A stretch of 60,502 bases of DNA, filler included, from Sandaracinaceae bacterium (lineage in GTDB: Bacteria; Myxococcota_A; Polyangia; Polyangiales; JADJQN01), in assembly GCA_947483975.1 (NCBI GenBank). It is 7 parts of 7 records of this genome, joined end to end, with 100 filler letters (N's around TTAATTAATTAA, not from the genome) between each part and the next. Parts side by side here need not be neighbours in the genome. Positions count along the whole stretch, not along the records: positions 8,730 to 17,353 come from CANKOL010000229.1; 6 more parts are not named here. The stretch is one strand, 5' to 3'. The stretch's first letter is position 1; each line of letters starts with the position of its first letter. Positions 1 to 60,502 of the stretch are shown piece after piece. Position numbers and translations under genes: made by a program. The notes beneath the pieces were generated by a model. It ran no database searches. It saw only the letters and a program-made list of their open reading frames with translations, and was not told where the DNA came from.

Positions 1-198
1 CGGGCGAGCCAGCCCGTCGCGCGCGACCCCGACCTGTCGGACCCGGAGATCATCCTGATCGGCGTCGGCGGGAGCGACGACGACGGGCCCGTCGTGCAGG
101 TCATCCCGGCGGAGAGCACGACGGAGGACGAGCTCGACGCTGTGACGGAGCTCGTCGACCTGACGCGCGGCGGCACGCGGCGCTCGTGGCTTCCCTGA
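1..198 (+). CDS. 3' fragment of a hypothetical protein (cut by window/contig edge)
   Basis: Frame 1 is open from base 1 to TGA at 196-198 with GC-rich third positions (…PEIILIGVGGSDDDGPVVQVIPAE…). Confidence 0.55.
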   Translation, partial: RASQPVARDPDLSDPEIILIGVGGSDDDGPVVQVIPAESTTEDELDAVTELVDLTRGGTRRSWLP

Positions 199-240
199 GC
201 TGCGCAGCGAGACGCTACAGAGCAACGCACTGCGCGGGCG

Positions 241-1140
241 TCAGCGCTTGGTCAGGCTCGTCTGCCAGCGGACGATGTACGTCGTGCTCTCGCCGACCGG
301 GCGATTGCCCGCGTCGCGCCGCGAGGCGTAGAGCCGCAGCTCGATGTTGCGCGTGCCGGCGTAGCCGTCGCGCGGGTCGACCGTCCAGCGGCCGCTGATG
401 TTGCCTGTGCCGCGGACCTTGTTGCGACCGACCTGCGTCTCGGGGAGCTCCGCGGTGCCCTCGACGTCGAAGCGCGCCTCGCGGTCCGTGCGCGCGCCGA
501 GCGTGTAGTCGAAGTGCAGGCGCAGGTCGCCGCGCGTGTCGCTCGAGAGCTCTTGATCGACGGTCGCGTCGGCCGTGCGGTGATCGCCGACGGCCATCTC
601 GGTCGAGCGATCGAGCGTGTCCTGTGTCAGCGAGAGCTGCGCGAGCGTGCGCAGCAGCGCCCCGTTGAAGCGGCTCGCGCCGACGATCTCGAGCTCGCCG
701 ACGGGCTCGCCGAGGTCGGTCTGCCGATAGCGGATCGTGGCGTCCTCGAGGTCGCGCTGCTCGCGCGTCGGCGTCGACGCGCGGCCATCGACGGTGCGCG
801 CGTAGCTGGTCAGCTTCTCGGACACCGAGAGGATGCCCTCGCGGTCGACGTCGTCGATCGTCACGGTGCGCTCGACCCGCACGATGGTCGTGTGGTCGCC
901 GACCTCGACGCTCGTCTCGTCGACGCGCCGGTAGGTGTCGCCGGCGGTGTGATGGCGCGGCAGGAGGCGCGTCTCGGTGCCGGGCGGCGGCCCCGCGTCG
1001 ACGGGCTCCGCGCGCGTCTCGACGTGCACGCCGTTCATGCGAATGCGCTGCGCGTCGGTCGGGCCCCCGCAGGCGGTGACGGTCAGCGCGAGGGCGACGA
1101 GGAGGACGCGGACGGTGAGGAGAGAAGTGCGGCGCGCCAT
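241..1140 (-). CDS. Hypothetical lipoprotein
   Basis: ATG at 1140; basic N-terminus, hydrophobic stretch and lipobox-like VTAC-GG; TATACT lies 9 nt upstream. Confidence 0.7.
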   Translation of the reverse strand: MARRTSLLTVRVLLVALALTVTACGGPTDAQRIRMNGVHVETRAEPVDAGPPPGTETRLLPRHHTAGDTYRRVDETSVEVGDHTTIVRVERTVTIDDVDREGILSVSEKLTSYARTVDGRASTPTREQRDLEDATIRYRQTDLGEPVGELEIVGASRFNGALLRTLAQLSLTQDTLDRSTEMAVGDHRTADATVDQELSSDTRGDLRLHFDYTLGARTDREARFDVEGTAELPETQVGRNKVRGTGNISGRWTVDPRDGYAGTRNIELRLYASRRDAGNRPVGESTTYIVRWQTSLTKR

Positions 1141-1161
1141 GGCCGCGGCAGTATACGCGCG

Positions 1162-1231
1162 GCGCGGCACGCGCCTAGAACGCTGCGCGGCACGCGCCTA
1201 GAACGCTGCGCGGCACGCGCACTAGAAGGCT
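1162..1231. repeat. 23-bp tandem repeat x3 (GCGCGGCACGCGCCTAGAACGCT)
   Basis: Exact copies at 1162-1184 and 1185-1207; a degenerate copy at 1208-1231 contains the TAG stop (minus strand, 1222-1224) of the adjacent gene. Confidence 0.9.
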
Positions 1232-1863
1232 GCGCAGCCCGAGGACCTGCGCGCCGGATAGAACGGCGGCGGCGTGACGGCGACGTGCGGGTTCGGCGGC
1301 GGCTCGAGGCAGCGCACGCGGCGGAACACGGTCGGGTCGTTGACCGAGCGCCCGCCGTCGTTGTTGACGCTCTGAAATTCCTGGAGCGCCGCGTCGATGC
1401 GCCCGGTGAAGTGGTCGAGGTTGTAGCGGTCCCAGCGGTCGCAGTAGATGTGCTCGATGCGGTACGAGGTCGCCCAGATCTCGATGCGCCCGTCGGGGAA
1501 CGTCTCACCGCGCCCCGTCATCGTGACGTTCCAGTGCTTCAGCCCCGCCGTGCACGTCGCGGGCGGCTCGGGCGTCGCGGGCGTGCCGTCCCAGCTGTGG
1601 TTCGCGATGTCGACGATCAGCTCGCTCGCGCTGCCCGGCTTGCGGCGCACGCGCAGCGAGAACATCGACCACTCGCCCCAGCGCGCGTCGTACGCGTGCG
1701 AGAGCCAGTCACCCTCGACGGAGTCGGTGCACACGCTCGGGTCGACGGGCGGCGGCAGGCGCGCGCGCTGCTCGGCGACGATGTCGGCGGGCGCCTTTCC
1801 GGCGACGGAGAGCACGGCGCCGGCGACGACGAAGGCTGCGAGGACGCGCGTGCGCCGGGACAC
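1222..1863 (-). CDS. Hypothetical secreted protein
   Basis: 213 aa with signal-peptide-like N-terminus and several Cys; starts 10 nt after the phosphatase stop. Confidence 0.7.
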   Translation of the reverse strand: MSRRTRVLAAFVVAGAVLSVAGKAPADIVAEQRARLPPPVDPSVCTDSVEGDWLSHAYDARWGEWSMFSLRVRRKPGSASELIVDIANHSWDGTPATPEPPATCTAGLKHWNVTMTGRGETFPDGRIEIWATSYRIEHIYCDRWDRYNLDHFTGRIDAALQEFQSVNNDGGRSVNDPTVFRRVRCLEPPPNPHVAVTPPPFYPARRSSGCAAF

Positions 1864-1873
1864 TCCAAGCCCC

Positions 1874-2626
1874 TCAGCGCGACTCGTAGACGCGCAGCGC
1901 CGGAAGCTCGAGCGCGGTGAGGAAGCCGCCCTTGCCGCAGCCCGTGTCGATCGCGGTCACCGCCTCGCCCGCCCAGAGATCCATCGGGTCCGCGGGCGTG
2001 TACGCCGAGAGCTCCTGCGGCAGGCAGTCGGTCGTCGTGTGCCCGACGACGACGCGCTTGCCGCGGTAGTCCGTGAAGAACGACGCCGTGCGCAGCCAGA
2101 GCAAGACGTCCTTCTTCGCGACGTCGCGCGGGTGCACGAACGCGCCGTCGAGCTGCGGCAGCCCGGCGTGCACGTAGATCGCGTGCTCGTCCTCGTACCA
2201 ATGGGGCAGCTGCGCGAACCACTCGAGGTGCTCCGGCGGGAAGAACACGCCGCCGAAGAGGTCCTCGAATTCGTCGGCGCGCGGCGGGTCGTCCTCGCCG
2301 GGAGGCGGCTCGCCTCGGTAGCTGCGCATCGTCTCGAGCGCGCCGTTGCTGCGCGGCATGATGAACTCGGGGAAGCCGCGCTCGCGCACGCGCAGCCAGG
2401 CGTCCTCGTGGTTGCCGCGGAGCGCGATCACCTCCGCCGGCGTCTCGTCGGGCAGCACCTTGCGCACGTACTCGACGACCTCCGCAGAGCTCGGCCCGCG
2501 ATCGACATAATCACCGAGGAAGACCAGGCGATCCTCGCTCGTCAGCGTCGGCAGCCGCCCGATCAGCGTGAACAACTGGTCGATGTCGCCGTGCACGTCG
2601 CCGATCACAAACGTTCGTCGCGTCAC
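1874..2626 (-). CDS. Metallophosphoesterase, PPP-family Ser/Thr protein phosphatase
   Basis: GDVHG, GDYVDRG and GNHE motifs, plus IYVHAG and IDTGC. GTG start at 2626 overlaps the GH92 stop (GTGA). Confidence 0.9.
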   Translation of the reverse strand: MTRRTFVIGDVHGDIDQLFTLIGRLPTLTSEDRLVFLGDYVDRGPSSAEVVEYVRKVLPDETPAEVIALRGNHEDAWLRVRERGFPEFIMPRSNGALETMRSYRGEPPPGEDDPPRADEFEDLFGGVFFPPEHLEWFAQLPHWYEDEHAIYVHAGLPQLDGAFVHPRDVAKKDVLLWLRTASFFTDYRGKRVVVGHTTTDCLPQELSAYTPADPMDLWAGEAVTAIDTGCGKGGFLTALELPALRVYESR

Positions 2627-4995
2627 TCGCTCCCCCAGGTCTCGGGTAGGTCGCTCATCTCGAGGTGCAGCGTGGCACCGTCCGCGATCTCTGCATGCGT
2701 GAAACGCGCGCGCGCGAGCGGCACGCCGTCGAGCGTCGCGTCCCGCACATACATCGCGGCGGCGCTCGCGTCGGGCGCCTCGATCGTGAAGTCGCCGCCC
2801 GGCAGGTGCATCACGACCTTCGTCAGCGTCGGGCTCCCGACGAGGTAGTCGGGCGCGCCCGCGAGCGTGTAGAAGCCGCTCATCGCGTAGACGAGCCACG
2901 CGCTCATCGTGCCGGCGTCGTCGTTGCCGGGCAGCCCATCGGGGCCGTCGCCGTAGCGGTTCTGCACGATCCAGCGCGTCCAGCGCTGCGTGCCCTCGGG
3001 GCGATCGAGCGCCGCGAACGTCCACGCGTAGTGCAGGTCCGGCTCGTTGCCTTGCCAGTAGTAGCGGTCGGGCCCGACGCCGCGCCGCGAGCCGCGCGTC
3101 TGCACGAAGAGATGCTCGAGGTCCGCGAGCAAGACGTCGCGCCCGCCCATCGCCGCCGCCATCCCGGGCAGGTCCTGCGGCACGTAGTACGTGTACTGCA
3201 TGACGTTGCCCTCGGCGTACCAGTCGCTCCAGTTGATGGTCGTCTCGACCACGGGGAAGGTGCCGGCGCGGTGCCGCCCGATCAGGTAGCCGCTCAGCGG
3301 ATCGAGCGTGTTGCGCCAGTTGCCCGCGCGCGCCTCGAACATCGCCGCGTCCGCCGTCTCGCCGAGCGCGTCGGCCATGCGCGCGAGCGCCCAGTCGTCG
3401 TACGCGTACTCGAGCGTCTCCGACACGCTCGCGCCGCCGGCCTCGAGCGGCACATAGCCGAGCGCGAGGTAGTCCGCGATCCCGCCGCGCCCGCCGTAGC
3501 GCGAGCCAGGGGGCGTCGGGCCCATCGCCGTCTCGCGCATCGAGTCGTACGCGGCGCGCAGGTCGAAGTCCGAGAGGCCCTTCGCGAGCGAGTCCGCGAA
3601 CACCACCGCCGCGCTCTCGCCGACCATGCCGCCGGTGTACGCGTACGCGAGCGGCCAAGAGTCGATGTAGCCGCCGTCGATCGCCATCTGCGCGAGCGAC
3701 TTCAAGAAGTCCGTCTGATGCTCGGGATAGAGCAGCGCGAGGAGCGGGTGCTCGGTGCGGAACGTGTCCCACAGCGAAAAGTCGCTGTAGTAGCGGAAGC
3801 CCGCCGCGACGTGCACCGCGCGGTCCATCCCGACGTAGCTGCCGTCGACGTCGGTCATCAGCGTCGGCATCAGCTGCGTGTGATAGAGCGCCGAATAAAA
3901 CAGGCGAAAGTCGCGCTCCGTGCGGCCCTCGACCTCGACGCGAGAGAGCGCCGTCTCCCAGACGTTCTCGGTCTCTGCGCGGGTCGCGTCGAAGTCGACG
4001 GTGGGCTGCTCGGCGTCGAGGTTCAGGCGCGCGTGCGCGAGGTCGACGAAGGAGATCGCGAGCGCCGCCTCGACGGGCGCGCCCGTCGGCACGTCGAAGC
4101 CGACGTACGCGCCGGTGTCGCCGCCGGTGCGCGTGTCCTCGCCTTCGACGAGCGCGCCGGCTTTCCACACGCCGTGCCGCGCGATCGGCTGCGAGAAGCG
4201 CGCGACGAAGTAGACCGGGATGCCGCCGACGCTCCCCGAGTAGCCGCCGACGAACGACGCGAAGCCCGACACCTCGCCCGCCGTCGCGTCCACGGTGACG
4301 CTGCCGTCCACGATCGTGACGTCGCCGACGCCGCCGAACGTGTGCCCGATGTCGAACATCGCGACGGCGTCGGCGCCGGGCGCCCAGGTCCAGCGGTGGA
4401 GCGCGACGTGATCCGTCGCGGTCAGCTCCACGCGGATGGGCGCCTCACCAGGCGCGACGCCGTCGAGCGTGACGGCGTAGTAGCCGGGCGACGCCTCTTC
4501 GCTGGCCTTCGAGAACGTCGCGGTGTGCCCCGCGCGCGGGAGGCGCGCGGCGGACATACCGGTCAGCGGCATCACGGCGACGGCGCCGTAGTCGACGATG
4601 CCGACGCCGTTCATGCGGGTGTGGCTGAAGCCGAAGATCTCGAGGTCGTCCGCGTAGTAGCCGGCGCAGTGGTAGAAGCTCGCCGCGCCGCCGTGCGAGG
4701 ACGTGTCGGGGCCGGGCTTGACCATGCCGAACGGGCGCTGCGGCCCAGGGTAGGCGTTGCCCACCGAGTAGCCGACGCCGCCCGAGCCGATGCGCGGGTC
4801 GACCCACTGGCGCAGGGGCAGCGCGGCGGCGTGCGCGGGCGGAGGCGGCCCGAGGTCGACGCCGAGATCGACGCCGGCGTCCGGCGCGCCCGCGTCGAGG
4901 GGCGCCGCGTCGTCGTCGCCGCACGCAGAGAGCGCGAGCGCGAGGAGCGCGGAGCAGACGAGCACGACCGACGACTGCGCGGCGCGGCTAGGCAT
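2623..4995 (-). CDS. GH92 alpha-1,2-mannosidase family lipoprotein
   Basis: Motifs PFGMVKPGPDT, GFSHT, EEASPGYY, FSLWDTFR, TLEYAYDD, EGN, QGNEP, PGNDDAGTMSAW; lipobox LSAC-GDDD after ATG 4995. Confidence 0.92.
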   Translation of the reverse strand: MPSRAAQSSVVLVCSALLALALSACGDDDAAPLDAGAPDAGVDLGVDLGPPPPAHAAALPLRQWVDPRIGSGGVGYSVGNAYPGPQRPFGMVKPGPDTSSHGGAASFYHCAGYYADDLEIFGFSHTRMNGVGIVDYGAVAVMPLTGMSAARLPRAGHTATFSKASEEASPGYYAVTLDGVAPGEAPIRVELTATDHVALHRWTWAPGADAVAMFDIGHTFGGVGDVTIVDGSVTVDATAGEVSGFASFVGGYSGSVGGIPVYFVARFSQPIARHGVWKAGALVEGEDTRTGGDTGAYVGFDVPTGAPVEAALAISFVDLAHARLNLDAEQPTVDFDATRAETENVWETALSRVEVEGRTERDFRLFYSALYHTQLMPTLMTDVDGSYVGMDRAVHVAAGFRYYSDFSLWDTFRTEHPLLALLYPEHQTDFLKSLAQMAIDGGYIDSWPLAYAYTGGMVGESAAVVFADSLAKGLSDFDLRAAYDSMRETAMGPTPPGSRYGGRGGIADYLALGYVPLEAGGASVSETLEYAYDDWALARMADALGETADAAMFEARAGNWRNTLDPLSGYLIGRHRAGTFPVVETTINWSDWYAEGNVMQYTYYVPQDLPGMAAAMGGRDVLLADLEHLFVQTRGSRRGVGPDRYYWQGNEPDLHYAWTFAALDRPEGTQRWTRWIVQNRYGDGPDGLPGNDDAGTMSAWLVYAMSGFYTLAGAPDYLVGSPTLTKVVMHLPGGDFTIEAPDASAAAMYVRDATLDGVPLARARFTHAEIADGATLHLEMSDLPETWGSE

Positions 4996-5083
4996 CGGGC
5001 GCGAGTCTACCGGACGTGCCCGAGGGCGCGAAGCGCGGCGCCGCTGGTTTGCCGCGGAGCCCGCCTGAGCTACAGCCGCCTCG

Positions 5084-5728
5084 ATGACCGACGACGCGAG
5101 CGCGAAGCCCACCCCCCCGCGCGCGACGGCCGCCAACGCCCGCAAGGTCACGGCGATCCTCGCGCTGATGTCGAGCGTCGTGCCGCTCTCGCTCTACGCC
5201 TACGACGTCGAGCGCAACGTGCACGCGCGCCGCGTGCTCGAGAAGGCGTGTCGGGAGGTCCGCGAAGAGACCGACGCGCGCCTCTCGCCGGACCTCGTGC
5301 GGACGCTCTTCGAGGGCGACGCGCCCGTCGTGGTCGCCGCGCTCCACGAGAGCGTCGAGCGCCCGTGCAGCGAGGCCCGCGAGCGCCTCAGCTTCTGGCA
5401 GTGGAACATCCTCCGCCCGTACGCGCTCCCCCGCGACCCCGCGCAGGTCGCGCGGCTGACCGCCGCCCTCGACCGCGCCAAGGCGCGCTGCCCGCAGCTG
5501 ATGGCGCAGGCGTTCGCGGAGATGCCCGGGCACGTCGACCCGGCGCGCTCCGCCGCGGCCGCCGCCGAAGCCTGCGCGCCGCTCGACGAGGGCGCGCGCA
5601 AGCTCTCGTTCATCCCGGAGGAGCGCTACAACGCGTGGCAGTGGGCGTCCCGCATGGCGGCCGTCGCCGAGTCGCTCCGGCCGCCTGAGCGAGCGGCGCA
5701 CGCAGGTCCGAGCCCCGCGCCCCGCTGA
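5084..5728 (+). CDS. Hypothetical membrane-anchored protein
   Basis: 214-aa ORF with one N-terminal hydrophobic helix and typical codon bias. Confidence 0.65.
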   Translation: MTDDASAKPTPPRATAANARKVTAILALMSSVVPLSLYAYDVERNVHARRVLEKACREVREETDARLSPDLVRTLFEGDAPVVVAALHESVERPCSEARERLSFWQWNILRPYALPRDPAQVARLTAALDRAKARCPQLMAQAFAEMPGHVDPARSAAAAAEACAPLDEGARKLSFIPEERYNAWQWASRMAAVAESLRPPERAAHAGPSPAPR

Positions 5729-5760
5729 CACGCGCCCCGCTGACACGCGCCCCGCTGAGA
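5716..5760 (+). repeat. 15-bp tandem repeat x3 (CGCGCCCCGCTGACA)
   Basis: Copies at 5716-5730, 5731-5745 and 5746-5760 (last has one mismatch). The first copy contains the TGA stop at 5726-5728. Confidence 0.9.
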
Positions 5761-5774
5761 CCTGCCCCGCGCCG

Positions 5775-6419
5775 TCAGGCGAAGAAGCGCCGCACGTCCT
5801 CGCGCCGCAGCATGACGCTGCCCGTGACGTAGTAGGCGACCTTCACGAGCGCCCAGAGCAGCAGCACGACGATGCCCGCCGCGGTCGCGCCGCCCATCAC
5901 GGCGCCCATCGTCTGCCCCATGCCGGGGACGGGCGGTCTGCCGTGCTGCGCGGTCTCCATCGCGCGCGCCATGAAGCGCCGCGTGATGTCCGACATCTGA
6001 AACTGCATGAACGCCTCGACCGCGCCGCGCGCTAGCTCGAAGAGCGTCCCGAAGGCGAACGTCCCGAGCAGCATCACGCGCCCCACGTCCTTGCCCGCGA
6101 GCGCGAGCGCCCCGCCGAGGATGCACAGGAGCGCGACGAAGAGCTGCAGCACGACCGCGCCCCCCGTGAACGGCGCCCAGCTGCGCTGAAACGCGACCAG
6201 CTCCGCCTGCATCACGAGCTGGTCGTAGACCGCCGGGTCGTCCGCGGAGCGCCCGACGCTCGCCAGCCGCTGGCTGGCGGCCTGCATCCGGTCGCTGACG
6301 ACGAGCCCGAAGCCCGCGTAGAGCCCGCAGCAGCTCGAGAGCACGCCGAGCACGATCGCGACGACGGCGACGACGGTGAGGGCGGTGGGGCGTGAAGGCG
6401 GAGCGCCGTAGTCCTGCAT
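5775..6419 (-). CDS. Hypothetical integral membrane protein (about 4 TM)
   Basis: Four hydrophobic segments. ATG 6419 is preferred to GTG 6431 because TGgTAGCGT sits 10 nt upstream of it. Confidence 0.7.
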   Translation of the reverse strand: MQDYGAPPSRPTALTVVAVVAIVLGVLSSCCGLYAGFGLVVSDRMQAASQRLASVGRSADDPAVYDQLVMQAELVAFQRSWAPFTGGAVVLQLFVALLCILGGALALAGKDVGRVMLLGTFAFGTLFELARGAVEAFMQFQMSDITRRFMARAMETAQHGRPPVPGMGQTMGAVMGGATAAGIVVLLLWALVKVAYYVTGSVMLRREDVRRFFA

Positions 6420-6437
6420 GGTGCCCGGCACGCTACC

Positions 6438-6905
6438 ATGACGCCCCCGGTCGGGGACTTCAGCTCACCCGCGAACGTCCGTATGTTCGCTTACATGCGG
6501 AGCACCCCGCCGACGCCGCACACCTGGCTGCCGCAGCCGCTCCACCGCGTGCTGGTCGTCACCGTCGATCAGGGGCTCGCCGACGCCCTCGCCGAGGCGC
6601 TCGCCGTGTGGGGCTACGCCACCGCGCACGTCACGAGCACCGAGGAGGCGATCGTCGCCTGCGAGGTCCTGCACCCGTCGATCGTGCTCCTCGACCTGCT
6701 CGGGGACGCCGCCCTGACGAGCCTGCTCGGCGCGCTGCACTCCGTCCTGCGTCGGGACACGCCGCCGATGGTCGTGCTCAGCGAGGAGCCGCCCCGGACC
6801 CGCCGCGGCGAGGACGTCGTCACCGTGCAGACGCCGTTCGTGATGGAGGACCTGCAGCTCGCGCTCGAAGAGGCCTGCCGCGACGGGCGGATGCTGGTGC
6901 ACTGA
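6438..6905 (+). CDS. Single-domain response regulator receiver (atypical)
   Basis: RVLVV…GY…EEAI…PSIVLLD…PMVVLS…PF receiver pattern. The true start may be later (e.g. 6483 or 6495). Confidence 0.7.
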   Translation: MTPPVGDFSSPANVRMFAYMRSTPPTPHTWLPQPLHRVLVVTVDQGLADALAEALAVWGYATAHVTSTEEAIVACEVLHPSIVLLDLLGDAALTSLLGALHSVLRRDTPPMVVLSEEPPRTRRGEDVVTVQTPFVMEDLQLALEEACRDGRMLVH

Positions 6906-6975
6906 GTCGGCGGGCGGGTGGGCGCGCCGGGGCGTCGTCGGAGACGGCGAGCTCCAACGGCTCGACCAACTCCGC

Positions 6976-8629
6976 TCAGCGAGCCTCGATCGCCATCGCG
7001 ACGAGGTGCCGCGCCGCCATCACCTCGTCGCCGTCGCGGGCGCTGACCGAATCGACCTCGGGGAAGAGCGCGCCCGCGATGCTGCGAGCGTCGGCGTCCC
7101 CGCCGCGCGTCGAGAGGATGTGGAGGTACTCGTAGTCCTCGAGCCCTTCGCGGATCAGCGCCATCCGGAGCGACGCGATGGGGATGTCGTCCATCCCGCC
7201 GATGCGCTCCGTCGTGCCCGGGTAGAACAGCGTGCCGTCCCCGGCGCCCGAGAACGCGCACTGATCGTCCCACGCCGTCGCGAGGGCGTAGGTCATGTCG
7301 AAGTAGAGCTCCCCGCTGATGTCGTGCGTGAACGAGAGCCACTCCATCGCGCGGTTCTGCACCGCCGACGCGTCGATGACGTACGACGGAAAGCCGCGCA
7401 CGTCCTCGCCGGCGTTGCCGCAGACGCCGCGGTCCCCGCCGCAGCCGTGCGACATACACGACTGATACCAGAAGAGCATTCGGCGCGGGTCCCCGCCGAG
7501 CCAGGCGTCGTACGCCGAGCGCGGCTGGTACGGATAGTCCGCGTCGAGCGGGCGCGTGTAGTTGATGATCGGGACGAGGATATCGACCGCGCTCGCGAAG
7601 CCGTTGGGCTCGGCGTACCGCAGCTGCGCGGTGACGAGCGGCCGCACCTCCCCGGCGCGCACGATGGCCGCGCGGTCGGTGATCGTGGGGCAGGCGCCGG
7701 TCCCTGGGCAGGTGCCCTGCGACTCGGGCTCGTCCTTCGTGTAGTCGAAGATCGTCGCGCCCCAGCCGCGCGTCCGTAGGTGATCGGACATCAGCTGCGC
7801 GCGCGCCGTGCTCGGCGGGCCGTTGAACTCGACGCGGAACGTCGTCAGCGCCGAGCCCACGAGGTGTCGCGGCGCCGTCCCGTCGAAGAGCCCGCCGTAG
7901 AGCGCGTCGAAGTGCGGCAGGTCGGCGGCCGTCCGCGGGCCGACGTAGGTGCCCGCGAGGCTGATGCGGTACTCGAGCGCGAGCTGCATGTAGAGCTGCC
8001 GATAGTACTCGGTCATCCGGTCGCCGTTGCCGGCCGGGTCGCTGTCGGCGCACGCGCGCCAAGCGGTGCCCGTCCACGGGCCGTCGTGGTGCGCGACGCA
8101 GGGGTCGTCGCCCGGCCCGCCGAAGGTCGTCCGCAGCGTGGGCGTCGACGGGAGCGCGAAGTCGAAGACGTGCAGCGTCACGGGCACGCGCGCGGACTCG
8201 CCGTCCGAGACCACGTCGACCGCGCCGACCCAATCGCCGGGCGCCGCGTCGGCGGGGACGAGCACGTCGATCCAGACGGCGCGCAGCTCGCCCGCCGGCA
8301 CCGCGAGCGGCAGCGCGCTGCGGGGCTGCTCGAACAAGAGGTCGACCGCCGGCACGAGCGCGTCGGGCCACGGGCCAGCCGCGCCCTCGACGCTCGACGG
8401 CGAGCGCACGTCGATCAAGCGCTCAGCGTAGACGAAGAGCTGGCTCGCCGGGATGCTCGCGCCGCCCGGCCCGGTCAGCGCGCTCGGCGCGACGCTCGTG
8501 ATCGTGCGCCCGCTCGCCGCGCCGTCGAACGCGAGCTGGAACGGCTCCCACTCGTTGCGCGCGGCCTCGAGGTGCACCGCGCGCCCGCTCGGCAGCGCGC
8601 TCGTCGGCCGCAGCTTCACGGTGCCGTGC
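6976..8629 (-). CDS. DUF4091 / GH123-like glycoside hydrolase (5' truncated)
   Basis: AARNEWEPFQ, DYTKDEP, GDGTLFYPG, SLRMALIREGLEDYEYL motifs; open to the contig edge. Confidence 0.75.
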
Positions 8630-8729
8630 NNNNNNNNNNNNNNNNNNNNNNNNNNNNNNNNNNNNNNNNNNNNTTAATTAATTAANNNNNNNNNNNNNNN
8701 NNNNNNNNNNNNNNNNNNNNNNNNNNNNN
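8630..8729. other. Artificial contig-join spacer
   Basis: 100 nt of N with central TTAATTAATTAA (stops in all six frames). Confidence 0.98.
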
Positions 8730-8755
8730 CCGTCCGCTACCCGGAGGCTGCGTAA
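8730..8755 (+). CDS. Probable C-terminal tail of the intron-encoded RT/maturase (…VRYPEAA*)
   Basis: Only 7 codons plus TAA are visible. The call rests on its position about 25 nt before domain V, where intron ORFs end. Confidence 0.5.
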
Positions 8756-8875
8756 TGCTGTGTCCCGAGAGACCATCGGTAAGCCGTGTGCGGGAAATCC
8801 GCACGCACGGTTTGAAAGGGGGTCCTGCCCTTTCACTGATGAACTTCATCAAATGAAAGAGCAGGATCTACCAAT
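8730..8875 (+). mobile_element. 3' end of a group II intron (end of intron ORF, domain V, domain VI)
   Basis: Domain V hairpin AAGCCGTGTGCGGGAAATCCGCACGCACGGTTT (8781-8813) with AGC triad, GAAA loop and AC bulge. Domain VI: GGGGGTCCTGC…GCAGGATCT-A-CC with bulged A8870, ending AAT at 8875. Confidence 0.9.
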
Positions 8876-9566
8876 GACCTCTTCGACTCTGCGCCTCGGG
8901 CTGCTCCTCTCGCTCGCCCTTTCTTCCCTCTCGCTCGGCTGTGGAGGCGACGACGCACCGCCCGTCGGCGTCGACGGCGGGCACGACGCGGGCGCTGACG
9001 CCGGCTCAGACGTCGACGCCGGCGCGGACGTCGACGCGGGTGCGGACGTGGACTCCGGCAGCGAGGTCGACGCGGGCACGGACGCCGGTGCGCCCGACGC
9101 CGGGCCGGTCATCAGCTGCACGGGCGCTGGCGACTCGACGTTCCCGAGCTTCGCGCGCAGCTGCACGCTGGCGACGGACTGCGCGGTCGTCGAGCACCAG
9201 CTCAACTGCTGCGGCACCCTCGTGGCGCTCGGGGTCCGCGCGGACGCGCAGAGCGCGTTCGACGCCTCCGAGGCGGTCTGCCGCGGGATGTACCCGAGCT
9301 GCCGCTGCCCGGCGCTCACGACCGCCGCCGACGACGGCACCGTGGCTGACGGCGTGCACCCGGTGCGCGTCGACTGCCTCGCCGGGCTCTGCACGTCGAC
9401 CTACACGGCGGGCAGCGGCGATGTCTGCGTGCCGGGTGCCGCCGCCTGCGGGGCTGGCCTCTCGTGCTGCTATCCGTGCGGCATTCCCGGCTGCGAGAAC
9501 CGCTGCGAGCCGACCTGCGCGCCGGGCACCCCGGGCTGCAGCGGCGGCTGCTTCCTGCGTCCGTAG
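8874..9566 (+). CDS. Cys-rich lipoprotein with DAG-repeat linker
   Basis: ATG 8874 gives a signal peptide MTSSTLRLGLLLSLALSSLSLG-C-GGDD, then (D/V)DAG repeats and many Cys, ending in a CCYPCG…C module. Confidence 0.8.
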   Translation: MTSSTLRLGLLLSLALSSLSLGCGGDDAPPVGVDGGHDAGADAGSDVDAGADVDAGADVDSGSEVDAGTDAGAPDAGPVISCTGAGDSTFPSFARSCTLATDCAVVEHQLNCCGTLVALGVRADAQSAFDASEAVCRGMYPSCRCPALTTAADDGTVADGVHPVRVDCLAGLCTSTYTAGSGDVCVPGAAACGAGLSCCYPCGIPGCENRCEPTCAPGTPGCSGGCFLRP

Positions 9567-9592
9567 CGCGTCGGCTCGTCGTTCGGTCGAGG

Positions 9593-10282
9593 CTACGTCG
9601 CGTCGTTCGAGGGCGCGCCGCTCTCGAGCAGCTCGAGCTCGCGGAGCACGTTCGCGCGGGCTCGCGCCTCGAAGCGCGCGTGGAGCTCGCTCGTCCAGTA
9701 CCAGCGCTCGCGCGCCAAGATCTCGCGGAGGAACGCGCTCCGCCCGGCGCGGTAGAGCGCGTCGCTCACGTGCGCGTGCTCGCTGCGCACGCCCTCGCTG
9801 TATACGCGATAGGTGTCGACGTCCGCCGCGAGCACGGCGAGGTCGAGGTCGAGGACGAGCGCGAGGTCCGCGAGCACGCCCGGCGCGTCGTCCGGCGTGG
9901 CGCCGAGCTCGTGCGTGCGCGTCGCGAGGATCGCCCGCTCGATCCGCGCGACGACGTCCTCCGCGCAGCCGGCGCGCTCGAGGTCTGCGCGCGCGAGCGC
10001 GGCGCTCTTCGCCTCGTTGTCGCGCGACGTCGGGTCGTAGATCGCGTCGTGGTAGAGCAGCGCGCACTCCACCTCGGAGCCGCGCCAAGCGAGCGCGCGC
10101 ATCCCGTCGTAGAGCCGCAGACACGCCTGCACGTGCGCGCCCGTGTGATAGGCGCGGTGCGGCTCGTCGTAGTGCGCCAGCAGCGTCTCGCACGCCGCAG
10201 GATCGTCGCCGAGGCCGAGGCCCCAGCGCATCACGCGGAAGGACGTCGTCAGGCGTGCGTCTCGGAGAAAGTGCTCAGACAT
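9593..10282 (-). CDS. Predicted HD-superfamily metal-dependent phosphohydrolase
   Basis: HYDEPHRAYH…H, YHDAIYDP, DNEAKSA, LDLDLAVL motifs. Confidence 0.85.
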   Translation of the reverse strand: MSEHFLRDARLTTSFRVMRWGLGLGDDPAACETLLAHYDEPHRAYHTGAHVQACLRLYDGMRALAWRGSEVECALLYHDAIYDPTSRDNEAKSAALARADLERAGCAEDVVARIERAILATRTHELGATPDDAPGVLADLALVLDLDLAVLAADVDTYRVYSEGVRSEHAHVSDALYRAGRSAFLREILARERWYWTSELHARFEARARANVLRELELLESGAPSNDAT

Positions 10283-10335
10283 GGTGCGCCGCCGAGGGTA
10301 CGCCGACCGCGCGCGACGCGCATCGTCGGAACGCC

Positions 10336-11310
10336 TCAGCGCACCGGCAGCGCGACGCCCGTCCCGTCGATCGTGATGCGCTGGATGGACGTCCGCGTGA
10401 CGCTCGTCAGGTAGAGGCTGTGCACGCCGAACGCCTCGTCACCGACGACCCCGTTGGCCGGGAGCGTGAAGACGCGCGGCGGAAACAGCAGCTCCGCGGC
10501 GGCGCCCGCCGTGAAGCGTTGCACGCCCGACGTAGACGTGACGAGGACCACCGTCCCGTCCGCGAGCGTGACGAGTCCGTCGATGCCGGCGACGCCGCTC
10601 AGCACCGAGGTCGGCGTGCCGTAGGTGCCCGTCGCGCGGTCGAACGCGAGCGAGAAGAGCGCGTTGCCGGACCAAGACGCGACGTAGAGCGTGTTGCCGT
10701 CGGGCGAGAAGGCGAGGCCATTCGGGAACTCGATCGCGTCGGTGACGAGCGTGAGGCCCGTGCCGTCTGCGGCGGCGCGATAGAGCTTGTTCCCGGCGCT
10801 GTCCGAGAACACGAGCGAGTCGTCCGGCGCGACGGCGACGTAGTTGCAGAGGCCGAGCGGCGAGCCGTCGGGCGCGGTCGCGACGAGCACGGTCTTGACG
10901 CCGGTCGCGGGGTCGATCTCGAAGAGCACCGACGGCGCCGTCGCCTCGGGCCCGGTGCTGCCGCACGCGAGGAGCTCGCCCGTCGCGCGGACCGCGATGC
11001 CGACCGGCGAGTCGATGACCGCGACGTCCGTCATCAAGCCGTCCGGGGTGACGCGCACGATGCGCCCGTCGCGCGCGCCGACGTAGAGCACCGGCGCGCC
11101 GGCGGCCGTGTGCCCGAGCGCGATGCCCTCCGACGAGGAGCCGAGCTCGATGAACGCCTCCGGGCGCGGGCCGCCGTCGACCGGCGCAGCGTCGGGCGGG
11201 CCGCCGTCGAGGCCTCCGTCCGTCGCCGGGCTGACGTCGTCGTCGCCGCAGGCGGTGAGCCCCGAGAGCACCAGCAGGACCGAGAGAGCGCGCGCGAAGT
11301 AGGTGTTCAC
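10336..11310 (-). CDS. SMP-30/gluconolactonase-like beta-propeller lipoprotein
   Basis: SEG, NYVAVAPDDSLVFSDS, FPNGLAFSPDGNTLYV, IDGL motifs; lipobox LTAC-GDDD after GTG 11310. Confidence 0.8.
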   Translation of the reverse strand: MNTYFARALSVLLVLSGLTACGDDDVSPATDGGLDGGPPDAAPVDGGPRPEAFIELGSSSEGIALGHTAAGAPVLYVGARDGRIVRVTPDGLMTDVAVIDSPVGIAVRATGELLACGSTGPEATAPSVLFEIDPATGVKTVLVATAPDGSPLGLCNYVAVAPDDSLVFSDSAGNKLYRAAADGTGLTLVTDAIEFPNGLAFSPDGNTLYVASWSGNALFSLAFDRATGTYGTPTSVLSGVAGIDGLVTLADGTVVLVTSTSGVQRFTAGAAAELLFPPRVFTLPANGVVGDEAFGVHSLYLTSVTRTSIQRITIDGTGVALPVR

Positions 11311-11402
11311 GGCCGCGAAGCTGACACCAAAGCGCGCCGCGAGCCAAGCGCGTCGGCGCGTGCCCTCGTCAGCCGACGGCCGCCGCGCGCTCGCGCCGGA
11401 CG

Positions 11403-12800
11403 CTACGGCTCCTTGCGACCGCTCGGGTGCAGGCCGTGCTTCTTCAGGAGCTTGTGCAGGTACTTGCGGTCCATGTCGGCCCCGCGCGCGGCCGCCGAGA
11501 TGTTCCCCTCGTGTCGCTCGAGCAGCCACGTGACATAGCGCTGCTCGAACGCCGCCTCCCACTCCGCGCGCGTCGCTCGATAGCTCTGCGCTGCGACGAA
11601 CGCGGGCAGCCCCGCCGCGCCCTCGTCGGCGCGCGTCACGCCGCTCGCCCCCGCGTAGAGCAGCGGTAGCGCGCTCGGCCCGAGCTCGTCGCTCGCCGCC
11701 GGGCGCGCGACGGACGCGGCGCGCTCGAGCACGTCGCGAAGCTCGCGCACGTTGCCGGGCCAGTCGTGTCGGCTGACCGCCTCGAGCACGGGCGCGGTGA
11801 GTCTCAGCGGCGCTCGCGTCGCGGACTGCGCGCTCAGCCGCTCGAGCAGCGCCTCGACGAGCATCGGCACATCCTCGCGACGCTCGCGGAGCGGCGGCAG
11901 CTCCACGGGCACCAGCGCGAGGCGGAACCAGAGATCTTTGCTGAACTTCCCGCGCTCCACCTCGTGCCTCAGCGGGCGCTCGCACCCGGCGAGCACGCGC
12001 ACATCGACCCGCACATCCTTGTGTCCGCCGATGCGCCGGAGCGTGCGTTGCTCGAGCACGCGCAGCACCTTCGGCTGCACCTCGAGCGGCAACTCCGCGA
12101 CGTCGTCGAGCCAGAGCGTCCCGCCGTGCGCGAGCTCGAACGCGCCCTGACGCAGCGCCGTCGCGCCCGCGAACGCGCCCTTCTCGTGCCCGAAGAGCTC
12201 GCTCTCGAGCAGCGTGCCGACCCCGACGCCGCAGTGGCCGACGACGAACGGCTTGCTCGCGCGCGGGCTCGCCGCGTGGATCGCGCGGGCGAGCGCGTCC
12301 TTCCCCGTGCCCGCCTCGCCGCTGATCAGCACCGGCTCCTCCGTCGCGGCGAGCCGCTGCAGCAGCCCGAACAGCTCGCGCATCGCGACGCTCTTGCCGA
12401 CCAGCTCACCAAACCGCGGGCTGTCGCTCGGTGCGAGCTCGAGGCGCTCCCTGAACGGCCGCGCCTTCAGCTCGACCTTGCCGAGCGTGATGATGGCGCC
12501 CGGCTTCAGGTACGCCTCTTTGATCTCCGCCCCGTCGAGCAAGGTGCCGCTCGTCGAGCCGAGGTCCTTCAGCAGATAGCCCTTCGGCTCGTGCGTGATC
12601 AGGCAGTGTTGCCGCGACACCGTGTCGTCGTTGAGGACGAGGTCGTTCTCCGGTGCGCGGCCGATCTGAAAGACTCCGCCCGACACGAGGCGCTCTTTTC
12701 CGCGCTCGGGCCCGCTGAGCACGGTCAGGCGGCACCGCGCGAGCTCGAGCGCCCGCGTGCGCGCCGCGGCGGCCGTCGGCGGGAGCGGCACGAGCGCCAT
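11403..12800 (-). CDS. FHA-domain sigma54-type enhancer-binding protein (degenerate motifs)
   Basis: FHA (IGRAPENDL…VSRQH…DLGSTSGT), AAA (GEAGTGKD, ESELFGHEKGAFAGA, WPGNVREL) and C-terminal Fis-type HTH (GNISAAAR). Confidence 0.9.
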   Translation of the reverse strand: MALVPLPPTAAAARTRALELARCRLTVLSGPERGKERLVSGGVFQIGRAPENDLVLNDDTVSRQHCLITHEPKGYLLKDLGSTSGTLLDGAEIKEAYLKPGAIITLGKVELKARPFRERLELAPSDSPRFGELVGKSVAMRELFGLLQRLAATEEPVLISGEAGTGKDALARAIHAASPRASKPFVVGHCGVGVGTLLESELFGHEKGAFAGATALRQGAFELAHGGTLWLDDVAELPLEVQPKVLRVLEQRTLRRIGGHKDVRVDVRVLAGCERPLRHEVERGKFSKDLWFRLALVPVELPPLRERREDVPMLVEALLERLSAQSATRAPLRLTAPVLEAVSRHDWPGNVRELRDVLERAASVARPAASDELGPSALPLLYAGASGVTRADEGAAGLPAFVAAQSYRATRAEWEAAFEQRYVTWLLERHEGNISAAARGADMDRKYLHKLLKKHGLHPSGRKEP

Positions 12801-13207
12801 CAGGCGTCACCGCGCGTCAGATCGAGCACGACGGTGCCCTCCGCCGGCACGTCGAGCGCCCTGATCGCGGTCGCCTCCGACTCGCCGACCCCGTCGGTGC
12901 GCGTCACGTCGACGCGCACCTCGTAGTGCCCAGGCTTCAGCTCGAATTCCTCGCTGATGCGGTCCGGCGCCCCCGCCGCGTACGCGAGGTGCACCCCGCG
13001 GATCGGCTCCCCCGCGTCGAGCACGCTGAGCGTCACGGCGCGCACGCGCCCCGGTTCCGGCAGCCTCAGCCGGATGCTCGTCGCGCGCGGGGCGCTCTTC
13101 ATCAGCGGCCCGCCGACGAGCATCACGCCGCCGAAGAGCACCAGCGGCGCGAGGCGGCGACGGTGCTTCGCGAGCCACGCGAGCATCGGGTGGGGGTCAG
13201 AGGCCAT
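12800..13207 (-). CDS. Hypothetical membrane-anchored protein
   Basis: 135 aa with one hydrophobic helix; its stop overlaps the activator start codon. Confidence 0.65.
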   Translation of the reverse strand: MASDPHPMLAWLAKHRRRLAPLVLFGGVMLVGGPLMKSAPRATSIRLRLPEPGRVRAVTLSVLDAGEPIRGVHLAYAAGAPDRISEEFELKPGHYEVRVDVTRTDGVGESEATAIRALDVPAEGTVVLDLTRGDA

Positions 13208-13384
13208 AGCCAGCGAGCGTAGGCGACCCAGCCGCCGCGATCCACCTGCGGTCGCGCGCCCCCCGAGGGGGCCGAAGCCTGCCGCCCGAGCCCGATCGGC
13301 TGAATGACTACCAAGCTGCGATGCGCAGTTCTTGTCGAGGACGGACCCGAGGGATACGCTGCTGAGGAGACTGGTGCTTCATCG

Positions 13385-15541
13385 ATGGTCCGGCTTACCG
13401 ACATTCTGGACAAGGTTCGAAGCTACCATCCGACCGCTGACACGGATCTGATCAACAAGGCGTACGTGTACTCGTCGCGCATGCACGACGGGCAGCTGCG
13501 TAAGTCGGGGGATCCGTACTTCATCCACCCGGTGTCGGTCGCGGACATCATCGCGAACATGCGCCTCGATGCGGCGAGCGTGTGCGCGGCGCTGCTGCAC
13601 GACGTCGTCGAGGACACGGCGGTGACCGAGCGCGAGATCGCGGCGCTCTTCGGCGACGAGGTCGCGTTCCTCGTCGACGGCGTCACCAAGCTCGGCAAGA
13701 TCAACTTCACCTCGAAGGAGGACCAGCAGGCGGAGTCGTTCCGCAAGATGCTCGTCGCGATGGCGCGCGACATCCGCGTGCTGCTCGTCAAGCTCGCCGA
13801 CCGCTTGGACAATATGCGGACGCTCGAGCACATGAAGCCCGACGCGCAAGAGCGGATTTCCCGGGAGACGCTCGAGATCTACGCGCCGCTCGCGGGCCGC
13901 CTCGGCATCAACTGGCTCAAGAGCGACCTCGAGGATCTCTCGTTCCGCTGGCTCTATCCCGACGCGCACGCGGACCTCGTCAAGAAGACGAAGGCCGTCG
14001 CGCGCGACCGCGAGAAGTACACGACCGACGTCGTGCACCGCATCCAGGCGATGCTGATCGAGCGCGGCTTCGCCGTCGACGTCTCGGGGCGCGTGAAGCA
14101 CCTCTACAGCGTCTACCGGAAGATGCGCGCGAGTCAGTGCGACTTCGATCAGATCCACGACTACGTCGCGTTCCGCGTCGTGATGGAGAACGTCGCCGAC
14201 TGCTACGCCGCGCTCGGCGTCGTGCACTCGCAGTGGACGCCGATCCCCGGGCGCTTCAAGGACTACATCGCGCTCCCGAAGCCCAACAATTATCAGTCGC
14301 TCCACACGACGGTGATCGGGCCGGGCAGCAAGCGCATCGAGGTGCAGATCCGCACGCCGGAGATGCACAAGACCGCCGAGCTCGGCATCGCCGCGCACTG
14401 GTCCTACAAGGAGCGCAGCGGCGGCCTCGACGCGAAGGACGCCGCGCGTTTTGCGTGGCTGCGGCAGCTGATGGAGTTCCAGAAGGAGGTCAAAGACCCC
14501 GCCGAGTTCATCGACTCGGTGAAGGGCGATCTCTTCTCGGACGAGGTCTACGTCTTCACGCCGAAGGGCGACGTGAAGGTCTTCCCGCGCGGCTCGACGC
14601 CGATCGATTTTGCGTACTCGGTGCACAGCGAGGTCGGCAATCGCTGCACGGGCGCGCGCGTCAACGGCGCGATCCAGAAGCTCTCGTACAAGCTGCACAA
14701 CGGGGACGTCATCGACATCATGACGTCGCCGTCGCAGCACCCGAGCAAAGACTGGCTCGACATGACGACGACCGCGAAGGCGCGGTCCCATGTGCGAGGC
14801 TATGTGCGCGCCGAGGAGCGCAAGCGCTCGATCAAGATGGGGCGTGATCTGCTCGAGCGCGAGATGCACAAGCGCGACCTCTCGTTCGCGCGCCTCGTCA
14901 AGAGCGGCGAGCTCGAGAAGGTCGTCGAGAAGCTCGCCGCGCAGAGCGTCGAGGAGCTCTACGCGCAGGTCGGCTACGGCAAGATCTCGGGCGCGGACGT
15001 GGTCAAGGCGCTCCTGCCGGAGAAGCTCGAAGAGCAGCCGAAGGCGATGGAGTCGCTGCGCCCCGGGCTCGTCGAGCGCGTCACGCGCAAGGTCACCGGG
15101 AACACCGAGCACGCGATCCGCATCGCCGACATGGACGACGTGCTCGTGCGCTTCGGGAACTGCTGCTCGCCGCTGCCGGGCGACCCGGTGACGGGCTGGA
15201 TCACGCGCGGGCGCGGCGTGACGGTGCATCGGCGCGAGTGCCGCAAGGCGATGGAGCTCGACCCAGAGCGGCGCATCGACGTGACGTGGTCGGGCGGCTC
15301 GAAGGTCGACCGCCCGGTGCAGCTGCGGGTCGTGACGGCGGACAAGCCGGGCGTGCTCGCGCGGCTCTCGACGGAGCTCGGGACGGCGGGGGTGAACATC
15401 AAAGAGGCGAACTGCCGCGTCGGCGCGGACGGGCGCGCGGTGAACCTCTTCACGTTCACGGTGAAGGATCTGCCGCGCCTCAAGGCGCTGATGCGTGGGC
15501 TGCAGAAGCTCGACGGTGTATACGAGGTCGAGCGCGTCTGA
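13385..15541 (+). CDS. relA: Bifunctional (p)ppGpp synthetase/hydrolase, RelA/SpoT family
   Basis: Intact HD (ALLHDVVED), synthetase RFKDYIALPKPNNYQSLHT and EVQIRT, TGS (VFTPKGD…TPIDFAY) and C-terminal ACT domain. RxKD plus intact HD indicates the bifunctional Rel/SpoT type. Confidence 0.95.
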   Translation: MVRLTDILDKVRSYHPTADTDLINKAYVYSSRMHDGQLRKSGDPYFIHPVSVADIIANMRLDAASVCAALLHDVVEDTAVTEREIAALFGDEVAFLVDGVTKLGKINFTSKEDQQAESFRKMLVAMARDIRVLLVKLADRLDNMRTLEHMKPDAQERISRETLEIYAPLAGRLGINWLKSDLEDLSFRWLYPDAHADLVKKTKAVARDREKYTTDVVHRIQAMLIERGFAVDVSGRVKHLYSVYRKMRASQCDFDQIHDYVAFRVVMENVADCYAALGVVHSQWTPIPGRFKDYIALPKPNNYQSLHTTVIGPGSKRIEVQIRTPEMHKTAELGIAAHWSYKERSGGLDAKDAARFAWLRQLMEFQKEVKDPAEFIDSVKGDLFSDEVYVFTPKGDVKVFPRGSTPIDFAYSVHSEVGNRCTGARVNGAIQKLSYKLHNGDVIDIMTSPSQHPSKDWLDMTTTAKARSHVRGYVRAEERKRSIKMGRDLLEREMHKRDLSFARLVKSGELEKVVEKLAAQSVEELYAQVGYGKISGADVVKALLPEKLEEQPKAMESLRPGLVERVTRKVTGNTEHAIRIADMDDVLVRFGNCCSPLPGDPVTGWITRGRGVTVHRRECRKAMELDPERRIDVTWSGGSKVDRPVQLRVVTADKPGVLARLSTELGTAGVNIKEANCRVGADGRAVNLFTFTVKDLPRLKALMRGLQKLDGVYEVERV

Positions 15542-15598
15542 GCGCCGGCGGACGGCAGGGGTCCTCTGCGGAGGACGGGGAAGAGCGGCGGGGGGACT

Positions 15599-16816
15599 GT
15601 GACTTTCGACAATGCGCGCTACGAGCTGGCGCGGCTGCGGCCGACCGGCGGCGAGACGCCCGAGGGCGCGACGGCGCGCGCGGCGGAGCTGAGCTCGCGG
15701 ACGCTCGGCGTGCGGCGCGTGGGGGTCTGGACCTTCGACCGGCGGGGGCAGGCGCTGCGCTGTGCGTGTCTCTACGACGAGGTCGGCGGGCACTCGACGC
15801 CGGGCGACTCGCTCGGGCTCGCGGAGCTCGCGCCCTATGCCGCCGCGCTCGAGGGCGCGCGCGTCCTCGCGGCGGACGATGCGCGCGCACATCCCGCGCT
15901 GCGTGGCTGGGTCGAGGGCTACCTCGCGCCGCACGGCGTCGGCGCGCGGCTCGACGCGCCCATCTATCGCGGCGGTGAGCTGATCGGCGTCGTCACGCAC
16001 GAGCACGTCGGAGAGCCGCGCAGGTGGACGGCTGCGGAGAGCGACTTCGCGTGCGCGGTGGCGGACGCGCTCGGCTCCCTCGCCGAGCAAGCGGGCCGGC
16101 TCGAGGTGCTCGCGGCGCTCCGAGAGCATCAGCGGTTCGAGTCGCTCGGGCGCCTGGCTGCCGGCGTCGCCCACGACTTTCAGAATCTGCTCAGCGTCGT
16201 GCTGATCCACGCGGCGCGCATCCACTCGCGCCCCGACGAGGTCGCGACAGCGCGGGACTCGTCCCAAGAGATCCGCGACGCCGCAGAGGAGGGGGTGCGG
16301 CTCACGCGGCGCCTGCAGTCCTTCGCCGAGCCTTCGACGTCGCGACCGAAGCCGCTGTCGCTCGGCGACGCCGCCGCGCGCCTGGAGCCGATCTTCCGGC
16401 TCGTCGCGCGCGGCGCCACGCTCCTCGAGGTGCGGCGCGAGACCGCAGACGACACCGTGTCCGCGGAGCCGTCTCAGCTCGATGGGATGCTGCTCGCCCT
16501 CGTGACGAGCGCCCACGAAGCGCTCGGCGAGCACGGGGGCGCGATCTCCATCACCGTGCGTGCGCCGAGCGCCGCCGAGAGGCCATCGGGTCCGGCCTGC
16601 GTCGCTCTCGAGGTCGGCTTCGAGCCCCGACGCTCCCCGGACGACGCGTACGAGGTCGTCGGCGAGCCGCTCCCGAAGCCGCCTTCCAGCGAGGCCGACG
16701 GAGTCGGGATGGTCCTGGTGCGCGAGGTCGTCGAGCGCGCGGGGGGCACCCTGAGCGCCGCGGCCCGACGCGAGGTCGGCGGCGCGCGCGTCGTGCTCTG
16801 GCCGCTGCTGCGCTGA
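15599..16816 (+). CDS. GAF-domain histidine-kinase-like protein with degenerate ATPase domain
   Basis: GAF (LDAPIYRGGELIGVV), H-box GRLAAGVAHDFQNLL; N, G1 and G2 boxes are not recognisable. Confidence 0.75.
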   Translation: MTFDNARYELARLRPTGGETPEGATARAAELSSRTLGVRRVGVWTFDRRGQALRCACLYDEVGGHSTPGDSLGLAELAPYAAALEGARVLAADDARAHPALRGWVEGYLAPHGVGARLDAPIYRGGELIGVVTHEHVGEPRRWTAAESDFACAVADALGSLAEQAGRLEVLAALREHQRFESLGRLAAGVAHDFQNLLSVVLIHAARIHSRPDEVATARDSSQEIRDAAEEGVRLTRRLQSFAEPSTSRPKPLSLGDAAARLEPIFRLVARGATLLEVRRETADDTVSAEPSQLDGMLLALVTSAHEALGEHGGAISITVRAPSAAERPSGPACVALEVGFEPRRSPDDAYEVVGEPLPKPPSSEADGVGMVLVREVVERAGGTLSAAARREVGGARVVLWPLLR

Positions 16817-16858
16817 GCCGGCGCGGGGGCGTTCCCCGCAGGTCGGCCTGCCTGCGCC

Positions 16859-17353
16859 TCACTCGACGTCGACGACGCGCCACTCTCCCGACTCGCGCAC
16901 GAGCCGGATGTGCGCGCCGCCGGTCAGGCGCACCTCGGCGCTATCTCCCTGCACCTGCAGGTCGAAATTGGCCGGATCCTCCGTCGCGTCGAGCATGCGC
17001 GTCAGCTCCGCCTCCACGTCCCCGCGGGTCGAGCGCGCGAGCACGCGCAGCACGCCCGCCAGGCTCCGACGCTGAAGCGCGCGGCGGAGGGAGGCGACCG
17101 CGTCCTGCGGCGTGTGCAAGCCCGGCGCGTCGAGCACCCCGCCGTCGATGCGCCACGCGCCCTCCTCGAGGACGAGCACCACGACCTCCCCGTCGACGAG
17201 CACCAAGCGCGCCTGCGCCGTGATCGGCCGCTGGGCGCTCGCCGCGATCGCGCGCGCCTGCGCCTCGAGGTCGGCGCGGTTCTCCACGAACAGCGCGGCG
17301 AAGCGCGCCTCGTCGAGACCCGCGCGCCCGCGCTCGTCGAGCAGCGCCCAGCC
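16859..17353 (-). CDS. Hypothetical protein (5' truncated)
   Basis: Open from the contig edge to TGA 16859; contains two similar LVxExGxWR segments. Confidence 0.6.
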   Translation of the reverse strand, partial: GWALLDERGRAGLDEARFAALFVENRADLEAQARAIAASAQRPITAQARLVLVDGEVVVLVLEEGAWRIDGGVLDAPGLHTPQDAVASLRRALQRRSLAGVLRVLARSTRGDVEAELTRMLDATEDPANFDLQVQGDSAEVRLTGGAHIRLVRESGEWRVVDVE

Positions 17354-17453
17354 NNNNNNNNNNNNNNNNNNNNNNNNNNNNNNNNNNNNNNNNNNNNTTA
17401 ATTAATTAANNNNNNNNNNNNNNNNNNNNNNNNNNNNNNNNNNNNNNNNNNNN
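17354..17453. other. Artificial contig-join spacer
   Basis: N-run with TTAATTAATTAA. Confidence 0.98.
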
Positions 17454-18299
17454 ATCACGGAGGACGGCGGCTTCACCTGGACCTGTCGGCGCATGGCCTG
17501 CGGGAGCCACCTGACCGAGTGCGGCGACTGCGAGGACAACGACGGCGACGGACTCTTCGATGAGCGAGACCCCGAGTGCCTCGGGCCCTGCGACAACAGC
17601 GAAGGCGCCGCGCTGACGGCGGGCGTCGGCGGCGAGACCGGTGGGCCCTGCCAGTCGGACTGCTACTTCGACTTCGGCAACGGCCCCGGCAACGACGACT
17701 GCTACTGGGATCACCGCTGCGACCCGCTCTCCGTCGCGCCGAGCTACCCGCCCGAAGGCAGCGCCTGCGCCTACGACGCCTCGCGCGTCGGCGGCCGCAC
17801 CTGCCCCGCGACGCAGAGCGCGACCTGCGGCGACGTCTGCCGCCCGCTCACCCCGAACGGCTGCGACTGCTTCGGCTGCTGCACGTTCGACGCGATCGCG
17901 GGGCGCAGCGCGGGCGCAGGTGGCCCCTACGTGTGGCTAGGCTCCGTGTTCGACGGCACCAACACCGGCAGCTGCACGCTCGCCGACCTCGCGGACACCT
18001 CGCTCTGCAAGCCGTGCACGCCCGTCGCGAACTGCCTCAACGACTGCGGACGCTGCGAGCTCTGCGTCGGCCGCGACCCGGCGAGCCTCCCGGCCGACTG
18101 CTTCGCCCCGCCTCCGACCGACGGAGGCACGCCGCTCGGCGACGGCGGCGCTCCCGTCGACCTCGGCCCGCCGGTCGATCTAGGCCCGCCGTCGCTGCGC
18201 TGCGCTCCTGGCCTGCAAGCCTGTGGCCTGCCGAGCGACCCAGTCTGCAACGTCGGCTTCTACTGCGTCACGGGCTGCTGCATCTCGACGTTCTTCTGA
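17454..18299 (+). CDS. Cys-rich extracellular protein (5' truncated)
   Basis: Open from the contig edge; DNDGDGLFD Ca-binding-like loop, many Cys and a DGG/DLGPP linker. Confidence 0.75.
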   Translation: MTEDGGFTWTCRRMACGSHLTECGDCEDNDGDGLFDERDPECLGPCDNSEGAALTAGVGGETGGPCQSDCYFDFGNGPGNDDCYWDHRCDPLSVAPSYPPEGSACAYDASRVGGRTCPATQSATCGDVCRPLTPNGCDCFGCCTFDAIAGRSAGAGGPYVWLGSVFDGTNTGSCTLADLADTSLCKPCTPVANCLNDCGRCELCVGRDPASLPADCFAPPPTDGGTPLGDGGAPVDLGPPVDLGPPSLRCAPGLQACGLPSDPVCNVGFYCVTGCCISTFF

Positions 18300-18319
18300 G
18301 CGACACCAGGCGCGCTCGC

Positions 18320-19060
18320 TCACTGGAGCAGCGCGCCACCGTCGACGATGAGCGTCGTGCCCGTCGTCCACGGGGAGTCGAGCAAGAAGAGCACCGCCTC
18401 GGCGATCTCGTCGGTGCGCCCGATGCGCCCGAGCGCGTGCGCCCGCGCGAGCCCGCTCAGGTCGCGCCCGCGCAGCATCTCCGTGTCGACCGCGCCCGGC
18501 GCCACGACGTTCACGCGGATGCCGCGCGGCGCAAGCTCGAGCGCCATCGTCCGCGCCGCCGCCTCGAGCCCCGCCTTCGAGGCCGCGTACGCGAGCGTAC
18601 CGGCGACCGAGCGATGCGCGAGGTTGGAGCCGAGCAGCACGACCGCCCCGCCGTCCGACAGCCTGCCCAGCGCGCGCTGCGCCAAGAGCACCGGCGCGAC
18701 GAGGTTCGTGCTCAGCGTCGCGCCGAGGTCCTCGTCGGTGATCGCGCCGAACAGCGCGTGCCGCGCGATCCCCGCAGAGAGCACGAGCGCGTCGAGCCCA
18801 CCGAGCACGGCGACCGCGGCGTCGAGGAGCCCCGCGCGCTCCTGCTCGCTCGTCACGTCCCCAGGCACCGCGAAGATGCCGCCCGCGCCGCCCTCCTGCT
18901 TGCTCTCGGCGACGAGCTCCGTCAGCGCCGCGACGTCCCGCCCGCACGCCGCGACCCAGTCACCGCGCGCCGCGAGCAGGACCGCGACCGCGCGCCCGAT
19001 GCCTCGGCTCGCGCCGGTGACGAGCACACGCTGCGGGACCTTCGAGGGGGGAATCGTCAC
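18320..19060 (-). CDS. Short-chain dehydrogenase/reductase
   Basis: TGASRGIG, YAASK, IRVNVVAPG motifs; GTG 19060 overlaps the folB-cupin stop. Confidence 0.9.
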   Translation of the reverse strand: MTIPPSKVPQRVLVTGASRGIGRAVAVLLAARGDWVAACGRDVAALTELVAESKQEGGAGGIFAVPGDVTSEQERAGLLDAAVAVLGGLDALVLSAGIARHALFGAITDEDLGATLSTNLVAPVLLAQRALGRLSDGGAVVLLGSNLAHRSVAGTLAYAASKAGLEAAARTMALELAPRGIRVNVVAPGAVDTEMLRGRDLSGLARAHALGRIGRTDEIAEAVLFLLDSPWTTGTTLIVDGGALLQ

Positions 19061-19806
19061 GGGGCCTCCGGGGGGCGTTGCCAAGCGGGCTCGGGCGCGA
19101 TGTCCGCGGGCTCGCCAGAGACCTCGACTTCGTCGCTCTGATCGAAGCGCGGCGCGTCCACGCAGAGGATCGTCTGCCAGCCGTCGGTCGGGTTGTCGTA
19201 GCGGTGCGCCGCGCCGTGCGGCCAGCGAAAGATCGTCCCAGGCGCGACGGGCTTGCCCTGACAGAGCAGCCCATCACCGAGCACCATCTCGCACTCGTGC
19301 ATCACGCGATGCTCGTGCAGCGGGATGCCGCCACGCGGCGCGACGTTGAGCCGGTAGATCCCCGCGTCGCGCGTCTCGTGCACGATGTCCACGGTGCCGA
19401 ACGCCTTGCGCTCGTGCCGCAGCACCGCCCACGCCGCGTCGCGCTCGATCGTCAGCGACGGCACGCCGCGCCCCCCGAGCGCCCGCGGCTTCGTCAGCGT
19501 CAGGCGCACGCGCTCGATCTGCGCGCGTCGCTCGCCGACCGCAGGCGGCGCGAGCAGCAGCTTCGCGAGCGAGTGCGCCGCGGTCTCGAGCAGCCTGAAG
19601 TGACAAGCCTCGAGCAAGAACGCGATCTGCGAGGTGACCGCCGCGTAGTCCACCGTGTCGCGCAGCCGCTCGTTCACCGCCGCCGCCTCGGTCGCCGCCT
19701 CGAGGGCGACGTCGACCCGCAATTGTTGGGGCGTGTCGCGCTCGCGCCCGTAGGCGCCGACGACGCACTCCACCTCGAGCCCAGCGATCGTGATGAGGTC
19801 GCGCAC
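19057..19806 (-). CDS. folB: Dihydroneopterin aldolase fused to a cupin domain
   Basis: N-half: ITIAGLEVECVVG…ER…Q.LRVDV…TVDY…LLET…LTKP. C-half: IPLHEHRVMHECE…WPHGAAHRYDN cupin motifs. Confidence 0.82.
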   Translation of the reverse strand: MRDLITIAGLEVECVVGAYGRERDTPQQLRVDVALEAATEAAAVNERLRDTVDYAAVTSQIAFLLEACHFRLLETAAHSLAKLLLAPPAVGERRAQIERVRLTLTKPRALGGRGVPSLTIERDAAWAVLRHERKAFGTVDIVHETRDAGIYRLNVAPRGGIPLHEHRVMHECEMVLGDGLLCQGKPVAPGTIFRWPHGAAHRYDNPTDGWQTILCVDAPRFDQSDEVEVSGEPADIAPEPAWQRPPEAP

Positions 19807-19940
19807 GGCGCCCACTGTCGGCCCCCTCACGCGCCGCGTCAACGCGCGCCGACGCTTCCGCGCGCCCCTCGAATCGACGGGCCTCGGCCGCGCTTTGCCG
19901 TTTTCTTGGGATGTGATCCTTGGTGCTCTAGTGTCGGCCG

Positions 19941-20828
19941 ATGCCTACATCAGCCCACGCCCTCGCCTTCGCTCCTGTCCGCGCCTCGCAGACCGCCGCG
20001 ACGCCCATCATCAAGTGGGTCGGGGGCAAAGGACGCCTGCTGAGCCAGCTCGCGCCGCTGCTCCCGCCCGCCGCGGAAGAGCGCCGGCACGTCGAGCCGT
20101 TCATCGGCGGCGGCGCGATGTTCTTCGCGCGGCGCCCCGAGCGCGCGCTGCTCTCCGACGTCAACCCCGAGCTGATCGGCGTCTACAAGGCCGTGCGCGA
20201 CGACGTCGAGGGAGTGATCTCCGAGCTCTCGCGCCTCGCCTCCGCGGGCCACGCGGCAGAGGCGTATTACGGCGTGCGCACTCGCTACAACGCCGAGCGC
20301 CGCGCCCGCGCGAGCAAGACGACGCAGACCTCCCGCGCGGCGATGTTCGTCTATCTCAACAAGACCTGCTTCAACGGCCTGCACCGCGTGAACCGGAGCG
20401 GCGAGTTCAACGTGCCCGCGGGCAAGTACAAGAACCCGCGCATCCTCGACGCCGAGAACCTCCGCGCCGCGAGCGCCGCCCTCGCCAACGCCGACCTGCG
20501 CTGCGCGGGCTTCGAAGAGCTGCTCGGCAGCGCGCGCCCCGGTGACTTCATCTACCTCGATCCGCCGTACGTCCCCGCGTCGACGACGGCCAATTTCACC
20601 GCCTACGCGCAGGACGGCTTCGGCCCCGCGGACCAAGAGCGCTTGCGCGACGTCTACCGCGAGCTCGATCGCCGCGGCTGCCGACTGATGCTCTCGAACA
20701 GCGATGTCCCGGCCGTGCGCGAGCTCTATCGCGAGTGGCGCATCGACGTCGTGATGGCGCCGCGCGCGGTCAGCTGCGACGGCGCAGGGCGGCAGTCCGT
20801 CGCCGAGGTCGTCGTCCGCAACTACTGA
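19941..20828 (+). CDS. dam: Dam-family DNA adenine methyltransferase (orphan)
   Basis: IIKWVGGK, EPFIGGGAMF, YLNKTCFNGLHRVN, IYLDPPY, MLSNSD motifs. Target specificity is not shown by the sequence. Confidence 0.9.
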   Translation: MPTSAHALAFAPVRASQTAATPIIKWVGGKGRLLSQLAPLLPPAAEERRHVEPFIGGGAMFFARRPERALLSDVNPELIGVYKAVRDDVEGVISELSRLASAGHAAEAYYGVRTRYNAERRARASKTTQTSRAAMFVYLNKTCFNGLHRVNRSGEFNVPAGKYKNPRILDAENLRAASAALANADLRCAGFEELLGSARPGDFIYLDPPYVPASTTANFTAYAQDGFGPADQERLRDVYRELDRRGCRLMLSNSDVPAVRELYREWRIDVVMAPRAVSCDGAGRQSVAEVVVRNY

Positions 20829-20862
20829 GTTCGGCGCGCGACGCCGGGCCCTCTGCGTCGAC

Positions 20863-20873
20863 CTCAGCGCGGC

Positions 20874-20881
<8 letters not shown>
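20863..20881. repeat. 10-bp-period duplication (CTCAGCGCG x2) spanning a stop codon
   Basis: Copies at 20863-20871 and 20873-20881; the second contains the minus-strand TGA at 20874-20876. Confidence 0.5.
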
Positions 20882-26057
<5,176 letters not shown>

Positions 26058-26157
26058 NNNNNNNNNNNNNNNNNNNNNNNNNNNNNNNNNNNNNNNNNNN
26101 NTTAATTAATTAANNNNNNNNNNNNNNNNNNNNNNNNNNNNNNNNNNNNNNNNNNNN
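26058..26157. other. Artificial contig-join spacer
   Basis: N-run with TTAATTAATTAA. Confidence 0.98.
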
Positions 26158-26907
26158 CGCGCCCCCCGCGAACCGCGCCGCGCCCGCGACGCCGTCTTGC
26201 AGGAGCGCCCGCGTCCCATGGCGCACCTCGTTGCGGAGCGCGTCGTCGAGCGCGAGGTCGTGCTGCTCGTAGGCGCTCGCGCGGTCGGCGCGCAGGCACG
26301 CCTGCGGGAACGCGGCGAGCTCTTCGGCGAGGGACTCCGCCGCAGCGCGCGCCTGCCCGCGCGGGACCACGCGGTTGGCGAGGCCCATCGCGAGCGCTTC
26401 CTCGGCGTGCACCGCGCGCCCGGTCAAGATCAGGTCGAGCGCGCGCGAGAGCCCGATCAAGCGCGGCAGCCGGATCGTGCCGCCGTCGATCAGCGGGACT
26501 CCCCAGCGCCGACAGAAGACGCCGAGCACGGCGTCCGCCGCGACGACGCGCAGATCGCACCAGAGCGCGAGCTCCAGCCCGCCCGCGACCGCGTGCCCCT
26601 CGATCGCGGCGACCACGGGCTTCGACAGCACGAGCCGGGAGGGACCCATCGGACCGTCGCCGTCTTCGGCGATGCGGTTCGGCGTGCCCGCCGCGATCGC
26701 CTTCAGGTCGGCGCCGGCGCAGAACGTCCCGTGGTCGCCGTAGAGCACCGCGACGCTCGCGCGCTCGTCCGCGTCGAACGCGCGAAACGCCTCCGCGAGC
26801 GCCTCGGCCGTCGCGCGATCGACGGCGTTGCGCACGCCGCCGCGCGTGAGGATCACGGTCGTGACTGGCCCGCGCGTCTCGACGCGGACGGTCGGCGCTG
26901 CGCTCAT
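26158..26907 (-). CDS. Enoyl-CoA hydratase/crotonase (3' end just cut off)
   Basis: FCAGADL, KPVVAAIEGHAVAGGLELALWCD, GVPLIDGGT motifs. Confidence 0.92.
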
Positions 26908-26920
26908 CGCGCGCCTCGTC

Positions 26921-27985
26921 TCATCGGCTGGCGCCCTCGGGCGCAGGGGCCGTCGTGCGCCTCCAGCGCAGGGTCACGCCATCGCGGCGGCTGCCGAGCA
27001 GCAGCTCCGCGCCGTCGTCGTCGAGCGTCGTCGAGCGAAACAGCTCGCCGCCGCGGCGGGTGCCGTTCGTCGTGCAGAGGTCGTACGCGAGGACGCGCCC
27101 ATTCGCGTGCAGAGGGTCGGCGAGGAGCAGCAGATGCACGCGCGAGACGCGCCCGGTCAAGAGCGCGCGCAGCCCTTGGTCGAGGCACTTCTCGGCGCGA
27201 CCGATCAGCACGCCGTTCGCGAGCTCGGCCTCCGAGAGCGCGACCGTCGTGCCGCGTCCGTCGCGCTCGAGCGTGACGCGCGCGCCCACCGGCGGCTGGA
27301 CCTCGGCGCGCTCGATGATCTGCGAGATCATGCTCGAGTCGGGCAGCACCGAGATGTTGGAGGTGCTCCACGCGCGGGAGGTGCGCTTGGGCGGCAGGCT
27401 CGCCGCGTGGACCACGCTCGGCGGCGGTCCCGACGGATCGAGCTGCATGGTGCCCGCGACCTCGAGGTTCCCCTCGTGGATCGGAAACGCCGCGAGCACA
27501 TAGCCCCCGAGCCGCACGCAGAGCGGCCCGGTCGCGACGATCGAGCGCCGCGCGGTGCCGTCGTCGAGCAGGATCGGCAGCGTCGCGCGCAGATCGAGGA
27601 GGCGCAGCGCGACGTCCGCGCGCCCGCGGTCCGCGCGCGGCAGGACGTACGCCGTCGCGAGCAGGTGCCGCAGGGACACCTCCTCGTTGCCAGCGAGCAC
27701 GAGATCCGCGCGGTCGTGCCGCCCGATCACCGCGAACGCGCCGGGCTTGGCGGCGAGATCGAGCCAGCCGCTCTCGTCTGCGCGCCCCCAGGTCAGGCGA
27801 TAGCCCGCGTCGAGCTCGGGCCGCGGCGCCTCGCGCGTGGCGACCTCGACGAGGCGCCGGTAGACGCGCCGCAGCTCCGTCGGCTCGACGTACGGAGGTC
27901 CGTCGAGCCCGCCGATCAACGTCCCGGCGTTCGCGCTGCGACGGGCGACGGGCCCGATGTACGAGCGCGGGTTCGGCGTGTCCAC
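26921..27985 (-). CDS. Protein with two FHA-like domains
   Basis: VIGRHDRADL…VSLRH and LIGR…VSRVH…DLCTTNGT. Confidence 0.72.
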   Translation of the reverse strand: MDTPNPRSYIGPVARRSANAGTLIGGLDGPPYVEPTELRRVYRRLVEVATREAPRPELDAGYRLTWGRADESGWLDLAAKPGAFAVIGRHDRADLVLAGNEEVSLRHLLATAYVLPRADRGRADVALRLLDLRATLPILLDDGTARRSIVATGPLCVRLGGYVLAAFPIHEGNLEVAGTMQLDPSGPPPSVVHAASLPPKRTSRAWSTSNISVLPDSSMISQIIERAEVQPPVGARVTLERDGRGTTVALSEAELANGVLIGRAEKCLDQGLRALLTGRVSRVHLLLLADPLHANGRVLAYDLCTTNGTRRGGELFRSTTLDDDGAELLLGSRRDGVTLRWRRTTAPAPEGASR

Positions 27986-28042
27986 GCACGAGAGCCTAGC
28001 AGTTGCTCTCGCGTCGCGCGGACCCGCGCGGGGCGGACGACC

Positions 28043-28351
28043 TCAGCGTGCGGTGCTGCCCGCGGGCGTCGCGTCGGTCGGCTTGGCCTCGACCTCGAGG
28101 CGCTCGCTGACGGCGCGGAGCACGTCGGCGGTCGTGCGCAGGGTGAGCGCGCTCGCCTCGAGCGCCGAGCGCCCGATGCCGATGCCGTGCCGCGCCCACA
28201 TGAGGCCGATGCGCGCGAAGGCGCCGACGGCCTCGTCGAGGACGTAGTCGGTCTCCGGGCGGACGCCCTTCGTGTGGCGGCCGTCGTCGGTCGTCGTGGC
28301 GCTGTCGATCACGGTCGTCTCGTTCGTGGCGGTCTGATTCGTGGTGGTCAT
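28043..28351 (-). CDS. Small helical hypothetical protein
   Basis: 102 aa with GGAG SD upstream, Thr-rich N-terminus and an amphipathic helical core. Confidence 0.7.
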   Translation of the reverse strand: MTTTNQTATNETTVIDSATTTDDGRHTKGVRPETDYVLDEAVGAFARIGLMWARHGIGIGRSALEASALTLRTTADVLRAVSERLEVEAKPTDATPAGSTAR

Positions 28352-28399
28352 GGGGCTCTCCTGTGGGTGACTGAGAAACGTGGGTGAGCGGAGGGGAAA

Positions 28400-28987
28400 T
28401 CAGGTCGTCGGCGCGCGCCCGGGGAGGCACTCGCGACCAAGAATCACGCGGGGCCCCGCGCCGTCGCGGATGCCGAGGAACGCCTCTTCGCCGGTCGGCA
28501 GCGCGCGCGCGCAGACCGCACAGCTCGCGGGCGTCGCGAGGAGCAGCGCCTGGAACCCGAGGACGCCGTCGAGCGGGGTCTTCGGCTCGGCTGCTTGGGG
28601 CGGCGCCTTCGGCTCCGCCGCGGGGGTGGTCGCCGGGGCACGTCCGTGACTCGGCGTGACACGCTCGCGCAGCCGCTGACGCTCTCCGGCGAGGCGCTCG
28701 GTCCAGCTGTGGAGCTCGCCCTCGGTCCGGCGCGTCACGCGGTCCGCCGCGTCGACGGCGTCCTCGAGGATGGCGCGGACGACGTTCGAGACCGGCACAC
28801 GCAGCGCACCGGCGAGCCGCTTCAGCTCGTCTTCGAGCACGCCCGGCACGCGGGTGTGGAGCACGCGCTCCTTGCGGTCCTTCGCGTCGTCGGCGGTTTC
28901 GCCCGTCGCGGACGCGTCCTTCGCGTCAACCTCGGTCGGCTCTGCGGTCGGCTTCATGTCGTCGTTTTGTGTCACGAGGTGATTCAT
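28400..28987 (-). CDS. Putative ribbon-helix-helix regulator with C-terminal Cys motif (alternative start 28957)
   Basis: RVLHTRVPGVLEDELKRLAGALRVPVSNVVRAILEDAV fits the RHH strand-helix-helix pattern; C-terminal CAVC…C. Confidence 0.6.
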   Translation of the reverse strand: MNHLVTQNDDMKPTAEPTEVDAKDASATGETADDAKDRKERVLHTRVPGVLEDELKRLAGALRVPVSNVVRAILEDAVDAADRVTRRTEGELHSWTERLAGERQRLRERVTPSHGRAPATTPAAEPKAPPQAAEPKTPLDGVLGFQALLLATPASCAVCARALPTGEEAFLGIRDGAGPRVILGRECLPGRAPTT

Positions 28988-29037
28988 GTAACACGGCGTG
29001 TGTCGCGTCAAGATGTTTGTGACACGCCGTGTGTCAC
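28969..29037. promoter_or_regulatory. Phased palindromic operator array GTGACAC-N5-GTGTCAC
   Basis: Perfect site at 29019-29037, imperfect GTAACAC-N5-GTGTCGC at 28988-29006 and half-site GTGTCAC at 28969-28975. Right half-sites start at 28969, 29000 and 29031, exactly 31 bp apart. Confidence 0.65.
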
Positions 29038-29096
29038 GGATTTGTCAGGACCCGTCGTGCTACCGTCTTTGTGGTCTTGCTTACACGGGGAACCTG

Positions 29097-31655
<2,559 letters not shown>

Positions 31656-31732
31656 ACTACATCTATGGGCGCCTGCCGAGAATGCCGCGTGATACGGTCT
31701 GCGCGCTTCGGGCGGTTTCTTCGAGGGGCTTG

Positions 31733-34447
31733 ATGATGCGGACTTTCATGGGCTGGGCGGTCGCGCTCGCGGTGCTCGTCGCTGCGTGCGGCGATGATGG
31801 CGGCGTTCCCCGCGTGGACGCGGGCGTCGACGCATCCCGCGACGACGCGGCCGCGAGCTGCGCGTCGGCGGCCGACTGCGCGAACGCGCTCTACTGCGAC
31901 GGCGTGGAGACCTGCGTACCGGGCGCGGCGGGCGCCGATGCGCGCGGTTGCGTCGTCGGCGCGTCCCCGTGCGCGAGCGGCGAGACCTGCTTCGAGGCGA
32001 CGAACCAGTGCCGCGTCTGCTCGACGGCGGACGCCGATGGGGACGGCGCCTCGGAGTGCGACGGCGACTGCGACGATCACGACTCCGCGCGCTATCCGGG
32101 CAACCCGGAGGTCTGCGACTACGCCGGTCACGACGAGGACTGCGACAGCACGACCTACGGCACCAAGGACGACGACCTCGACGGCTACACGGACGCGCGC
32201 TGCTGCAATGGCACGACGTGCGGGCTCGACTGCGACGACACGCGTGCCGGGACGCACCACGGCGCGCCCGAGGTCTGCAATCGCAGAGACGACGACTGCA
32301 ACGGCCTCGTCGATGACGACGGCGTGCAGGTCGCGGGCTTCGCCGACCTCGACCGCGACCTCTACGGCGACCCGCTGGCGCCCGTGCTCGCCTGCGCGGG
32401 TACGGGACTCTCGAGCAACATGACCGACTGCGACGACAGCTCGCTCAACGCGGGTCGCGCGTCTCCGGCGCTCGAAGAGGTCGTGGGCGACGGCATCGAC
32501 AACGACTGCGACGGCACCATCGATGAGACCGGCGGCGGCGCGCAGGCGTGGTACCGCGACGCCGACGGAGACGGCTTCGGCGTCGCGACCGACACGCGCT
32601 CTTCGGCGACGCCCCAGCCCGGCTATTCGCTGTCAGGCGGGGACTGCGACGACACCGATCGCGCGCGGAGTCCGCTCGCGGTCGAGGTCTGCAACGGGCT
32701 CGACGACGACTGCAACGACCTCGCCGATTTTCCCATCGGGAACAACGACTGGGAGGACGACGATCACGACGGCTTCGTCGACTCCGCGTGCGGCGGCGGC
32801 GCCGACGACTGCGACGACGGCTCGCCCTCGACGTATCCGGGCGCGGCGGAGCGCTGCGACGGGCGCGACAACGACTGCGACGGCGTGATCGACGAGCTCT
32901 GCGGCGCGTCCCCCGTCGACGGGGGCTCGCCGGACGCCGCGATGGACGGGGGCACGATCGACCTCGGCGCCGTCGACGCGTCGGTCGACGCGTCGGTCGA
33001 TGGCGGCGTCCCGGCGCGCGCGATGGCGTACTTGAAGCAGTCGAACACCGGGACGCCGGACCGATTCGGCAACGCCGTGTCGCTCTCGGCGGACGGCACG
33101 CGCCTCGCCGTCGCCGCGTACCAAGAGTCCTCGAGCGCGGTGGGCGTCGGCGGCGACCAGGCGAGCGATGCGGCGATGTTCAGCGGCGCGGTCTACGTGT
33201 TCGTGCGGACCGGCGCGACGTGGACGCAGGAGGCGTACCTCAAGGCCTCGAATACGGACGCGAACGACCTCTTCGGCGGCTCGCTCGCGCTCTCGGCGGA
33301 CGGCACTCGGCTGGCCGTCGGTGCGCCGGGTGAGGCGTCGAACGCGACGGGCGTCGGAGGCGTGCAGGCCGACGATTCCCTCACAAACAGCGGCGCAGTG
33401 TACGTGTTCGCGCGCACCGGCTCTGCGTGGCTCCAAGAGGCGTACGTCAAGGCGTCCAACACGGGCGCGGATGACTTCTTCGGCACCTCGGTGGCGCTCT
33501 CCGCGGATGGCCTGCGCCTCTGCGTCGGCGCGTCCGGCGAGGCCTCCAACGCGACGGGCATCGGCGGCTTGCAGACGAACAACAGCGCTGCCGGCAGCGG
33601 CGCGGCCTACGTCTTCGCCCGCAGCGGGGGCGCGTGGACGCAGCAGGCCTACGTCAAAGCTTCCAACGCCGGCGCGGGCGACCTCTTCGGGGGCGCGCTC
33701 TCCCTCTCGGCCGACGGGACCCGACTCGCCGTCGGCGCGCTCGGCGAGGCGTCGAACGCGCTGGGCATCGGCGGGCTGCAGTCGGACGACAGCGTGTTGG
33801 CGAGCGGTGCTGTGTACTTGTTCGCGTACGCGGGCTCCGCGTGGACGCAGCAGGCGTACGTCAAGGCGTCGAACACCGGCGCAGGCGACGAGTTCGGCGG
33901 GGCGTTGTCTCTCGCGGGCGACGGCGCGAGCCTCGCGGTGGGCGCGCACTTCGAGGACTCGAGCGCGGTCGGCATCGGCGGAGTTCAAGCCGACAACAGA
34001 GTCCGTCAGAGCGGCGCCGTCTACGTGTTCGCCTGGTCGGGGACGAGCTGGGCGCAGAGCGCCTACGTGAAGTCCTCGAACACCGACGCGGGCGACGAGT
34101 TCGGCGGGGCGCTGTCGCTCTCGAGCGATGGGGCGCGCCTGCTCATCGCTGCGCGCTACGAAGACTCGGGCGCGGTCGGCGTCGGCGGCGATCAGCTCGA
34201 CAATCGGACTCGTGACGGCGGCGCCGTGTACGTGTTCACGCGCTCGGCAGGAGCGTGGGCGCAGGACGCGTACCTGAAAGCGTCCAACACCGAGGCGGAT
34301 GACTTCTACGGCTGGTCCGTGGCGGTCTCCGGGGACGGAATGACGTCCGCGGTCGGCGCGTTTGGCGAGGACTCTGCGGCGACGGGGACCAGCGGGAATC
34401 AGGCGGACAACAGCGTCTGGAACAGCGGCGCGGTGTACGTCTACTGA
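31733..34447 (+). CDS. Tandem paralogue: MopE-like repeats plus 7 FG-GAP repeats lipoprotein
   Basis: Same architecture as the preceding gene, with long near-identical N-terminal stretches (e.g. GYTDARCCNGTTCGLDCDDTR); start 31733 or 31736. Confidence 0.85.
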   Translation: MMRTFMGWAVALAVLVAACGDDGGVPRVDAGVDASRDDAAASCASAADCANALYCDGVETCVPGAAGADARGCVVGASPCASGETCFEATNQCRVCSTADADGDGASECDGDCDDHDSARYPGNPEVCDYAGHDEDCDSTTYGTKDDDLDGYTDARCCNGTTCGLDCDDTRAGTHHGAPEVCNRRDDDCNGLVDDDGVQVAGFADLDRDLYGDPLAPVLACAGTGLSSNMTDCDDSSLNAGRASPALEEVVGDGIDNDCDGTIDETGGGAQAWYRDADGDGFGVATDTRSSATPQPGYSLSGGDCDDTDRARSPLAVEVCNGLDDDCNDLADFPIGNNDWEDDDHDGFVDSACGGGADDCDDGSPSTYPGAAERCDGRDNDCDGVIDELCGASPVDGGSPDAAMDGGTIDLGAVDASVDASVDGGVPARAMAYLKQSNTGTPDRFGNAVSLSADGTRLAVAAYQESSSAVGVGGDQASDAAMFSGAVYVFVRTGATWTQEAYLKASNTDANDLFGGSLALSADGTRLAVGAPGEASNATGVGGVQADDSLTNSGAVYVFARTGSAWLQEAYVKASNTGADDFFGTSVALSADGLRLCVGASGEASNATGIGGLQTNNSAAGSGAAYVFARSGGAWTQQAYVKASNAGAGDLFGGALSLSADGTRLAVGALGEASNALGIGGLQSDDSVLASGAVYLFAYAGSAWTQQAYVKASNTGAGDEFGGALSLAGDGASLAVGAHFEDSSAVGIGGVQADNRVRQSGAVYVFAWSGTSWAQSAYVKSSNTDAGDEFGGALSLSSDGARLLIAARYEDSGAVGVGGDQLDNRTRDGGAVYVFTRSAGAWAQDAYLKASNTEADDFYGWSVAVSGDGMTSAVGAFGEDSAATGTSGNQADNSVWNSGAVYVY

Positions 34448-34532
34448 GGCGCGTGGCGTCGCCCGCGTCGCGTCGTGCCGCGCTCGAGGGCAAAGGTTCG
34501 CGCGCGCGTTCCGTGCTACCGTCGCGCCGCCT

Positions 34533-34715
34533 ATGCGGACCCCAGCCTTCGCCCTCTCAGCCTGCCTGCTCACGCTCACCGGTTGCCCCGCGTTCACCGC
34601 GGGCGACGAGCCCACTTTTCAGCCGGAGCCCGCGGCCGACATCCCGCCCGACAACGCTCCTGCGCCCGCCGCGCCCGAGCCTGCCCGGCCGCCGCCGCCC
34701 CCGCCGCGCCCCGTC
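34533..34715 (+). CDS. Lipoprotein N-terminal fragment (3' truncated)
   Basis: MRTPAFALSACLLTLTG-C followed by a Pro-rich linker running into the spacer. Confidence 0.6.
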
Positions 34716-34815
34716 NNNNNNNNNNNNNNNNNNNNNNNNNNNNNNNNNNNNNNNNNNNNTTAATTAATTAANNNNNNNNNNNNNNNNNNNNNNNNNNNNN
34801 NNNNNNNNNNNNNNN
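34716..34815. other. Artificial contig-join spacer
   Basis: N-run with TTAATTAATTAA. Confidence 0.98.
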
Positions 34816-35974
34816 GATGGAGGCCGAGTACCTCATCACCGACATCGGCGCGGGCACAGTCAGCTCGCTGATCGACCTGACGCTGCGCTGCGACCTCGCC
34901 ATCTACGTCACGCTGCCGGAGCCGACGGCGATCGAGAACACCTACCGCTTCATCCGCGGCGCGTTCGCCCGGCGCCTGCGCCTCGACTCGCCGACGCGCG
35001 AGGTGCGCCTCGCGGTGATGAAGGCGCTCGACGCGCTCGGGGGCGCCCCGGCGCCGCTCGATCTGCTCCGCGATCTCGAGTCGCGAGGGGACCCGCTCGC
35101 CGCGTTCGTGAAGCAGCAGATGAAGACGTTCGTCCCGCGCCTCGTGCTCAACCAGACGCGCGTGCGCGGCGACCTCGAGCTCGGCGATCATCTGCGCAGC
35201 GCGGTCTATCGGCGCTTCGGCCTCGAGGTCGATTACCTCGGGCACATCGACTACGACGACACTGTTTGGTCGTGCGTGCGCTCGCTCCGCCCGCTGCTCG
35301 TCGAGAGCCCCGGGACGAAGGCGAGCAAGAGCATCGAGAAGATCGCGCGGCGCATCCTCGCGCTCGAGTCGAAGGGCCGCGCGCTGCCGCTCCGCACCGT
35401 GCCGCCGGGCTCGCATCACGACCTGCTCGAGATCGACCGTGGCGCGACCGACGAGGAGATCCGCCGCGCCTACAAGCGCGCGAAGGAGGTCTTCGCGCCG
35501 GACGCGCTGTGTTGCTACGGCCTCTTCGACAAGGCCGAGATCGCCGCGCTCCGCGTGCGCCTCGACGAGGCGTACGACGTGCTCCTCGACTCTGCGCGTC
35601 GCCGCCCCTACGAGCTCAGCGTGTTCCCGCTCGACGTCGCGCCCGCGCGCGGCGCCGAGGACGAGCACGCGCAGCGTGAGCCGCTGCCCCCGCCGCCGGA
35701 CATCAACCCCGACACCGACTTCAGCGGCAGCGTGCTGCGCGCCGTCCGCGAGTCGCGCGGGCTCGACCTGAAGGACGTGAGCCAGACGACGAAGATCGGC
35801 CTGCCGCACCTGCGCGCGCTCGAGGACGACGACTTCAGCGCGCTGCCGGCGCTCGTCTACGTGCGCGGCTTCGTCGCCGAGGTCGCCAAGCTCCTGCGCC
35901 TCGATCCGCAGCAGGTGAGTCGCACCTACGTGCGCCGCTATCGGCGCTATCTCGAAGAGCGCGCGAGGCGCTGA
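34816..35974 (+). CDS. MinD/FlhG-like ATPase (C-half) fused to a J-like domain and RodZ-type HTH (5' truncated)
   Basis: YLITDIGAG…PEPTAIENTY…LVLNQ…LGHIDYD; HDLLEIDRGATDEEIRRAYKR; GSVLRAVRESRGLDL…LRALEDDDFSALPALVYVRGFV. Confidence 0.75.
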
Positions 35975-35982
35975 GTCCGACG

Positions 35983-36579
35983 ATGCCGACGCTGACCGCC
36001 TCCCTCGTGCTCGCCTCTGCCTCGCCGCGCCGCCGCGCCATCCTCGAGACGCTCGGGCTGCCGTGCTTCGTCGAGGCGAGCGGCGTGCCCGAGGTCCGCG
36101 CGGAGGGCGAGCCCGCCGTCGCCTATGCGCAGCGCCTCGCCGCCGCGAAGGCGACGGATGTCGCGACGCGCTTCGCGGACGGGACCGTCGTGCTCGGCGC
36201 GGACACGGTCGTCGTCGTCGACGGCGACGTGCTCGAGAAGGCGGCGAGCCCGGCGCAGGCGGCGGCGATGATCGCGCGGCTCGCGGGGCGCACGCACGAG
36301 GTCGTGACCGCGATGGCCCTCGTGCGGCGGCCGACGGGCGTCGTCGCCGAGGCGCAGGTGACGACGCGCGTGACGTTCCGCGCGCTCGACGCCGGGATGA
36401 TCGCTCGCTACGTCGCGACCGGCGACGGCGACGGCAAGGCCGGCGCGTACGCGGTGCAGGGCGTCGGCGCGGGGCTCGTGACGCGCATCGAGGGCTCGTA
36501 CCTGAACGTCGTCGGGCTGCCCGCCGCGGAGCTGCTCGACCTGCTCTCGAGCGCGGGCGTGCTCGTCGAGTGGCCATGA
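35983..36579 (+). CDS. maf: Maf-family nucleoside triphosphate pyrophosphatase
   Basis: LVLASASPRR, GADTVV, KAGAYAVQG, GSYLNVVGLP motifs. Confidence 0.93.
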   Translation: MPTLTASLVLASASPRRRAILETLGLPCFVEASGVPEVRAEGEPAVAYAQRLAAAKATDVATRFADGTVVLGADTVVVVDGDVLEKAASPAQAAAMIARLAGRTHEVVTAMALVRRPTGVVAEAQVTTRVTFRALDAGMIARYVATGDGDGKAGAYAVQGVGAGLVTRIEGSYLNVVGLPAAELLDLLSSAGVLVEWP

Positions 36580-37274
36580 GCTCGGCACCGGATCCGGCGC
36601 TCGTCGCCGACCTCGCGGGGACGCTCGCGGCCGTGCGCGCGCGCATCGACGCGGCGTGCGCGAGCTGTGGGCGCGACCCCGCGTCGGTCGAGCTCGTCGC
36701 CGTCTCGAAGACCATGCCCGTCGAGGCCGTGCGCGCCGCGTACGCCGCGGGGCAGCGCGTCTTCGGCGAGAACTACGTGCAGGAGCTCGTCGCCAAGGCG
36801 GACGCGTGCGCCGACCTCGCCGACCTCCGCTGGCACTTCATCGGGCACCTGCAGCGCAACAAGGCGAAGGACGTCGTGCACACCGGCGCGACGGTCGAGA
36901 CGGTCGACTCCGCGCGGCTCGCCGAGGCGCTCGCGGAGCGCGCCACGCGCGAGGGGCGCGTGCTCGAGGTGTTCGTGCAGGTGAACGTAGCGGCTGAGCC
37001 CCAGAAGGGCGGCTGCGCGCCCGGGGCGCTCGGCTCGATCGTCGACGCAGTCCGCGCGCTCGGCGCGCTCCGCCTGCGCGGGCTGATGACCGTGCCGCCC
37101 GTCGAGGGCGACCCGCGTCCGTGGTTCGCGCAGCTCCGCGCGCTCGCTCGCCCGCACGGGCTGACGTCGCTGTCGATGGGTATGAGCGCGGACCTCGAGG
37201 CGGCCATCGCCGAGGGCGCGACTCAGGTGCGCGTCGGCACCGCGATCTTCGGCGGGCGCACGTACACCCGCTGA
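36576..37274 (+). CDS. yggS: PLP homeostasis protein YggS
   Basis: LVAVSKT, FGENYVQE, WHFIGHLQRNK, LSMGMSAD, VRVGTAIFG; ATGA overlap with maf. Confidence 0.95.
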   Translation: MSSAPDPALVADLAGTLAAVRARIDAACASCGRDPASVELVAVSKTMPVEAVRAAYAAGQRVFGENYVQELVAKADACADLADLRWHFIGHLQRNKAKDVVHTGATVETVDSARLAEALAERATREGRVLEVFVQVNVAAEPQKGGCAPGALGSIVDAVRALGALRLRGLMTVPPVEGDPRPWFAQLRALARPHGLTSLSMGMSADLEAAIAEGATQVRVGTAIFGGRTYTR

Positions 37275-37319
37275 CGAGTCGCGCGTCGGCCGGAGATGCT
37301 TGGGTGTTAGGCTCGCCCG

Positions 37320-39827
37320 ATGCGTCTACGCCTGCTCTTCCCCTGGGCACTCTGCTTCACCCTGACGTTCGCTGGCTGCGACTGCGGAGGCACCACCACT
37401 CCGACCTCGTCGTGCAGCAGCGTCGCTGACTGCCCGAGCGGCGACAGCTGCGTCGACAATCACTGCGTCCCCACGCCGGACGCCGGCAACGTGGACGCTG
37501 GCCCGGTCGACGCGGGAGACACGGACGCCGGCCCGACGGACGCGGGCCCGATGTGCGCCCACGACGTCGACTGCGTGAGCACGGAGGCGTGCGTCAGCGG
37601 CGCGTGTTGCGCGCGCGCTCAGGCGTGCGGCGCGGCGTGTTGCGGGGCGGGCTCGGTCTGCTTCGCGGGCGCGTGCGTCGTGCCTGGCAGCGTCTGTCGC
37701 ACGACGGCCGACTGCACCACGGGCGAGTACTGCGAGCCCGCGCTCGGGGAGCCGACGGACGGCGGCACGCCGACGGATGGCGGCACGGTGGGACCCGACG
37801 GCGGCGTGTGCTTCGGCAGCGCGCCTCGCGTCGGGCGCTGCGTCGCCTTGCCCCCGCGCTGCGCCGACGACGCGGGCGCTCCGATGCCGGGCGCGCCCGC
37901 GTGCATCTCCGACTGCGAATATCACCCGCCCGTCGGCGAGCTCGACGCGGTCCAGCAGTGGACCTGGGGCCCCGTCGCCGACACCTATCCGAACCGCACC
38001 GACGTCTGGGCGACGCCCACCGTCGGGCGCGTGCACGACACCAACTGCGACGGGCACGTCGACGAGCTCGACCCGCCGAACATCGTCTTCGTCAGCAACA
38101 ACGTCGCGGGCAACTGCTGCCAGTGCAACGGCGCGACGCCGATCAACTGCCAGACGGGCGTGCTGCGCGTGCTCGACGGCGCCACCGGGCGCGAGGTCTG
38201 GTCGCTGAACCACGTCCCGGGCTCGATCGGCTTCGCGGGCACGAGCCTCGCGCTCGGCGACGTCAACGGCGACCACGTGATGGAGATCATCGCCGCGACG
38301 GGCGAGGGCGACGTCGTCATCCTCGACGGCGACGGCGCGCTGCTGATGACGAGCGACCGGCCCATCGCGGGCGTCAACACGACCAGCTTCGGCTGGGGCG
38401 GCGGCCTCGCGATCGCGGACATGGAGGGCGACGGCGCGCCGGAGATCGCGTTCGGTCGCACAGTCTTCACGACGAGCGGCGGCACGCTCACGCGGCGCTT
38501 CGTCGGCACGGGCGGGATGGGCGGCGGCGGCATCAACCAGGCGCTCTCGACGTTCGCGGACGTCGACGGGCTGCCCGGGCTCGAGCTCGTCGCGGGCAAC
38601 ACCGTGTACCGCGCCGACGGCACCGTGCTCTGGACGCGCGCGGGGCTCGCGGATGGCTTCCCCGCCGTCGGGGACCTCGACCGCGACGGGCACCCCGAGG
38701 TCGTGCTGATCACCGGCGGTGACGCCTACGCGCTCGACGGGCTCACCGGCGCGACGGTGCTCGGCCCCTTCACGATCGGCGGCACCGGCGCGGGCGGACC
38801 GCCGACCATCGCCGACTTCGACGGCGCGCCCGACCACCTGCCCGAGATCGGCGTCGCGCAGGCGAACTTCTACTCGGTGATCAAGCCCGACTTCACGGCG
38901 ACCTCGTTCTCGCTGCTCTGGCACACTCCGAACCACGACATGAGTTCGTCGGTCACCGGCTCGACCGTGTTCGACTTCGAGGGCGACGGCATCAGCGAGG
39001 TCATCTACAACGACGAGTGCTTCCTCTGGGTCTTCAGCGGACCGACGGGCGCCGTGCGCTTCGCGGGGCTCACCTCGTCGTTCACGGGCACCGAGGCGTC
39101 GCTCGTCGCGGACATCGACGGCGACGGGCACGCCGAGATGCTGATGATCTCGAACGGCGTCGACCCCGCGACCTGGACCTGCGAGACGGGCTGGCCGACG
39201 ATGCCCGACGGCGTGCGCCCCGCGTGGCATCGCCCGCCGTACACGACCGCGGCGAACCCGGGCTGGCGCGGCATCACCGCGTGGAAGGACCGCGCAGACT
39301 CCTGGGTCGGCACGCGCCCGCTCTGGAACGAGCACACCTATCACGTGACGAACGTCTGCGATGACCACGACGACGCGTGCTCGCCGCCGATGCCGCACGG
39401 CTCGATCCCGGCGTTCGAGACGCCGAACTGGTCCGTGCCGTGGCTCAACAACTTCCGGCAGAACGTGCAGCAGTCGGGGCTCTTCAACGCGCCCGACGCG
39501 ACCATCACGCTGGAGGTCGAGTGCGTCTCGCCGCCCGTCCTGCACGGCTTCGTGCGCAACGTCGGCGCGGCGCTCCTGCCCGCGGGCGTCACCGTCGGCT
39601 TCTACGCGGAGCGCACGCCGGAGGTCACGCTCGGCACCGGCATGACGACGACGCCGCTCTTCCCCGGGCAGGTCGAGGAGGTCACGCTCCCCGTGCCCGC
39701 GGGCTACGACCCGCTGACGGAGAGCTTCCGCGCGGCGATCGTCATCGACCCCGCCGCGCCGACCTTCCGCGAGTGTCGCGACGACAACAACTCGTCGGCG
39801 CCCGCGATGGCGATGTGCATCGGCTAG
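37320..39827 (+). CDS. Cys-rich lipoprotein with VCBS/FG-GAP (DxDGDG) repeats and C-terminal CARDB-like domain
   Basis: FAGC lipobox, DAG linker; repeats GDVNGD, ADMEGDG, GDLDRDG, FDFEGDG, ADIDGDG; WNEHTYHVTN; ECRDDNN. Confidence 0.82.
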   Translation: MRLRLLFPWALCFTLTFAGCDCGGTTTPTSSCSSVADCPSGDSCVDNHCVPTPDAGNVDAGPVDAGDTDAGPTDAGPMCAHDVDCVSTEACVSGACCARAQACGAACCGAGSVCFAGACVVPGSVCRTTADCTTGEYCEPALGEPTDGGTPTDGGTVGPDGGVCFGSAPRVGRCVALPPRCADDAGAPMPGAPACISDCEYHPPVGELDAVQQWTWGPVADTYPNRTDVWATPTVGRVHDTNCDGHVDELDPPNIVFVSNNVAGNCCQCNGATPINCQTGVLRVLDGATGREVWSLNHVPGSIGFAGTSLALGDVNGDHVMEIIAATGEGDVVILDGDGALLMTSDRPIAGVNTTSFGWGGGLAIADMEGDGAPEIAFGRTVFTTSGGTLTRRFVGTGGMGGGGINQALSTFADVDGLPGLELVAGNTVYRADGTVLWTRAGLADGFPAVGDLDRDGHPEVVLITGGDAYALDGLTGATVLGPFTIGGTGAGGPPTIADFDGAPDHLPEIGVAQANFYSVIKPDFTATSFSLLWHTPNHDMSSSVTGSTVFDFEGDGISEVIYNDECFLWVFSGPTGAVRFAGLTSSFTGTEASLVADIDGDGHAEMLMISNGVDPATWTCETGWPTMPDGVRPAWHRPPYTTAANPGWRGITAWKDRADSWVGTRPLWNEHTYHVTNVCDDHDDACSPPMPHGSIPAFETPNWSVPWLNNFRQNVQQSGLFNAPDATITLEVECVSPPVLHGFVRNVGAALLPAGVTVGFYAERTPEVTLGTGMTTTPLFPGQVEEVTLPVPAGYDPLTESFRAAIVIDPAAPTFRECRDDNNSSAPAMAMCIG

Positions 39828-39854
39828 GCGCCGCGCTCTGCGGCGCTATTTCTT
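39828..39854 (+). terminator. Probable intrinsic terminator between convergent genes
   Basis: GCGCCGC-gctct-GCGGCGC hairpin followed by TATTTCTT. Confidence 0.5.
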
Positions 39855-40682
39855 GAGCTTCTCGACCGTCAGCTCGCCGAGCTCTTGAGCGCGGCGAGTG
39901 GCGGCCTCGACGGCGTTCATCAGCGTCGTGCGCAGCCCGCCCGCCTCGAGCGTGTGCAGGCCCGCGATCGCGGTGCCGCCGGGCGAGGTGACCATGTCCT
40001 TGAGGCGCCCCGGGTGCTCGCCCGTGTCGATCAAGAGCTTGGCCGAGCCGAGCACCGTCTGCGCGGCGAGCAGGAGCGCGGAGTCGCGGTGCAGCCCGAC
40101 CTTCACGCCGGCGTCCGAGAGCGCCTCGATGATCAGGAAGATGTACGCGGGGCCCGAGCCGCTCAGCCCCGTCGCGGCGTCCACCAGCGACTCGTCGAGC
40201 TGCACGACGACGCCGACGCTCGAGAAGATCGCGCGCGCGACGGCGAGGTCGTCCGTCGTCGCGTGCGTGCCCGCGGCGATGGCCGTCGCGCCGGCTTCGA
40301 CGATGGCGGGCGTGTTCGGCATCGTGCGCACGACGCGCGTGCCGGGCGGCAGGCGCCCCTCGATCGCGCTGACGGGCACGCCCGCCGCGATGGAGATGAC
40401 GAGCGTCTCCGGGCGCACGGCGCGCTCGATCTGCGTGAGCAGCCGGTCGAAGATCTGCGGCTTGGTCGCGAGCACGACGACGTCGGCCCAGGTCGCGGCG
40501 GAGGCGTTGTCGGTGTTCGTCGCGACGCCGTGCTCGCGCCGGAGCTGCGCGAGGCGGTCCTCGCGCACGTCGGTGACGAGGATGTCCTCGGGCCGACACG
40601 CGTGCGCGCCGAGCAGGCCCTTGATGAGGGCGCCTGCCATGTTGCCGCCGCCGAGGAACGCGATCTTCTTGTCGAGGGTCAT
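39846..40682 (-). CDS. proC: Pyrroline-5-carboxylate reductase
   Basis: FLGGGNMA, SIAAGV, RTMPNTP, TGLSGSGPAY, VTSPGGT motifs. Confidence 0.96.
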   Translation of the reverse strand: MTLDKKIAFLGGGNMAGALIKGLLGAHACRPEDILVTDVREDRLAQLRREHGVATNTDNASAATWADVVVLATKPQIFDRLLTQIERAVRPETLVISIAAGVPVSAIEGRLPPGTRVVRTMPNTPAIVEAGATAIAAGTHATTDDLAVARAIFSSVGVVVQLDESLVDAATGLSGSGPAYIFLIIEALSDAGVKVGLHRDSALLLAAQTVLGSAKLLIDTGEHPGRLKDMVTSPGGTAIAGLHTLEAGGLRTTLMNAVEAATRRAQELGELTVEKLKK

Positions 40683-40761
40683 GGGGGCGCGAAGCTAGCA
40701 CTCTGGCGGAGCCGTCGCCGCGTACTATGTAGCCAGGCGTGCCCACGATGAGCGACGAAGC

Positions 40762-41745
40762 ATGAGCAGCGGACTGATGCAGGGGACGTCGTCGACCGCG
40801 CAGGGGCGCGGCTTCCGGCGCATCGTCATCTTGCTGATCTGGCTCGTCACGGTGCCGACGGCGCTCTTGCTCGTCGTCGGCAGCCTGATGCTGATCTTCA
40901 GCGAGACGAACCTCAACATCGTCTTCGGCATCTTCGTGCTCGCGCTCGTCGGCTTCACCGTCACCGGCATCGTGCTCTCGCTCGTCTACCTGCGGCGCGA
41001 GGCGAACCTCTCGAAGCTGCAGATGGACTTCGTCTCGAAGGTCAGCCACGAGCTGAAGACGCCGCTCACGTCGATCCGGATGTTCGTCGACATGCTGCAG
41101 ATGAAGCGCGTCTCGAGCCCGGCCGAGCTCGAGCAGTGCATCGCCGTCCTGCAGAAGGAGACGACGCGCCTCAACGAGCGCATCGACCGGCTGCTCGACT
41201 GGGGGCGCATGGAGGCGGGGCGGCACGTCTACGATCCGCACGTCGAGAGCGTCGACGACATCATCAAGGAGGCGGCGGCGGTGTTCGACGCGAGCACCGT
41301 CGGGCGCGGCGTCGCGCTCGAGCTGCGCGTCGCGACGGGGCTGCCGAAGGTCTACGTGGACCGCTCGGCGATGGAGGATGCGCTCGTGAACCTGCTGACG
41401 AACGCCTACAAATACTCGGGCGACGACAAGCAGATCTCGATGGGCGCGCGCGCCGACGAGAAGTTCGTCTATCTGTGGGTGAAGGACAACGGCGTCGGGA
41501 TCCCGCGAGGAGAGCAGCGCCGCGTGTTCGAGAAATTCTATCGCGTGGACGAGCGCCTCTCGCGCGCCATCGAGGGCTCGGGGCTCGGGCTCGCCATCGT
41601 GCGGCACATCGTCCAAGGGCACCGCGGGCGCATCGACATCGACAGCGAGCCTGGGCAGGGCAGCACGTTCACCATCGCGCTACCGCACGCGCCGGCGAAG
41701 GCGCTCGCGGCGTCCGCGCAGGCGAGCCCGGAGGCGGTCAAGTGA
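40762..41745 (+). CDS. Sensor histidine kinase (2 TM, very short loop)
   Basis: VSHELKTPL, NLLTNAYKY, DNGVGI, FEKFYR, GSGLGL motifs. Confidence 0.93.
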   Translation: MSSGLMQGTSSTAQGRGFRRIVILLIWLVTVPTALLLVVGSLMLIFSETNLNIVFGIFVLALVGFTVTGIVLSLVYLRREANLSKLQMDFVSKVSHELKTPLTSIRMFVDMLQMKRVSSPAELEQCIAVLQKETTRLNERIDRLLDWGRMEAGRHVYDPHVESVDDIIKEAAAVFDASTVGRGVALELRVATGLPKVYVDRSAMEDALVNLLTNAYKYSGDDKQISMGARADEKFVYLWVKDNGVGIPRGEQRRVFEKFYRVDERLSRAIEGSGLGLAIVRHIVQGHRGRIDIDSEPGQGSTFTIALPHAPAKALAASAQASPEAVK

Positions 41746-42458
41746 GCGCGCCGCAAGAGACGCCCCCGAAGCGCCGCATCCTCGTCGTCGAGGACGATCC
41801 GTCGATCTCGCTCGGGCTGCGCATGAACCTCGAGTCCGAGGGCTACGAGGTCGCGCTCGCGGAGGACGGCGAGGTCGGGCTCACGCGCGGGATGGAGCGC
41901 TGGGACCTGCTGATCCTCGACGTGATGCTGCCGCACGTGAACGGCTTCGAGGTGCTGAAGGCCCTCCGAGCGCGCGGGATCCGCACGCCGGTGATCATGC
42001 TGAGCGCGCGCAACGCGGAGATGGACAAGGTGCTCGGGCTCGAGCTCGGCGCCGAGGACTACGTGACCAAGCCGTTCAGCCTCGCGGAGCTGCTCGCGCG
42101 CGTGCGCGTCGCCTTGCGGCGCACCGTGCCCGAGCGCGGACCGGCGCGGGAGCCGTCGCGCGCCTGGCGCTTCGGGACCGTCGTCGTCGATCCGGAGACG
42201 CGCGAGGTGCGCCGCGGCGGGGAGCTCGTCGACGTCACCGCGAAGGAGTTCGACATCCTCGCGACGCTGCTCGGCGCGGGCGGGCGCGTGCTCTCGAGGC
42301 AGCAGATCTTCGAGGCGGTGTGGGGCGTGAACCATCACGGCACGACCCGCACCATCGACAACTTCCTCGCGCAGCTGCGCGGCAAGCTCGAGGACGACGC
42401 GACCGCGCCGAAGCACCTCGTGACCGTGCGTGGCGTCGGCTATCGGATCGTGGTCTAA
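41742..42458 (+). CDS. OmpR/PhoB-family response regulator
   Basis: ILVVEDD, LDVMLP, DYVTKPF, TRTIDN…LRGKLE…TVRGVGY; GTG overlaps the kinase stop. Confidence 0.93.
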   Translation: MSAPQETPPKRRILVVEDDPSISLGLRMNLESEGYEVALAEDGEVGLTRGMERWDLLILDVMLPHVNGFEVLKALRARGIRTPVIMLSARNAEMDKVLGLELGAEDYVTKPFSLAELLARVRVALRRTVPERGPAREPSRAWRFGTVVVDPETREVRRGGELVDVTAKEFDILATLLGAGGRVLSRQQIFEAVWGVNHHGTTRTIDNFLAQLRGKLEDDATAPKHLVTVRGVGYRIVV

Positions 42459-42464
42459 GCGCGC

Positions 42465-43357
42465 GTGGCGGAAGCAGCGCGCGCAGCAGACGTCGTGATC
42501 ATCGGGGGCGGGCTCGCCGGGCTCGCCGTCTCGCATCACCTCGCGCGCGCCGGCGCCGGGCGGGTGGTGCTGCTCGAGCGGGAGCCGCTCCTCGCCTCGC
42601 ACGCGACGGCGCGCAACGCGGCGATCTTCTTGCCCGTCGAGCGGGATGAGGCGTCGATGCGCCTCGCCGCGCGGCAGGCGCTGCTGCTCGACGGGCTCTT
42701 CGGCGGACGCGCGTGGCTCGAGCCGCGCGGCGCGCTCCTGGTCGCGGACCGCGCGGAGTCTCTGCTCCCCGCGACGCAGGCGGCGCAGGCGGGCGGGCTC
42801 GAGTGCGCGCTGATGGGCGAGGACGCGCTGTTCGACGCCGTGCCGGTGCTGCGCGAGGGCAGGGCGCGGCACGCGCTTCAGCTGCCGGGCAGCGGCGTGC
42901 TCGACGCGCACGCGATCGTCGAGGCGCTGAGCGCGAGCGCGCGCGCGGGCGGCGTCGAGGTGCGCCTCGTGTCCGAGGTGCGGCGCGTGGTTCTGGAGCA
43001 TGGTCGCGTGTCGGGGGTCGAGCTCGCGGACGGCACCTGGCTCACGACGCGGCACCTCGTCATCGCCGGCGGGGCTTGGTCGGAGGGCATCGCGGCGTCG
43101 GCGGGGCTCGGGCTGCCGCTCGCGCCGAGGCGCCGGCACCTGGTGTGGATGGAGGCGCCGCAGAGCGCGCCCGAGTTCGCGCGCGGGCCGGTGGTGTGGG
43201 CGGTGGAGGACGAGGTCTACTTTCGGCCGGAGTCGGGCGGCGTGCTGGCGAGCCCCTGCGACGAGACGCCGCACGAGGCGGGCGTGCCGGAGACGGATCC
43301 CGCCGCGCTCGATCTGCTGGCGCGCAAGCTCCGCGCGCTCGCGCCGCGGCTGCTCGA
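42465..43357 (+). CDS. FAD-dependent oxidoreductase, DAO/sarcosine-oxidase-like (3' truncated)
   Basis: DVVIIGGGLAG, ATARNA, VIAGGAWS, YFRPESGG motifs. Confidence 0.88.
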
Positions 43358-43457
43358 NNNNNNNNNNNNNNNNNNNNNNNNNNNNNNNNNNNNNNNNNNN
43401 NTTAATTAATTAANNNNNNNNNNNNNNNNNNNNNNNNNNNNNNNNNNNNNNNNNNNN
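43358..43457. other. Artificial contig-join spacer
   Basis: N-run with TTAATTAATTAA. Confidence 0.98.
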
Positions 43458-44434
43458 AGCGCGCGCCCCGCGGCGTCGCGCGGAGGCGGGACCTCGCCGT
43501 AGATCGCGAACGGCGTCGGAAGCTCCAGACGCGCGCCGCCGACGCCGACGAAGCGCCCGAGCGTGTCGAGGTCGGCGAGGCCGTCGCCGTCCGCGTCCAC
43601 GAACGGCGACGGGATGGCCACAGTCGCTGCGTTCGGCAGCGCGAGCCCGCGCAGATCGCGCGCGACGAGCCAGCGCGCCGGCCCTGAGGCGAACGCGGCG
43701 TCCTCCGCGAACAGCAGGTCCCTCGAGATCGCCAGCGTGCCGCGCTGTCCAGGCGCGAGCGGCGGCGTGCCGGACGCGCTCGCCATCTCGAGCGAGACGA
43801 CGCGCAGCATCTGTTCCCACTCGCTCCCGGCGACGCCGTCCGTGTCGAGCGTCGCGAGCGCCTTCGTCGCGAATTCGTCGAACAGCGGATAGGCGAGCAC
43901 GGGCCGCGCGACGCCGAGCGCGAGGCGCAGCGGCCGGTAGCCTTGCCGCTGCCCGAGGCGCTCGAGGGAGGCGAGGGCGTCGTCGTCGGTCGCGAGGCGC
44001 GTCAGCAGATCAGCGACCGCTCGCGTCTGCTGCGGGATGGCGTCGTTCGGCGGGTCGTAGAGCGGCAGCACCTGCAAGAGAAAGCGCGAGAGGTCGTCCT
44101 CGAGCGTCGCCGGCAGCGTGCGGTCGAGCGCGTCGACGAGGCGCGCGCGGTTCTGCGCGAGGGCGGCGAGGCGGGGCGGGGTCGTGTCGTCGGCGGCGGC
44201 GGTGTTCCCGCAGAGCCCGCGCGAGCGGCGTCCGCTGACGTCCGATGGATACTCCGTCGAGGCGATCCGCAGGCAGACGACCTTGTAGATCTCCTCGCCG
44301 AGCGTGCCGCGCGCGGGCACGACGCGCGTCGTGTCGAGATCCTCGGCGCAGCCCGTGACCGCCGCGAAGACCGACGCAAGAAGCAGCAGCCGAGGGAGGT
44401 GCTGCAAGACCGTGCTGCGACGAGTGGAAACCAC
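43458..44434 (-). CDS. Hypothetical lipoprotein (3' truncated)
   Basis: VTGC lipobox, DADGDGLAD loop; runs into the spacer. Confidence 0.7.
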
Positions 44435-44555
44435 GCCTCCACGTTACGCTCGGGCGCGCTGTCGCCTCAAGCGCAACTTCGTCGCATTTCTGACGCGTTG
44501 CGTTAGCGTGCCCGCGTCGCCTCGCTTCGGTGCACCTCCTGCTACCGTCCCGGCC

Positions 44556-45650
44556 GTGACTGCCAAAGGCCCCGGGCGCGACCTCGGCATCGACGTGGCG
44601 CGTGGCCTCGCCGTGCTCCTCATGTTTCAGACGCACGCCTACGACGCCTACGTCGCGGCGCCGCACCGCGCGTCGTGGGGCTTCCGCGTCACGCGCGAGC
44701 TCGGCGCTGCGCCGGCGCCGTCGTTTCTGCTGCTCGCGGGCGTCGGCATCGCGCTCGGCGAGCTCGCGATGGCGCGCGCTGGAGCGAGCGTCGCCGCCAT
44801 CCGCGCGCGCTTCGTGCGCCGCGGGCTCGAGGTCGCCGCGACGGGCTACGTCGTCAGCCTGGCGTACGCGCTGATCGACCGCAGCTTCGCGCCCGAGACG
44901 CTGCTCCGCGCCGACATCCTGCACGCCATCGGGCTCAGCATCGCGCTCGTCGCGCCGCTCCTCGTCGGTCGCCCGGGGAGGCCTGGCGTCTACGCAGCGC
45001 TCGGCGTCGTCGCGCTCACGCTCGCGCTGCCGCTCGCGCTCCGCGACACCTTGCAGCGCGCGCTGCCCGCAGGCGCAGGCTGGGCGGGCGCCGCGCTCCG
45101 TGCACCGCTCGCGCTGCTCGTCGACGTCCCGGGCTACTCGCGCTTCCCGCTGTTTCCGCTCGTCGGCTTCACGACGCTCGGCGTGCTCGTCGGTCGCGCG
45201 CTCGCGAGCCTGCCGTCCCCGACGCGCGCAGGACCCGCGCTCGCCGTGCTCGTGCTGTGCATCGTGGGCGCCGGGCTCCTCTCCGTCGCGACCCGCGCCG
45301 CCGTGAGCGCGCTGCCGCTCGGTCCGCTCACGCGCGCGCATCCCGCCGTGATCCTCAACGTCGCGGACGGCACCCTCCGCGCCTGCGCCGTGCTCGCGCT
45401 CGGCCTCGTCCTCGCCGCGCTCTCGCCCGCCCGCGCGCTCTCGCCGCTCGTGCGCCTCGGCCGCGGCTCGCTCCTCGCGTACAGCCTGCACATCCCGGGC
45501 TGCTATGGCGCGCTCGCGCGTCCTCTCGCGCGGCGCTTCGATCTGCTCGGCGCGTCCGGCGTCCTCGCGCTGCTCGCGCTCGCGACCTACCTTGCGGTGT
45601 GGGCGCGCGACGCCGTGCGCGAGGCGCTGCGCGCGCGGCGGGCGCGCTGA
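44556..45650 (+). CDS. DUF1624 / HGSNAT-like membrane acyltransferase
   Basis: RDLGIDVARGLAVLLMFQTH, FLLLAGV, DILHAIG, FPLFP, LGRGSLLAYSLH; multiple TM segments. Confidence 0.8.
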   Translation: MTAKGPGRDLGIDVARGLAVLLMFQTHAYDAYVAAPHRASWGFRVTRELGAAPAPSFLLLAGVGIALGELAMARAGASVAAIRARFVRRGLEVAATGYVVSLAYALIDRSFAPETLLRADILHAIGLSIALVAPLLVGRPGRPGVYAALGVVALTLALPLALRDTLQRALPAGAGWAGAALRAPLALLVDVPGYSRFPLFPLVGFTTLGVLVGRALASLPSPTRAGPALAVLVLCIVGAGLLSVATRAAVSALPLGPLTRAHPAVILNVADGTLRACAVLALGLVLAALSPARALSPLVRLGRGSLLAYSLHIPGCYGALARPLARRFDLLGASGVLALLALATYLAVWARDAVREALRARRAR

Positions 45651-45786
45651 ACTCGCTTCGCCGTGCTCCTCGCGGATTGTCTCGCAGGCGGAACAGTCTC
45701 TTCGCGCGCGGCTGCCTGGCTCCGCCCAGCGCGGAGGCCTATCCAGTCTGCTTCCATTCAGTCGGCTCGACCGACACGGAGAAGAT

Positions 45787-46380
45787 ATGTCCGCCATCGA
45801 CGACGTCGCCTGGAAGCTGCTCCTGACCGACGCGCGCACCCACGTTTCGTGGACGGCTCAGCCCGTCGAAGACGCGCTGCTGCGCCGCCTCTATGACTTG
45901 CTCCGCATGGGCCCGACGGCCCTCAACTGTCAGCCGGCGCGGATCGTGTTCGTCAAGAGCGCCGAGGCCAAGGCTCGCCTCGCGCCCGCGGTCGACGAGG
46001 GCAACCTCGAGAAGATGATGACGGCGCCCGCGACGGCGATCATCGCCTTCGACACCAGCTTCCACGAGCAGCTCGGGACGCTGGTGCCGCACTGGCCAGG
46101 CGCGGTGCAGGCGATCGGCGCGCTGCCGGCCGAGGTGCGCGAGGGCATGGCCCGCCTGAGCGCGACCCTGCAGGCGGGCTATCTGATCACCGCCGCGCGC
46201 GGCCTCGGCCTCGACTGCGGCCCGATGGGCGGCTTCAAGAGCGCGGTGCTCGACGCCGCGTTCTTCCCCGATGGGAAGTGGAAGTCGCTCCTGCTCGTCA
46301 ACCTGGGGCACGGCGATGGCGCGAAGGTCCGCCCCCGCGCGCCGCGCCTCGCGTTCGACGAGGCGTGCCGCATCGAGTGA
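45787..46380 (+). CDS. rutE: Nitroreductase family, malonic semialdehyde reductase-like
   Basis: ARTH, GPTALNCQPARIVFV, GNLEK, LQAGYLITAARGLGLDCGPMGGF, RAPRLAFDEAC motifs. Confidence 0.88.
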   Translation: MSAIDDVAWKLLLTDARTHVSWTAQPVEDALLRRLYDLLRMGPTALNCQPARIVFVKSAEAKARLAPAVDEGNLEKMMTAPATAIIAFDTSFHEQLGTLVPHWPGAVQAIGALPAEVREGMARLSATLQAGYLITAARGLGLDCGPMGGFKSAVLDAAFFPDGKWKSLLLVNLGHGDGAKVRPRAPRLAFDEACRIE

Positions 46381-46441
46381 GCGTCGAGCGCAGCGCTCGA
46401 TGGGCTCTGCGCGTCAGCGGCCTGCGTGCTAAGGCCGCCCG

Positions 46442-47491
46442 GTGACAGCCGAAGCGAGCTCGCCGTGGACGGTGCGGCGCATCGTCGCGTGGATGGCCGC
46501 GGACTTCGCAGCGCGCGGCATCGAGAGCGCGCGGCTCGACGCAGACCTGCTCGTCGGGCACGCGCTCGGGCTCGATCGCGTCGGGGTCTTTCTCGCGCTC
46601 GAGCGTGAGCTCACCGACGACGAACTGACGCGCGTGCGCGCGCTCGTGACGCGGCGCCGCGCGAGCGAGCCCGTCGCGTATCTCGTCGGCAAGAAGGAGT
46701 TCTTCGGGCTGACGTTCGTCGTCTCCCCCGCGGTGCTCGTGCCGCGCCCGGACACCGAGACGCTCGTCGAGCGCGCGCTCGCGCTCTTGCCGACAGATCC
46801 TGCGGCCCACGCGAGGTCGTTGGTGCTCGACCTCTGCACGGGCTCCGGCGCCATCGCCGTCGCGCTCGCGTCGGAGCGGGACGCGCTGCACGTCGACGCG
46901 ACGGATCTTTCGCCCGAAGCCCTCGCCATCGCGCGCGTCAACGTCGACGCGCACTCGCTGTCCGAGCGCGTGCGGCTGTTTGTGGGGGACCTCTTCGCGG
47001 CGCTGCCTGAGCCGCGCAAGTACGCGCTCGTCTGCGCGAACCCGCCGTACATCCCGAAGCGCGACGCGCGCACGCTGCCGCGCGATGTGTTCGCGCACGA
47101 GCCGCACCTCGCGCTCTTCGGCGGCATCGATGGGCTCGAGGTCGTGCGGCGGCTCGTCGCGGAGGCGCCCGCGTGGCTCGCTCCGGGCGGCACGCTGCTG
47201 GTCGAGATCGGCGCTGGGCAAGCCGCTGATGTGCTCGCGCTCGCGCGGGGCGACAGGCGCTACGCCGACGCGCGGATGCACGACGATCTGGGCGGAGTCG
47301 CGCGGGTGCTCGAGGCTCGGACCGCGGGGGGCGCGCGGCGTGAGGCGGTGTCGGAGGAGCGCGTCGTCTTGCGCGACGAGCCCGCGCCCATCGACCACAC
47401 GGCGCTCCTCGGCGAGCGTGTCGTCGTGCTCGACGCCGAGCCGCGTGACGAGCTTCCGGATGACGCCCCGCGGGGCAACGACCGCTCGTGA
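46442..47491 (+). CDS. prmC: Release factor glutamine methyltransferase
   Basis: EPVAYLVGKKEF, VLVPRPDTE, LDLCTGSG, NPPY, EPHLALFGG; short C-terminal extension. Confidence 0.93.
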   Translation: MTAEASSPWTVRRIVAWMAADFAARGIESARLDADLLVGHALGLDRVGVFLALERELTDDELTRVRALVTRRRASEPVAYLVGKKEFFGLTFVVSPAVLVPRPDTETLVERALALLPTDPAAHARSLVLDLCTGSGAIAVALASERDALHVDATDLSPEALAIARVNVDAHSLSERVRLFVGDLFAALPEPRKYALVCANPPYIPKRDARTLPRDVFAHEPHLALFGGIDGLEVVRRLVAEAPAWLAPGGTLLVEIGAGQAADVLALARGDRRYADARMHDDLGGVARVLEARTAGGARREAVSEERVVLRDEPAPIDHTALLGERVVVLDAEPRDELPDDAPRGNDRS

Positions 47492-47540
47492 AATTCATCG
47501 CAGCGGGCGCGCGAGCACCCTGCTAGCATCCGCGCCTGAA

Positions 47541-48428
47541 ATGGACAGCGCGCGCCGCCCAGTCTGGGTCCTCGTGGCCTTTCTCGCGACCTTCTGCCTC
47601 GGCGCGAGCTGCGGGGGCAAGACCGAGCAGGTCACTCCGGGTCACCCGCCTCCCGCCCCCCGTCAGCGCGTCGAGTCGATCCCGGCGGTCGACCTCTCGG
47701 ACCTGACCGCCCCGGAGAAGCGCGTCTTCGCAGACCTGACGAACGACCTGCTCTCGCCGTGCGGCGAGCCTGTCAGCGTCGCGCGCTGCGCCACGGACTC
47801 GGCGAGCCACTGCAATCAGTGCGTGCCCGCAGCGCGTTACCTCGCGCGCCTCGTCACCGATGGCTTCGAGCGCGCCGAGATCGAGGAGCACTTCACCGCG
47901 CGCTACGGCCGCGAGACGAAGTACGAGATCGGCGTCGAGGGGTTGGCGGTTCGCGGCGCGCCGATGGCGCCCATCCTGATCGTCGAGTTCAGCGACTTCG
48001 AGTGCCCCTACTGCGGCGCCGCCGCGCCGATGCTCGAGCGCACGCTCCGCGAGTTCGACGGGCGCGTGAAGCTCGTCTTCAAGCACTACCCGCTCGATCA
48101 GCACCCGCGCGCGATGCCTGCGGCGCGCGCCGCCGTCGCGGCGGGCAAGCAGGGGAAATTCTGGGAATTCCACGACCTGTTGTTTGCCCATCAAGACTCT
48201 CTCGAGGACGAGGACTTCGAGCGCTACGCGGTGCAGCTCGGGCTCGATCTCGAGCGCTTCAAGGCGGACCTCGCCTCGCCCGACACGCAGGCGCGCATCG
48301 ACGCCGACAAGGCCGAGGGGCGCCGCGTGCACGTCGAGGGTACCCCGACGATGTACATCAACGGACGCCGCTTCACCGAGTCGCCGACGCAGCTCTCGAA
48401 CTATCTCCGCGAAGAGCTCGATCGTTGA
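47541..48428 (+). CDS. DsbA-family thioredoxin lipoprotein
   Basis: EFSDFECPYC, GTP cis-Pro motif, ASC lipobox and an extra Cys-containing N-domain. Confidence 0.88.
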   Translation: MDSARRPVWVLVAFLATFCLGASCGGKTEQVTPGHPPPAPRQRVESIPAVDLSDLTAPEKRVFADLTNDLLSPCGEPVSVARCATDSASHCNQCVPAARYLARLVTDGFERAEIEEHFTARYGRETKYEIGVEGLAVRGAPMAPILIVEFSDFECPYCGAAAPMLERTLREFDGRVKLVFKHYPLDQHPRAMPAARAAVAAGKQGKFWEFHDLLFAHQDSLEDEDFERYAVQLGLDLERFKADLASPDTQARIDADKAEGRRVHVEGTPTMYINGRRFTESPTQLSNYLREELDR

Positions 48429-48484
48429 GCGCGTCGCGGCGCCTCGCGGCTGAATCGTCGGGCGCGCGCGCCGTCGAAGAGCCC

Positions 48485-48997
48485 GTGCGCCGCTCCGATC
48501 GTCTGCTCCTGCGTTCGGCGCTCCTGCCGCTCTTCCTGCTGACGCTCGTCGGCACGGCGGCGGCGGTCGACGTAGGCGCGCCCGCCCCGGAGCTCGGGAT
48601 CAACGACCTCCGCGGGCAGCCGCTGCGCCTCGCGTCGCTCCGCGGGAAGGTCGTGCTGCTCGATTTCTGGGCGACTTGGTGCGGCCCGTGTCGGCGGGAG
48701 CTTCCGGTGTTGCAGCGGCTGCATCAGCTATACGCGGCGCAGGGGCTCGCGGTCGTCGCCGTGAGCGTCGACGACGATCTCTCCGATGTGCAGGGCTTCC
48801 TCGCGCGCAGCCCGCTCGGCTTCCGCGTCGCGCACGACCCGCGGCAGGTCGTGCTCGGGCGCTACGGTGGGAGGTCCATGCCTTCGTCGTACCTCATCGA
48901 CCGGCACGGCCTCGTGCGCCGCTTCCATGGCGGCTTCCGCGACGGCGACGCGGCGACGTTCGAGCGTGAAGTGCAGGCGCTGCTGCGCGAGCCCTAG
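48485..48997 (+). CDS. TlpA/ResA-like thiol-disulfide reductase
   Basis: LRGKVVLLDFWATWCGPC, MPSSYLIDR; start uncertain. Confidence 0.88.
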   Translation: MRRSDRLLLRSALLPLFLLTLVGTAAAVDVGAPAPELGINDLRGQPLRLASLRGKVVLLDFWATWCGPCRRELPVLQRLHQLYAAQGLAVVAVSVDDDLSDVQGFLARSPLGFRVAHDPRQVVLGRYGGRSMPSSYLIDRHGLVRRFHGGFRDGDAATFEREVQALLREP

Positions 48998-49056
48998 GCC
49001 AGGCTGCGCGCGACGCCGGGGCTTGCATCGCGCGCGTTCGCGCTGCCACCGACGAC

Positions 49057-50004
49057 CTAGGGGCGCGCCTTCGCGAAGGCGACGAGGCGCGTCGCGAGCG
49101 GCTCCACGATCTCGCTGCCTCGGAGCCCGCTGAGCCACTCCGCCGGGACCGACCGGAGCCCGCCGCGCACGCCCGCGAGCCCGCCCGCGATGGCGGCGGT
49201 CGTGTCGGTGTCGTCCCCGAGGCGGACGGCGGCGACGACGACGCTGCGGTAGTCCGAGTGCGCTTCGAGGACCATGCGCGCGCTCTGAAACGAGTCGACG
49301 ACGTAGCCGCTGCCGCGCCCCTCGGGGGCTTCCTCGGGGCGGAGGTGATACTCGAGCGCGACGTCCTCGGCGCTGTCCGCTTCGACGTTCGCGCGCAGCG
49401 TCGCGACCGCCGACGTGAACGCGTCGGGGACGCCGTCGAGCAGTCGCCGGGCCCACAGGCAATAGAGCGCGCAGCAGACCCGGGCGCGCGCGTGACCGTG
49501 CGTCGGGCGTGAGCTGCGGTAGGCGGCGTCGATCAGCGCCGCGTCGTCGCCACGGAACGCGAGCGCGAGGGGCAGCACGCGCATCAGCGAGCCGTTGCCG
49601 TTTTGCCGCTCACCCGACGGGCCCGCCTCGAGCGGCGGCGCGCCAGCGCGCAGCGCCTCGATCGCGAAGCTCGTCTGCACGCCGACGTCGAAGACCAGCC
49701 GATCGACCGCGCAGTAGCCGGCGTCGTGCCAGTTGACGAGCCTCCGCGCGAAGTCGACGTCGTCGAGCGCGCCGTCGTGATCGAGCAGCGAGGCGAGCAG
49801 CGCGAGCGCCTGCGCGCCGTCGTCCGACCAGGTGCCGGGCGGGACCCCCTCGTGCGCGCGGCGGAACGTCGCCGGCGGCCGAAGCTCGATCACCGCGGGC
49901 AGATCCTCGGCATCGTGAAACTCGTAAGGAACGCCGAGCGCGTCCCCGACGAGCAGCCCGTACAGCCCACCCAGCAAGCGCTCTTCCCGCGTCGGCACCA
50001 CCAT
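49057..50004 (-). CDS. ADP-ribosylglycohydrolase (DraG family)
   Basis: GDALG, WSDD, GNGSLMR, GDDTDTTAAIAG motifs. Confidence 0.92.
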   Translation of the reverse strand: MVVPTREERLLGGLYGLLVGDALGVPYEFHDAEDLPAVIELRPPATFRRAHEGVPPGTWSDDGAQALALLASLLDHDGALDDVDFARRLVNWHDAGYCAVDRLVFDVGVQTSFAIEALRAGAPPLEAGPSGERQNGNGSLMRVLPLALAFRGDDAALIDAAYRSSRPTHGHARARVCCALYCLWARRLLDGVPDAFTSAVATLRANVEADSAEDVALEYHLRPEEAPEGRGSGYVVDSFQSARMVLEAHSDYRSVVVAAVRLGDDTDTTAAIAGGLAGVRGGLRSVPAEWLSGLRGSEIVEPLATRLVAFAKARP

Positions 50005-50040
50005 GGGTGCAGGATAACACCCCGCGCCCCCGGGGCCGAT

Positions 50041-50721
50041 TTACTCGTCGTTGCGCCGCTTGCGCTCGGCGCGCCGCGTGCGCGCGTCGCGCGCGCGCTG
50101 GACCATCGTGCGCATCGCGCGTCGGAGATCGTCGCGCACGGCCATCGGCTCGCCGTTCCCGACGAGCGCGTCGGCGACCGCCTCGAGCGTCGAGACGTGC
50201 TCGCGGCGCGGCTCCTGTCGCAGCTTGCCGTAGATGCCGGCTTCGGTCGGCCGCAGCACGACGCGCGGGAGCTTCAGCAGCCAGGGGTTGCGCCACCAGA
50301 GCGTCTTGCCTTGGCTCCAGGTGCCGTCGAGCGCGAGGATCCCCTCGAGCGGCGGCGCGCCGGCGGGCCGCGGATCGCCGTTCCGGTCGAGCACCAGGAA
50401 GGGCCGCGACGCGTGGGCCTCGGGCACCGGCTTCTTGAGCGACATCGGGTAGAGCACGCCCCAGCGCGCGACGTCGGCGGGCTCCTCGAGCGCGGCCGCG
50501 AGGGACGGCCACGACAGCCCGACCCGCACGGTGACGCGGTTCGGCAGCGACGCGAGCAGCAGAGGCACGGTGCCGAGCGCGACGTCCGGCTCCTGCGGGT
50601 GCTGCAGCACGAGCACGCGCGTCGTCACGTCCTCGTGCACGACGACGCGGTCGCACACGCAATAGGCGGGGGCCTTGCCGCACCGCGCGCACGCGTCCGG
50701 ATGAGCGCCGGTGAAGCTCAA
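50041..50721 (-). CDS. DTW-domain tRNA-uridine aminocarboxypropyltransferase
   Basis: CxxC…CVC, VLQHPQE, LDGTW, STLEA; TTG start overlaps the upstream TGA. Confidence 0.85.
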   Translation of the reverse strand: MSFTGAHPDACARCGKAPAYCVCDRVVVHEDVTTRVLVLQHPQEPDVALGTVPLLLASLPNRVTVRVGLSWPSLAAALEEPADVARWGVLYPMSLKKPVPEAHASRPFLVLDRNGDPRPAGAPPLEGILALDGTWSQGKTLWWRNPWLLKLPRVVLRPTEAGIYGKLRQEPRREHVSTLEAVADALVGNGEPMAVRDDLRRAMRTMVQRARDARTRRAERKRRNDE

Positions 50722-51958
50722 CGGCGTGGCTTCGCGACGGTCATGCCGGCGGGCGGGCGCTTGTCCGCGGTGCGCTGCGCGTAGAGGAACTCGGCGAGCT
50801 GCTTCGCGACGTAGGTGACGATGTTGCCGTCCGCGCCGCTGAACTGCGGCTGTCCGCTGCGGTTGAGCAGCTGCACCAAGCCGAGGAGCCGTCCCTCGTG
50901 CAGAATCGCGTGCAACAGCATCGTGCTCGCCTCCACGCCGACACGCCCATCGACGCCCGGATCGAAGCGGCGGTCGTTCGGCACATCGTCGACGAGCATG
51001 GGCCCGCTCAGCTTGGTCGCGGCGGCGAAGAGCCCGGCGCTCGCGGGGACCGCCTCGCCCTTGCGCTCGTCGGCTCCGGGACCACTCAGCGCGACGAGGC
51101 GGAGCTCGTCGGTGTTGATGTCGTAGAGCGCGCCGGTGATCGCCTCGCACGGGACGACCTCGCCGAGCAGCCGCACGGCGAACTCGAGGCCATCCCCCGC
51201 TGAAGCGAGGAACGGCAGATCCTGGCAAGCCTCGAAAGCGTGCGCGAGCCGGTCATCTGTGGACTCCGCGGTCGTCACGCGCTTGCGCTGCGGGATGGGC
51301 GCTGCCTGCGGCACCTGCACCGCGGCGGGGGCGGGCACCGGGGCCGGTGCGGGCTGTGAGGGGGCGGCCGTCACCGCGACGGGCTGCGGAGAAAGCGCGG
51401 GAGCCGGCTGGGACGGGGGGCCGGCTGGCGTGGAGGGCTGGGATGCCGACGCCGCCTGCGACGGCTCGACGGCGACGGGCTGCGCTCCGCTCGGGCGCGC
51501 GGCGCGGTCGCGGGCGGGGAAGGCCAGCTCAGGCTCTCCGCGCCAGTCCTTCCACTGCAACGTCGCGAGCGGTGCGCGGAGCGGGCGATCCGTCCAGGCG
51601 TGATCGAAGACCGCGAGGTTGATGAACTTGCCCGCGGGGCGCTCGGCAAGCTGCTGCCGCAGCGAGTGCAGCTCGCCGAGGAGGGCTTGCGCAGCGGCTT
51701 CCTCAGGCGTGCGTGGCGGCACGACCCAGGTGCGCTCGCGGTAGACCAGCGGGCTTTCGGCGCTCGGCTCGGAGTCGCGCTGCGACAGGAGGTGCGCGGC
51801 GAGCGGTGGGGCCGCGGGCGGGACGGACGCCGGGGCCGGAATCGAGGCGGGGGCTGGCGACGGACTGGAGGTGGCTGCCGCTGCGGCGACCGGGACCGGG
51901 GCTGCCACGGGGACTGGGGCGGCGATGGGGGCCGGGGCCGCTGCGGGGACCGCGGCTG
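50718..51958 (-). CDS. Pro/Ala-rich protein with C-terminal GAF domain (5' truncated)
   Basis: VDDVPNDRRFDPGVD…LLGLVQLLNR…FSGAD GAF signature, preceded by an unknown domain (LVYRER…WKDWR). Confidence 0.75.
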
Positions 51959-52058
51959 NNNNNNNNNNNNNNNNNNNNNNNNNNNNNNNNNNNNNNNNNN
52001 NNTTAATTAATTAANNNNNNNNNNNNNNNNNNNNNNNNNNNNNNNNNNNNNNNNNNNN
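51959..52058. other. Artificial contig-join spacer
   Basis: N-run with TTAATTAATTAA. Confidence 0.98.
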
Positions 52059-53380
52059 ATCAGGCGCCGCCGCCCGCAACGCGCCCGACGGCGCCGCCAG
52101 CCGCGCGCCCGCCGGACATCCTGCTGTTCACGATCGACACGCTGCGCGCGGACCACGCCTCGACGTACGGCTACGCGCGTGAGACGACGCCGACGCTGAC
52201 GCAGCTCGCGGGGCGCGGGGCGCGCTTCGAGCACGCCTATGCGACCGCGACGTGGACGACGCCGAGCCTCGCGTCGGTGTTCACGGGCGTGCTGCCGAGC
52301 GAGCACGGCGTCACGCGCGAGCAGGAGGCGCCCGACGGGAGCGGCCTGCAGACCGTGCTGCCGGCGGAGCTTCCGTCGCTCACCGAGAGCCTGCAGCGGG
52401 CCGGCTATCACACGCTCGGCGTGACCATGAACACCTTCCTCGTCGCGGGGCTCGGCTTCGAGCGCGGCTTCGATGAGTACGTGCCGGTCGCGCTCGGCAC
52501 GCTCGCCGACTTGCGCGCCGCGCTCGCGCCGCGCCTCGCGGGGCTGCGGGCGTCGGGGCAGCCGTTCTTCCTGTGGGTGCACGTGCTCGACGCGCACGCG
52601 CCCTATCACGCGCGTCCCCCGGCGTTCGACGCGTTCTGGCCGGCGCCGAGGCCGCGCTTCCCGGAGCTGCAGGACGTGATGCAGCCGGAGCTCTTCGATC
52701 AGCTGCTCGCGAACGACCCGGGCGGGGAGCGCAAGGGCTACGTCGTCGCCGCGTACGACTCCGAGATCCAGGCGTGCGACGCGTACCTCGCGGAGCTGCT
52801 CGCCGCGCTCGCCCCGCGGCCGCTCGCGGTGCTCGTCGCCGGGGATCACGGCGAGGAATTCGCCGACCACGGGCGCTACGGGCACGGGCACACGATGTTC
52901 GAGGAGTCGCTGCGCGTGCCGCTCGTCGTCGCGCTGCCGGGCGCGTCCGCGGGGCGCGTCGAGGCGACGCCCGTCTCCTTGGTCGACGTCTTGCCGACGC
53001 TCGTCGAGGTCGGCGGCGCACCGCTGCCGGCGGGGCTCGCGGGGCGCTCGCTGCTGCCCGCGCTGCGCGGCGAGGCCCTCGCTGAGCGGCCGGTGTTCGC
53101 GGAGATCGAGTGGATCGAGGCGGCGTCCGCGGTGATCTCTGGGGACGAGAAGTACGCCGAGAGCGCGGGCGTCGAGAGCGCGCCGGCGCTGTACGACCTG
53201 CGCCGCGATCCGGCCGAGCAGCACAACCTCGCCGCGACGCAGCCAGCGCGCTCCGCCGAGCTTCGGCGCCTGCTACGCACGACGCTCGCCGCTGCGCGCG
53301 CGCGCCAGCCGCTGCTCTCCGCGAGGCCGTTCGAGCCGCCGGACCTCGAGAAGCTGCGCGCGCTCGGCTACGTGCACTGA
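52059..53380 (+). CDS. Sulfatase-like hydrolase/transferase (5' truncated)
   Basis: PDILLFTIDTLRADH, WTTPSL, DAHAPY, GDHGEEF, LYDLRRDPAEQHN, LRALGY motifs. Confidence 0.88.
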
Positions 53381-53406
53381 GGCGCGCCGCGAGCCGCTCG
53401 CCGAGC

Positions 53407-53844
53407 TCAAGGCTGGGGCGCGCGGACGGCTCTCCCGGTGACCGTCTCGATCCAGATGCGGAAGGTCACCGTCGGGCGCGCCTCCGCCTTCGGCTCGGCC
53501 TTCGCGTCCGAGGTCGCGCGCGTGCGCGCGCCAAACCGCCGCCCGAACGCCGCGCGGGCGAGCGCCGCGCCCGCCTCGTCGAGCTCCTCGTAGCGCCCCT
53601 GCACGAGCACGCTCCGCCAGCTCCGGGTCGCCGGGTCGTGCTCGTCGAGCTCGAAGCAAACGGCCGGGTTCCGGCGGGCGAACTGCGTCTTCTGCCCTTC
53701 GTTCGCGAAGATGTAGAGCGCGTCCCCGTCGCGCGCGTAGATCAGCGGCACCACGTAGGTGACGCCCGCGTCGTGGCAGCCCATCCGGCCAAAGATCTGC
53801 TGATCGAGAAAGCCATCGATCTCCGCGCGCGTCAGCTCTTCCAT
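53407..53844 (-). CDS. Pyridoxamine 5'-phosphate oxidase-like FMN-binding protein
   Basis: GRMGC…YVVPLIY…EGQK…RNPAVCFELD…WRSVLVQG…VTGR. Confidence 0.85.
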   Translation of the reverse strand: MEELTRAEIDGFLDQQIFGRMGCHDAGVTYVVPLIYARDGDALYIFANEGQKTQFARRNPAVCFELDEHDPATRSWRSVLVQGRYEELDEAGAALARAAFGRRFGARTRATSDAKAEPKAEARPTVTFRIWIETVTGRAVRAPQP

Positions 53845-54010
53845 GGGCGGAGCCTGCACCTTCGCCGCGCGGTTTTCATCCGAGAAGGCGCGCGCCGTCG
53901 CGAGCCGCCGCCTGTCGCGCGACACCATTGTCGCAGTTCCGCTCGCCGCGCTGCTCTGTGTTGTGTGTTTTGCGCTGCGTTCAGGGCCATTTGCTCGACG
54001 CCGCGCGGTT

Positions 54011-54026
54011 GGGCACGCGGCGTGCA
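54011..54026 (+). promoter_or_regulatory. Candidate sigma54 (-24/-12) promoter
   Basis: GGGCACG-CGGCG-TGCA gives GG-N10-GC, close to consensus TGGCACG-N4-TTGC, about 100 nt upstream of ATG 54124. Confidence 0.5.
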
Positions 54027-54123
54027 CCTGTTCGTCACCGTAACTCGCCACCTCGGCACGGCTCTGACATACTCGCGGCTCGTGGAGAGGCGCCGGGCGC
54101 CCCGCTCGACGGAGGAAAAGACG

Positions 54124-54957
54124 ATGAACGAGCTTCGCATGATCCTGGTGGCCGCACTCTGCGGCGTGCTCTTCACCGCTTGCGGTGACGATGATGTTCG
54201 GACGCCCACGGACGCGGGCGCGCGCGACTTCGGCATGCGCGACATGAACATCGTGCTGATGGACTCCGGCCCCGTGGACCTCGGTCCCGGCGTCGACCTC
54301 GGACCCGGCGCGGACATGGGCCCGACGGGGATGTGTCCCTCGGGCGAGTGCGACCTCGTCGCCAACGGCTGCCCCGCCGGCCAGGGCTGCTACTTCCTCT
54401 CGTCGGCGATGGGCACGCCCCCCGCGCCGCTCTGCCAGCCGAGCGGCATCGGCATCACCGGCGGCTCGTGCATGACCTACACCGACTGCGCCCCCGGCTT
54501 CATCTGTCAGGGCGCGACTGCCTCGACGCCCGGCGCCTGCGAGAAGTACTGCTGTGACCTCGGCTCGTCGGCGAACTGCCCCGCGGGCGCGATGTGCAGC
54601 GTCGTGCTCACGGACACCGCCGGTAACCCGACGGGCGCGGCGCTCTGCCGCTCGGCCGCCAACTGCGGCATCTTCGGCACCGACTGCGCCGCAGGGCAGG
54701 GCTGCTACCTCTCGGGCGGCGACGGCACCACCGACTGCGCGATGGCGGGCACGCTCACGACGGGCGCGACGTGCATGTTCACGAACGACTGCGCGGCGGG
54801 CTACAGCTGCCTCGGCCCAGGGGGGGGCACCTCGACCTGCCGCAAGCTCTGCGACACCGTCGACATGGACCCGGCGTGCACGGGCGCCGGCGAGACCTGC
54901 GTCTCGCTCGGCATCCCGGCGCCGCTCTCCAACGTCGGCGCTTGCACCGCTCCCTGA
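54124..54957 (+). CDS. Cys-rich lipoprotein with an internal duplication
   Basis: GGAGG SD, FTAC-GDDD, DxG linker and two C…GQGCY…C…DC..G..C modules. Confidence 0.82.
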   Translation: MNELRMILVAALCGVLFTACGDDDVRTPTDAGARDFGMRDMNIVLMDSGPVDLGPGVDLGPGADMGPTGMCPSGECDLVANGCPAGQGCYFLSSAMGTPPAPLCQPSGIGITGGSCMTYTDCAPGFICQGATASTPGACEKYCCDLGSSANCPAGAMCSVVLTDTAGNPTGAALCRSAANCGIFGTDCAAGQGCYLSGGDGTTDCAMAGTLTTGATCMFTNDCAAGYSCLGPGGGTSTCRKLCDTVDMDPACTGAGETCVSLGIPAPLSNVGACTAP

Positions 54958-55010
54958 GCGCGTCGCCTCGGCAGTAACCCCACGCGCGCTCGCGCGTACG
55001 ACGGAGTGAA

Positions 55011-55898
55011 GTGAACTCAGCAGTCCAACTCAGGCGCGCGCAGCTTCGTGCTGCGCGGTCGCCCGCGGGAAACGTCCGCGCGCTGTTCGCGGGAAACGCC
55101 CGCGCGCTGCTCGGCGTCGCGCTCGCGCTCGCCGTCGCCGCGTGTGGCGACAGTGCTTCCCGCTCGGTGCCGGACGAGGGGCTCGACGCCAGCGCGCTCG
55201 ACGGTGGCATCGTCTACCTCGACGCGGCGCTCGATCTCAGCGCGCCCACCGACGCCGGCGTGCCGGGGACGGACGCTGGCGCGTTGGCCTGCGTGACGAG
55301 CCTCTGCGATCCGCGGCTCGCGCGGCCGTGCGGGGTGGAGCTGACGAACGGCTGTCGGCTCGGCGCCGATGGACCGGTCTGCGAGGGCGTGCTCGGCACT
55401 GCGCTCGCGGGCGGCGACTGCGCGACGCCGGACGACTGCGCGGCGGGGCTCGACTGTTTCGCCGCGCTCGGCGGAGCCGGGACGTGCGGGCTGCCGTGTT
55501 GTCCGGGCGACGACGCGAGCTGCGGGCTCGGCGGTCGCTGCGCCTCGCGGCCGGTGCTGGTCGGCGGCGCGGTGACGAGCTGGGGACGCTGCGTCACGAC
55601 GCGCGCGTGCGAGGTGCTGCGCCAAGACCTCGTCTGCGACCCTGGCGAGGGCTGCTACATCGTCTCGAGCCGTGGCGACACCGACTGCCGCGCGGCGGGC
55701 ACGCTCGACGTCGGCGCGAGCTGCGACGGCGAGGGCGCGTGCCTGCCCGGGCTGTTCTGCGCCGGGCTGATGGCCCGCACCTGCGTGCGCATCTGCGCGC
55801 TCGGGGATGGCGGCGCGGGAGTCTGCCCCGCAGGCGAGGGCAGCTGCCGCGCCTATCCGTACTCGCCCGCGGGCACCGGCATCTGCAGCACGCCGTAG
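55011..55898 (+). CDS. Cys-rich lipoprotein, paralogue of the preceding gene (start uncertain)
   Basis: VAAC-GD, DAG linker and the same Cys spacing (GEGCY…DC..AG.L..GA.C…C..G..C). Confidence 0.75.
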   Translation: MNSAVQLRRAQLRAARSPAGNVRALFAGNARALLGVALALAVAACGDSASRSVPDEGLDASALDGGIVYLDAALDLSAPTDAGVPGTDAGALACVTSLCDPRLARPCGVELTNGCRLGADGPVCEGVLGTALAGGDCATPDDCAAGLDCFAALGGAGTCGLPCCPGDDASCGLGGRCASRPVLVGGAVTSWGRCVTTRACEVLRQDLVCDPGEGCYIVSSRGDTDCRAAGTLDVGASCDGEGACLPGLFCAGLMARTCVRICALGDGGAGVCPAGEGSCRAYPYSPAGTGICSTP

Positions 55899-55928
55899 CT
55901 CGCCACGCCGTAGCTCGCCGCGCCGTGG
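55889..55928 (+). repeat. 15-bp tandem repeat x2 plus partial (CACGCCGTAGCTCGC)
   Basis: Exact copies at 55889-55903 and 55904-55918, with a degenerate third. The first copy contains the TAG stop at 55896-55898. Confidence 0.85.
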
Positions 55929-55943
55929 TAGAACGCTCGGGCC

Positions 55944-56234
55944 ATGCTGGCCCACGCGGCGTCCTGCCGGAATCACCCGGAGCGCGAGGCGCTCGGCATT
56001 TGCATCGAGTGCCGCACGCGCGTCTGCGCCGAGTGCGTCACCAAGGTGGAGGGCATCAACTACTGCGTGGCTTGCCTCGGCAAGCTCGCGATCGCCGGCG
56101 AGCGACACGACGCGACGGTCGCCGCACCGTCGCCGCCGTGGCTCGCGTGGGTGTCCGCGAGCGCGTGGTTTCTGCTGGCGGCGCTGCTCGCGTGGGGGCT
56201 CGTCGAGGTCGCGATGCCGGGCTCCGGCTGGTGA
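55944..56234 (+). CDS. Small B-box-like zinc-finger membrane protein
   Basis: CRNHP…CIEC…CAEC…YCVAC followed by one TM helix. Confidence 0.75.
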   Translation: MLAHAASCRNHPEREALGICIECRTRVCAECVTKVEGINYCVACLGKLAIAGERHDATVAAPSPPWLAWVSASAWFLLAALLAWGLVEVAMPGSGW

Positions 56235-56246
56235 CGCGGGAGCCGC

Positions 56247-57923
56247 ATGAGCACGCGTGATCTCCGCCCGGCGGGACCGGTCGAATTGCTCGACCGCGCG
56301 CTGCTCGTCGCGCGCCGCGGCGGCTTCGCGCGGGCGGGGAGGGCGTGGCTCGCGGGCGCGGTGCCGGCGTGCGTCGTCGTCGGCATCTACTACCTCGAGC
56401 GCGTCGAGGGCGTGCGTGGCCTGCGACCGCTGTTCGGCGTCGGGCTCGTCGTCGCGTGGTGCCTGCGGGCGCTGCTGCTCTCGGGCGTCGCGCGGCGAGG
56501 CGCGCTCGCGCTCTGGGACGGCGTGCCGCTGTCCGCGGGCGCCGGGCGTCCGATCGACGTCGTGCGCACGGCGCTCGTCACGGGGCTCGGGCTCTGGGTG
56601 TGGGCGTGGCTGCTGGTGCTCGCGTCGCTCGGCGGGGCGCTCGGCGTCGTGCTCGTGCTGCCGCTGTTGTCGCTGCGCGGGGCCATCGCGCCGGCGTGGC
56701 TCGCGCGCGCCGCGTGCACGACGGACGCGGGCGTGCGCGGGTTCGTGCGCGCCGCTGCGGACAACTCCGAAATGCGCACCGTGGGCGTGCTGCTCGAGGC
56801 GCTCGTGCTCTTCGGCGCGCTCGGGCTGACCATCAACGTCTACGCGCTGCTCGCCGCGGGCGCGCTGCTCGGGCGCTCTTTCTTCGGCCTCGAGCTCGCG
56901 CTCGTCGACTCGTTCCTCTCGCCGGACAACGTGTTCGTGCTGCTCGGCGTCTTCCTCACCGCGCTCGTGCTGCTCGAGCCGCTCCGCGCCGCGCTCGCCG
57001 CCGTGCTCTTCGTCGACGCGCGCGTGCGGCAAGAGGGCCTCGACCTGCGCGCCGCCGTCGACGACGCGCTCGCCGGCAAGGCTGGCGCGCCTGGCAAGTC
57101 TCACGCGCGGGCGGCGCTCGTGCTCGTCGCGCTCGCCGTGCTCGGCGCGGGCACGGCGCACGCGCAGGACCCGGCGCACCCGCCGGCGCACCTTCCGCCC
57201 AGCGAGCTCACCGTCACCCCGCCCGCTGCGCCGACGAGCGACGCGCTCTCGACGTCCTTTTCCGAAGACGCCGCCGACACCGCGGCCCGCGCGCGCGTCG
57301 ACGATGTGCTCGCGCGCCCCGAGTTCCGTGAGTTCACCGACGCGCGCGGCAAGGCGATCCAAGACCTCTTCTCGCGGCTCCTCGAGTGGCTCTTTCGCCC
57401 GCGCGAGCCGACGCACACGCCGCAGCTGCCGATGTTCCACGTGCCGCTGCCGGGCGGCTGGTTCTTCATGCTGCTCGGGGGACTGCTCGTCGCGTCGGTG
57501 CTCGCGTATCTGCTGGCGACGCAGCTGCGAGGCGCGCGCGCTGCGCAGGCGAGCGCGGTCGCCTCGGTCACGACGAGCGATCTGCGGGAGCGCCCGCCCG
57601 AGCAGTTCCTCGACGACGCGGGCGTCCTCGCGCAGAGAGGCCAGCTGCGCGAGGCGCTCCGCGCGCTCTACCTCGCGACGCTCGTCGCGCTCGACCGCCG
57701 CCGCCTGATCACCTTCGACCCGCACCGCACGAACTGGGCGTATCTGCGCCAGATGCCGCGCGGCGAGGCGCGCACGCTCTTCGCGGACTTCACGCGCGTC
57801 TTCGATCACAAGTGGTACGGCGCCGAGCCGACGACGCAGGCGGACTACGAGGCGTGCCGCGCGCTCGCGACGCGCATCGTCGCGCAAGACGCCCCGCAAA
57901 GCCGCACGGAGGGCGCCGCGTGA
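56247..57923 (+). CDS. Multi-TM protein with C-terminal DUF4129-like domain
   Basis: About 8 TM; DARVRQEGLDL; REALRALYLATL…RTNWAY…F…FDHKWYG. Confidence 0.78.
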   Translation: MSTRDLRPAGPVELLDRALLVARRGGFARAGRAWLAGAVPACVVVGIYYLERVEGVRGLRPLFGVGLVVAWCLRALLLSGVARRGALALWDGVPLSAGAGRPIDVVRTALVTGLGLWVWAWLLVLASLGGALGVVLVLPLLSLRGAIAPAWLARAACTTDAGVRGFVRAAADNSEMRTVGVLLEALVLFGALGLTINVYALLAAGALLGRSFFGLELALVDSFLSPDNVFVLLGVFLTALVLLEPLRAALAAVLFVDARVRQEGLDLRAAVDDALAGKAGAPGKSHARAALVLVALAVLGAGTAHAQDPAHPPAHLPPSELTVTPPAAPTSDALSTSFSEDAADTAARARVDDVLARPEFREFTDARGKAIQDLFSRLLEWLFRPREPTHTPQLPMFHVPLPGGWFFMLLGGLLVASVLAYLLATQLRGARAAQASAVASVTTSDLRERPPEQFLDDAGVLAQRGQLREALRALYLATLVALDRRRLITFDPHRTNWAYLRQMPRGEARTLFADFTRVFDHKWYGAEPTTQADYEACRALATRIVAQDAPQSRTEGAA

Positions 57924-59239
57924 AGGTCGCTCGTCGCGTCGCCGTCGCGCTGCTCGTGCTCGTCGCCCTCGGCGCGGCCGGGCTCGTCTGTCAGCGCATC
58001 GCGGCGCGAGGGCGCTTCGCCGTCGCCTACTCGAGCTACGGCGCGGGGCCCGGCGGCTCGCGCGGGCTCTATCTGCTGACGGAGTCGCTCGGCCGCACGC
58101 CGCTCCGCTGGGCCGAGGACTTCGGCCGGCTGCCCGAGCGGAGCGTGCTCGTCGCGCTCGGCGGCTGTGAGCTGCTCTCGGCCCGCGAGGTGTCCCGCGA
58201 AGAAAAGCAGCGCCTCCTCGCGTGGGTGGAGCGCGGCGGCGTGCTCTTGGTGGCGGGCGCGCAGGACTACCTCTCGCCGGAGCTCGGCGTGACGCTCGAG
58301 CGGCCCGCGGGCGCGTGCCTGCCGCACGCTGGCCTCCTCGGCGCCCTCGTGCGCGCGACCGAGGACGGCGGACCTGGCGCGGAGCCCGTCGACGGCGGCG
58401 TGCCGACGGTCGAGCAGCTCGCGATGGACCCGGCCGCCGTGATCGCGCAGGCGACGGAGACCGACCCGCTGCCGCCCGTCGTCTGGGCGGGCAGCGTCGG
58501 CGCGCCGCTCGAGGGGCTCGGCGCCGTGCCGCTGCGCGACCCAGCGATCGTCGAGGTGAAGGACCTCGCGCACGCAGTCGTCGTGCTGCGCCTCGCGGAC
58601 GAGCGCGTCGCGGGCGTCGTCGTGCGCAAGGGGCACGGCGCCGTCATCGCCCTCGCGTCGGCGAGCCCGCTGCTCAACCGAGAGCTGCGCCTCGCGGACG
58701 GCGGGGCGCTCTATGCCCGCGTGCTGCGCGCGTTCCCGCGGCCGGGCCCAGTGATCTTCGACGAGTACCACCTCGGCGTCGGCGAGCGCCGCTCGCTCGT
58801 GCGCTACCTCGGCGACCTCGGCGCCGGACCGTTGCTGCTCCAACTACTCGTCGTCGCGCTGCTGGCGCTGTGGCGCCTCGGCGCGCGCTTCGGCGGCACC
58901 CGCCATCCGGTGCCGCTCGTGCCCGCGGGCACCGCGTCGTACGTCGCCGGGATCGCCGCGCTTTATGCGAAGGCGGGCGACCCCGTCGCGACCGCGACCG
59001 TGCTCGCGAAGCGCGCGCTCGTGCTCGTCGCGGCGCACCATCATCTGCCGCACAGCGACGCGGACCTGCTCGCCAAGGCGCTCGAGGAGCGCGGGCGCAA
59101 GCCCGAGGCGGCGCAAGTACGTCGCCTCGCGGAGCTCGCGGGGGCGCCCGTCGCGGGGGGCGCCGCGCTCGTCCGGCGCGCGAGAGAGATCGACGCGGCG
59201 CTCGCCGCCGCGACGCAGAAAGAGCACGGAGCGAGATGA
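57920..59239 (+). CDS. DUF4350-like membrane protein
   Basis: YSSYGAGPGGSRGLY, LLAWVERGGVLL, LNREL, VIFDEYH, RFG motifs; typical position upstream of moxR. Confidence 0.75.
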   Translation: MKVARRVAVALLVLVALGAAGLVCQRIAARGRFAVAYSSYGAGPGGSRGLYLLTESLGRTPLRWAEDFGRLPERSVLVALGGCELLSAREVSREEKQRLLAWVERGGVLLVAGAQDYLSPELGVTLERPAGACLPHAGLLGALVRATEDGGPGAEPVDGGVPTVEQLAMDPAAVIAQATETDPLPPVVWAGSVGAPLEGLGAVPLRDPAIVEVKDLAHAVVVLRLADERVAGVVVRKGHGAVIALASASPLLNRELRLADGGALYARVLRAFPRPGPVIFDEYHLGVGERRSLVRYLGDLGAGPLLLQLLVVALLALWRLGARFGGTRHPVPLVPAGTASYVAGIAALYAKAGDPVATATVLAKRALVLVAAHHHLPHSDADLLAKALEERGRKPEAAQVRRLAELAGAPVAGGAALVRRAREIDAALAAATQKEHGAR

Positions 59240-59267
59240 CCACTGCTCAGTCGGAAGGGGAGCGTCG

Positions 59268-60223
<956 letters not shown>

Positions 60224-60227
<4 letters not shown>

Positions 60228-60502
60228 GCGACTCGCGCATGTCGCCGGGCTCGCGGCTCGCGCCGTTCGCGGCGCTCGGTTTGCCGCTCGCGCTCGCGGG
60301 CGGCGGCAGCGCGCTCGGCGTCGCGGCGGCGCTCTCCTACGACGCGCTGCTCGTCGGCGCGGCGGCGCTCGAGGCGCGCTTGCTCGCGCGGCGCATGCCC
60401 GTCGCGACGCGCGTCCTCGACAATCGCCTCGTCGTCGGGAGCAAGAACCGCATCGTCGTGCGTCTGCACAACCCGACCTCGCGCGCGCTCCGCGTCACGG
60501 TG
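60224..60502 (+). CDS. Probable DUF58 protein N-terminus (truncated)
   Basis: ATGA overlap with moxR; two TM segments then R…RL.VG..N.I…L.N; the usual gene after moxR. Confidence 0.6.

What the first reader, a model, noticed from the sequence alone, without database searches (positions are those of the whole stretch)
8730..8900. Group II intron whose 3' end forms the start codon, and possibly the SD, of a host gene
Seen: after domains V and VI the sequence reads GCAGGATCT-A-CC-AAT|G-ACC-TCT. The canonical terminal AY (AT 8874-8875) is also the first two bases of the ATG that opens an intact lipoprotein signal peptide. AGGA (8863-8866) lies 7 nt before that ATG, inside the 3' strand of the domain VI stem. 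The bulged A8870 is only 6 nt from this end, versus the usual 7-8. Established: some bacterial group II introns sit at translation signals (e.g. the Azotobacter vinelandii groEL intron at a stop codon). Inference: this is a start-codon-targeting retroelement that leaves its host gene translatable, with intron folding or splicing possibly gating translation. The contig break inside the intron is consistent with multiple copies.
Basis: partly seen in the sequence, partly recalled or inferred. Interest (0 to 1): 0.75.

Follow-up and report, generated by a model that had tools for sequence, protein, structure and literature searches.

The report
Start-codon-homing group II intron end
This stretch is the tail of a mobile self-splicing intron from a widespread lineage that inserts right after the start codon of genes whose promoter sits directly before that codon. 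The intron brings a spare start codon with it, so the gene behind it can probably still be read.

Summary
Window 8731-8876 is the 3' end of a group II intron: the last RT codons, domains V and VI, and bulged A8870. It abuts a lipoprotein ORF.

The same assembly holds four identical 3' ends, six identical 5' ends and two 5'-truncated copies. All six 3' ends stop at ATG in front of a different ORF.

Across 59 copies in the same order, 53 end in ATG and 6 in GTG. Relatives occur in at least eight phyla.

The 5' junction is ATG|GUGCG, with TAnnnT 5-8 nt upstream, which is the geometry of a leaderless promoter. An empty moaC site shows that the insert lies between ATG and codon 2.

Covariation places EBS1 (CAU-N) on (N)AUG and EBS3 on the first base of codon 2.

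Most copies also carry AGGA 7 nt before the terminal AUG. Most also keep a stop-free frame from the host ATG through the ribozyme into the RT.

Splicing, expression and the way targets are recognised remain untested.

Start- and stop-codon IIB1 introns are known (Michel 2007, seen only second-hand), but this lineage lacks their defining 5' insertion. Earlier agents of this scan noted the same lineage on other DNA.

The parts
8631..8730 (.). Artificial contig joint: N runs around a ttaattaattaa linker. The contig called C229 starts at 8731.
   Evidence: One search shows assembler overlaps of 149, so the contig start is a k-1 cut inside a repeat.
8733..8756 (+). Last 7 codons (VRYPEAA) plus the TAA stop of the intron-encoded reverse transcriptase/maturase ORF.
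   Evidence: The same C-terminal motif...LRGT(V/I)(R/Q)YPE(AA)*, ends the RT ORF of full-length relatives. The relative's 449-aa protein has RVT_1 and GIIM.
8757..8779 (+). Closing 3' strand of domain IV and the linker to domain V. This assignment is inferred.
   Evidence: Its position between the RT stop and domain V, and its conservation in alignments.
8780..8814 (+). Domain V hairpin carrying the AGC triad.
   Evidence: RF00029 alignment and fold.
8818..8872 (+). Domain VI helix with bulged A8870, the presumed branch point, 7 nt from the inferred intron end.
8863..8866 (+). AGGA, an SD-like motif 7 nt before the terminal AUG. It is paired in the 3' strand of domain VI.
   Evidence: Exact AGGA sits at this place in 42 of 59 copies and an SD-like 4-mer in 52 of 59, against 563 of 3299 (17%) control ATGs.
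8874..8876 (+). Intron-terminal AUG. It is the last three bases of the intron and the present start codon of the lipoprotein gene.
   Evidence: It travels with the intron: the 4 copies of genome G162 all end GTG while their 3 readable 5' exons have ATG. Supported also by the empty site and EBS3 covariation.
8877..8877 (+). First base of the 3' exon and of codon 2 (A). This is the inferred IBS3.
   Evidence: A in 4 of 4 identical copies of this genome. The +1 base is lineage-specific and pairs with one domain I column in 38 of 39 cases.
8874..9566 (+). Lipoprotein-like ORF of 230 aa plus stop. The signal peptide with lipobox LSLGC ends at Cys codon 8940-8942, and the C-terminal part is Cys-rich.
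   Evidence: No Pfam family at E<=1e-5. Only the C-terminal domain has distant relatives.

Best explanation
Window 8731-8876 is the 3' end of one copy of a multi-copy group II intron that encodes an RT but no endonuclease. Its lineage integrates exactly between the start codon and codon 2 of genes whose -10 box lies 5-8 nt before that codon, which is the layout of leaderless genes.

Target base pairing is short. EBS1 (5'-CAU-N) pairs with (N)AUG, and EBS3 pairs with the first base of codon 2. The intron begins GUGCG and ends ...CUACCAAUG, so it carries a second start codon of its own. In this copy and most others AGGA lies 7 nt upstream, inside domain VI.

The lipoprotein gene's present ATG (8874-8876) is therefore intron RNA. 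The host's original ATG and promoter lie at the intron's 5' end on another contig.

Three steps are inferred and not shown. Transcription starts at the 5' ATG. Ribosomes that start there read an open frame through domains I-III into the RT. The host protein is made either after splicing, which would restore AUG plus codon 2, or directly from the intron-borne SD and AUG on unspliced RNA.
For: **Identity.** RF00029 scores 44.5 bits, the fold has z -6.8 with bulged A8870, and the RT C-terminus VRYPEAA* matches full-length relatives.

**Copies in this assembly.**
- Four contig starts are 100% identical over 147 nt, plus copies at 94% and 80% identity. All six end at ATG followed by a different ORF.
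- Six contig ends carry an identical 139-nt intron 5' end behind TAnnnT-N7-8-(A/G)TG.
- A DNA contig of run X10 continues 1034 nt upstream of 8731 with 0 mismatches.

**Relatives.**
- 79 of 401 genomes of the order have a match.
- 59 distinct copies end in ATG (53) or GTG (6).
- 32 of 55 downstream ORFs hit Pfam families, often from profile position 1-3: MoaC, LGT, AMP_N, AhpC-TSA, ICL, YacG.

**Empty site.** In genome G113 moaC reads TACGCT-CGCGAG-ATG-AGC. In G045 the same flanks hold ATG|GTGCG...CCAATG|AGC.

**The 3' triplet is intron-borne.** 4 of 4 G162 copies end GTG, while G097 (8/8), G045 (8/8), G198 (3/3) and G354 (3/3) end ATG.

**Pairings.**
- The fourth EBS1 base pairs with position -4 in 65 of 68 cases.
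- One domain I column (GGGGUA-N-GGG) pairs with position +1 in 38 of 39 cases, all Watson-Crick, across 33 lineages.
- It was the only column of 620 to fit.

**Promoter context.**
- TAnnnT lies 5-8 nt upstream in 73 of 80 junctions.
- The rate is 1.2% for control ATGs.
- It is 155 of 24331 C(A/G)TG|A sites in this genome.

**Open frame.** Frame 1 is stop-free over the first 560 nt in 29 of 36 distinct introns, against 0 of 36 for frames 2 and 3 and 1.2% of shuffles.
Against: - There are no RNA data. The runs laid were contigs only and cannot show transcript starts, splice joints or expression. Leaderless transcription, splicing and use of the intron-borne AUG are all inferred.
- An intron ending in UG breaks the AY rule, and the ATG repeat at both ends leaves a formal 1-3 nt ambiguity in the boundaries.
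- The intron body and the 5' exon of this particular copy are not on the contig. The copy cannot be paired with any of the six 5' ends.
- The SD-like motif is missing in 7 of 59 copies, including this genome's C15 copy, and it is paired within domain VI. Its absence from some proteobacterial and actinomycete lineages was seen by eye only.
- 2 of 84 5' junctions are not at ATG or GTG, and 7 of 80 lack TAnnnT.
- A 3-nt 5' exon would bind EBS1 weakly, so efficient exon ligation is doubtful.
Confidence: 0.8

Rival explanations
1. The intron has a canonical AY end (..CCAAU|G), so only A and U are intron and the G is host. The start codon is split by the 3' splice site, and the 5' splice site would then be AU|GGUGCG.
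For: It keeps the AY rule. The ATG repeat at both ends makes the DNA boundaries formally ambiguous by up to 3 nt. Rfam's own alignment does not settle the end.
Against: - EBS3 would then have to pair with a constant G. Instead the EBS3 column varies (G, U, C, A) and pairs with the base after ATG in 38 of 39 cases.
- The intron would begin GGUGCG.
- The branch A would lie 6 nt from the end rather than 7.
- The G162 lineage would end in GU.
- EBS1's invariant C pairs with the G of AUG as position -1.
Confidence: 0.1
2. Recognition is by the 5 paired bases only (N-AUG|N). Under this view the association with -10 boxes and gene starts arises because only insertions at leaderless starts are expressed and harmless, so all others are lost.
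For: Only 4+1 bp of pairing could be found, and no EBS2/IBS2 was seen by eye in the 5' exons. The open frame from the host ATG into the RT would make expression depend on such sites.
Against: - In this genome only 155 of 24331 sites that fit the pairing have TAnnnT upstream, yet 6 of 6 5' junctions do.
- Recent bursts are all at such sites: 9 near-identical copies in G097 and 8 in G045.
- Neutral intergenic or dispensable-gene insertions should still be visible among young copies.
Confidence: 0.2
3. The window copy is a dead relic, and the roughly 146 nt serve only as a fixed leader with SD and AUG for the lipoprotein gene. The two 5'-truncated copies of this genome are of that kind.
For: Copies C39 and C15 keep only about 140-150 nt before their genes and are 94% and 80% identical. 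Truncated and RT-deleted copies also occur in relatives. The intron body is absent from the bin.
Against: - Four 3' ends are 100% identical and six 5' ends are identical.
- The contig start is a k-mer cut, not an end of similarity.
- A DNA contig of run X10 extends 1034 nt further upstream with no mismatch in the shared part.
Confidence: 0.12

Closest known systems
Specialised IIB1 lineage at initiation or termination codons (Avi.groEL, EcKTE56.groEL). Source: Michel et al. 2007, as summarised in Gomes et al. 2025, PMC12584367. I read the introduction and discussion of the latter; the 2007 paper is not held.
   Same: Both are group II retroelements tied to translation signals of host genes, and insertion rebuilds a working codon (UAA becomes UAG there; ATG plus a spare ATG here). 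In both cases the way the sites are found is unknown.
   Different: The known lineage carries a 300-700-nt 5'-subterminal insertion, and its studied member EcKTE56.groEL is 3228 nt and grouped with IIB1/CL1-lineage-RT introns. Here the introns are about 2.0 kb, with only a hairpin of about 45 nt at nt 12-58 and a 449-aa RT without an endonuclease domain. The only members studied experimentally sit at the groEL stop codon. Leaderless context, CAU:AUG pairing and a terminal AUG are not mentioned in the text I could read.
Class C (IIC) introns that insert after terminators or into attC sites (reviews PMC4424553 and PMC12584367; passages read).
   Same: Both have an En-less RT, very short EBS1-IBS1 pairing and no evident EBS2. 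Both target a generic gene-boundary signal rather than a unique long sequence. The nearest solved RT is GsI-IIC (E 3.6e-57).
   Different: The target here is a start codon behind a -10 box, not a hairpin. The ribozyme is about 690 nt with an AGC triad in domain V and matches Rfam D1D4-4. The small size of IIC ribozymes is from PMC3753933; their differing domain V triad is recalled.
IIC-attC introns with outward promoters (Leon et al. 2010, PMC3001079; abstract and passages read).
   Same: The intron carries signals that keep the downstream host gene expressed despite the insertion.
   Different: There the signal is a promoter on the opposite strand within domains I and II. Here it is an SD plus a start codon at the sense-strand 3' end.
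Yeast mitochondrial introns aI1 and aI2, whose ORF is in frame with the upstream exon (recalled; no call).
   Same: The RT reading frame is continuous with the upstream exon's frame. Here 28 of 36 distinct introns are open from intron nt 1 to the RT stop.
   Different: This is a bacterial lineage, the upstream exon is only the start codon, and an internal SD plus ATG for the RT is also conserved.

Membership tests
Group II intron (general) | Domains V and VI match the RF00029 covariance model above gathering score | tested here: met
   44.5 bits against a gathering score of 40 at 8779-8878. Five other matches over cut-off in the assembly.
Group II intron (general) | Bulged branch-point A in domain VI, 7-8 nt from the 3' end | tested here: met
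   A8870 is bulged in the MFE fold. It is 7 nt from the end if the intron ends at G8876, and 6 nt if at U8875.
Group II intron (general) | 5' end GUGYG followed by domain I | tested here: met
   Not in the window. Six contig ends of the same assembly carry (A/G)TG|GTGCG plus 139 identical nt. Relatives match Rfam D1D4-4.
Group II intron (general) | Intron-encoded RT with maturase domain in domain IV | tested here: met
   The window holds only the last 7 codons. The relative's 449-aa ORF has RVT_1 (5e-37) and GIIM (6e-17).
Group II intron (general) | 3' terminal dinucleotide AY | tested here: not met
   The best-supported end is ...AAUG, or ...AGUG in 6 of 59 copies. An unrelated intron of the same genome on contig C37 ends ...CGAU.
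Specialised IIB1 start/stop-codon lineage (Michel 2007) | Inserted within or next to an initiation or termination codon | tested here: met
   79 of 84 5' junctions follow ATG and 3 follow GTG.
Specialised IIB1 start/stop-codon lineage (Michel 2007) | Large 5'-subterminal insertion of about 300-700 nt at the base of domain I | tested here: not met
   Full copies are 2018-2070 nt, the RT starts at about nt 550-586, and there is only a variable hairpin of about 45 nt at nt 12-58.
Specialised IIB1 start/stop-codon lineage (Michel 2007) | IIB1 ribozyme with a CL1-lineage RT (that such RTs carry D/En domains is recalled, not from the text read) | tested here: inconclusive
   The IEP has RVT_1 and GIIM only. 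IIC RTs are the nearest solved structures, ahead of chain 6me0. No phylogeny with reference IEPs was made.
Class C (IIC) introns | Insertion after a terminator hairpin or into attC | tested here: not met
   The 5' flanks are TAnnnT-N5-8-ATG. Hairpins were not formally scanned.
Class C (IIC) introns | Short EBS1-IBS1 pairing and no EBS2 | tested here: met
   Four paired positions (CAU-N with N-AUG). No conserved positions -5 to -9 within lineages, judged by eye.

The most novel reading that the evidence does not exclude
This would be a fourth target strategy for bacterial group II introns. The ribonucleoprotein finds the first codon boundary of leaderless genes by reading the start codon with an anticodon-like CAU in EBS1, together with a promoter-proximal cue (the -10 element, or the open or initiating transcription complex).

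The intron would then use the host's 5'-terminal AUG to translate its own RT through a ribozyme kept free of stop codons. It would repay the host with a spare SD and AUG at a non-canonical AUG 3' end.
Probability: 0.45. Interest if true: 0.85.

Novelty: new variant of a known kind. Interest (0 to 1): 0.72.

Why it matters
Reviews list three target specificities for bacterial group II introns: long homing sites, terminators and attC sites (PMC4424553, passages read). How the known start/stop-codon lineage finds its sites is stated to be unknown (PMC12584367).

This lineage offers a tractable case.
- The pairing rules can be read from covariation: CAU-N with N-AUG, and EBS3 with position +1.
- The targets share a promoter geometry.
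- Copies are numerous, and some lie in records titled as named strains.

The lineage also affects genome annotation. The ATG called for such genes is intron RNA, and the true promoter lies about 2 kb upstream. Finally, it shows a ribozyme sequence constrained to stay translatable.

Tried and rejected
1. Intron body in the bin. GIIM was found only on contig C37, and RVT_1 only on C37 and C238, which are other elements. The body is unbinned.
2. A stand-alone DV-DVI leader element. I considered this because copies C39 and C15 have unrelated DNA upstream. I rejected it because truncation points differ among copies (about 140, 150, 165, 250+ and 620 nt) and full-length relatives exist.
3. A host-derived 3' triplet, with the intron ending ...CCA. 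Rejected because 4 of 4 G162 copies have GTG while no ATG-lineage genome mixes the two.
4. An empty site for the window's own genes. No ortholog of the lipoprotein or of the GH31 lipoprotein of contig C4 turned up in the three sister genomes.
5. The metagenome-contig scan with the lipoprotein gave only distant C-terminal-domain matches.
6. Sequencing runs.
   - All four runs laid were contigs, so they show no starts, joints or levels.
   - Two RNA-library contigs (1827 and 1992 nt) cover the intron tail; the 1827-nt one runs on into another exon. DNA carry-over cannot be excluded.
   - A 2963-nt DNA contig of run X3 fits 8874-9700 without mismatch and runs on 1168 nt upstream, unlike the intron. 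This is compatible with an intron-free allele, but its letters are not shown.
7. Michel et al. 2007 is not held.
8. Literature searches of the held library found nothing on start-codon, ATG or leaderless targeting of group II introns apart from the Michel 2007 lineage as cited in PMC12584367.
9. Pairing the six 5' ends with the four 3' ends was not possible.

Full report
**What is in the window**

The window is a chain of contigs. Positions 8631-8730 are N runs around a ttaattaattaa linker, and a new contig (C229 of assembly G000) starts at 8731.

From 8731 the + strand reads as follows.
- The last seven codons and stop of an ORF (VRYPEAA*, 8733-8756).
- A 35-nt hairpin with an AGC triad (8780-8814).
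- A longer hairpin (8818-8872) with a bulged A at 8870.
- Then AAUG.

Rfam RF00029 matches 8779-8878 at 44.5 bits (gathering 40). It is the only family over threshold in the 60.5-kb window. The MFE fold of 8779-8880 reproduces both hairpins (-48.8 kcal/mol, z -6.8) and places AGGA 8863-8866 inside the domain VI stem.

ATG 8874-8876 opens a 230-aa ORF with a textbook lipoprotein signal peptide (Cys codon 8940-8942).

**Copies in the same genome**

A search of the assembly with 8731-8880 gave six real places.
- Four contig starts (C229, C103, C94, C4) are 100% identical over 147 nt.
- An internal copy on C39 is 94% identical.
- An internal copy on C15 is 80% identical.

Contig ends in this assembly overlap by 149 nt in 14 pairs. 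The four identical starts are therefore k-1 cuts inside a longer repeat.

In the alignment all six copies run to ...CC(A/C)ATG and then diverge completely. Behind each ATG stands a different ORF.
- Five have lipoprotein-type signal peptides.
- One is a Phd/YefM-like antitoxin (Pfam 6.5e-07, just under the curated cut-off).

The C39 and C15 copies have unrelated DNA about 140-150 nt upstream of the ATG. They are 5'-truncated copies, as target-primed reverse transcription often leaves behind.

Six other contig ends (C17, C21, C44, C121, C160, C178) finish with an identical 139-nt intron 5' end. It starts GTGCG and is preceded by ATG (five contigs) or GTG (one), with TAnnnT 7-8 nt further upstream.

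The intron body is not in the bin. However, a DNA contig of run X10 fits 8731-8877 without mismatch and continues 1034 nt upstream.

**Relatives**

In a sample of the same order, 79 of 401 genomes, counting G000, have a match to the 146-nt tail.

I pooled the loci. Of 83 loci scanned, 5 had no readable 3' end, leaving 59 distinct copies.
- 53 end in ATG and 6 end in GTG.
- 55 of 59 are followed by an ORF of at least 60 aa.
- 32 of those 55 ORFs hit a Pfam family at E<=1e-5. Many alignments start within the first ten residues at profile position 1-3: MoaC, LGT, AMP_N, AhpC-TSA, Fer2, ICL, YacG, adh_short.

The triplet therefore stands at true N-termini, including those of housekeeping genes.

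Full-length copies are 2018-2070 nt. RT-deleted copies (893-1517 nt) and 5'-truncated copies also occur.

The RT of one copy is 449 aa and has RVT_1 and GIIM but no endonuclease domain. Its nearest solved relative is GsI-IIC RT. The 5' ribozyme part matches Rfam D1D4-4.

A scan of species-representative genomes found at least 584 RT relatives. The best 80 lie in Myxococcota, Acidobacteriota, Planctomycetota, Gemmatimonadota, Eisenbacteria, Beta- and Gammaproteobacteria, Spirochaetota and Actinomycetota. A Streptomycetaceae plasmid copy has the same ends.

**Where exactly the intron sits**

The 5' junction reads ATG|GTGCG in 33 of 33 distinct junctions in the first set. In the pooled set of 84 junctions, 79 read ATG, 3 read GTG and 2 read otherwise.

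An empty site is available. The moaC gene of genome G113 (99% identical protein) reads TACGCT-CGCGAG-ATG-AGC-GAC. In G045 the same flanks enclose ATG|GTGCG...CTACCAATG|AGC-GAC. One unpublished genome, G122, was among those searched; nothing here rests on it.

The insert therefore lies between ATG and codon 2, with an ATG at each end. On its own this leaves a boundary ambiguity of up to 3 nt. Three observations resolve it.

1. **The 3' triplet travels with the intron.** All 4 copies in G162 end GTG, while their 3 readable 5' exons have ATG. The ATG lineages never mix the two forms.
2. **EBS1 covaries with position -4.** A domain I hairpin loop (GCCG-..CAU-N..-CGGC) carries an invariant CAU, and its next base pairs with the base before ATG. 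CAUG goes with C at -4, and CAUU or CAUC go with G at -4. Pooled, 65 of 68 cases pair, 49 of them Watson-Crick. This is EBS1 pairing with (N)AUG, and it puts the 5' splice site directly after AUG.
3. **EBS3 covaries with position +1.**
   - The base after the 3' ATG is lineage-specific: A in 4 of 4 identical copies here, C in 7 of 8 in G097, A in 8 of 8 in G045, C in 4 of 4 in G162 and G in 3 of 3 in G198.
   - Exactly one of 620 aligned domain I columns pairs with it in 9 of 9 lineages.
   - Pooled, 38 of 39 cases pair, all Watson-Crick, across 33 lineages.
   - This is EBS3-IBS3, and it puts the 3' splice site after AUG.

The intron is thus GUGCG...CUACCAAUG. The branch A is 7 nt from the end, which is the usual distance.

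An ordinary intron on contig C37 of the same genome ends ...CGAU.

**Target context**

TAnnnT lies 5-8 nt before the 5' ATG in 30 of 33 junctions, against 78 of 6506 (1.2%) for all ATGs in the same loci. Pooled, the figure is 73 of 80.

Seven moaC orthologs without the intron (the G113 empty site and six from other genera) show a -10-like hexamer 6-7 nt before ATG or GTG; six fit TAnnnT exactly.

This is the geometry of a -10 box with transcription starting at the A of the start codon, that is, a leaderless gene. The inference rests on established promoter spacing. No TSS data were available.

In this genome 24331 sites fit C(A/G)TG|A, and only 155 of them have TAnnnT upstream. Yet 6 of 6 5' junctions do. 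Five paired bases cannot explain this. I therefore think some promoter-linked cue is recognised. Candidates are the -10 element itself, or single-stranded DNA in an open or initiating transcription complex. That step is speculation. Selection alone remains a rival, to which I give about 0.2.

**What the intron carries for itself and for the host**

Frame 1, in phase with the host ATG, has no stop in the first 560 nt in 29 of 36 distinct full-length introns. The other two frames are stop-free in 0 of 36, and shuffles in 1.2%.

In 28 of 36 introns frame 1 stays open for at least 600 codons, which in the copies read in full is through to the RT stop. A conserved internal GAGGG-N-ATG, at nt 522-585 in the pooled set, is in the same frame in 28 of 32.

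Ribosomes that start at the host's AUG would therefore read straight into the RT. This is inferred.

At the other end, an SD-like 4-mer lies 5-13 nt before the terminal start codon in 52 of 59 copies, and exact AGGA in 42, against 17% for control ATGs. By eye it is missing from the betaproteobacterial and actinomycete copies listed and from this genome's C15 copy.

**Most likely mechanism**

The promoter fires at the 5' AUG. The RT is translated from that AUG, from the internal start, or from both.

Splicing would restore AUG plus codon 2. However, the 5' exon would be only three bases, so ligation may be poor.

The intron-borne SD and AUG let the host protein be made from unspliced RNA, with domain VI folding possibly limiting access to the SD.

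**Comparison with what is known**

The 2015 review (passages read) lists three target specificities: homing sites, terminators and attC sites.

Gomes et al. 2025 (introduction and discussion read) describe a monophyletic IIB1 family at initiation or termination codons. All members carry a 300-700-nt 5' insertion, and its mode of colonising those codons is stated to be unknown. The source, Michel et al. 2007, is not held. I cannot exclude that it mentions this lineage.

By the defining insertion, the present introns are not members of that family; their small size and En-less RT also set them apart from its studied member. In their short pairing and En-less RT they work more like IIC introns.

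Seven literature searches of the held library found nothing on leaderless or ATG targeting.

Earlier agents of this scan noted the same lineage on other DNA. One of them placed the insertion one base after the start codon. The EBS3 covariation here argues against that placement.

**Verdict**

- The window itself holds only the last 146 nt of one copy.
- The lineage is a new variant of a known kind.

Noticed in passing
G000 contigs C17, C21, C44, C121, C160 and C178 (contig ends): Six contig ends carry an identical 139-nt intron 5' end behind TAnnnT-N7-8-(A/G)TG, with C at position -4 in all six. These are the missing 5' junctions of this genome's copies, but they cannot be paired with the four 3' junctions.
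   Followed up: partly
Relatives L058-L075 and L151-L230 (full-length introns): The ribozyme part (domains I-III) is kept free of stop codons in the frame of the host ATG (29 of 36) and runs on into the RT ORF (28 of 36). The upstream exon in this case is a single codon.
   Followed up: yes
G000 C39:19942-20087 (-) and C15:27893-28032 (-): Two older 5'-truncated intron tails (94% and 80% identical) still supply the ATG of lipoprotein genes. The C15 copy has lost AGGA and the bulged A but keeps ATG.
   Followed up: partly
G000 C39 just upstream of the truncated tail; C203 (two places); C453: A 43-47-nt repeat end (...GGATGGACTACGCGC) lies next to the C39 intron fragment. On C203 and C453 it closes a longer repeat behind a CxxC-containing ORF end that looks like an IS91-type transposase; the name is recalled and was not tested. 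A further repeat of about 190 nt from the same element is scattered over C15, C37, C38, C51, C250 and C434.
   Followed up: no
G000 C37:about 16730-18800 (-): A different, complete-looking group II intron: 575-aa open frame with RVT_1 and GIIM, RF00029 at 41.3 bits. It has a canonical ...CUACUCGAU end and is not at a start codon.
   Followed up: partly
Relatives L056, L062, L074 and L066: RT-deleted derivatives of 1000, 893, 1157 and 1517 nt keep both ends and the ATG...ATG setting behind TAnnnT. They may be non-autonomous copies mobilised in trans.
   Followed up: no
G000 C103:145-429: One identical intron copy sits in front of a Phd/YefM-like antitoxin gene rather than a lipoprotein gene.
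   Followed up: no
Window 8874-9700, run X3: A 2963-nt DNA contig from another lake sample fits the lipoprotein gene from ATG 8874 onward without mismatch. It continues 1168 nt upstream with sequence unlike the intron, so it may be an intron-free allele in the population.
   Followed up: partly
Relatives L180, L185, L224, L226 and L223: In other phyla the ORFs behind the intron's terminal ATG look by eye like core housekeeping genes: dnaX-like, mnmE-like, nadD-like, aroC-like and etfB-like N-termini. These names were not tested with profiles.
   Followed up: no
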